From: an uncultured Candidatus Binatia bacterium
GTDB taxonomy: Bacteria > Desulfobacterota > Binatia > UBA9968 > JAJDTQ01
Length of the DNA: 36,621 nucleotides
NCBI GenBank assembly: GCA_965242525.1
Contig: CBDESP010000006.1
Span: 1-36,621, forward strand
Direction of reading: 5' to 3'
Shown here: piece after piece, positions 1 to 36,621 of the stretch
How positions within the stretch are numbered: the first letter of the stretch is position 1
Layout: the number at the start of each line of letters is the position of its first letter
The notes under the pieces: model-generated
Database searches by the model: none
What the model saw: only the letters and a program-made list of their open reading frames with translations
Told to the model about the DNA's origin: nothing
Made by a program: the position numbers and the translations under genes

Positions 1-2
1 CG

Positions 3-560
3 GCCGCGCTCTTCATCGGCGAATTCGGCCGTCTAGAGGAATCGGTGGTGCCGGGGATCAGGGTCAAGGACTTGCTCACGCCCCACTTCGTGCGCGACCG
101 ACTGCGCCAGCCTGAGAATAAGGGGCGCTTGGCCGAAGCGGTCGCAGGCGTTGAACTCGTAGGCGACCTGGGGTGGCACTCGCTGTTCGGGAAGCTCGGC
201 TACCGGGTCCAGCAGCTTCCCCGGCGCGGCTATCTGCTTCGACACGACGACAAGCCGGTGGCGGTGGTTCACCCTTACCGCAACCCATCCTTGTTCAGCC
301 GCCTCACTCGCAACGGCGAGCTGCCCGAGGGCCTGGTCCTAGCCGACTGCCAGAACCACGGGGCCCGGTGGGCGGTGCTGGCCTCTGAGAACCGCTACCG
401 GCTGTTCTCGAGCCAGCCGCCGGTGGGATCGGCGTCGGGCCAGTACGTCGAGCTGGAGGCGGGCGAACTGGGCCAGGAGAACCGCTTCTACTTGGGCCTT
501 CTCTCGCCAGAATCGCTGCGAGAGGGAGGCTGGCTCGCCGGATGGATCAAAGCGCCCTGA
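3..560 (+). pseudogene. Fragment resembling the N-terminal region of a fused Type IIG/IIL restriction-modification protein; 5' end outside window, stops before any methyltransferase motif
   Basis: Frame open from base 3. 'ARWAVLASENRYRLF' resembles the W-x-VL-TNG-x-x-WRLY segment preceding the helical/MTase domains of such enzymes; no GxG or NPPY motif before TGA at 558-560. Family call is inference. Confidence 0.45.
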
Positions 561-645
561 CTGCCTCAAGCCGATCTACGTTAGAATGCTTGCCATGTTA
601 AGATAAGATTTTTTAGGAAATTTCAGGATTTTTTCTGATATTAAG

Positions 646-681
646 TTGTCATTGTCACACCCCTGGTATAGAGTGATCTCA
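646..681 (+). promoter_or_regulatory. Promoter for DUF222 gene, probably leaderless; resembles the PafBC/RecA-NDp DNA-damage motif
   Basis: TTGTCA (646-651), 17-nt spacer, TAGAGT (669-674), ATG at 681. Also TGTCAC-N10-TAGAGT (653-674), versus the mycobacterial TGTCRG-N10-TANNNT. Confidence 0.55.
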
Positions 682-2105
682 TGGTCGTTGGAGTGGACGC
701 GGTGAAACGGTTCGGCGGGGAGCTGGACTGCCTGCTGGGCCGGGTGTGGGCCGGGGAGCTGCCCTTGGCCGGTCTCAAAGAACTGGTCGCGGCCAGCCAG
801 TCAGTAGAGGCCAAGATGGCGGTGCTGGTGACTGAGGCGGCCCGGTTGATCGCGCTGGGTGAGGGCCACGGCGACGGCGGGGCGTCGGTATTGTGCGATC
901 AGGGCGGCAAGTCCCGATCTGAGGCCCGCCGCCGCCTGACGGTGGCCGAGACACTCGATGCGATGCCCCAGGCCCGCACCGCGGTGGAAGCCGGGGAGGT
1001 GTCTTTGGCCAACGCCGAGCGCTTGGCCCAAGCAGCCAAGCGCACCGCCCCCGAGTCCGTGGACGCGGCCGCCGGCCTGTTGGAACAAGCCCGGGAGCTT
1101 CCACCGGACCAGTTCGCCCGCGAGGTCGACGCCTGGACCCAAAGCCAACAAGACGACCACGGCCACGGCGACTACCTGCGCCAGCGGGAGCGCCGCTACC
1201 TCAGAATCCGCAGGGACCGCGACAAGGTACGCATCGACGGCCAATACGACCTCGAAGCCGGCACCCGCATCGGGGCCCGCCTGCAGCGACTGGCCGAGGC
1301 CCTGCGCCGCCAAGACGACCAAGCCGCCCGCAACGGCGGCGGCAGTGAGGGCCGCCGGAGCTGGGACCAGCTCCAAGCCGATGCCCTCGACCAGCTCGCC
1401 TCCGGCGACACCGAACTGGGTGCCGGTCCCGGCGGCAGCAGATCCAGGGCCGAGGTGATCGTGGTGGCCGACATCGGTGCGCTCACCGGCCAGGACCCGT
1501 CCGGGCGCTGCGAGATCCCCGGTGCCGGGCCGGTGCCACCGTCGGTGCTTCAACGCATCGCCTGCGACGCCGAGCTGACCGGTGTGTTGTTCAGCGACGG
1601 CAAACCGCTGTATCACGGGGCTACGACGCGCACCGCCTCCAAAGCCCAGCGGCGGATGCTCATCGCCCGAGACGGCGGCTGCATCGGCTGCGGCGCCGAA
1701 CCCCGCTGGTGCCAAGCCCACCACATCATCCCCTACGCCCAATCCCGGAGAACCGACATCGACAACCTCGTGCTGGTCTGCTGGAAATGCCACCACAACA
1801 TCCACGACCACAACTGGCAAATCACCCACCACCACGGCAAACCCGCCCTCCAACCCCCCGACCGCCTCAAACCCCCCGGCCGCCACCGCCACGAAGGCCG
1901 CGGCCAGCACAACCGCCATCCCGATCACGGAGGCCGTAGCCAGCCCAACCGCCGCCCGCTGCCCGAGCCCAGCAGACCCCCTCCCACCGACCGAGCTGGC
2001 CCCAATCCCGACGGAGAAGCCCCAGTCCATCCAACTCTGGACCATCAACCAAGGCGAGGTCGAGGGACGAATCAAGAAAGAGCCCCAGCCCTCTTCCCGA
2101 CCTGA
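681..2105 (+). CDS. DUF222 (13E12-repeat family) HNH endonuclease
   Basis: Helical N-terminus with 'QLQADAL', 'RIACDA', then 'QRRMLIARDGGCIGCG..WCQAHHIIPY..TDIDNLVLVCWKCHHNIH' HNH/Zn motif; Pro/His-rich tail. Confidence 0.9.
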   Translation: MVVGVDAVKRFGGELDCLLGRVWAGELPLAGLKELVAASQSVEAKMAVLVTEAARLIALGEGHGDGGASVLCDQGGKSRSEARRRLTVAETLDAMPQARTAVEAGEVSLANAERLAQAAKRTAPESVDAAAGLLEQARELPPDQFAREVDAWTQSQQDDHGHGDYLRQRERRYLRIRRDRDKVRIDGQYDLEAGTRIGARLQRLAEALRRQDDQAARNGGGSEGRRSWDQLQADALDQLASGDTELGAGPGGSRSRAEVIVVADIGALTGQDPSGRCEIPGAGPVPPSVLQRIACDAELTGVLFSDGKPLYHGATTRTASKAQRRMLIARDGGCIGCGAEPRWCQAHHIIPYAQSRRTDIDNLVLVCWKCHHNIHDHNWQITHHHGKPALQPPDRLKPPGRHRHEGRGQHNRHPDHGGRSQPNRRPLPEPSRPPPTDRAGPNPDGEAPVHPTLDHQPRRGRGTNQERAPALFPT

Positions 2106-2125
2106 CCCGAACCGGGCCCAGAGAT

Positions 2126-2209
2126 GCGCCAGGCCGGGGGGTGGCACGGGGGCCAGGATTTCGCCGCTTGCCGGCGAAATCCGCGCCCGTGACAGGACCC
2201 GCTGGCCGG
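2126..2209 (+). repeat. ~84-bp structured element, copy 1 (REP-like or ncRNA)
   Basis: Inner perfect hairpin GGATTTCGCCG-CTTGC-CGGCGAAATCC (2156-2182) within outer CACGGG/CCCGTG pairing; flanks match the reverse complement of 7879-7960. Confidence 0.85.
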
Positions 2210-2270
2210 ACAAAGCAAACGCCAAGAAACTCTCGACGCTCCAGGCCGGGGGTAGCACGGAACCTGCCAG

Positions 2271-2326
2271 CCGGACAGAGCAACGGCCAGAACCGGACAG
2301 AGCGACCGCCAGAACGGAAACAGAGC
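2271..2326. repeat. 22-bp tandem repeat, about 2.5 copies
   Basis: ccggacagagcaacggccagaa / ccggacagagcgaccgccagaa / cggaaacagagc. Confidence 0.8.
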
Positions 2327-2385
2327 CCTGACGCCGGGAGGCGTTCAAGCTCAAGCCAGCCAAAGGCCGGTCTAACCTGTTCGAG

Positions 2386-5052
2386 GTGAGGCACGACTCC
2401 GGCGTCACCGAGTTTGTCTGCAACGGGGCGGCGGTGCGCGTCGGGGAGCATCCCCACCTGCTGGCCGCCCTGCGCGAGGAACTGGACTTGGTGGCGGCCA
2501 AGGACGGCTGCTCGCCGTCGGGGCAGTGCGGGGCCTGCACGGTGCTGCTCGACGGCAAGGCCAGGGTGGCCTGCCAAATCCCCCTGGAGAAGGCGGCCGG
2601 GGCCTCGGTGGTCACCCCCGAGGGGCTCAACCCCCGAGAGCGGGAACGCTTCGCCGCCGCCTTCGGGGCGGCCGGGGCGGTGCAGTGCGGGTTCTGCATC
2701 CCCGGGATCATCATGCGGGCCAAGGCCCTGATCGACCGGCACGGCCCCGACCTCACCCGGGAGCAGGCCTCCCGCCATCTGGGCGCCCACCTGTGCCGCT
2801 GCACCGGCTACCTCAAGATCCTCGACGCGGTGGACCTGCTGGCCTCCGGGGCCGACGGCCGCCCCGGACCGCCGCTGGAACCGGTGAAGGGGATCGGGTC
2901 CCGGTCGGCCCGCTACGAGTCCTTCGACCTCGCCCTGGGCGACAAGCTCTTCATCGACGACATGAAGGTCCCGGGCCTGCTGCACGGGGCGGTCCGGCTG
3001 GCCGACCACGCCCGGGCCGACGTGATCTCCATCGACACCGCCCCCGCCGAGGCCGCCCCCGGCGTGGTAAGGGTGTTCACCGCGGCCGACGTGTCCGGCG
3101 ATCTGCTGATCGGGCTCATCCACAAGGACTGGCCCGTGTTCGTCGGCGCCGGGGGCCGCACCGCCTACCTGGGCGACGTGATGGCCCTAGTGGTGGCCGA
3201 GGACCGCGAAGCCGCCCGGCGGGCTGCGGCCCTCATCGACATCGACTACCGGCCGCTGGCCCCCGTCACCGACCCCGAGGCCGCCGTCCTCCCCGGCGCC
3301 GAGGACGCGGTGGGCCACCTCGACGGCAACGTCTTGTCGGTGTCGGCCTACCGGCGGGGCGGCGACGTGGACGAGGCCCTGGCCCGCTCGGCCCACACCG
3401 TCACCGAGACGTTCCGCACCCAGCGGGTGGAGCAGGCCTTCCTGGAGCCCGAGTCCACCCTGGCCGTGCCCGTGACCGACGACGACCGCGGCGCCCGCCG
3501 CCTCGACGTGTATTCGGGGGGCCAGGGGGTGTGGGACGACCGGGATCAGATCGCGGCGGTGCTCGGGGTGGGCCCCGAGACGGTGCGGGTCACCCAGGTG
3601 GCCAACGGCGGGGCCTTCGGGGGCAAGGAGGACTGCTCCAACCAGGCCCAGACCGCCCTGGCCGCCTGGCTGCTCAACCGCCCGGTGAAGACCACCTTCT
3701 CCCGCGAAGAGTCCCTGTTGGTGCATCCCAAGCGCCACCCGGTGCGCATCCACCTTTCGGCGGGCTGCGACGCCGAGGGCCGCCTCACCGCCCTGCGGGC
3801 CCGGATGCTGGGCGACTCCGGCCCCTACGCCTCGGTGGGCATGAAGGTGCTGGAGCGGGCGGCCGGCCACGCCTGCGGCCCCTACGCCGTGCCGGTGGTG
3901 GACGTGGAGGCCGTCGCCGCCCGCACCAACAACAGCATCGGCGGCGCCTTCCGGGGCTTCGGGGCCAACCAGGCCCAGTTCGCGGCCGAGGGGGCCATGG
4001 ACCGCCTGGCCGCCGCGGTGGGGATCAGCGGCTGGGAGATCCGGTCCCGCAACGCGGTGGCGCCGGGGGCGGTGTGGGGGCCGGGCCAGGTCATGGACGA
4101 AGGCTGCGCCGGGGCCCGCCAGTGCCTCGACGCCGTCCGCCCCGCCTACGAGCAGGCCCGGGCCGCGGGCCAAGCCGTCGGCCTGGGGCTGGGCCTGAAG
4201 AACTCCGGGCTGGGCAACGGCTACGTCGAGGTGAGCCGGGCCGTGGTGCGTTTCGCCGCCGACCAGCGCCGCCCGCCGAGAACGCCAGCCGGGCCCGACA
4301 CCATGGTGGAGGTCCGCCACGGCTGGACCGAGATGGGCCAGGGGGTCCACACCGTGGCCCTTCAGGTGGCGGTGGCCGAGCTGGGCGTGAACCCCGATCG
4401 GGTGAGGGTGGTGGTGGACACCAGCCGCGAGCTGGGCGACGGCCAGACCACCGGGTCGCGGGGCACGCTCATGGGGGCGGGGGCGGTGGCCGACGCCTGC
4501 CGGGCCGCCGTGGCCGGGGGCCGCCTCACCGGGGTCGACTACGCCGGGGAGTACCGGGTGGACTGGACCAACAGCCTCGACGAGGGGGCCGAGAACCCGG
4601 TCATCCACTCCACCTTCTCCTATGCGGCCCAGGTGGTGGTGGCCGATCCGGCCACCGGCGAGATCGAGAAGGTGGTGGCCGCCCACGACGTGGGCCGGGC
4701 CGTCAACCCGCTGCTGTGCGAGGGCCAGATCGAGGGCAGCGTCCACATGGGCCTGGGCTACGCCCTGGGCGAGGACTTCCCCTGCGACGCCGACGGGCGG
4801 CCGGGGCCCGACACCCTGCGGGGCCTCAACATCATCCGGCCCAAGGACATGCCGCCGGTGGAGGTGATCCTCGTCGAGGCCCCCCAGCCTGACTCCCCCT
4901 ACGGCATCAAGGGGGTGGGCGAGATCGGCTTGGTGCCCACGGCCGGGGCGGTGGCCGAGGCCATGCGCCAGGTCGACGGCCAATGGCGCAACCGGCTCCC
5001 CATCGCCGCCCACCAGCCGGTGCCGGCGACGGCCTCGCCCGGGCGGGCGTGA
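2386..5052 (+). CDS. Molybdenum hydroxylase with fused 2x[2Fe-2S] and Mo-binding domains, no FAD domain (selenium-dependent xanthine dehydrogenase-like)
   Basis: GCSPSGQCGACTV, QCGFCIPG and LCRCTGY Fe-S motifs; GGAFGGK, AFRGFG, EMGQG and KGVGEIG Moco motifs. Confidence 0.9.
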   Translation: MRHDSGVTEFVCNGAAVRVGEHPHLLAALREELDLVAAKDGCSPSGQCGACTVLLDGKARVACQIPLEKAAGASVVTPEGLNPRERERFAAAFGAAGAVQCGFCIPGIIMRAKALIDRHGPDLTREQASRHLGAHLCRCTGYLKILDAVDLLASGADGRPGPPLEPVKGIGSRSARYESFDLALGDKLFIDDMKVPGLLHGAVRLADHARADVISIDTAPAEAAPGVVRVFTAADVSGDLLIGLIHKDWPVFVGAGGRTAYLGDVMALVVAEDREAARRAAALIDIDYRPLAPVTDPEAAVLPGAEDAVGHLDGNVLSVSAYRRGGDVDEALARSAHTVTETFRTQRVEQAFLEPESTLAVPVTDDDRGARRLDVYSGGQGVWDDRDQIAAVLGVGPETVRVTQVANGGAFGGKEDCSNQAQTALAAWLLNRPVKTTFSREESLLVHPKRHPVRIHLSAGCDAEGRLTALRARMLGDSGPYASVGMKVLERAAGHACGPYAVPVVDVEAVAARTNNSIGGAFRGFGANQAQFAAEGAMDRLAAAVGISGWEIRSRNAVAPGAVWGPGQVMDEGCAGARQCLDAVRPAYEQARAAGQAVGLGLGLKNSGLGNGYVEVSRAVVRFAADQRRPPRTPAGPDTMVEVRHGWTEMGQGVHTVALQVAVAELGVNPDRVRVVVDTSRELGDGQTTGSRGTLMGAGAVADACRAAVAGGRLTGVDYAGEYRVDWTNSLDEGAENPVIHSTFSYAAQVVVADPATGEIEKVVAAHDVGRAVNPLLCEGQIEGSVHMGLGYALGEDFPCDADGRPGPDTLRGLNIIRPKDMPPVEVILVEAPQPDSPYGIKGVGEIGLVPTAGAVAEAMRQVDGQWRNRLPIAAHQPVPATASPGRA

Positions 5053-5059
5053 CCCGGCC

Positions 5060-6109
5060 GTGACCGCCCCGACGCTCGGAGAGCCGGGCACCACGCCGGG
5101 GCTGGTTTGCGCCCATCATCATCTGTATTCGGCGCTGGCCCGGGGGATGCCCGCCCCGCCCCGCACCCCCCGGTCGTTCCTGGACATCCTGGAGCTGATC
5201 TGGTGGCGCCTGGACCGGGCCCTCGACCTCAACGCCATCGAATGGTCGGCCAAGCTGGGGGCGCTGGAGGCCCTGGAGTCCGGCACCACCGCCGTCATCG
5301 ACCACCACGAGTCACCCAACGCCATCGAAGGCTCCCTAGACGTCATCGCCGCCGCCTGCGCCGAGGTGGGCGTGAGGGTGGACTGCGCCTACGGCGTCAC
5401 CGACCGCCACGGCCCGGCCGGGGCCGCGGCTGGCCTGGCCGAGAACGACCGGTTCCTGCGGGCCGGGGGCCGGGGCCATGTCGGCGTCCACGCCGCCTTC
5501 ACCTGCTCGCCGGCCACCCTGGAGGCGGCCGCCGGGCTGGCCGCCGACCACGGAACCGGGGTCCACGTCCACGTGGCCGAGGGCCCCGACGACGCCGACG
5601 CCGGCCCGCGGCTGGCCCCCCTCGCCGCCGATAACTGGCTGCTGGTTCACGCCGTGCATCTCGACCGGGAGCTGCCGGGAACCATCGTTCACAATCCCCG
5701 GTCCAACATGAACAACGCGGTGGGCTACGCCCGGCCCGCGGCCCGGCCCAACCGGGTGGCGCTGGGCACCGACGGGATCGGGGCCGACATGCTCGACGAG
5801 TTCCGGCTGGTCTACGCCCGCCACCGCGAGGACGACGTGACCGCCACCCCGGAGACGGCCTGGGGGTGGCTGGAGACGGGCTGGGAGCTGTTCCCCGAGG
5901 CCCGGGCCGATGTGGTCCGCTGGTCCTACGGGGCCACCGACCCGTGGTCGCTGGCCTTCACCACCGGGGTGAGGGCCATGGACGCGACGGTGGACGGCGA
6001 GGCGGTGCTGGTAGACGGCCGCCCCACCCGGGTCAATCCCGACGAGATTCGGGCCAAGGCGGCCGAGGCCGCAACCCGGCTGTTCGCCCGGCTCGACGAG
6101 ATACCGTGA
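5060..6109 (+). CDS. SsnA-like metal-dependent amidohydrolase
   Basis: 'CAHHHLYSALARG', 'WWRLDRALD', 'GTTAVIDHHESP', 'HVHVAEG', 'HNPRSNMNNAVG', 'LGTDG'. Confidence 0.85.
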   Translation: MTAPTLGEPGTTPGLVCAHHHLYSALARGMPAPPRTPRSFLDILELIWWRLDRALDLNAIEWSAKLGALEALESGTTAVIDHHESPNAIEGSLDVIAAACAEVGVRVDCAYGVTDRHGPAGAAAGLAENDRFLRAGGRGHVGVHAAFTCSPATLEAAAGLAADHGTGVHVHVAEGPDDADAGPRLAPLAADNWLLVHAVHLDRELPGTIVHNPRSNMNNAVGYARPAARPNRVALGTDGIGADMLDEFRLVYARHREDDVTATPETAWGWLETGWELFPEARADVVRWSYGATDPWSLAFTTGVRAMDATVDGEAVLVDGRPTRVNPDEIRAKAAEAATRLFARLDEIP

Positions 6110-6231
6110 CCGCCCGCGCCGCCGCCATGACCGAACAGACCGCCGTCGCGACCGCCCGAGCCGACCGCTCCCCCACCCGGACCGTGACCGACCGCCACCA
6201 CCGTGACCGCCGCTGAAGCGAGGTATCTCCC

Positions 6232-7248
6232 ATGACCCGACCTGTGGCCATCTATCTCCAGGACGCCCACCCCGTCGGGGAGTCCATCGAGCATGTGCGC
6301 TACGCCGAGGCCAAGGGGTTCGAGGCGGTGTGGCAGGCCGACTGCCGGCTGGTGCGAGACGCAGTAGTGCCCATGGCCGCCTTCGCGGCCTGCACCGAGC
6401 GGATCCGCATCGGCAGCGGCGTGGTGGACTGCTGGACCCGCAACCCGGCCCGTATGGCCGCCACCTTCTCCACCCTCGACGACTTGGCCCCCGGTCGGAT
6501 CATCCTGGGCCTGGGGGCCTGGTGGGACCCGCTGGCCGCCCGGGTGGGGGTGAGCCGGGCCCGCCCGCTGAAGGCCATGCGGGAGATCGTGACCGCCTGC
6601 CGGGCCCTGCTCAACGACGAGACCGTCACCTTCGACGGCGAGTTCGTGCAGCTCGACGGGGCCGAGCTCGACTACGTCCAGCAGGAGCGCCGGCCCAAGG
6701 ATGTCCCCATCTACATCGGGGCCACCGGCATGAAGATGATGGCCCTCACCGGCGAGATCGCCGACGGGGTGGTGTTCAACTACCTGGTGTCGCCCCAGTA
6801 CAACCAGCAGGCCATGGAGGCCCTGGCCGAAGGGGCGGCCCGGGCCGGCCGGGGGGTGGACGACCTCGACCGGCCCCAGCTCGTGGTGTGCTCGGTGGCG
6901 TCGTCGGACTCCGAATCCGACCGCCGGGACGCCCTGGACGGGGCCCGGATGCTGGTCACCCAGTACCTGGGCCAGCAGCCCCACATCATGAAGGCGTCGG
7001 GGGTGCCCCGCAGCCTCCTCGACGAGGTGGGCTCGGTGCTGACCTGGCCCGCCACCCACGAGCAGGTGACGGCCGCCTCCAAGCTGGTGCCCGACGAGAT
7101 CGTGCAGATGCTGTGCGCGGCGGGCACGGCCGACGAGTGCCGGGACAAGGTGCTCCACTACATCGAAAACGGCTGCACCACCCCGGTGCTGTACCCGCTC
7201 GGCCCCGACCCTAAGGTGATGATCGACGCCTTCGCCGACTGGGACTGA
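6232..7248 (+). CDS. LLM-class (luciferase-like, Mer-type) oxidoreductase, possibly F420-dependent
   Basis: '[10 protein letters not shown]', '[10 protein letters not shown]', '[15 protein letters not shown]', '[21 protein letters not shown]'; RBS-like GAGG upstream. Confidence 0.9.
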
Positions 7249-7334
7249 GCACCGCCGATGCCCGAGCCAGCCAGACCCGAGCCGACCGCCCATGCCTGAG
7301 CCGGCTGACGACGAGCGCAAAGAGCCCGACACCG

Positions 7335-7847
7335 ATGCCTGAGCCGGCTGACGGCGAGCGCGAGGAGCTGGACTGGGAGTCCTACGGCCGGGCGGTGCGG
7401 GAGCTGGCGGTCATGGTGGCCGACGACGGCTACCGGGCCGACATGGTGCTGGCCATCGCCCGGGGCGGGCTGTTCTGCGCGGGCTCGCTGGGCTACGCCC
7501 TGTCGGTGAAGAACATCTACGTGATGAACTGCGAGTACTACACCGGGGTGGGCGAGCGGCTCCCGGTGCCGGTGATGCTGCCCCCCGCCGTCGATCTGGT
7601 GGACCACACCCACTCGAAGGTCCTGATCGCCGACGACGTGGCCGACACCGGCCACACCCTCAAGATGGTGAGGGACTTCTGCGTGGGGCGGGTGGGCGAG
7701 GTCCGCTCCGCGGTGCTGTACGAGAAGTCGCACTCGCTGGTGAAGTGCGACTACGTGTGGAAGCGCACCGACCGCTGGATCAACTTCCCGTGGTCGACGC
7801 TGCCGCCGGTGGCCGGCGCCCCCGACCAGTGGGTGCTCGACGCTTGA
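7335..7847 (+). CDS. Type I phosphoribosyltransferase (purine PRTase-like)
   Basis: 'LAIARGG', PRPP loop 'VLIADDVADTGHTL', C-terminal 'WINFPW'. Confidence 0.9.
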   Translation: MPEPADGEREELDWESYGRAVRELAVMVADDGYRADMVLAIARGGLFCAGSLGYALSVKNIYVMNCEYYTGVGERLPVPVMLPPAVDLVDHTHSKVLIADDVADTGHTLKMVRDFCVGRVGEVRSAVLYEKSHSLVKCDYVWKRTDRWINFPWSTLPPVAGAPDQWVLDA

Positions 7848-7878
7848 GAGTGCCAGCCTGCCCAGCCGGCGGGTCGTC

Positions 7879-7960
7879 CCGGCCGGCGGGTCCTGTCACG
7901 GGCGCGGTTTTGCCGCGGGGCGGCAAAACCTTGCCCCCGTGCCACCCACCGGCCTGGCGC
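7879..7960 (-). repeat. ~82-bp structured element, copy 2 (inverted relative to copy 1)
   Basis: Inner hairpin GGTTTTGCCGC-GGG-GCGGCAAAACC (7906-7930); flanks differ from copy 1 at 3 of 57 positions by manual alignment. Confidence 0.85.
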
Positions 7961-8045
7961 TTCGGCTTGTCTCGGCCTTTGCTCCGTCTGTTCCGTTACG
8001 GCTGACCGCTCCCCCTGCCTACGGGTGGCTGGATTGAAATTGAAG

Positions 8046-8059
8046 TAGAATCCGTTTCA
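8046..8059 (+). promoter_or_regulatory. -10 box for probable leaderless transcript
   Basis: TAGAAT at 8046-8051, 7 nt before ATG 8059; no SD sequence. Confidence 0.45.
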
Positions 8060-9339
8060 TGAGTCTGACTGACCGTTCTATCGATGTCTCTGGTCTTGAG
8101 ATCAATGGCGGGCGCCTTATGCGTAGGCTGCGGGAGCTGGCTGAGATCGGGCCTATTGACGGGGGCGGGGTCAGCCGGCTGGCCCTTACCGACGCCGACA
8201 AGGCCGGCCGGGACCTAGTAGTCACCTGGATGCGGGACCTGGGTCTGGAGGTGAGCGTCGACGCCATCGGCAACGTAGTGGCGACGGGGCCGGGCCGCGC
8301 CGACGGGCCGCCGGTTATGACCGGGTCCCACATCGACACGGTGGCCACCGGCGGGATATACGACGGCAACCTGGGGGTGCTGTCGGGCCTGGAGGTGATC
8401 GAAACCCTGGCCGAGCGGGGCCTCGTCACCGACCGGCCCCTGGCCGTGGCCTTCTTCACCAACGAGGAGGGGGCCCGGTTCCCGCCCGACATGATGGGCA
8501 GCCTCTGCTACGTGGGCGGGATGACCGTCGAGGAGGCCATGTCCACCGCCTCCGCCGACGGGGCGGTGGTGGGCGACGAGCTGGAGCGGATCGGCTACCG
8601 GGGGCCGATGCCGTGCCCCGGCCCGGCCCCCCACGCCTTCGTGGAGTACCACATCGAGCAGGGGCCGGTGCTGGAGGAGGAGGACGTCGCCATCGGCGCG
8701 GTGGAGGGGGTGCAGGGCATCTCCTGGACCGAGGTGACCATCGTGGGCCAGTCCAACCACGCCGGCACCACCCCCATGCGGCTGCGCCGCGACGCGGGCC
8801 TGGCCGCCGGGGAGGTGGCGGTGGCGGTGCGCCGCATCGCCTCCGAACTGGGCGGCGACCAGGTGGGCACGGTCGGGTCGATCCGCCTGCACCCCAGCCT
8901 GGTCAACGTGGTGGCCGCTCGGGCGGTGGTCACCGTCGATCTGCGCAACACCGACGAGCAGGCCCTCCAGGAGGCCGAGCGCCGCCTGGCCGCCGAGCTG
9001 GACCGGCTGGCCGAGGCCGAGGGCGTGACCATCACCACCCGGTCCACGGCCCGGTTCGAGCCGGTGACCTTCGACCCGGCGGTGGTGGATCTGGTGGCCG
9101 CCACCGCCGCCGACATGGGCCTGTCGGTGCGGCGCATGCCGTCGGGGGCGGGCCACGACGCCCAGATGATGGCCAGGGTCTGCCCCACCGGCATGGTCTT
9201 CGTGCCCAGCGTCAAGGGGATCAGCCACAACCCGGCCGAGCACACCGAGCCCGAGGACCTGGTGGCCGGGGCCAACGTCCTGCTCCGCACCCTGGTGAAG
9301 CTGGCCACCATCGACGGCGACGCCGACCCCGGAACCTGA
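8059..9339 (+). CDS. M20 Zn-dependent hydrolase (N-carbamoyl-amino-acid / allantoate amidohydrolase family)
   Basis: 'GSHIDTV..GG.YDGNLGV', 'NEEGARF', 'EYHIEQGP', 'NHAGTTPM', 'SGAGHDAQ', 'SHNPAE'. Confidence 0.92.
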   Translation: MSLTDRSIDVSGLEINGGRLMRRLRELAEIGPIDGGGVSRLALTDADKAGRDLVVTWMRDLGLEVSVDAIGNVVATGPGRADGPPVMTGSHIDTVATGGIYDGNLGVLSGLEVIETLAERGLVTDRPLAVAFFTNEEGARFPPDMMGSLCYVGGMTVEEAMSTASADGAVVGDELERIGYRGPMPCPGPAPHAFVEYHIEQGPVLEEEDVAIGAVEGVQGISWTEVTIVGQSNHAGTTPMRLRRDAGLAAGEVAVAVRRIASELGGDQVGTVGSIRLHPSLVNVVAARAVVTVDLRNTDEQALQEAERRLAAELDRLAEAEGVTITTRSTARFEPVTFDPAVVDLVAATAADMGLSVRRMPSGAGHDAQMMARVCPTGMVFVPSVKGISHNPAEHTEPEDLVAGANVLLRTLVKLATIDGDADPGT

Positions 9340-9353
9340 CGGAGCGCCTCCCT

Positions 9354-10454
9354 ATGACCGCACGGGCCGCCGTCACCGGCTGGGGCAAATGCACCCCCCC
9401 GGTGAAGCTCACCAACGCCGACCTCGAGCGCCTGGTCGACACCAGCGACGAGTGGATCACCGACCGCACCGGCATCCGCGAGCGCGGCATCTCCCACGTG
9501 GAGGTCACCGACATGGCCGAGGTGGCCGCCCGCCAGGCTTTGGCCGCGGCCGGGCTCGAGCCGGCCGACCTGGACTTGGTGGTGGTGTCCACCATGTCGC
9601 CCGAGATCGTCTGCCCCAGCACGGCCTGCCTGCTGCAGGAGCGGCTGGAGGCGGTTAACGCGGCGGGCTTCGACGTGAACGCGGCCTGCAGCGGCTGGGT
9701 GTACGGCACCGCGGCCGCGGCCTCGATGATCGCGGCCGGCGCGGCCGGGCGGGCGCTGCTGGTGGGGGCCGAGAAGCTGCACTGGATCATGGACTACTGG
9801 GACCGCTCCACCTGCGTGCTGTTCGGCGACGGGGCCGGGGCGGTGGTGCTGGAGCCGGCGGCGGGCGACGAGGGGGTGCTGGGCATCGACCTGGGCGCCG
9901 ACGGGAAGGCCGGGCGGACCATGGTGATCCCCACCATGGGCACCCGGGGCTCGCTGACCGCCGAGCGCAACCCGTATGACCACTACTTCCACTTCGAGGG
10001 CCAGGCTGTGTTCAAGATCGCGGTCAAGGGCATGGAGGCCTCGGTGCGGCGGGTGCTGGACCGGGCCGGGCTGGCGCCGGGCGACGTGGATCTGGTGGTG
10101 CCCCATCAGGCCAACAAGCGGATCATCGACGCGGTGGTGAACCGGCTGGGCGTCGACCCGGAGCGGGTGATGGTCAACATCGCCACCCACGCCAACACCG
10201 CGGCCGCTTCCATTCCCATGGCCCTGAACGACGCGCTGGACCAGGGCCGGGTGGGGCCGGGGTCGGTGATCGTGCAGACCGCCTTCGGAGGCGGGGTCAC
10301 CTGGGGCTCCACCGCCATCCGCTGGGGCGAGCGGACCGAGCCCCTGGGCTCCTCCGACTTCGAGCTGCCCCCCTGCGACAAGCCGGTGTTCGAGCTGCTG
10401 CGGGCCAGCCGGGAGTTCTTCGGCCCCATGCACGGCAAAAATCAGATTACTTGA
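9354..10454 (+). CDS. fabH: 3-oxoacyl-ACP synthase III
   Basis: 'DTSDEWITDRTGIRER', catalytic 'AACSG', 'LFGDGAGA', 'VPHQAN.RI', 'ANTAAASIP', 'FGGGVTWG'. ATG 9354 lies within the longer called ORF. Confidence 0.93.
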   Translation: MTARAAVTGWGKCTPPVKLTNADLERLVDTSDEWITDRTGIRERGISHVEVTDMAEVAARQALAAAGLEPADLDLVVVSTMSPEIVCPSTACLLQERLEAVNAAGFDVNAACSGWVYGTAAAASMIAAGAAGRALLVGAEKLHWIMDYWDRSTCVLFGDGAGAVVLEPAAGDEGVLGIDLGADGKAGRTMVIPTMGTRGSLTAERNPYDHYFHFEGQAVFKIAVKGMEASVRRVLDRAGLAPGDVDLVVPHQANKRIIDAVVNRLGVDPERVMVNIATHANTAAASIPMALNDALDQGRVGPGSVIVQTAFGGGVTWGSTAIRWGERTEPLGSSDFELPPCDKPVFELLRASREFFGPMHGKNQIT

Positions 10455-11688
10455 TACTGCCTTCATGAAGTCTACTATTATGGACTTCAAGGAACCACCA
10501 TATGATCTAGGCAGCTTTGATGAAATAGCTCATAAGCGAGGAGCTAGAGGAGGTCAAGTAGAAGAATTTAGTGCTGGCTTTGAAGCTTGTGTAAGGTACA
10601 AAGCTCAAGACTCAAAATCATATAGCTTCAATGTTAGCTTTATAAGGCAAAACACTATACCAGTACCTAAACTAAAAGTGTACTCTCATAATAAATCATC
10701 TATTGAAGAACACTTTAGAGGAGGCGAGGTTTCTAAGATCGTAGTAAAGACCCAAAGAGGGGCATGGGAAATGAAAGCAAACAACCAGAGACGTATCAGA
10801 AACAGTATATCCTATGCACACATGAATATACAGCTTCCAACATTAATGGCCTACGGTATATCATCCCTAGATTATTCTGATTTTGTGCCTCTAGATCCTG
10901 GTGGTAGTGATATTAGCGAAACGGACATAAAAGCAATAGAAGAGGTCATTACGGTGGCATTGTTTACACCCGATCAACAACCACACGCAACTGCTCCAGT
11001 TCGTTCTAAGCCAAAACGAACTTATGATACATCCAAGTATGTATCTGACCCTGAGGGTGATTATATACCTATGCTCTTAGCTAATATGGCTTCTTCTGAT
11101 CCAAATGAGTGGCAAAAATTCAAGAAATCTCTTGAATTATTTGGTAAAGAAGCAGCGGTCTCTTTGACGAAATACGTATCAACAAGTTAGGTCGTAACCC
11201 TAGCGAACCTTTTCAAATACAAATGAGAAAGCATAATGGAAGATATAAAGGTTCTTACCATAATATGATTGACACAGGCTATGGGGTGAGCCAGGTTCTG
11301 CCTGTCATTACAGAGTTACGTCATCAAGGTACGGGGATAGGTTTTATTGCAACAACCAGAGGTCCATCTTCATCCTAAAGCCCAAGCAGCTCTTGGCAGC
11401 CTATTTTGTGGGTTGGTAAAAGATAGTTACCAAGTTATAGTTGAGACCCATAGCGATTACTTGATTGACAGAATTCGCATGGAAGTCAGAGAGGGAACCT
11501 TGACTCCTGAAGATGTATCACTCATTTTTTCTGAACGAGTCGGATTGGATATAAAAATCAGTTCGCTTGGATTTGATAAAGAAGGCAACGTAGTTGGATT
11601 AGACCAGGATGGCAATATCATTGAAGTTCCAACCAGCTACCGACAATTCTTCATGGAAGAAATGCAGAGATCCTTAGGTTTAGACTGA
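10441..11688 (+). pseudogene. AAA_21/ABC-type ATPase (DUF3696-like C-terminus), 5'-truncated, with two frameshifts
   Basis: Low GC. Three frames join into ..FGKE/SGLFDEI..DTGYGVSQVLPVI../LLQQPEVHLHPKAQ..VIVETHSDYLIDR. Shifts near 11153 and 11340; no Walker A. Confidence 0.8.
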
Positions 11689-12162
11689 TGTGCGCCATTC
11701 TGGATGCAAATGTGGCACATGAAGTATTCAATGAAACCACTGAAGCTGGACGCGAATTTCTGAGATGGGTCATGTCAGGAAGTGGCCGCTTAATAACTGG
11801 GGGCAAAAATTGGTCGGAGTTAGGTGAACGTAAAAAGATCTATCAGACAGCTAGTTTTAGCTGGAAAAGTACGAGTACGACAAGAAGATAGTGGAAGGAT
11901 AGCCGATATAGCCCAGCGACTTACGCAGGACGGCTCATGCGCATCTGACGATGAACATATCATTGCATTAGCTCAGGTCAGCGGTGCTAGACTGCTGTAC
12001 ACCAACGATCAGCTACTACAGAAGGACTTTGATAAGAAAGAGCTGATTGATAAACCGCGTGGCAAGGTATATTCTACACACAAGACCGATGGATATGATA
12101 ACTCTAGGTTTGATGAAGCCAAGAGGCGACTTCTGAACAGAAATCCGTGCCAACAAACATAG
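11688..12162 (+). pseudogene. PIN-like domain protein, one frameshift near 11830
   Basis: N-terminal 'ILDANV' and C-terminal 'SDDEHIIALA..ARLLYTND..L' PIN motifs split across two frames; start overlaps the ATPase stop (TGATG). Confidence 0.7.
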
Positions 12163-12197
12163 AGTTCAACAACTTAGCCAGCTCTAAAAGTTATCGG

Positions 12198-12650
12198 TCA
12201 GGGATTCGGGAGGCTTGGGTTTAGGTCTATGGGGTCGCCTATGGCGATTTCGCCGTCGGTTAGGACTCGGCAGATCACCCCGGCCCGGCGGCGCAGGGCG
12301 GCTCGGCCGCCGTCGCCGAAGATCTCGTCCATGCGCCTACACGGGGGCGCGTCCCGCACCACCTCCAGCTCCACCGGGCCGATCCGCCAGCGGTGGCCGG
12401 GGTCGCGGGGCACCGACTCGGCGGTGACGGTGATGTTGCGCCGGGTGCGGCCGGGGTCGATCTCGGCGCCGGCTTCGGCGGCCGCGGCGGCCAGTTCCCC
12501 GGCGGCCTGGACCGTGACTTGGAGCTTGGAGGAGCCGTGGTAGCGGTCCCCCACCAGGCCCATGCCCGCCTCGGCCGCCACCCGCTCCACCGCGGTCATG
12601 GGGGCGCGGGCCTCGGCCGCGATGTGGATGGACTGCACTCGGTCGGTCAC
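12198..12650 (-). CDS. MOSC domain protein
   Basis: 'GLVGDRY', 'RRNITV', 'PCRRMD', 'G.IAIGD'; GTG 12650 preceded by AGGAG. Confidence 0.85.
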   Translation of the reverse strand: MTDRVQSIHIAAEARAPMTAVERVAAEAGMGLVGDRYHGSSKLQVTVQAAGELAAAAAEAGAEIDPGRTRRNITVTAESVPRDPGHRWRIGPVELEVVRDAPPCRRMDEIFGDGGRAALRRRAGVICRVLTDGEIAIGDPIDLNPSLPNP

Positions 12651-12745
12651 GGCGGCGGCTCCTGGAGACGAGAGGTCATGTCGGCTGCGGGATGGCGGGC
12701 GGCCCGCCCGGCGGGAGTAGGCGGGCGGCTCCTGAGGGAAGCGGC

Positions 12746-14046
12746 TCATGCGGGCTGGGGGGTGTTGAGGTGCTCGACGTTGTCGAGGAGGATCTTGCGC
12801 CGGTCGGCTCATCGGAGAAGCCCTCTAGGTCGGCCAGGTAGTCGAGCGGGGCGGACAGGCCCTCGATGTGGGGCCAGTCCGAGCCGAACACCACCCGGTC
12901 GGCCCCCATCAGCTCCACCACCTCGGCCGCGTCGTCCTCCCAGAACGGGTTGATCCAGACGTGCTCACGGAAGGTGTCCACGGGATGGTCGTCGAACCAC
13001 CAGTAGTGCTTGCGGGCCATCTGGTCGAACTTGCGGAAGGCGGGGGCCAGGAAGTCGGACCCGTTCTCCACCGAGGCCACCCGCAGATTCGAGAACCGGT
13101 CGTAGATCTTCTCGAAGACCGACTGGATGAGCCAGTCCTGGGCGGCCCGCTCGATGGCGAAAGCCCGCAGGCTGGGCCGGCCGCCGTCGCCCATGTGCGA
13201 CGAGAACCCGTCGGGGGCGTACCCCTGCGACGAATACCCGGAGTCGGAGGCGTGGATCACCACCGTGACCCCGGCGTCGTTGATGCGCCCCCAGACCGGG
13301 TCGAAGGCCGGGTCGAACGGCGACAGTACGCCGGTCCGGGTGGTGACCGCGGCCGGCCGCATCACCAGCACCCTGGCCCCCAGCCCGAGCACCCGGTCGA
13401 TCTCGGCTGTGGCCGCGTCCACGTCGCCCAAAGCGATATAGGGGGCGGCGAAGATCCGACCCCGCCAGTCGTAGCCCCAGTCGTCGTATAGCCAGCGGTT
13501 GAAGCCGACCATCATGGCCGCCACCGCGTCCACGTCGTGCTTGAGCAGCTCCTCGTACAGCACGCCCAGGGTGGGGAACAGCCAGACGGCCCGCAGGCCC
13601 TGGGCGTCCATGGCCTCCACCCGGGCCTCGGGGTTCATGTAGCAGTCGGGCAGGGGCTCCCGGTCGGCCAGCATCTCCAGGGGGTTGCGGCCATCGGGGT
13701 TGCCCCGGAAGTAGTCCCGCAGCGCCCCCGGCTTGGCGATCGGGTTCCAAGTGGGGTTGGTGACGGCCCGGGCCAGCCTGCCCCCCACCAAGTGGTGCTT
13801 GCGGCCGCCGATGTCGACCCATTGGACCACCCGGGGCTGCATGGCCGGATCGACGTGGCGGGTGAAGGCGTCGAGCGCCTCGTAGTAGTGGTTGTCGGCG
13901 TCGAAGGGCCGATAGCCGAGCCCGTCGGCGTCGCGAGCGCCTGACGCCCGCCGCTCGTCGGGGGCCGCATCAGCGCCCGGCGCCGCGGGGTCGGGGGTCA
14001 CGGGTTCAGCGCCCGGCGCCAGCGGGGTGGAAGCCACAGGGTTCAC
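12746..14046 (-). CDS. Amidohydrolase-2 family protein; apparent 1-nt deletion near 12808
   Basis: 'FDADNHYYE', 'LFPTLG', 'FNRWL', 'VFGSDWPHIEG'. The expected end 'ADRRKILLDNVEHLNTPQPA*' is in another frame ending at 12746; as sequenced the ORF runs to 12676. Start uncertain. Confidence 0.8.
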
Positions 14047-14078
14047 CGTAGCGCCGTCGGGCCGCTACGTTGTGGGCC

Positions 14079-14504
14079 ATGGCATCGGCGGCGGCGACCA
14101 CGGCCGAGATGCAGGCCCGGACCCTGGTGCGGGGCGAGAAGGTGAGGCTGGTGGCCGACCGGCCGGGCCTGCCGGCCGGCTCCGAGGGCAAGGTGGCCAT
14201 GGCCAACGGCTTCTCCTGGCGCCGCTATTGGGTCCGATTCGACGACGGCCCGGTGGTGGGCCACATCGACCACGGCGACTTGGTGCGGGCCGGCGACTAC
14301 GACGGCTTCCTGGCCGCCCGCGACCGGGAGGCCGAACAGGCCGCAGCGGCCGAGGCCGAGGCGGCGACAAGAGCTGAGGCCGTCGAGGCCAAGTCGGGCC
14401 CGGCTGCGGCCATCGGGACCGGCGAGACGGTGGTCAACGGCGTGACCGTCCCCGCTTATCTGCTCCAGCGCTCGGCCGACGCCCGGACCCGGCTCGGCGC
14501 CTGA
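14079..14504 (+). CDS. Hypothetical protein (SH3-like beta N-terminus, helical linker)
   Basis: High GC3 ORF, 'GKVAMANGFSWRRYWVRFDDG'; divergent from the amidohydrolase. Confidence 0.65.
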   Translation: MASAAATTAEMQARTLVRGEKVRLVADRPGLPAGSEGKVAMANGFSWRRYWVRFDDGPVVGHIDHGDLVRAGDYDGFLAARDREAEQAAAAEAEAATRAEAVEAKSGPAAAIGTGETVVNGVTVPAYLLQRSADARTRLGA

Positions 14505-14513
14505 CCGCGGAAC

Positions 14514-15188
14514 TCAGCCGGAGTCGGCAGGCGTGGCTGAGGTATCGCCGGGGCGGCCTGCGCCAGCGGAGTTCAAGGCCCGCAACTGGACCTCATAGTT
14601 CGTCCCATTGGTCAAATCCGGCATCGTGTGGCTGGTCAGGGAGGCGTCGCTTCCATAAATGTGACGCCAGCAGTGCCAGCCGAACGATTCGCTGAACCGC
14701 TCCCGGAACTGATACCCGGTAATGGAATCATCGCCGGGATCGTCCCAGCTCAAAGCGATCGACTGATCCTCGCCCGCCGCCGTCAATCCAGACGGCGCCG
14801 CGGGAACCGAAGACGAAGACGACGGCAAGGTGACGGAGGCTTCGCTCTCGGCGCTCTCGCCGGCCTCATTTACAGCCCGCAACTGAATCCGGTAAGTGGC
14901 GCCCCCGGGCAGCACTCCCAACGCGTAGCTGTCGACCGTGCCCGATCCGCCTGCGAACGTGTTCCAGCACCACCAGTCTTCGTCGAACGAGGCCCGCTCC
15001 CGGAACTGGTACTTGGTGATGGAGCCGTCTTTGACATCGATCCAGCTCAAGACGACCTCGCCGCCATCGACCGCAGCCGTGAGCCCGGACGGCGCCTCGG
15101 GAACCGTCGAAGGCGACGAGGAGCATCCGGCGCCAAACAGCGCCGCGGCCAGCAACACCGACAGAGCACGGGAACAGCCTCTAAACAT
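14514..15188 (-). CDS. Lipoprotein with two fibronectin type III domains
   Basis: Signal peptide with lipobox 'FGAG-C'; two 'P.APSGLTA..LSW....SIT.YQFRER..Y..QLRA.N.AG' repeats. Confidence 0.85.
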   Translation of the reverse strand: MFRGCSRALSVLLAAALFGAGCSSSPSTVPEAPSGLTAAVDGGEVVLSWIDVKDGSITKYQFRERASFDEDWWCWNTFAGGSGTVDSYALGVLPGGATYRIQLRAVNEAGESAESEASVTLPSSSSSVPAAPSGLTAAGEDQSIALSWDDPGDDSITGYQFRERFSESFGWHCWRHIYGSDASLTSHTMPDLTNGTNYEVQLRALNSAGAGRPGDTSATPADSG

Positions 15189-15207
15189 GGCCGTTCATAA
15201 TATCAAA

Positions 15208-16365
15208 TCAATCCCGGCCCCAACGGCAAAGCCGGCTCACCGCCTCGGTTATGTCGGCGGTGGACCCGGCGAAGGAGAAGCGCACGAACTCGTGGCCCCG
15301 GCCGGGGTCGAAGTCGATGCCGGGGGTGGTGGCGATCCCCAGGTCGTCCAGCCACGTGCGGCACAGCTCCTGGCTGTCGTCGGTGACGGCGGAGACGTCG
15401 GCGTACACGTAGAAGGCCCCGTCGGCGGGGGCCAGCCGGTCCAGGCCCGCGGCGGGCAGCCCCTCCAGCAGCACCCGGCGGTTGACTGTGTAGCGCTCCA
15501 CGTTGGCCCGCAGTTCGTCGTGGCAGTCGAAGGCGGCCAGGGCGGCGAGCTGGGACAGGGTCGGGGCCGAGATGAAGAAGTTCTGGGCCAGCCGGGTGAC
15601 CGGCGCCACCAGGGTTTCGGGGACCACCGCCCAGCCCAGCCGCCAGCCCGTCATCGAGAAGTACTTGGAGAAGCTGTTCACCACCACCGCCTCGGGGTCG
15701 CAGGCCAGGGCGGTGGCCGCGGGCGGGCCGTAGGCGATCCCGTGGTAGATCTCGTCGGAGACGAGCCGGACGCCCCGCTCGGCGCACCATCCGGCCAGAG
15801 CGCCCATGGCGGCGGCGTCGAGCATGGTGCCCGAGGGGTTGGACGGCGAGGCCACCACCAGCCCATCGACCGGACCGACTGATTCGAGGCCGACCGGGTC
15901 GGGCTGGAAGCGGGTCTCGGGGCCGGTGGCCAGCTCCACCACCTCCACCCCCAGGGCCCCCAGGGCGTTGCGGTAGCAGGGGTAGCCCGGCGAGGGGACC
16001 ACCACCCGGTCGCCGGGGTCGAAGCAGGCCATGAAGGCCAGCACGAAGGCCCCGGAGGCCCCCAGGGTCACGATCACCCGGTCGGGGTCGATCTCGACGC
16101 CGTACCAGTCCCGGTAGTGGTCGGCGATCCGGCGGCGGAGCGGCTCGATCCCGGCCGCGGTGGTGTAGCCCAGCACGTCGGAGTCCAAGGCGGCGTGGGC
16201 AGCCTCGATCACCCCGGCCGGGGCGGGGGTGGACGGCTGGCCCACCTCCAGGTGCAGCACCTCGCCGCCGGCCGCCTCCCGCTGCTCGGCCGCCCGCATG
16301 ACCTCCATCACGTAGAACGGGCTGATCGCCCCCCGTCGGGCCGGCTCAAGCGCCATCGCCGCCAT
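15208..16365 (-). CDS. PLP-dependent aminotransferase class I/II
   Basis: 'HLEVGQP', 'SPSNPSG', 'SDEIYHG', 'NSFSKYFSMTGWRLGW'. Confidence 0.93.
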   Translation of the reverse strand: MAAMALEPARRGAISPFYVMEVMRAAEQREAAGGEVLHLEVGQPSTPAPAGVIEAAHAALDSDVLGYTTAAGIEPLRRRIADHYRDWYGVEIDPDRVIVTLGASGAFVLAFMACFDPGDRVVVPSPGYPCYRNALGALGVEVVELATGPETRFQPDPVGLESVGPVDGLVVASPSNPSGTMLDAAAMGALAGWCAERGVRLVSDEIYHGIAYGPPAATALACDPEAVVVNSFSKYFSMTGWRLGWAVVPETLVAPVTRLAQNFFISAPTLSQLAALAAFDCHDELRANVERYTVNRRVLLEGLPAAGLDRLAPADGAFYVYADVSAVTDDSQELCRTWLDDLGIATTPGIDFDPGRGHEFVRFSFAGSTADITEAVSRLCRWGRD

Positions 16366-16480
16366 GATGCCACGGACCGGGACCGGTCAGGACAACCGGA
16401 GCACGGACCGAGAGCAGCCAGGACGACCGGACGCAAGGACCGGGACCAGCCGGGACAACCGGCGGCGTTAGGGTGCGGAG

Positions 16481-17272
16481 GTGCCCGAGGCGCTGTTCGA
16501 CCGCACCGCCGGAGACGTGGGCAACATCCTGGCGCTGGAGCACGTGAACGTGACCGTGCCCGACCAGCGGGCGGCGGAGCGGTTCTACGTCGAGGGGCTG
16601 GGCCTGACCCGCGACCCCCATATGGACTTCGGCGGGGCCAACGTCTGGATCAACGCCGGTTCCCAGCAGTTCCACCTGCCCACCGCCTCGGCCCCGCAGG
16701 TGCTGCGGGGCACGGTCGGCCTGGTGGCGCTCAGCCTGGAACGGGTCCGGCGGAGCCTCGACCGCATCGGGGGCGGCGGCGAGCCGGGGCCGGACGGGAC
16801 GCTGCTGGTCCGCTGCCCCTGGGGCAACCGGATAAGGGTTCACCAGGCCGGCGAGGCGTTCGGGGCCATGACCCTGGGCATCGCTTACGTCGAGTTGGAC
16901 GTGGCCGCCGGGACCGCGGCCGGCATCGCCCGCTTCTACCAGTCGGTGCTGGAGGCGCCCGCCTCGGTGCAGCCGACCCCCGACGGCGCCGTCGCCCGGG
17001 TGGGGGTGGGCCGCCATCAGGCGCTGGTGTTCCGCGAGGGCGCCGATCCCCCGCCCTATGACGGTCATCATGTAGCCGTGTACGTGGCCCAGTTCTCACG
17101 CCCCCACGCCCGGCTGGCCGCGGCCGGCCTCATCACCGCCGAGACCGGCGAGCACGAATACCGGTTCAGCGCGGTCGTCGACCCCGACTCGGGCGACGTG
17201 CTGACCGAGATCGAACACGAGGTGCGCAGCCTGCGCCACCCCATGTACGGAAGACTCCCCCAGTTTTTCTGA
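16481..17272 (+). CDS. VOC/glyoxalase-like protein
   Basis: 'LEHVNVTVPDQ..A..FYVEGLGL', 'QFHLP', 'YDGHHVAVY', 'EIEHEVRS'; GGAG upstream of GTG. Confidence 0.75.
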   Translation: MPEALFDRTAGDVGNILALEHVNVTVPDQRAAERFYVEGLGLTRDPHMDFGGANVWINAGSQQFHLPTASAPQVLRGTVGLVALSLERVRRSLDRIGGGGEPGPDGTLLVRCPWGNRIRVHQAGEAFGAMTLGIAYVELDVAAGTAAGIARFYQSVLEAPASVQPTPDGAVARVGVGRHQALVFREGADPPPYDGHHVAVYVAQFSRPHARLAAAGLITAETGEHEYRFSAVVDPDSGDVLTEIEHEVRSLRHPMYGRLPQFF

Positions 17273-17313
17273 GCAAAAATTGTCGCTATACGACAACGGA
17301 TGCTCAGAAAAAC
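17263..17313. repeat. Bipartite palindrome (REP-like element or bidirectional terminator)
   Basis: GTTTTTCTGAGCA-AAAA-TTGTCG-CTATA-CGACAA-CGGA-TGCTCAGAAAAAC between convergent genes. Confidence 0.8.
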
Positions 17314-17314
17314 C

Positions 17315-17410
17315 GAGAGGAGGGGGAGAGGGGGGCAGCGAGGAGGCGACGAGGAGGGGGCGAGGGGGGAGAGGCGAGGGGGAGAGGGGAGAGGAGGGGG
17401 CTAGGGGAAG
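17315..17410. repeat. Polypurine (G/A) low-complexity tract
   Basis: Repeated GAGGGGG/GAGGAG units, almost no pyrimidines on the + strand. Confidence 0.85.
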
Positions 17411-19239
17411 TGCAGTTCGAAGCGGGCTCCGCCTAGGGGCGAGTCGCCCGCCGTCACCGTCCCGCCCATCTCTTGGACCAGCGACGCCACCACGGCCAGG
17501 CCCAGCCCGGCCCCGCCGCTGTCGCGGGTGCGGGCCTCGCCCAGCCGGGTGAACCGCTCGAAGATCCGCTGGCGGTCCTCGACGGCTATGCCCTCGCCGT
17601 CGTCATCTACGGCTAGGACCACCTCCCCAGACGGCTCGGTGCGAAGCGCCGCCGCCACCCGGCTGCGGGCGTGGCGGGCCGCGTTGTCGAGCAGGTGGGC
17701 CACCACCCGGGCGGCCGAGTCGGCCGCGCCGACCACCCGCCCGGCCGACACCGCGGCCACGTCCACCGGCACCGCCCGGGACCGGGCCGCCTCGGCCAAC
17801 ACCACGTCGTCGAGGTCGATCTCCTCGCCGGGCCGGGCCCGCCCCCCGGCGGGGCCGTCGTCGGACCGGGTCTCGTCGTGGCGGGCCAGCACCAGCAGGT
17901 CGTCCACGGTGCGCTGCAGGCGCAGCGACTCGGCCAGCACCCCCGAGGCCAGGTCGGGCACCGAGGCGCCGGCGCCGGCCCGCAGGGCCACTTCCGCCTC
18001 GGCCCGCAGCACCGCCACCGGGGTCCGCAGTTCGTGGGCGGCGTCGGTCACGAACTGGCGCAGGCGGACGTCGTGGCTCTCGATCCGCCCCAGCATGGAG
18101 TTCATGGTCCCGGCCAGCCGGTCGATCTCGTCGCCGGTTCCGGGGCTGGGGACCCGCTCGTGGAGGGTGCCGGCGTTGATGGCCCGGACCCGCTCGGTCA
18201 TCCGGTCCACCGGCCGCAGGGCCCGACCGGTGAGCAGCCAGGTCACCAGAGCGGCGACGGCGGCCATGACCGGCGCCGCCGCCCACAGGATCACCTCCAC
18301 CTGCTCGACGCTGCGGGCCACGTCGCTGGTGTCGGCCGCCACCAGGATCTCGGCCCCGCCCACCCGGCGGGTGTCGATCTCGAACCGGGACACGTCCCGG
18401 AACGCCCCGGCGGCCGGCTCGGCCCGGGTCTCGATCAGCTCGTCGAGGTCGCTGCGCCCGGCGCCGCCCGAGGCTTCATAGGCCAGGTCGGCCAAAGTGG
18501 CGCCGGTGACGACCGGCGCGCCCAGCTCGGCCGGGGCCATCGGCAGGACGGCGGCCTTGCCCGCCAGCGGCACCCTCACCACCCGCCCGGTCCTCATCAG
18601 CACCGGCAGGGCGGCGCCGTCCTGGGTTTTGAGGACGGCGGAGACCTCGCTGAGCAGCCCGGCCCGCCGGAGGCGGCGCATGGAGTCCCGGGCGTCGGTC
18701 ACGCCCTGATAGACCGCCACCTCCTCCAAGGCCGCCGCCCCCTTGGCCAGCCAGTCGGCGATCGTGTCGGTGTCCCAGACCTGGTCGTCGAGGGCCCAGT
18801 CGGCGGGGATCTGGGCGCTCCAGCCCTTGGCGCTCCAGTCCTGCCAGTTGCCTTCGATCACGCCGGGGGGGACCCAGGCCCGGATCGACTCGTCGATGAT
18901 GGCCGCCACCCCGTCCAGGCTCGCGGGCTGGTCGGAGCCCGCGGTCTCGGCCGAGTCCGCGGTCACCGTTTCGGCCAAGCGGCCGTCGTGGTCGTGCAGC
19001 ACGTCGTGGGCGTCGGCCTGGGCGGCGGCGGCCTCGTCCAGCACGCCGGAGACGAGCGACTGCCCGATCAGGCCGGGGCCGACGACGGCGGCGAGCGACA
19101 GCACCGCGGCGGTGGCCAGCCCCACCAGCAGGGTCAGCCGGGCCCGCACCGACATAGATGTCAGCGCCTTCACTGCCCCCGCGGCCCTCGCCCCGAGACC
19201 CCGGCCTCCACCGCCCTCACCGGTGTCGGCGGCGCTCAC
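17401..19239 (-). CDS. HAMP sensor histidine kinase
   Basis: Two TM segments, HAMP, 'DAAHELRTP', 'LLDNAARHA', 'DDDGEGI', 'GGAGLGLA'; GTG 19239 overlaps the regulator's stop (GTGA). Confidence 0.92.
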   Translation of the reverse strand: MSAADTGEGGGGRGLGARAAGAVKALTSMSVRARLTLLVGLATAAVLSLAAVVGPGLIGQSLVSGVLDEAAAAQADAHDVLHDHDGRLAETVTADSAETAGSDQPASLDGVAAIIDESIRAWVPPGVIEGNWQDWSAKGWSAQIPADWALDDQVWDTDTIADWLAKGAAALEEVAVYQGVTDARDSMRRLRRAGLLSEVSAVLKTQDGAALPVLMRTGRVVRVPLAGKAAVLPMAPAELGAPVVTGATLADLAYEASGGAGRSDLDELIETRAEPAAGAFRDVSRFEIDTRRVGGAEILVAADTSDVARSVEQVEVILWAAAPVMAAVAALVTWLLTGRALRPVDRMTERVRAINAGTLHERVPSPGTGDEIDRLAGTMNSMLGRIESHDVRLRQFVTDAAHELRTPVAVLRAEAEVALRAGAGASVPDLASGVLAESLRLQRTVDDLLVLARHDETRSDDGPAGGRARPGEEIDLDDVVLAEAARSRAVPVDVAAVSAGRVVGAADSAARVVAHLLDNAARHARSRVAAALRTEPSGEVVLAVDDDGEGIAVEDRQRIFERFTRLGEARTRDSGGAGLGLAVVASLVQEMGGTVTAGDSPLGGARFELHFP

Positions 19240-19907
19240 GACGGCACCACCTGGTAGCCCACCGCCCGCACGGTGCGGATGGTGGCCACCCCGAAGGGGC
19301 GGTCGATCTTGCGGCGGAGATAGCCGACGTAGACCTCCACGATGTTGGGGTCGCCCTCGAAGTCCATGCCCCACACCGCGTCGAGCAGCTCCTGCTTGCC
19401 CACCACCTCGGGGGCCCGGCTCATCAGGGTCTCCAGCACGGCGTGCTCCCGGGGGGTGAGGTCGATGGCGGTCTCGCCCCGGCGCACCACCCGGGTCCGG
19501 GGGTTGAGGGTGAGGTCCCCCACCTCCAGGGCCGCGGCCGGCTCCAGCCGCCCCCGCCGCACCAGGGCCCGCAGCCGGGCCACCAGCACCACCAGGGAGA
19601 ACGGCTTGCGCAGGTAGTCGTCGGCTCCCAGCTCGAAGCCCTCGGCCTCGTCGTACTCGCCCTCTTTGGCCGTGAGCATGAGGATGGGGATCCAGTTGCC
19701 CTCTTCTCTGAGGGTGCGGCATATCTCGTAGCCGTTCTTGCCCGGCAGCATGATGTCGAGCACCATGGCCGCGTAGCTGCCCTCCCGGGCCCGCCACAGG
19801 CCCTCCAGGCCGTCATGCACCACGTCGGCGCTGAAGCCCTCGGCCTCCAGGCCGCGCCGGATCGACTCGGCCAGCCTGACTTCGTCGTCCACCACGAGGA
19901 TCCGCAT
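19236..19907 (-). CDS. OmpR-family response regulator
   Basis: 'MRILVVDDE', 'LDIMLPG', 'GADDYLRKPF', 'VEVYVGYLRRK', 'TVRAVGY'. Confidence 0.95.
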   Translation of the reverse strand: MRILVVDDEVRLAESIRRGLEAEGFSADVVHDGLEGLWRAREGSYAAMVLDIMLPGKNGYEICRTLREEGNWIPILMLTAKEGEYDEAEGFELGADDYLRKPFSLVVLVARLRALVRRGRLEPAAALEVGDLTLNPRTRVVRRGETAIDLTPREHAVLETLMSRAPEVVGKQELLDAVWGMDFEGDPNIVEVYVGYLRRKIDRPFGVATIRTVRAVGYQVVPS

Positions 19908-19950
19908 CCGCCAAGTCTGCCCTGCCGGCGCCGCGGCCCCGCGGTTGGAT

Positions 19951-19997
19951 GCTGAGAGCATTCTCAGCCAGATAAGAGACTCTCAGGCAGTCTCAGC
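19951..19997. promoter_or_regulatory. TCTCAG repeats, probable response-regulator operator
   Basis: Inverted GCTGAGA-GCAT-TCTCAGC (19951-19968) and direct TCTCAG-GCAG-TCTCAG (19981-19996) between divergent genes. Confidence 0.6.
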
Positions 19998-20100
19998 TTG
20001 CCTTCAGGGGGGATGGGCCATCTTGGGGGGCGTCCGGGATCACCCGGATGTTCGATCCCTCCGCTCGGTGCTTCCGGGCGGCGAGCGAAAGGAAACCACA

Positions 20101-20973
20101 ATGGAGAACCAGACCCCCGACCAGACCCAGCATCCCGACCCGAACGAGGCGGAGACCCCCGCCCGGACGTCGGGGCTCCGCCGCCTGTTCAGGCGCCGGC
20201 CGGTGATGACCGGATCGGCCATAGGGGCGATCGGCATGGCGTTGGCGCTGGCCGTCGCCGGGGTGATGAGCGCCGGGGCCCAGAGCTCCGACGACGATCC
20301 TCCGGCGGCGACCCAGACCACCGCCTCGAACGACGACGACAGCGCCGCCGGCGGCGGCTCGACCGGCGACGACGCCGACGACGCCGACGGCGACGACGAC
20401 GACGACCGCTCGAACAGCCTCCGGGACTTCCTGCGCCGGTTCCGGGCGCCGAGCGCCGAGGACCGGGCCGCGTTCGAGTCCTTCAAGACGTGTCTGACCG
20501 AGGCCGGAGTGGAGGGATTCGAGCACGACGAGGACGGCACCGAGATCTCGGTCACGGGACCGGACGGCCTGTCGATCGTCCGACTCGGCGACGGCAGCGT
20601 CACCGTCACCCGCTCAGGCGACGACGTGACCATCACCACCACCGGCGACGCCACCGTGATGGACATAGAAGACCTGAGGACGGCCTGGCAGACCGAGGCC
20701 GCGGCCTGGCAGTCGGCGTTCGAAAGCTGCCGGGACCGGCTCCCCGAAGGGTTCCGGGGCTTGGCCGCGAGGCTGGGCGAGCACAACTTCGCGGACTTCG
20801 ACAAGACCGAGATCCTGGAGGAACTCGGGATCGACACCGAAGACCTAGCTGATATCGGCGAGGAATTCGCCGAGAAGTTCGCCGGGATCGGCGAGCGCTA
20901 CGCCGAGGAGTTCGCCGGGATCGGCGAGCACTTCGCCGAGGAGTTCTTCGCCAACAACAAGAGCTGGTGGTAG
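20101..20973 (+). CDS. Secreted/membrane-anchored acidic protein with C-terminal 11-aa repeats
   Basis: AAGGA RBS; 'RRLFRRRP' + hydrophobic helix + 'AGA'; Asp-rich linker; IGEEFAEKFAG/IGERYAEEFAG/IGEHFAEEFFA. Confidence 0.8.
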   Translation: MENQTPDQTQHPDPNEAETPARTSGLRRLFRRRPVMTGSAIGAIGMALALAVAGVMSAGAQSSDDDPPAATQTTASNDDDSAAGGGSTGDDADDADGDDDDDRSNSLRDFLRRFRAPSAEDRAAFESFKTCLTEAGVEGFEHDEDGTEISVTGPDGLSIVRLGDGSVTVTRSGDDVTITTTGDATVMDIEDLRTAWQTEAAAWQSAFESCRDRLPEGFRGLAARLGEHNFADFDKTEILEELGIDTEDLADIGEEFAEKFAGIGERYAEEFAGIGEHFAEEFFANNKSWW

Positions 20974-21018
20974 TCCACCCCCGATAGCCGGGACCGCCCC
21001 GGGGTACGGTGCGACCCC

Positions 21019-21621
21019 GTGGCGGTTCCGGTGTGGGGCATCTGCGGCGGGTCGGGGTCGGGCAAGACCACCCTGACCCGCCGTTTGCGCGCCCGGCTGG
21101 GTCACGGCGCAGTGAGCGTCCTCAACTTCGACCACTACTACCGAGACCTATCTCATCTGACTCCCGACCAGCGCCGGGGCTGCAACTACGACCATCCCGA
21201 CGCTTTGGACCACGAGCTGTTCATCGGCCATTTGGACCGGCTCTCGGCCGGGGGCGGCGTCGAGGTCCCGGTCTATGACTTCTCCACCCACACCCGCACC
21301 GGGAGCTTCGAGCCGGTGGCGGCTGCGCCCCTGGCCGTGGTGGAGGGCATCTTGTTGTTCGCCTTCCCCAAGGTGGCCTCCCGGCTCGATCTCACCGTGT
21401 TCCTCGACGTTCCCGAGTCGGTGCGGCTCCAGCGCCGCATTCTTCGGGACACCAGCGAGCGGGGCCGGGACCCCGGCGGCGTGCGCCGCCAGTTCGAGGC
21501 CACGGTGGCCCCCATGCACGACGCCTACGTGCAGCCCCACCGGGATAAGGCCGACCTGATCTTCGGCCCCGAGGTGGACTACGAGGCCGTAGTCGACGAG
21601 CTGGCCGCCCGGCTGGGCTGA
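21019..21621 (+). CDS. udk: Uridine kinase
   Basis: 'GICGGSGSGKTT', 'DHYYRD', 'NYDHPDA', 'VPVYDF', 'VEGIL', 'RRILRD..ERGR'. Confidence 0.92.
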   Translation: MAVPVWGICGGSGSGKTTLTRRLRARLGHGAVSVLNFDHYYRDLSHLTPDQRRGCNYDHPDALDHELFIGHLDRLSAGGGVEVPVYDFSTHTRTGSFEPVAAAPLAVVEGILLFAFPKVASRLDLTVFLDVPESVRLQRRILRDTSERGRDPGGVRRQFEATVAPMHDAYVQPHRDKADLIFGPEVDYEAVVDELAARLG

Positions 21622-21698
21622 GACCGCCGCCCGCGACCGCCGCGGTCGGCTCTTCAGATCAGGGGTGGCCGGTCCCGGGGCCGATCAGGGCCGCCGGG

Positions 21699-22241
21699 TC
21701 AGAGCCGCGCTCCCTCCCGATGCAACAGGGTCTTCTTGCGGTGGGGGCCCGAGCCGTAGTTGCCCACGCCTCCCGCCGCCGGCACCACCCGATGGCAGGG
21801 CACCAGCAGCGACACCGGGTTGCGGGCCACGGCCGAGCCCACCGCCCGGTGGGCTCGGGGGCGGCCCACCGCCTCGGCCACCTGCCCGTAGGTGCGCACC
21901 TCCCCCTTGGGAATGGTCAGGAGGTGCTCGAGCACTTCGCGGTGGAAGGCGGTGCGCGACCCGAGGTCGACCGGAACGTCGGTGCGGCCCTCGGCCAGGG
22001 CGCCCCGGACGAGTTCCACGAAGGCCGGGTCGGGATCGGGGTCGGGGATCGCCTCCGCCCCCACCTCCCGGCACATCCAGGCCTCGAACCCGTCGCCGTC
22101 GCCGCCGACGCCGTCGGCCAAGGCCAGCCCCGTGACCCGGCCGCCGACATGGGCCACGAAGACCTCCCCCACCGGCCCGGCCACCCTGAACCAGTAGTGG
22201 ACTCCGGGATCTGTGCCTGTCGATCTGATCTCGTCTCTCAT
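21699..22241 (-). CDS. ogt: Methylated-DNA--protein-cysteine methyltransferase
   Basis: 'IPKGEVRTYG.VA', 'RAVGSAVARNP', active-site 'VPCHRVV'. Confidence 0.88.
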   Translation of the reverse strand: MRDEIRSTGTDPGVHYWFRVAGPVGEVFVAHVGGRVTGLALADGVGGDGDGFEAWMCREVGAEAIPDPDPDPAFVELVRGALAEGRTDVPVDLGSRTAFHREVLEHLLTIPKGEVRTYGQVAEAVGRPRAHRAVGSAVARNPVSLLVPCHRVVPAAGGVGNYGSGPHRKKTLLHREGARL

Positions 22242-22313
22242 GGGAGTGAAGCTAACACTGAGACGGGACGCTTCGGTAGGGAGTCGGCGAGGTTCGGTAG
22301 GTTGCCATCCGCC

Positions 22314-23504
22314 ATGACCGGACCGCTGCGAGTCGCCCTCGACGTCACCCCGCTGCTGGGGCCGCCCACCGGGATTCACCAGGCCACCGCCGGGCTGCTG
22401 GGCGCCCTGCGGGACGAGCCCGGCGTCGAGCCCAGCGGGTACGTGCTGTCGGGGCGGGCCCGGCAGGCCCCCGACTGCGGCGTGGCCGTCCGCCACCGCC
22501 GCTGGCCGGCCGGTTTGTGCCACCTGATCTGGTCTCTGCCAGTCCCGGCCGCGGTCGCCCGGCCCTCGGCTCGGAGCCTGACCCCGCCCGCCGATTTGGT
22601 GCATGGCACCAACTACACCGTCCCGCCCGGGCCGACCCCCCGGCTGGTGACCGTCCACGATCTGACCCCGGTGACCGACCCGCAGTGGTGCCCGCCCGCG
22701 GTGCGGCGGATGGGCCGGGCCCTGCGTCGGGCGGTGGCCACGGGCACTCATGTCCACGTGACCTCTCGGGCGACGGCGGACGCTGCGCCCGGCTTGCTGG
22801 GCGCCGACCCCGACCGGGTCCACGTGGTGCCGGTGGGGCTGGCCGAAGTGGGGCCCGGCGATGCGGCCGCGGCCCGCCGCCTGGCTGGCGCCGACCGCTA
22901 CGTGCTGGCGCTGGGGGCGACCGAGCCCCGCAAGGGCCTGACCGGGCTGCCCGCGGCGGTGGCCGGCCTCGACCCCGACGTGAGACTGGTGGTGGCCGGC
23001 CCGGCCGGGGCCGATGAGGCCGCGCTGACCGCCGCGGTCGCCGCCGCCGGTCTGGGCCGGCGCTTTGTGCGGCTGGAGGCGGTGGACGGGGCGATGCGGG
23101 CCGGTCTGCTGCGGGGCGCGGCGGCGGTGGCCTACCCGTCGCTTCAGGAGGGCTTCGGCCTGGTGCCGCTGGAGGCGGTGTCGGTCGGGGTGCCGGTGGT
23201 GGCCGCCGCGGTGGGGGCGCTGCCGGAACTGCTGGGCGACGAGATCCCCCTGATCCCCCCCGGCGACGACCAAGCCCTGGCCACGGGGCTGGCCGCGGCG
23301 CTGGAGTCAGCCGAGGCACCGCCGACCGCCGTGCTGGAGTCAGCCGCCGAGGCACCTTCGGTGACCGCCGCGCTGGAATCGGCCGAGACGCTGGAGTCAG
23401 CCGAGGCGCCGTCGGCGGTCCTGCGGAGTCGGCTGGCCGATCTGGCCTGGCCCCGGGTGGCGGCCCAGATGGGCGCCGTCTACCGCCGGGTGGTCAACGG
23501 CTGA
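22314..23504 (+). CDS. Glycosyltransferase family 4
   Basis: 'VTVHDL', 'LGATEPRKG', 'YPSLQEGFGLVPLEA'; in-frame ALESAEAP repeats near the C-terminus. Confidence 0.9.
   Translation: MTGPLRVALDVTPLLGPPTGIHQATAGLLGALRDEPGVEPSGYVLSGRARQAPDCGVAVRHRRWPAGLCHLIWSLPVPAAVARPSARSLTPPADLVHGTNYTVPPGPTPRLVTVHDLTPVTDPQWCPPAVRRMGRALRRAVATGTHVHVTSRATADAAPGLLGADPDRVHVVPVGLAEVGPGDAAAARRLAGADRYVLALGATEPRKGLTGLPAAVAGLDPDVRLVVAGPAGADEAALTAAVAAAGLGRRFVRLEAVDGAMRAGLLRGAAAVAYPSLQEGFGLVPLEAVSVGVPVVAAAVGALPELLGDEIPLIPPGDDQALATGLAAALESAEAPPTAVLESAAEAPSVTAALESAETLESAEAPSAVLRSRLADLAWPRVAAQMGAVYRRVVNG
23298..23412 (+). repeat. In-frame degenerate repeat (LESAEAP, 4 copies)
   Basis: ctggagtcagccga(g) recurs four times. 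Confidence 0.75.
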
Positions 23505-23586
23505 GCCGGGCCAGGGCAGCCGCTCAGATGACCGGCGACGGCGGCACTGGCCGCGTCGCAGTGGCCGAGGTCGGTGGCGCGCCGAC

Positions 23587-24837
23587 TCAGACGATCCGGG
23601 CCAGCAGCGCCTCGTAGCGCCGCTTGACCGCGGGCCAACCGAAGGTTTCGCTCACGTAAGTCCGGCCGGCCTCTCCCAGACGGCCGCGGGTCTCGGCGTC
23701 AGCCAGCAGCCGCCTGAGCGCGGCCTGGAACTCGGCCTCGCCGCGGTACCACAGGCCCCCGCCGCCGGCCTGACAGTGCTCGACGGTCGGCGGGCACGCC
23801 CCGTTCACCAGCACCGGGGTCCCGGCCAGCCCCGCCTCCAGCACCACCAGCGAGAACGACTCAAGCCGCGACGGCTGCACCAGCACCTCGGCCGCGGCCA
23901 GCAGGCCCCATTTGTCCCGGTCGGTCACCGAGCCCAGCACCCTCACCCCCCGGCCCGAGAGGGACGCGCCGCGCCCGGGCCCGGCCAGCACCAGGGTCGC
24001 CTCCTCAAACCGGCCCCGCTGGAAAGCCCCGACCAGGTCGTGGGCCCCTTTGCCGGGATCGATTCGGCCCAGGCACAGCACGATCCGGTCTTGGCCCAAG
24101 TCGAAGCGCCGCCGCAGGGACTCTTCGGCACCGATCGCCCTCGGCCGGCCCTCGGTCGCCTCGGCTGCCTCGGTCTCCGCCGCCGGCCCGAGGACCCCAG
24201 CCACTTCCGCCGCCAGGGAGTCGCCGGGAGCGGGGACGGGCAGGCCGACCACCGCCTGAGGAACGGCCGAGACGTCCGAGCGCTGGGCGATCAGCCGCTG
24301 CTCGGCCCGGCTGTGAAAGGCCAGGGCGTCCACCGAGGTGAACAGTTCGTCGAACACGCACAGACCGAGGGGGGGCTCGGGATGGGCCGCGGGGTGAAGC
24401 ACTGTCGGGGCCGAGGCCACCATGGCTCCGCGCACCGCGGGTTGGTACAGGCCCGGGTACAGAGCCAGCACGCCGTCTCGCACCGAGGCGACCGCGTCGA
24501 TCAGGTCGGGGCTGTCGGGGCCTTGGCGGTCGATCCACTCCAGGGCGGTGTCCCGGTCGACGGCGGCGGGTCGGGCCAGGACCCGGGCCGACCAGGCGTC
24601 GAAGTCTTGGTGGCGATGGCGGGCAGTGGCGAAGCGGTGGACGGTCACCCCGTCCAGGGTCTCGGCGCCGGCCGGGTACTGGTTGGCCCAAGTAAGCGCG
24701 GAGAGGGCGCAGGTGGTCAGCACCTGCACATCCCAGCCATCGGCGGCCAGCCCGGCGGCCAGCGACCGGGCCCCCCTCTCGGCCCCCCCGTGGATGCCGG
24801 GGCCGTAGCGGGGCACGACAAAGGTGATGTCGGTCAC
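23587..24837 (-). CDS. Glycosyltransferase family 4
   Basis: 'FVVPRYG....GGAE', 'LGRIDPGKG', 'PSRLESFSLVVLEA'. Confidence 0.9.
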   Translation of the reverse strand: MTDITFVVPRYGPGIHGGAERGARSLAAGLAADGWDVQVLTTCALSALTWANQYPAGAETLDGVTVHRFATARHRHQDFDAWSARVLARPAAVDRDTALEWIDRQGPDSPDLIDAVASVRDGVLALYPGLYQPAVRGAMVASAPTVLHPAAHPEPPLGLCVFDELFTSVDALAFHSRAEQRLIAQRSDVSAVPQAVVGLPVPAPGDSLAAEVAGVLGPAAETEAAEATEGRPRAIGAEESLRRRFDLGQDRIVLCLGRIDPGKGAHDLVGAFQRGRFEEATLVLAGPGRGASLSGRGVRVLGSVTDRDKWGLLAAAEVLVQPSRLESFSLVVLEAGLAGTPVLVNGACPPTVEHCQAGGGGLWYRGEAEFQAALRRLLADAETRGRLGEAGRTYVSETFGWPAVKRRYEALLARIV

Positions 24838-26003
24838 AGCCCGCGGGTTCCGGCGCCCAGCAGCGGGGCCAGGGTGTCGGCATAGACCTCCGTGGACCGG
24901 TCCGGATGCAACTCCGCCGCCCTGACCCGCCCGGCCGCTACCAGCCGATCCCGCAGCGCGCCGTCCTCAAGCACTCGACCGACCGCGGCCGCCACCACTG
25001 CGGGCGACTTGTCCCCCAACAACACCCCCGCACCCCCCAACGTCCCAGCCACCGCCCCCGCGTCAAACGCCACCACCGGCAACCCCGCCCCCATCGCCTC
25101 CGCCAACGGCACCCCGAAACCCTCATGATCCGACAAACACACAAACACATCCGCCACCGAATACCACCCCGCCAACACCGAACCCGAAACCGACCCCGCC
25201 CAAACCACCGAATCCCCCAAACCCAAGTCCTCGGCCAGCCCTCGCAACGCCACCCCATAGGACCCACCCGCATCAGAACCCGCCAACACCAACCGCGGCC
25301 CCTCACCCCACAACCCCCTGAACACCGCAAACGCGGCCAACAAATCATGAAAACCCTTATTCGGAACCACCCGCCCCACAAACAACCACACCGGCCCCGC
25401 CCCCGAACCCAACCCCCCCGCCGACCCGACACCCCCGACCGGCTCAGCGCCACCGGACGACACCCCGCCACCAGCACCAGCCGCCCCGTCAACCGCGGCC
25501 CCGCCCGCAGACCCGTCAACCGGGTCGGTCCACACCGCCGTGTTGAACAACGGTGGCGCCACCACCACCTCATCAACTCCCGCCGCCGCCAACTCCGAAG
25601 CCGCGAACCCTGAATCGGCCAACCCCAGCCCCGCCAACGGCCCCAACCGCCCCAACTGACCTCGACCCCAGCGGAGCTGGTTGACCAGCTCGGGAGGGAC
25701 CCAGGGTTCTGCCATCTCGGGCGGGGTGATGGAGTGGTAGTCGAGCACCACCCGAACCCGGCGCTCGATCACCGCCTCGGCAACCACCGAGCCGATGGCG
25801 TGCTGGAGCACGGTGACAGCGGCATCGCCGGGCCAGAGGCGCAGGCCAGCGGCGGAGTGAGACCGGCCGAAGTCGGTGATATTCCCCACGTACAGTCGCA
25901 CGGTCGCGCCGAAGCGGTCGGCCAGCAGGTTCCGCAGCCTCAGCGTGTGGGCTGAGACCGCGTCCCGGTCGGCCAGTTCCGGCACCAGCAGATCGACGAT
26001 CAT
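24834..26003 (-). CDS. Glycosyltransferase family 4
   Basis: 'LFVGRVVPNKG', 'SDHEGFGVPLAEAM'; 4-nt overlaps with both neighbours. Confidence 0.9.
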   Translation of the reverse strand: MIVDLLVPELADRDAVSAHTLRLRNLLADRFGATVRLYVGNITDFGRSHSAAGLRLWPGDAAVTVLQHAIGSVVAEAVIERRVRVVLDYHSITPPEMAEPWVPPELVNQLRWGRGQLGRLGPLAGLGLADSGFAASELAAAGVDEVVVAPPLFNTAVWTDPVDGSAGGAAVDGAAGAGGGVSSGGAEPVGGVGSAGGLGSGAGPVWLFVGRVVPNKGFHDLLAAFAVFRGLWGEGPRLVLAGSDAGGSYGVALRGLAEDLGLGDSVVWAGSVSGSVLAGWYSVADVFVCLSDHEGFGVPLAEAMGAGLPVVAFDAGAVAGTLGGAGVLLGDKSPAVVAAAVGRVLEDGALRDRLVAAGRVRAAELHPDRSTEVYADTLAPLLGAGTRGL

Positions 26004-26575
26004 CGGCTTCGGGGCTTCAAGAGCGGCCCCAGGGCGTCGGCGTAAGTCACGGCGGACCGGTACGGGTGAAGTTGCGCCGCCCGGTGGCGCCCAGCGGCCG
26101 TCAGCCGATCCCGCAAAACGCCGTCCTCAAGCACCCGACCGACCGCGGCCGCCACCACCGCCGGCGACTTGTCCCCCAACAACACCCCCGCACCCCCCAA
26201 AGTCCCAGCCACCGCCCCCGCGTCGAAGGCCACCACCGGCAAACCCGCCCCCATCGCCTCCACCAACGGCACCCCGAAACCCTCATGATCCGACAAACAC
26301 ACAAACACATCCGCCGCCGAATACCACCCCGCCAACACCGAACCCGAAACCGACCCCGCCCACACCACCGAATCCCCCAAACCCAAGTCCTCCGCCAAAG
26401 CCCTCAACGCCACCCCATAGGACCCACCCGCATCAGAACCAGCCAACACCAACCGCGGCCCCTCCCCCCACAACCCCCGAAACACCGCAAACGCAGCCAA
26501 CAAATCATGAAAACCCTTATTCGGAACCACCCGCCCCACAAACAACCACACCGGACCCGCCCCCGAACCCAACCC
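24942..26575. repeat. Near-identical direct repeat of ~475 bp (24942-25415 and 26102-26575)
   Basis: Gap-free alignment at offset 1160 with scattered substitutions; a shorter shared block at about 25545-25660 / 26630-26745. Confidence 0.9.
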
Positions 26576-27241
26576 AGCCCGCAAAACCGAAACCACCCCC
26601 GTGTCAACCGCCCAAACCCCCGCCGCGTCGAACAACGGTGGCGCCACCACCACCTCTCCAACCCCCGACCCCGCCAACTCCGAAGCCGCGAATCCCGAAC
26701 CCGCCAGCCCCAACCCCGCCAACGGACCCAACCGCCCCAACTGAACCCGGCCCCAACCGGCCGCTGAGGCCATGGCCGGGTCCCAGCCGTCGAAGTGCTC
26801 GGCCGGGGTCACGCCGTGGTAGTAGACCACCAGCGGCTCGGGCCGGGTCAGCAGATAGTCGGCCACCGGAGAGCCCACCGAGGCCTGGTAGATCACTAGG
26901 TCGGGCCGGGGCCACTCGGGGTGGTCGCGGAAGTCGCGGGCCAGCCGCCGGGTCGCCCCCACCCGCTGGGCCGCGAAGATCTCAGCGTCGCAGCCCAAGT
27001 CCTCGGCCAGCAGCCGGTGCAGGGCCAGAGTGTGGGCCCCCACCGCATCCCGGTCGGCCAAAACCGCGGTGAATTGGTGAACCTGCGGCCGCCGGACCGA
27101 GGCAGTCGGACCGGGGCCGCCGAGTTGCGGCCGCCGAGTTGCGGCCGCCGAGTTGCGGCCGCCGGACCGCGGCCGCCGAGTCAGGGCCGCCAGACCGGAG
27201 CGGACGGCGACACCAGCCGACCCAGCCAGCGGCCGGGTCAC
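26000..27241 (-). CDS. Glycosyltransferase family 4, paralogue of the adjacent gene
   Basis: 'LFVGRVVPNKG', 'SDHEGFGVPLVEAM'; GTG overlaps the upstream stop. Confidence 0.9.
   Translation of the reverse strand: MTRPLAGSAGVAVRSGLAALTRRPRSGGRNSAAATRRPQLGGPGPTASVRRPQVHQFTAVLADRDAVGAHTLALHRLLAEDLGCDAEIFAAQRVGATRRLARDFRDHPEWPRPDLVIYQASVGSPVADYLLTRPEPLVVYYHGVTPAEHFDGWDPAMASAAGWGRVQLGRLGPLAGLGLAGSGFAASELAGSGVGEVVVAPPLFDAAGVWAVDTGVVSVLRAGLGSGAGPVWLFVGRVVPNKGFHDLLAAFAVFRGLWGEGPRLVLAGSDAGGSYGVALRALAEDLGLGDSVVWAGSVSGSVLAGWYSAADVFVCLSDHEGFGVPLVEAMGAGLPVVAFDAGAVAGTLGGAGVLLGDKSPAVVAAAVGRVLEDGVLRDRLTAAGRHRAAQLHPYRSAVTYADALGPLLKPRSR
27115..27198. repeat. 14-bp tandem repeat inside the 5' end of a GT4 gene
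   Basis: GGCCGCCGAGTTGC three times exactly, then three degenerate GGCCGCC-N7 units. Confidence 0.85.
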
Positions 27242-28416
27242 GGCCGTCGGGCCAGGATCAGCTCCAACTCCGCCGCCCCGTCGGCCGCGGCGATCGGCTG
27301 CCGGGTCGCAGTCCAGCCTGCCCGCTCCAGCAGGTAGGCCCAGGTGGCTGGGGCCAAGCCCCGGCCGGCGCGCAGATCTCGCAGCACCGGGTTTCGGGCG
27401 GCCGGGTCGGCGGCCACCACCGCCACCGCGCCGTCAATGCGCACCGCCCCGGTGACCGCGGCCACCGCCGCGGCGGCCGCCCCGACGGTGAGGTCCTCGA
27501 CGAAGCCGACGAGCACCGCCCCGGCCAGAACGCCGCCGTCCAAGGCCCTCAGGTGGGTCAGGGGATCTTCGCCGCGCAGATCCAAGCCGTCACGGACGCC
27601 AGCCAGGATCCGCTCGGGGTCACGGTCCACGCCGTAGGCCGAAAGGCCGGCTCGGCCCAGGGCGGCCGGCACGGCCCCCTCGGCGCAGCCCAGCACCGCC
27701 ACCGGGCCGCCGGTCGCGGTCAAGGACGCCGCCACCTCGTCGGCCACGCCCCTGCCGCCGAGGCCCGCCGGGGCCCGAGGATGGATCGCGGCCAGGACTG
27801 TCGCTACTTCGTCGGCCGCGGCTTCGGGCAGATCCGGGGCCGGGCCGATCAGGTCGGCCAGCTCTAACCGACTCGACCCGGCCTCGCCGTCGGCACCGGG
27901 GACGGTCAGCGGGGCCAGCCCCAGGGCCTCTTCGGCCACCCGGACCCGGTCGTCGGTGCGGTTCATCCACCGCACCACCACGTCGTGCCAGCCGTTGAGT
28001 TGGTCGGCCAGGTGGCGCAGATACCAGTGAACGAGGCGGCGCACCGCCCCCTTCACCTGGCGCACCCCGGCCCTAGCCCCCAGCGCAACCTCCACATCGA
28101 CGTAGGCCAGGCGCTCGGCCAGCCGCAGCAGCCGCCGAGAGGGCTCGCCGTCGCCGCCGAGCTGGGCTATGGCCTCCCACTGGCGCCCGGCCTCGCGTTC
28201 GAGCCGGGCGATGTCGGGCCGGTCCCGCCGCAGCGCCGCCGCCTCGGCCTCGATCTCAATCTGAAGGCGCCGGGCGAAGGCGAGCCGGTCGGCAGCCTCT
28301 TCCTCGACGCCTTGGTCCGGGTTGACGGCCCCGCCGGGGTCGATGGCCTGATTCGGGTCGGCAGCCTCGTCCGGGTCGGCGGCTTGGTCGGGGTCCATCT
28401 CGTCGGGTCCGGGCAC
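27238..28416 (-). CDS. Coiled-coil + degenerate class I SAM methyltransferase-like protein (glycan cluster)
   Basis: 'VKGAVRRLVHWYL' helical region; 'VAVLGCAEG', 'AYGVD'; N-terminal DPxxA repeats. Start GTG 28416 or ATG 28398. Confidence 0.7.
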   Translation of the reverse strand: MPGPDEMDPDQAADPDEAADPNQAIDPGGAVNPDQGVEEEAADRLAFARRLQIEIEAEAAALRRDRPDIARLEREAGRQWEAIAQLGGDGEPSRRLLRLAERLAYVDVEVALGARAGVRQVKGAVRRLVHWYLRHLADQLNGWHDVVVRWMNRTDDRVRVAEEALGLAPLTVPGADGEAGSSRLELADLIGPAPDLPEAAADEVATVLAAIHPRAPAGLGGRGVADEVAASLTATGGPVAVLGCAEGAVPAALGRAGLSAYGVDRDPERILAGVRDGLDLRGEDPLTHLRALDGGVLAGAVLVGFVEDLTVGAAAAAVAAVTGAVRIDGAVAVVAADPAARNPVLRDLRAGRGLAPATWAYLLERAGWTATRQPIAAADGAAELELILARRP

Positions 28417-28555
28417 CGAGGGCAGGCTAATGCCCTGCCGCCCACCGGCTAGGATTGTCGGTGAGCCGACGATCCCACGGCTGCTGGCGGTGACTGTGAT
28501 CAGCCCCTCTCGACAGCCTGCTGAACCCCGGCCCCGGCCCCGACCGGTGACCACG

Positions 28556-29614
28556 GTGACTGCGATCAGCCCCCTCGACAGTCTGTTGAACCGGCTCGGC
28601 CTGCCCGGCGCGGCGCCGCCCACGCCACCCGAGCCGGCCTTCACCGTGATCATGCGCACCCAGGGGCGGCGGCCCCGGTCGCTGCGGGAGGCGATGGCCT
28701 CCCTGGCCGCCCAGAGCCGGCCGCCGGACTTCGACGCGGTGGTGGTAGCCCACGGCCCCGAGGGCACGGCCGGCGCCGTCGAGGCCGACTTGAGGGGAGC
28801 GGCCGAGGCCGACTCCGGCTCGCTGCCCGCCCGCTGGTCGGTCATCTCCGCGGTGGGCGGGGGCCGCTGCCGACCCCTCAACGCCGGTCTGGACGCAGCC
28901 GGCGGCGATTACGTCGCCTTCCTCGACGACGACGATCTGGCCGGCCCAGATTGGCTGGCGGTCTTCACCCGAGGGGCGGCCGAGGCCCCGGGCCGGATCA
29001 TCCGGGCCGCCTGCGGGGTGCAGACCTGGGCCACGGCCGGCACCGCCGAACCCCAGGCCCCCCTCGGTCCGGTCGAGCATCCCTACGCCGACCGGTTCGA
29101 CCTGCTGGCCCACCTGTCCCACAGCGAGACCCCGATCTGCTCGGTGGCCCTGCCCCGCCCGGGCCTGGAGCGCTTCGGCCTGCGCTTCGACGAGGACCTG
29201 CAGGTGTGCGAGGACTGGGACCTGATCGTGCGGGCCGCCCTGCTGATCGGCGTTCACTCGATCCCCGAGTCGACCTCGCTGTACCGGCGAGGCGACGGGG
29301 CCAACTCCCGCAGCGAAGCCGACGAGGCCCAGTGGCGGGCCGACCGGGAGCAGGTGATCGTCAAGCTCGAGGCCGAGGCGTTCGTGCTGGACGGCCCGGC
29401 GGCGAGGCGCCTGGCCGAAGCCCACTTCGTCTCCGGCGGCGGCCCTGACGCCATGGTGGAGGCCATAGACACCCGGACGCTTTTGGCCGCGCTGCCCAAA
29501 CGGCTGCGGGCCCGCCTGGCCCTGACACTGCGGAGAGCAGCGGCCAGGATGCGGCGGACAGACACCGGGGGCGGGGGCGATCCGACAGACGAAGCGGCCC
29601 GGGAGCAGGGATGA
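28556..29614 (+). CDS. Glycosyltransferase family 2
   Basis: 'FTVIMRTQG', 'LNAGL', 'YVAFLDDDD', 'EDWDL'. Start uncertain (28490, 28547 or 28556). Confidence 0.85.
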   Translation: MTAISPLDSLLNRLGLPGAAPPTPPEPAFTVIMRTQGRRPRSLREAMASLAAQSRPPDFDAVVVAHGPEGTAGAVEADLRGAAEADSGSLPARWSVISAVGGGRCRPLNAGLDAAGGDYVAFLDDDDLAGPDWLAVFTRGAAEAPGRIIRAACGVQTWATAGTAEPQAPLGPVEHPYADRFDLLAHLSHSETPICSVALPRPGLERFGLRFDEDLQVCEDWDLIVRAALLIGVHSIPESTSLYRRGDGANSRSEADEAQWRADREQVIVKLEAEAFVLDGPAARRLAEAHFVSGGGPDAMVEAIDTRTLLAALPKRLRARLALTLRRAAARMRRTDTGGGGDPTDEAAREQG

Positions 29615-30405
29615 TCCGCACCGGCCTCATGCTCGTCCGCAACTTCGCCGAGCGCGAGACGAAGGCCCGCTACAAGCGCAGCGCCTTAGGCTGGCTGTGG
29701 TCGCTGATCAAGCCGCTGGTGACGGTGGCGGTCTACAGCCTGGTGTTCGGGGTCATCTACCGGGCCGCCCCGCCGGTCACCGCCAACGGCAAGGCCGAGA
29801 CCTTCGCCCTGTATCTGTTCACCGGGCTGGTGGTGTGGAACCTGTTCACCGAGGTGGTGACCGGGTCGATGCAGTGGCTCCAAGGGGTCAGCGATCTGCG
29901 CAAGAAGATCTACTTCCCCACCGAGACGGTGATCCTGGGCGGCGCGGTGTCCACGTTCCTGCAGAGCACCCTCGAGGCGCTGGTGCTGGTGGCGATCATG
30001 ATCGGCTTCGGCAACATCTCGGCCACCGTGCTGTTTCTGCCGGTGGCGCTGGTGCTGGTGGCCGTGTTCGGGCTCGGCATCGGCTTCGTGGTGTCGATCT
30101 TCAACGCCCGCTACCGCGACACCGAGCACTTGGTGGGGATCGTGCTGAGCGTGACCTTCTTCCTGATTCCCATAGTCTTCACCCCCGACCTGGTGCCCGA
30201 GGAGGCCTACGGGCTGCCGGTGCGGAGGATGATGGAGCTGAACCCCCTGAACGCCATCGTGGCCGTGTCCCGGGACGCGGTGTATTTCCTGGAGGTTCCG
30301 TCGGTGTCGAGGCTGGCCACCGCAGCCGGATGGGCGGCCGCCTCCTTCGGGATGGGCCTGCTGTATTTCCGGCGGCGGTCGATGCAGATAAGCGAGGAGC
30401 CGTGA
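29611..30405 (+). CDS. wzm: Polysaccharide ABC exporter permease
   Basis: 'KARYKRSALGWLWSLIKPL', 'KKIYFP', 'YRD', 'LNPL'; multiple TM helices. Confidence 0.9.
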   Translation: MIRTGLMLVRNFAERETKARYKRSALGWLWSLIKPLVTVAVYSLVFGVIYRAAPPVTANGKAETFALYLFTGLVVWNLFTEVVTGSMQWLQGVSDLRKKIYFPTETVILGGAVSTFLQSTLEALVLVAIMIGFGNISATVLFLPVALVLVAVFGLGIGFVVSIFNARYRDTEHLVGIVLSVTFFLIPIVFTPDLVPEEAYGLPVRRMMELNPLNAIVAVSRDAVYFLEVPSVSRLATAAGWAAASFGMGLLYFRRRSMQISEEP

Positions 30406-30454
30406 GCGCGGGCGCCGCCGGCCCTGCACCCGGCCCAAGCGAAGGCCAGGCGCC

Positions 30455-31240
30455 GTGAGCGCGTCGTCCGGGAACGGGGCGGCGGCCATCGAGGTGGAGT
30501 CGGTGTCGAAGCGGTTCCGGCTGGAGTTGGACCGGCCCGGGTCGCTCAAGGAGGCCATCCTTAGGTTCGGCCGCCGGGACGTGCGCGACTTCTGGGTGCT
30601 TCAGGACGTGTCGCTGCGGGTGCGGTCGGGGTCGTTCTTCGGGCTGATCGGCCACAACGGCAGCGGCAAGTCCACCCTGCTGCGGCTCATCGCCGGCATC
30701 CACCGGGCCACCACCGGCGAGATCCGCACGTCCGGGCGGCTCTCGGCCCTGCTGGAGTTGGGCTCGGGGTTCCATCCCGACCTGACCGGGCGGGAGAACG
30801 TGTTCCTCAACGGGGCCATGCTGGGCCTGGGCCGCCGCCAGATGGCCGCGGCCATGGACGAGATCATCGAGTTCAGCGGGATCGGCGAGCAGATCGACGC
30901 CCCGGTGAAGATCTACTCCAGCGGCATGTACGTGAGGCTCGGCTTCGCGGTGGCCGTCAACGTCGATCCCCAGATCCTGCTGGTGGACGAGGTGATCGCG
31001 GTGGGCGACGAGGAGTTCCAGCAGAAGTGTCTGCGCCACATGGACCGGATTCGGGCCGCGGGCAAGACGGTGTTGGTGGTGTCGCACGACTCGGCCCTGA
31101 TCCGGGGGCTCTGCGACGAGGCGGCCTGGCTCGACCACGGCCGCCTGCGGTGTGTGGGCGACCCTGACGAGGTGGTGGACCGCTATCTCGACCACGTCGC
31201 CTCCGGCGACGCCGACCCCACCCTCACCGCCCGGGATTGA
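30455..31240 (+). CDS. wzt: Polysaccharide ABC exporter ATPase without C-terminal binding domain
   Basis: 'GHNGSGKSTLL', 'GFHPDLTGREN', 'YSSGMYVRLGFA', 'LLVDE'. Confidence 0.93.
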   Translation: MSASSGNGAAAIEVESVSKRFRLELDRPGSLKEAILRFGRRDVRDFWVLQDVSLRVRSGSFFGLIGHNGSGKSTLLRLIAGIHRATTGEIRTSGRLSALLELGSGFHPDLTGRENVFLNGAMLGLGRRQMAAAMDEIIEFSGIGEQIDAPVKIYSSGMYVRLGFAVAVNVDPQILLVDEVIAVGDEEFQQKCLRHMDRIRAAGKTVLVVSHDSALIRGLCDEAAWLDHGRLRCVGDPDEVVDRYLDHVASGDADPTLTARD

Positions 31241-31261
31241 GATGACTGAGATGATGAGGCC

Positions 31262-32008
31262 ATGACTCCCCCGAGGGCGCCCGAGACAGCGGCCGGGTTC
31301 GAGGCCCGGCTGTCGGTGGTGATGCCCTGCTACAACGAGGCCGCGACCATCGACGAGATGGCCGCCCGGGTGCTGGCCAGCCCCCACACCGCCGAGTTGG
31401 TGATAGTGGACGACGGCTCCACCGACGGCACCCGGGATCTGCTGGCCCGCATGGACGACGAGAGGGTGAGGGTGCTGCTCCAGCCCCGCAACCAGGGCAA
31501 GGGGGCGGCGCTGCGCCGAGGTTTCGCCGAGGTCACCGGCGACTTCGTGATCGTGCAGGACGCCGACTTGGAGTACGACCCCGCCGACTGGGGCGAAATG
31601 CTGGACCCTCTGCTCAGGGGGGTCGCCGACGTGGTGTACGGCTCGCGTTTTCAGACGGGCCAGCCCCGCCGGGTGCTGTACTTCTGGCATTTCGTGGGCA
31701 ACAAGTGCCTGACCTGCCTGTCGAACGTGTTCACCAACCTAAACCTCACCGACATGGAGACCTGCTACAAAGCCTTCCGCCGGGAGGTGATCCAGTCCAT
31801 CACCCTGGAGGAGGACCGCTTCGGGTTCGAACCCGAGGTCACGGCCAAGGTGGCGGCCGGGGGCTGGCGGGTCTGGGAGGTGGGGATCTCCTACTCGGGG
31901 CGCACCTACGCCGAAGGCAAGAAGATCAACTGGATCGACGGCGTGAGGGCGCTGTACTGCATCGTCAAGTACGGGATCGCCTCCCGCCTCCAATCCCGAA
32001 AGCGCTAG
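31262..32008 (+). CDS. GT2, DPM1-like polyprenyl-phosphate glycosyltransferase
   Basis: 'VVMPCYNE', 'VDDGSTDGT', 'QDADLEYDP', 'TDMETCYK', 'RTYAEGKKI'. Confidence 0.92.
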   Translation: MTPPRAPETAAGFEARLSVVMPCYNEAATIDEMAARVLASPHTAELVIVDDGSTDGTRDLLARMDDERVRVLLQPRNQGKGAALRRGFAEVTGDFVIVQDADLEYDPADWGEMLDPLLRGVADVVYGSRFQTGQPRRVLYFWHFVGNKCLTCLSNVFTNLNLTDMETCYKAFRREVIQSITLEEDRFGFEPEVTAKVAAGGWRVWEVGISYSGRTYAEGKKINWIDGVRALYCIVKYGIASRLQSRKR

Positions 32009-32032
32009 CTCGCCGCCCTTTCGGGCGAGGGG

Positions 32033-32365
32033 TTGACTCCAAGTCAGCCAACCCACTCGGACCAGCTCGTTTCGGTCCGCTTTCTCAAGGCAGTCGCAAA
32101 ACTCCTAGAGGGTCGCCGCAACGCTATCCAAAACAGAGACCGCAAGACAAAGCTCCTGTTCGGGGACATGAGCGAAGACGCACCGACGAAGTACAATGTG
32201 GGCCGGTGGACGGCCGTCCACGATTGGGCGGTCAGCCTGGTCCACGTGGGCCTGAAACCGATTAAGGCCAACGACGAGGAATCGCTCATGGAGCATTTTC
32301 GTGTCTTCGAGGAGGCGCTGACGGTGATCATGGATCGACACTACGAACCCAAGGACGGAACATGA
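32033..32365 (+). pseudogene. Module copy 1, small gene A, 5'-truncated
   Basis: Aligns by eye with the C-terminal half of the 35018-35609 product (W..(V/T)..WA....H, HF.....L..I..R.YE.KD); ATGA overlap with the next gene. Confidence 0.65.
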
Positions 32366-34906
32366 CGAGTTCTTGGACTCCGCCGGTACCCAATCAATTG
32401 GAGGAAATCTCGACGCTGGTAGACGAGCCGAGGAAACGAGCCCACTTCTTCAAGCGTCTCAAGAACCCCGAGTGGGTGGCACCGCTGCGAGAACACGGCT
32501 TCTTCGCCTCTCCTCCGAAGGCGTGCGAGGATGAGTGGGGCACCACCTGTTTTCCGATGTGGCCCGAAGGTCTCTACCTGGCTCGCATGGCCTCATTGGC
32601 ACCCGACGCGGTTCTCGCCGTCCTCGAAGAAACCGCTCCGAGTGACAACCCGACAGTGACCGGCTACCTGTTGAGCGCGGTGGATTCGCTGCCGGACGAC
32701 CACTTACGCAGGATCGGAAAAAGGATAACCGAGTGGCTTAAGGCTTCAGACGCTGAATATTACGCATGGGAAGCGATAGATGTCGTGTCGCGTCTTCTTG
32801 ATGCGGGTCAGATTGAGGACGGGCTGGCAGCAGCCAGAGTAATATTGGAGTTGAAGCCTGATCCGCGAGATAACAAGAAACTAGAATCTCTTCTCCACGC
32901 CCGTCCCCGGCCGATGGGGAAATTTCCCACATACGATGACGAATACCCCGAACTAGAATACCAAAGTATTTTAGAAATTCTAAGCAATAAACTGATCACA
33001 AAAACCGGGATCAATGGATTTATAGTTCTGTCATCCATTCTCGAAGACATGCTCAGCATGAATGATAGAGATAATGAGAGATACAAATCAGGCAACTATT
33101 CTTACATATGGAGACCCGAAGTAGATCGCTACTCAAAAGGCGCATACTACGGCATAGAGCACGACCTAGTGACCGTCGTGTGCGACGCCACGCAACGATT
33201 GTCTGGGCAAAGTGAGGGCGATCTCAAATCCGTGATCCAACATCTCGAATCTAGCACGCTCCTTCACATCCGAATCGCCTTGCATGTTCTGGCGTTCTCC
33301 GAACACGGTGCGAACCTGGCCGCCGAGCGGATCTCCAACCGAGAGCTATTCGATGATCACCGGCTGAGGCACGAGTACGCCACGCTGCTTCGTCGGCGTT
33401 TCGGCGATGCGGACCCGGACGCTCGAAGAAAGGTGCTCGGATGGATCGCGTCCGGCCCCGACATCGAGGCCTACCTGCGGTACGGCGCGGTATGGGACGA
33501 CCCGCCTCCCAATGAGGCCGACGCACAGCGCTTTGCCGACTCCTGGCGGCGAGACTGGTACGGCGTCATCGAGAAGCATCTCGACGGCTCGGACCGCGAG
33601 ATCTACCTGAGGCTGGTATCTGAACTAGGCCCGCCCGAAGAACCAGACTTCCCGACGCTCGGGTATTCAGGTTGGACCGGTCCGGAGAGTCCTCTGACCG
33701 TCGAGGAGATGCGAGCCCGCTCACCCCGAAGCGTCGTCGACTATCTGCGAAGATGGCAGCCCGCCGACGATCCCGGCAAGCTGGAAATGCCCTCAGTCGA
33801 GGGTCTGGGCCTCGCCTTAGAAGACGTCGTGCTGTGGCGAGCCGACGACTATGCCCCCCTTGCCGAATCTTTCATCGGCCTGCACCCGGTTTACTTGGCG
33901 GGATTCTTCGCCGGGCTCGCCAGTGGTTTTAGAAGGAGCGCCTTCTCTTGGTGCGAGCCGCTGAAGCTCGCCGATCTGGTGACTTCACACCCGCTCGGAC
34001 CCGCTAAGGACGCTGCACCCCGAGGACAGAGTCGCGAGTGGCAGAGATGTCGGCGCGAGATAGCCGCGCTCCTGGGTTCAAGCTTCGCCAACCCCGACCA
34101 CCAGATCTCGTTCGAGTGGAGGGCGTCGGTGTGGCGGCTGCTCGCCAGGCTCGCCACCGATCCGTACCCGCCGCCTGAGCCAGGGGTAAGCGATGCCGAT
34201 CCCAGCGACGCTCTGGCTAGGTCCATGGATGACAACCCGGCCATGGCCATGCACGTGGTGATCGGATACGCCCTGTGGTGCAAGCGGCAGCTTGAGTCGT
34301 CGGGCGCCGATGTGAGCGGAGGGTTCGATCTCATGCCCGAGGTCCGGCCGGTCCTCGAACGCCACCTTGATCCCCAGCGCAGCCTCTCCCCCGTCGTTCA
34401 CTCGGTTTACGGGAGTTCGCTGCCCCGGCTGATCCTTTTAGACGAAGCCTGGGTTGTCGAGCACCTCGACCGCATATTCCCAAAGGCTCCAGAGTCGGCG
34501 GCGCTGCTCGACGCAGCGTGGGCCGCGTACGTCCACAGTTGCCGGGCCAAAGATTTCAGCGTTCCGCGTGCTTCAGGCCGAGTACGAGGCGGCGATCCGG
34601 CGCATGCCGTCCCCGCCGGAGCCCCGAGACCGCGACCGCTTCCGTGACGACAACCTGAGACTAGGCGAGCACCTCGTCACCTTGTTCTGGGAGGGCACGG
34701 ACAACGGCGACCTCATCCGCCAGTATTTCTACCGAGCCAGCGACAAGCTGACCGACGAAGTGATGGATTTCGTAGACACCCGACTGGCCAGCGCCGAGGA
34801 AGCGGCCTCCCCGACCGTGGAGGAGCGCGTGCAGTCTCTCTGTGACGAACGGCGATCGGCCCTCCGCGATCTGATCCGGCCGCCCGGGCCGGCCGCAGAC
34901 GGCTGA
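32362..34906 (+). CDS. Module copy 1, large helical-repeat protein B of unknown function; apparent frameshift near 34555
   Basis: 'HFFKRLKNPEWVAPLREHGFF', 'SYIWRP', 'RHEYA.LL'. Protein-like continuation 'SAFRVLQAEYEAAI..LGEHLVTLFW' is in the +1 frame after TTT at 34554-34556. Confidence 0.75.
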
Positions 34907-34953
34907 CGGGACGACAGCAGACTGAGGCTGCAGCCGGGACATCAGATCCGGGG

Positions 34954-34981
34954 TTGCTTTCAGACGAGCGGGTGGTATACT
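34954..34981 (+). promoter_or_regulatory. Sigma70-type promoter for module copy 2
   Basis: TTGCTT, 16-nt spacer ending TGG, then TATACT; AAGG upstream of TTG 35018. Confidence 0.55.
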
Positions 34982-35017
34982 GAAATATATTATAACTCCT
35001 ACTGGTAAGGTGCAGTT

Positions 35018-35609
35018 TTGGACGCTGACCGCCGCCGCATCCTCGAATGGCTCGAAGTGAAGGCCCCCACGCTCGCACCCGTATATGATGGGGCGGTCCG
35101 AATGATCCTGGAACCCGAGTTTCCGGGCCGAGTTAATTTCATCGCCCACGCGATGAGGGAAATCATGAATCGATTACCAGATATCTTCGCAGAAGAATGA
35201 AGAATCCTCCGGCCACACGGACTATCATAAGCTGACAAATGCGATAGCTGACCACTGGAGTCCACCCACTTCTAGCCCAGACCAAGTGACGATTTCTATA
35301 AGATGCGCTGATGCCATCCGAAATCTTGTCCAAAGACACCAAACCATACCGGGGAAAACTCGTGATAAAGCCATAAGATTGTTCAAGAGATCAATAGGCA
35401 GTGAACCACCTATATACACTATAGAACTATGGGAATCAACCCGAAAGTGGGCTGCCAGTAAAGCCCATATAAGGATCACAAATCACGAATTGGAAGATAA
35501 CGAACTTATAACTAAACACTTCGACAACCTAGACACATTACTAAGAGCTATCTTGAATCGGTCATACGAGAATAAGGATGAACTTGATGAAGTCCTGGAA
35601 TCCTCCTAG
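35018..35609 (+). pseudogene. Module copy 2, small gene A (~197 aa), frameshift near 35198
   Basis: 'FPGRVNFIAHAMREIMNRLP' joins in the +1 frame to 'EESSGHTDYHKL..W..WAASKAH..ELDEVLESS*'; low GC. Confidence 0.7.
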
Positions 35610-36621
35610 CACTGAACTATTAGATAAGTTTACTGAATTGGCTAGTAAGCTAGAGAGTCGCGCCTACTTTTTTTGAGCGCCTCAAGAACCCGAAATGGGT
35701 TAGTCCGTTGCATGAACGTGGCTTTTTTAATGACCCTCCTAAACCGGAAAAGGATGACGAAGGATACATAATATTTCCACTATGGCCCGAAGGGTTTTAT
35801 CTGACAAATATGGCTCCGCTTGTGCCCAAAGAGATAGTTACTATTCTCAAAGAATTAGAACCACCCGATAATCCGGTGGTAGTTCGTCATGTTTTAAATA
35901 TCGCAAGTTCGCTGCCTGTATCGGATCTTCAACTAGTATCTAACAAGATAACTAAGTGGTTTAAAACAGAAGTAATAAGATATGCATATAAATTCGTAGA
36001 TGAAGCAGTACGATTCGCATCGTGCCTCACCAAAAGCCGGAAGAGGTGACGATAGTCTCACCATAGCCAAGGAACTTTTAATGGTTCAGGCATATGCTCC
36101 ATCACCTGAAACTATTGAAGTGGGAACTCTTACCAATCTGAGAGTAGTTGGAGGGTTTTCAGAGCAAAAGTATGAGGATGTAGCAGAATGTTTATTTAAG
36201 ATATTGGTTCCTCATACAGATTTTAAGGGATTGAAACTATTTTCTAACCTTCTTGAACGCGCACTTTATATTAGTGATCCTCCTGATGAAATATCTACCC
36301 CAGGCCAGTTTTCATATATTTGGCGACCAGCCATAGAAGATCATATATTAAATCATGGGAATGATATCAAGGACATTTTGATAACGATAGTTCGTGATGC
36401 GGCTATCCAACTATCCCATAAAGGTGAAGAAGAACTCAAAAATATTATTGATTTTCTAGAGACAAGAACTCTGCTACACAAGCGAATCGCTCTTCATAGT
36501 CTTACCCTGTCAGAATATGGAACTTCACTTGTCGAGAAACACCTATCTGACAAAGATCTGTTTGACGACCGGTGCGTGAGGCATGAGTATGCCAAATTGC
36601 TTCGGCAACGTTTCGGTGATA
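35587..36621 (+). pseudogene. Module copy 2, large protein B (runs off window), frameshifts at T7 (35668-35674) and A4 (about 36032-36035)
   Basis: Reconstructs to MKSWNPPS..RAYFFERLKNPKWVSPLHERGFF..SYIWRP..TLLHKRIALH..LFDD..RHEYAKLLRQRFGD, collinear with copy 1. Confidence 0.8.

What the first reader, a model, noticed from the sequence alone, without database searches (positions are those of the whole stretch)
2126..7960. Covarying ~83-bp structured element downstream of DUF222-HNH, repeated inverted so that it brackets the purine operon
Seen: 2126-2209 and the reverse complement of 7879-7960 share 30-nt and 27-nt flanks with only 3 mismatches, while the central 11-bp stems differ in sequence yet both pair perfectly (GGATTTCGCCG/CGGCGAAATCC vs GGTTTTGCCGC/GCGGCAAAACC). 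The flanks extend the stem (CACGGG..CCCGTG, GGGT..ACCC). Copy 1 starts 20 nt after the HNH stop; a partial third copy (CCAGGCCGGGGGTAGCACGG, 2241-2260) and 22-bp tandem repeats follow. Inference: compensatory change indicates selection on structure. It could be an ncRNA partner, or a hairpin end/substrate of the DUF222-HNH element, with copy 2 a non-autonomous copy. I know of no defined cis element or RNA for DUF222 proteins. The inverted pair could also make the enclosed four-gene operon invertible or mobile.
Basis: partly seen in the sequence, partly recalled or inferred. Interest (0 to 1): 0.8.

Follow-up and report, generated by a model that had tools for sequence, protein, structure and literature searches.

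The report
Hairpin repeat tied to HNH genes
The two inverted 83-base hairpins belong to a large, apparently undescribed family of dispersed hairpin repeats in Acidimicrobiia that sits in a fixed inverted layout around one clade of DUF222-HNH nuclease genes, which makes it the first candidate DNA end or substrate for these genes.

Summary
Copies at 2126-2209 (+) and 7879-7960 (-) are 87% alike. Both fold into long hairpins (z about -5), and their central stems differ but both pair.

They are not a private pair. A pattern scan found the element (HE) dozens of times in Acidimicrobiia genomes: 65 exact-pattern copies in G061, 38 in G101, and 35 of 107 genomes of that family have a match. The window contig is about 91% identical and syntenic to G061, and it is compositionally foreign to the rest of its own assembly.

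Across 100 copies the stem is kept by compensatory changes. There is no Rfam match, and G061 has no RAYT (Y1) transposase.

The link to DUF222-HNH is real but clade-specific. HEs lie upstream in opposite orientation and just downstream in the same orientation of these genes. 11 of 65 HEs in G061 and 27 of 38 in G101 lie within 500 nt of or inside DUF222-HNH genes, against about 1 expected. Other DUF222 clades have no such ends (0 of 23).

- Copy 1 is the right-end hairpin of such a unit.
- Copy 2 is a solo copy, also present at the orthologous site in G061.
- The "bracketing" of the operon is coincidental.

The mechanism (the nuclease acting on the hairpin ends) is inferred, not shown.

The parts
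605..680 (+). Conserved 5' leader of the DUF222-HNH unit. It holds a promoter-like site (646-674) that ends 7 nt before the ATG.
   Evidence: DNA homology to the G061 paralogs starts at about 605. The leader aligns across 17 paralogs. One promoter-like site was found, TTGTCA-17-TAGAGT, against 0.2 expected. No upstream hairpin is present in the window.
681..2105 (+). DUF222-HNH nuclease gene (474 aa). The zinc-binding Cys residues and the HNH His/Asn residues are conserved.
   Evidence: Pfam DUF222 1.2e-21 and HNH 4.8e-9. Invariant residues in a 42-sequence alignment: C334, C337, C344, H347, H348, C367, H371, H375. It forms an orthologous trio with G061 L135 and G101 L168 (support 100/98).
2126..2209 (+). 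Hairpin element copy 1 (B-type central stem). It is the right-end hairpin of the HNH unit, in the same orientation as the gene and 20 nt after its stop.
   Evidence: Fold -57.4 kcal/mol, z -4.89. Covariance-model match at 2123-2212, 90.5 bits. The same position and orientation are seen after HNH genes in G061 (L136, L155, L160) and at 10 of 10 G101 loci with a downstream copy.
2210..2331 (+). Tail and 'stutter' region: the conserved tail motif, a degenerate internally deleted element copy (2241-2275) and 22-nt tail repeats (2271-2315).
   Evidence: The same tail and partial 3'-arm duplications follow many solo copies. One metagenome contig replaces 2224-2370 with 16 other letters, so this stretch varies between strains.
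7879..7960 (-). Hairpin element copy 2 (A-type central stem, the dominant type in G061). It is a solo copy lying 31 nt after the phosphoribosyltransferase stop.
   Evidence: Fold -61.2 kcal/mol, z -5.11. Covariance-model match at 7876-7963, 108 bits. An orthologous copy sits at G061:C1:2642640-2642723 inside a block that is 91.7% identical.
7848..7878 (-). Tail of copy 2, with a partial duplicate of the 3' arm.
   Evidence: Read directly. The pattern is the same as for other solo copies.
2386..7847 (+). Four enclosed genes (molybdoenzyme, amidohydrolase, luciferase-like monooxygenase, phosphoribosyltransferase). These are context only, not part of the element.
   Evidence: Pfam. The gene block is syntenic in G061-G065. 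G061 has no hairpin upstream of it.

Best explanation
Shown: the 83-nt sequences are two members of a dispersed, REPIN/MITE-like family of long imperfect hairpin repeats (HE) native to one family of Acidimicrobiia. In the lineage the window contig comes from, HEs flank one clade of DUF222-HNH gene units in inverted orientation. One HE lies about 110-330 nt upstream in the opposite orientation. One lies just after the stop codon in the same orientation. Copy 1 is the right-end hairpin of such a unit whose left hairpin is missing. Copy 2 is a solo copy.

Inferred: the DUF222-HNH nuclease recognises and cuts or nicks the hairpin, either as an extruded cruciform or as single-stranded DNA. This would drive copying of whole units and, in trans, of solo hairpins, either by transposition or by break-induced gene conversion between copies.

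The pair around the four metabolic genes has no joint function.
For: Family and distribution:
96 carry the family flanks and 3 are chance look-alikes.
- Exact-pattern counts are 65 in G061 and 38 in G101, with 0 for the reversed control pattern.
- 35 of 107 genomes of G061's family have a match.

The hairpin is maintained:
- 97.2% of pair cells are paired, against 91.3% in shuffles (0 of 500 reach it) and 36-45% when the partners are slid.
- 11 pairs changed on both sides, against 5.5 in shuffles.

Link to HNH genes:
- 11 of 65 HEs in G061 (expected 0.96, Poisson 7e-9) and 27 of 38 in G101 (expected 0.83, 2e-31) lie within 500 nt of or inside DUF222-HNH loci.
- Upstream copies are in the opposite orientation at 6 of 7 loci in G061 and 9 of 9 in G101.
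- Downstream copies are in the same orientation at 3 of 3 loci in G061 and 10 of 10 in G101, and also in the window.
- Two units in G061 and five in G101 are flanked on both sides.
- The upstream hairpin joins the conserved leader at a fixed junction.
- HNH units without a downstream hairpin still carry the hairpin's outer flank motifs.

No other candidate enzyme:
- HNH is the only nucleic-acid enzyme family that recurs beside HEs in G061 (7 of 47 loci).
- G061 has no Y1/RAYT transposase, while the control search rang in 6 of 14 genomes.

Coupled expansion:
- HNH paralogs burst separately in G061 (a clade of 12, support 100/99) and in G101. Each burst carries that genome's own stem type.
- At a positionally orthologous locus the arms are the same but the central stem is swapped.
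Against: - 0 of 29 HE loci from other genomes have an HNH homologue within 2 kb. Several of those copies sit at conserved orthologous sites. The family is therefore older than, and can exist without, this association.
- 0 of 23 DUF222-HNH genes of other clades have inverted ends or an exceptional hairpin.
- 8 of 16 close paralogs in G061 have no intact HE within 1.5 kb.
- No target-site duplication and no clean empty-versus-filled site was found.
- Paralogous units are not independent events, and the null model places HEs uniformly over the genome, so the P values overstate the case.
- The stem type follows the genome rather than the HNH lineage in the window/L135/L168 trio.
- HNH nucleases are not known transposases (recalled, not tested).
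- No protein structure or binding evidence could be obtained.
Confidence: 0.55

Rival explanations
1. The hairpin is an independent REP-like element. It either serves the host (mRNA 3'-end stabiliser, insulator or protein-binding site) or is moved by an unidentified enzyme. An ancestral HNH unit happened to lie between two copies, or inserts beside them, so the hairpins multiply as passengers or targets of the HNH unit and not as its substrate.
For: - Solo copies lie mostly just after stop codons (median 38 nt). Of 57 copies with gene calls on both sides, 22 are between convergent genes, 30 between co-directional genes and only 5 between divergent genes.
- Low-copy, positionally conserved copies without HNH neighbours occur in other genera (0 of 29).
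- Other DUF222 clades lack such ends (0 of 23).
Against: - 54 of 65 near-identical copies in G061 are away from HNH genes, so the hairpin multiplies on its own.
- The orientation is fixed on both sides of the HNH genes.
- The hairpin also sits in frame inside a further HNH subclade.
- No other enzyme recurs beside it, and there is no RAYT.
- There is no U-tract or terminator-like site (0 found).
Confidence: 0.25
2. The hairpin downstream of the gene is transcribed and acts as an RNA partner of the nuclease (a scaffold in the manner of IscB/TnpB omega-RNAs) or as a 3'-UTR regulator.
For: - The downstream copy is always co-oriented with the gene and starts 4-35 nt after the stop.
- The element strand folds better than its complement in 93 of 93 distinct copies (mean -59.9 against -52.5 kcal/mol), with 49 G-U pairs against 10.
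- The HNH domain's nearest named relatives include IscB, but only over the HNH domain (30.8 bits against a cut-off of 175; PDB hits).
Against: - The upstream copy is antisense to the gene.
- Solo copies follow genes in either orientation (32 same, 46 opposite).
- The sequence after the hairpin is a conserved tail, not a variable guide.
- There is no RuvC domain.
- The strand asymmetry is largely inherited from one consensus, so it reflects few independent events.
Confidence: 0.1
3. The inverted pair makes the four-gene block a composite transposon or an invertible segment.
For: Two inverted copies, 87% alike, lie 5.7 kb apart around the block.
Against: - G061 has the same block in the same order and orientation with only the downstream hairpin. 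The upstream HNH gene and hairpin are replaced there by 10.5 kb of other genes.
- G062-G065 keep the gene block at about 80% identity.
- The only inverted pairs about 1.8 kb apart in G061 enclose HNH genes.
- No strand-changing joints were listed when metagenome contigs were laid on the region. This is weak, because contigs break at the repeats.
Confidence: 0.02

Closest known systems
REPIN-RAYT systems (REP doublets forming hairpins, with their REP-associated tyrosine transposase)
   Same: Both are dispersed extragenic hairpin repeats of about 80-110 nt with conserved arms, present in tens of near-identical copies. In both, the associated enzyme gene is flanked by inverted copies. In both, persistence is mostly vertical with lineage-specific sequence types. 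(The definition is taken from the abstracts listed.)
   Different: G061 has no Y1/RAYT gene. The flanked gene is a DUF222-HNH nuclease and is multi-copy (23 loci in G061, 31 in G101), whereas RAYTs are single-copy.
MITEs with an autonomous parent (for example RUP, Correia or ERIC-type elements; recalled, not tested)
   Same: Short non-autonomous copies share their ends with a longer coding unit. They are intergenic, and each genome has its own subfamilies.
   Different: Each end of the coding unit is itself a complete hairpin, not half of one. No target-site duplication was seen. The parent encodes no known transposase family.
REP13E12 / '13E12 repeat' DUF222-HNH genes of mycobacteria
   Same: The protein architecture is the same (Pfam DUF222 + HNH), and the genes are multi-copy and treated as a repeat or possible mobile element (passages read in PMC10589994).
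   Different: No cis element or hairpin end is described in the papers found. Here the hairpins are confined to one Acidimicrobiia clade.
IS200/IS605-type elements with IscB/TnpB and omega-RNA
   Same: Hairpin-bearing ends, a nuclease gene followed by a structured element in the same orientation, and a related HNH domain.
   Different: There is no RuvC domain and no Y1 transposase. The ends are inverted copies of one hairpin. There is no variable guide. The IscB model scores 30.8 bits against a cut-off of 175.
Rickettsia palindromic elements (recalled)
   Same: The element is also found inserted in frame inside protein-coding genes and is translated.
   Different: Here the host genes are themselves DUF222-HNH genes, and most copies are intergenic.

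Membership tests
REPIN-RAYT | Dispersed extragenic palindromic repeats that form a long hairpin | tested here: met
   65 and 38 exact-pattern copies in two genomes. Folds at z about -5. 65 of 78 copies lie outside crude gene calls.
REPIN-RAYT | A RAYT (Y1 transposase, PF01797) gene in the genome, flanked by the repeats | tested here: not met
   0 matches in the complete G061 chromosome. The same search rang in 6 of 14 control genomes.
MITE derived from an autonomous element | A longer coding element bounded by the same sequences in inverted orientation | tested here: met
   HNH units are flanked on both sides in G061 (L136: 82-nt inverted match at 98.8%; L155) and in five G101 loci.
MITE derived from an autonomous element | Target-site duplication and empty-versus-filled sites | tested here: inconclusive
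   The window-versus-G061 differences are multi-kilobase replacements, not clean insertions. HNH 3' ends with and without the hairpin core look like filled and empty (or deleted) states.
MITE derived from an autonomous element | The parent encodes a recognised transposase | tested here: not met
   Only DUF222 and HNH domains were found. Only the HNH domain matches solved structures.
IscB/TnpB-omega-RNA | RuvC-containing RNA-guided nuclease that reaches the family score | tested here: not met
   NCBIfam guided_IscB scores 30.8 bits against a cut-off of 175, over the HNH region only.
Any Rfam family | A match at the gathering score | tested here: not met
   0 matches over the whole window at the gathering threshold. 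At E <= 5 over 2000-8200 the only hit is an unrelated weak tRNA-Sec match at 6879-6972.
Intrinsic terminator | A GC-rich hairpin followed by a T-run | tested here: not met
   0 terminator-like sites in 500-8300, against 2.0 in shuffles.
DUF222-HNH (REP13E12-like) gene family | DUF222 domain followed by an HNH domain, above the Pfam cut-offs | tested here: met
   77.8 bits (cut-off 24.4) and 36.7 bits (cut-off 21.4).
DUF222-HNH (REP13E12-like) gene family | Hairpin ends as a general property of the family | tested here: not met
   0 of 23 genes of other clades (35-45% identity) have inverted ends within 600 nt or an outstanding downstream hairpin.

The most novel reading that the evidence does not exclude
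DUF222-HNH proteins, or at least this clade, are a new kind of mobile-element nuclease. The nuclease recognises structured hairpin ends. Its own gene is bounded by two such hairpins, and it also spreads or homogenises solo hairpins in trans. This would be an HNH-based counterpart of the RAYT-REPIN or transposase-MITE relationship. It would give the first mechanistic handle on the REP13E12-type repeats of actinobacteria.
Probability: 0.35. Interest if true: 0.85.

Novelty: new variant of a known kind. Interest (0 to 1): 0.68.

Why it matters
DUF222-HNH genes are among the commonest multi-copy genes of unknown function in Actinobacteria. In the Acidimicrobiia family searched here, 102 of 107 genomes carry them. 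They have long been called repeats or possible mobile elements, but no ends, substrate or mechanism have been described.

This work provides:
- a defined 83-nt hairpin with strongly conserved asymmetric arms;
- a covarying central stem;
- a fixed inverted position around one clade of these genes;
- solo copies that have expanded and switched type genome by genome.

Binding, cleavage and mobility can therefore be tested directly with a short oligonucleotide and one protein. It also adds a hairpin repeat family that lacks a RAYT to the short list of bacterial REPIN-like systems.

Tried and rejected
- Earlier findings were not open.
There is therefore no fold evidence on the DUF222 domain.

Searches that gave nothing useful:
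- No RNA holder was listed for the region.
- Laying contigs of four DNA runs gave no strand-changing joints and no clean empty site. Contigs break at the repeats, so this says little. The bins holding the hairpins had 20-50 times the depth of their neighbours, which the tool warns is not a copy number.
- The 27 genomes of the assembly's own genus share no synteny with window 1-12000. 60 relatives gave only weak 19-36-nt partial matches.
- The hairpin was not found in viral contigs with two patterns or in plasmids by BLAST.

Methods that failed:
- RNAalifold on a plain MAFFT alignment missed the central stem, because stems of different length were misaligned. I replaced it with a covariance-model alignment, which leans towards the structure.
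- The window-versus-G061 comparison gave no single-element insertion to define boundaries.

Readings rejected:
- The composite-transposon or invertible-operon reading (see rivals).
- The terminator reading.

Other neighbours of the hairpin:
- ABC ATPase genes (5 loci) and FG-GAP surface-protein genes (4 loci) recur beside it, but neither is a nucleic-acid enzyme.
Full report
The two copies, 2126-2209 (+) and 7879-7960 (-), align at 86.9% over 84 nt (alignment). The flanks are nearly identical. The central stems differ in sequence, yet both pair. Each element strand folds far better than shuffles: -57.4 and -61.2 kcal/mol, z -4.9 and -5.1, with 0 of 200 shuffles as good. Copy 1 starts 20 nt after the stop of a DUF222-HNH gene (681-2105). 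A degenerate partial copy and a 22-nt tandem repeat follow it. Rfam has no match. There are no tRNAs and no terminator-like sites.

**The pair is not private to this contig.** In the window's own assembly these are the only copies, and the HNH gene is the only DUF222-HNH.
- Three loci are chance look-alikes without the family flanks (L061, L093, L115).
- The other 96 are in Acidimicrobiia MAG records, and more than half lie in one chromosome, here called G061.
- The two motifs in the pattern are invariant by construction. Conservation claims therefore rest on the rest of the arms.
- A slightly looser pattern gives 65 copies in G061 and 38 in G101, with 0 for the reversed control.
- A covariance model (R1) finds the element in 35 of 107 genomes of G061's family.
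- It was not found in viral contigs or in plasmids.

**The window contig is Acidimicrobiia DNA.** It is collinear with G061:C1:2625958-2673181 at 79-93% identity. It has no synteny with the 27 genomes of the genus to which its assembly is assigned. Its tetranucleotide profile lies 0.0246 from the mean of the main contig, whose own windows lie at 0.0067 +/- 0.0019 (maximum 0.0123). It lies only 0.0048 from the syntenic G061 region. The contig is therefore most likely foreign to the bin. This explains why the assembly has just two hairpins and one HNH gene.

**The structure is maintained.** I aligned 100 copies from several genomes to the model and counted pairs.
- 97.2% of pair cells are standard pairs, against 91.3% in shuffles (0 of 500 reach it).
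- When the partners are slid by 1-3 columns, only 36-45% are paired.
- 11 of 31 pairs changed on both sides (shuffles 5.5). Seven of these are in the central helix, where U-A, C-G and G-C alternate between stem types.
- Caveats: the alignment is fitted to the structure, and the copies fall into a few types (A as in window copy 2, B as in copy 1, C in other genera, D in G101). Independent events are therefore few.
- The arms contain conserved asymmetric bulges.
- The element strand folds better than its complement in 93 of 93 distinct copies, with 49 G-U pairs against 10. This hints at a single-stranded form, but the asymmetry is mostly inherited from one consensus.

**Solo copies behave like REP elements.** I examined 78 copies that have 2-kb flanks.
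- 13 overlap crude gene calls, mostly at gene ends.
- Of 57 with called genes on both sides, 22 lie between convergent genes, 30 between co-directional genes and 5 between divergent genes.
- The median distance from the preceding stop codon is 38 nt.
- Orientation relative to that gene is 32 same and 46 opposite.
- Many copies are followed by a conserved tail and by partial duplicates of the 3' arm, as in the window.

**The DUF222-HNH link is real and stereotyped.**

G061 has 23 DUF222-HNH loci. The layout among its 16 close paralogs of the window gene is:
- Six have a hairpin 175-334 nt upstream in the opposite orientation.
- One more has a weak hit (score 25.7) upstream, in the same orientation.
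- Two have a hairpin right after the stop in the same orientation. A more distant paralog (L160) and the window gene show the same.
- Two are flanked on both sides (L136: 82-nt inverted match at 98.8%).
- Eight have no intact copy, although two of those keep partial arms.

G101 shows the same layout:
- 14 of 15 close paralogs have a hairpin.
- Upstream copies are in the opposite orientation at 9 of 9 loci.
- Downstream copies are in the same orientation at 10 of 10 loci.
- Five loci are flanked on both sides, one of them with a partial upstream copy.

Counted from the hairpin side:
- 11 of 65 copies in G061 lie within 500 nt of or inside DUF222-HNH loci (0.96 expected).
- 27 of 38 copies in G101 do so (0.83 expected).
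- The null model places hairpins uniformly, and duplicated units are not independent. The P values (7e-9 and 2e-31) are therefore upper bounds on the significance.

Further points:
- The upstream hairpin joins a conserved leader at a fixed junction.
- HNH units that lack the downstream hairpin still carry the hairpin's outer flank motifs at the same place.
- HNH is the only nucleic-acid enzyme that recurs beside hairpins in G061 (7 of 47 loci).
- The G061 chromosome has no Y1/RAYT transposase.

**Limits of the link.**
- In other genomes of the family, hairpins are few and often at orthologous sites. None of 29 such loci has an HNH homologue within 2 kb.
- DUF222-HNH genes are nevertheless multi-copy in 102 of 107 genomes.
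- 23 genes of other DUF222 clades show no inverted ends or outstanding hairpins.
- The hairpin family therefore predates the association, and the association is specific to the clade found in G061, G101 and the window organism.

**Dynamics.**
- The HNH tree shows a G061-only clade of 12 paralogs (support 100/99) and G101-only groups.
- It also shows an older trio made of the window gene, G061 L135 and G101 L168 (support 100/98).
- The hairpins beside these genes carry the type of the genome they are in: A in G061, D in G101, and B beside the window gene.
- At one positionally orthologous locus the convergent flanking gene aligns closely between G061 and G101. The hairpin arms and tail are shared, but the central stem is wholly different, A against D.
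- This needs either conversion from other copies or repeated insertion at the same site. In either case the turnover is active and tied to these loci.
- A further HNH subclade carries a D-type hairpin in frame inside the gene, translated, in both genomes.

**What the window shows.**
- Copy 1 is the right-end hairpin of an HNH unit. The unit keeps its promoter-proximal leader (605-680), with a promoter-like site at 646-674 ending 7 nt before the ATG. It has no left hairpin.
- Copy 2 is a solo copy after the phosphoribosyltransferase gene. It is conserved at the orthologous G061 site.
- In G061 the HNH gene and copy 1 are absent, 10.5 kb of other genes lie in their place, and no hairpin lies upstream of the molybdoenzyme gene.
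- The 'bracketing' of the four genes is therefore coincidental.

**Mechanism (inferred).** I consider it most likely that the nuclease acts on the hairpin ends. HNH-fold enzymes that cut branched or cruciform DNA are known (recalled, not tested). The HNH domain here has its metal-binding and catalytic residues conserved. Its closest solved relatives are the HNH domains of a group II intron maturase, IscB and McrA. Nothing here shows binding or cleavage.

**Literature.**
- 28 papers mention DUF222 and 22 mention REP13E12 (search listings). The passages I read in PMC10589994 list REP13E12/HNH/DUF222 only as a repeat class.
- Searches for HNH endonuclease together with REP sequences returned only that same work (the paper and its preprint), and a search for '13E12 repeat' together with HNH returned none. 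A search for Acidimicrobiia together with palindromic repeats found no description of such a repeat in the listing.
- The REPIN/RAYT definitions come from the abstracts.
- I read no supplements.

Noticed in passing
window 1-36621 (whole contig C7): The contig is compositionally foreign to its assembly. Its tetranucleotide distance to the main contig is 0.0246, against 0.0067 +/- 0.0019 for the main contig's own windows. It is 79-93% identical and collinear with G061. It is probably a mis-binned Acidimicrobiia contig.
   Followed up: yes
L161:1386-1457, L162:1359-1442, L224:1987-2076: A D-type hairpin lies in frame inside a separate DUF222-HNH subclade, in both G061 and G101, and is read through as about 30 residues. 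This resembles Rickettsia palindromic elements.
   Followed up: partly
window 24862-25436 and 26022-26598: A 579-nt direct repeat, 90% identical, lies within the contig. G061 has matching duplicated segments.
   Followed up: no
window 605-680; G061 HNH loci L135-L159: All paralogs share an AT-rich leader with a small palindrome over the -35 region, a stop codon 9 nt before the ATG, and a -10-like hexamer 7 nt before the ATG (likely a leaderless mRNA). Between this leader and the upstream hairpin lie one to three repeats of about 55 nt, each with its own small hairpin.
   Followed up: partly
G091:C1:160944-161235 and 179228-179517: Hairpin copies occur in tandem arrays with a 100-nt period in another genome of the family.
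   Followed up: no
L050, L065, L085, L104 (G061): Four paralogous FG-GAP/cadherin-like surface-protein genes each have a hairpin about 180-310 nt upstream of their start.
   Followed up: partly
L156 (G061:C1:1673820-1677473): One HNH unit begins right after what look like two tRNA genes. This was read by eye and not checked with ARAGORN.
   Followed up: no
window 2101-2450 and 7701-8050: In four metagenome runs, the contigs covering the hairpin bins have 20-50 times the summed depth of neighbouring bins. The 3' half of the HNH gene has about 5 times in run X1 (2-4 times in X4 and X5, about 1-2 times in X10). This fits multi-copy repeats in the source communities (several labelled sponge metagenome), but depth is not a copy number.
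   Followed up: partly
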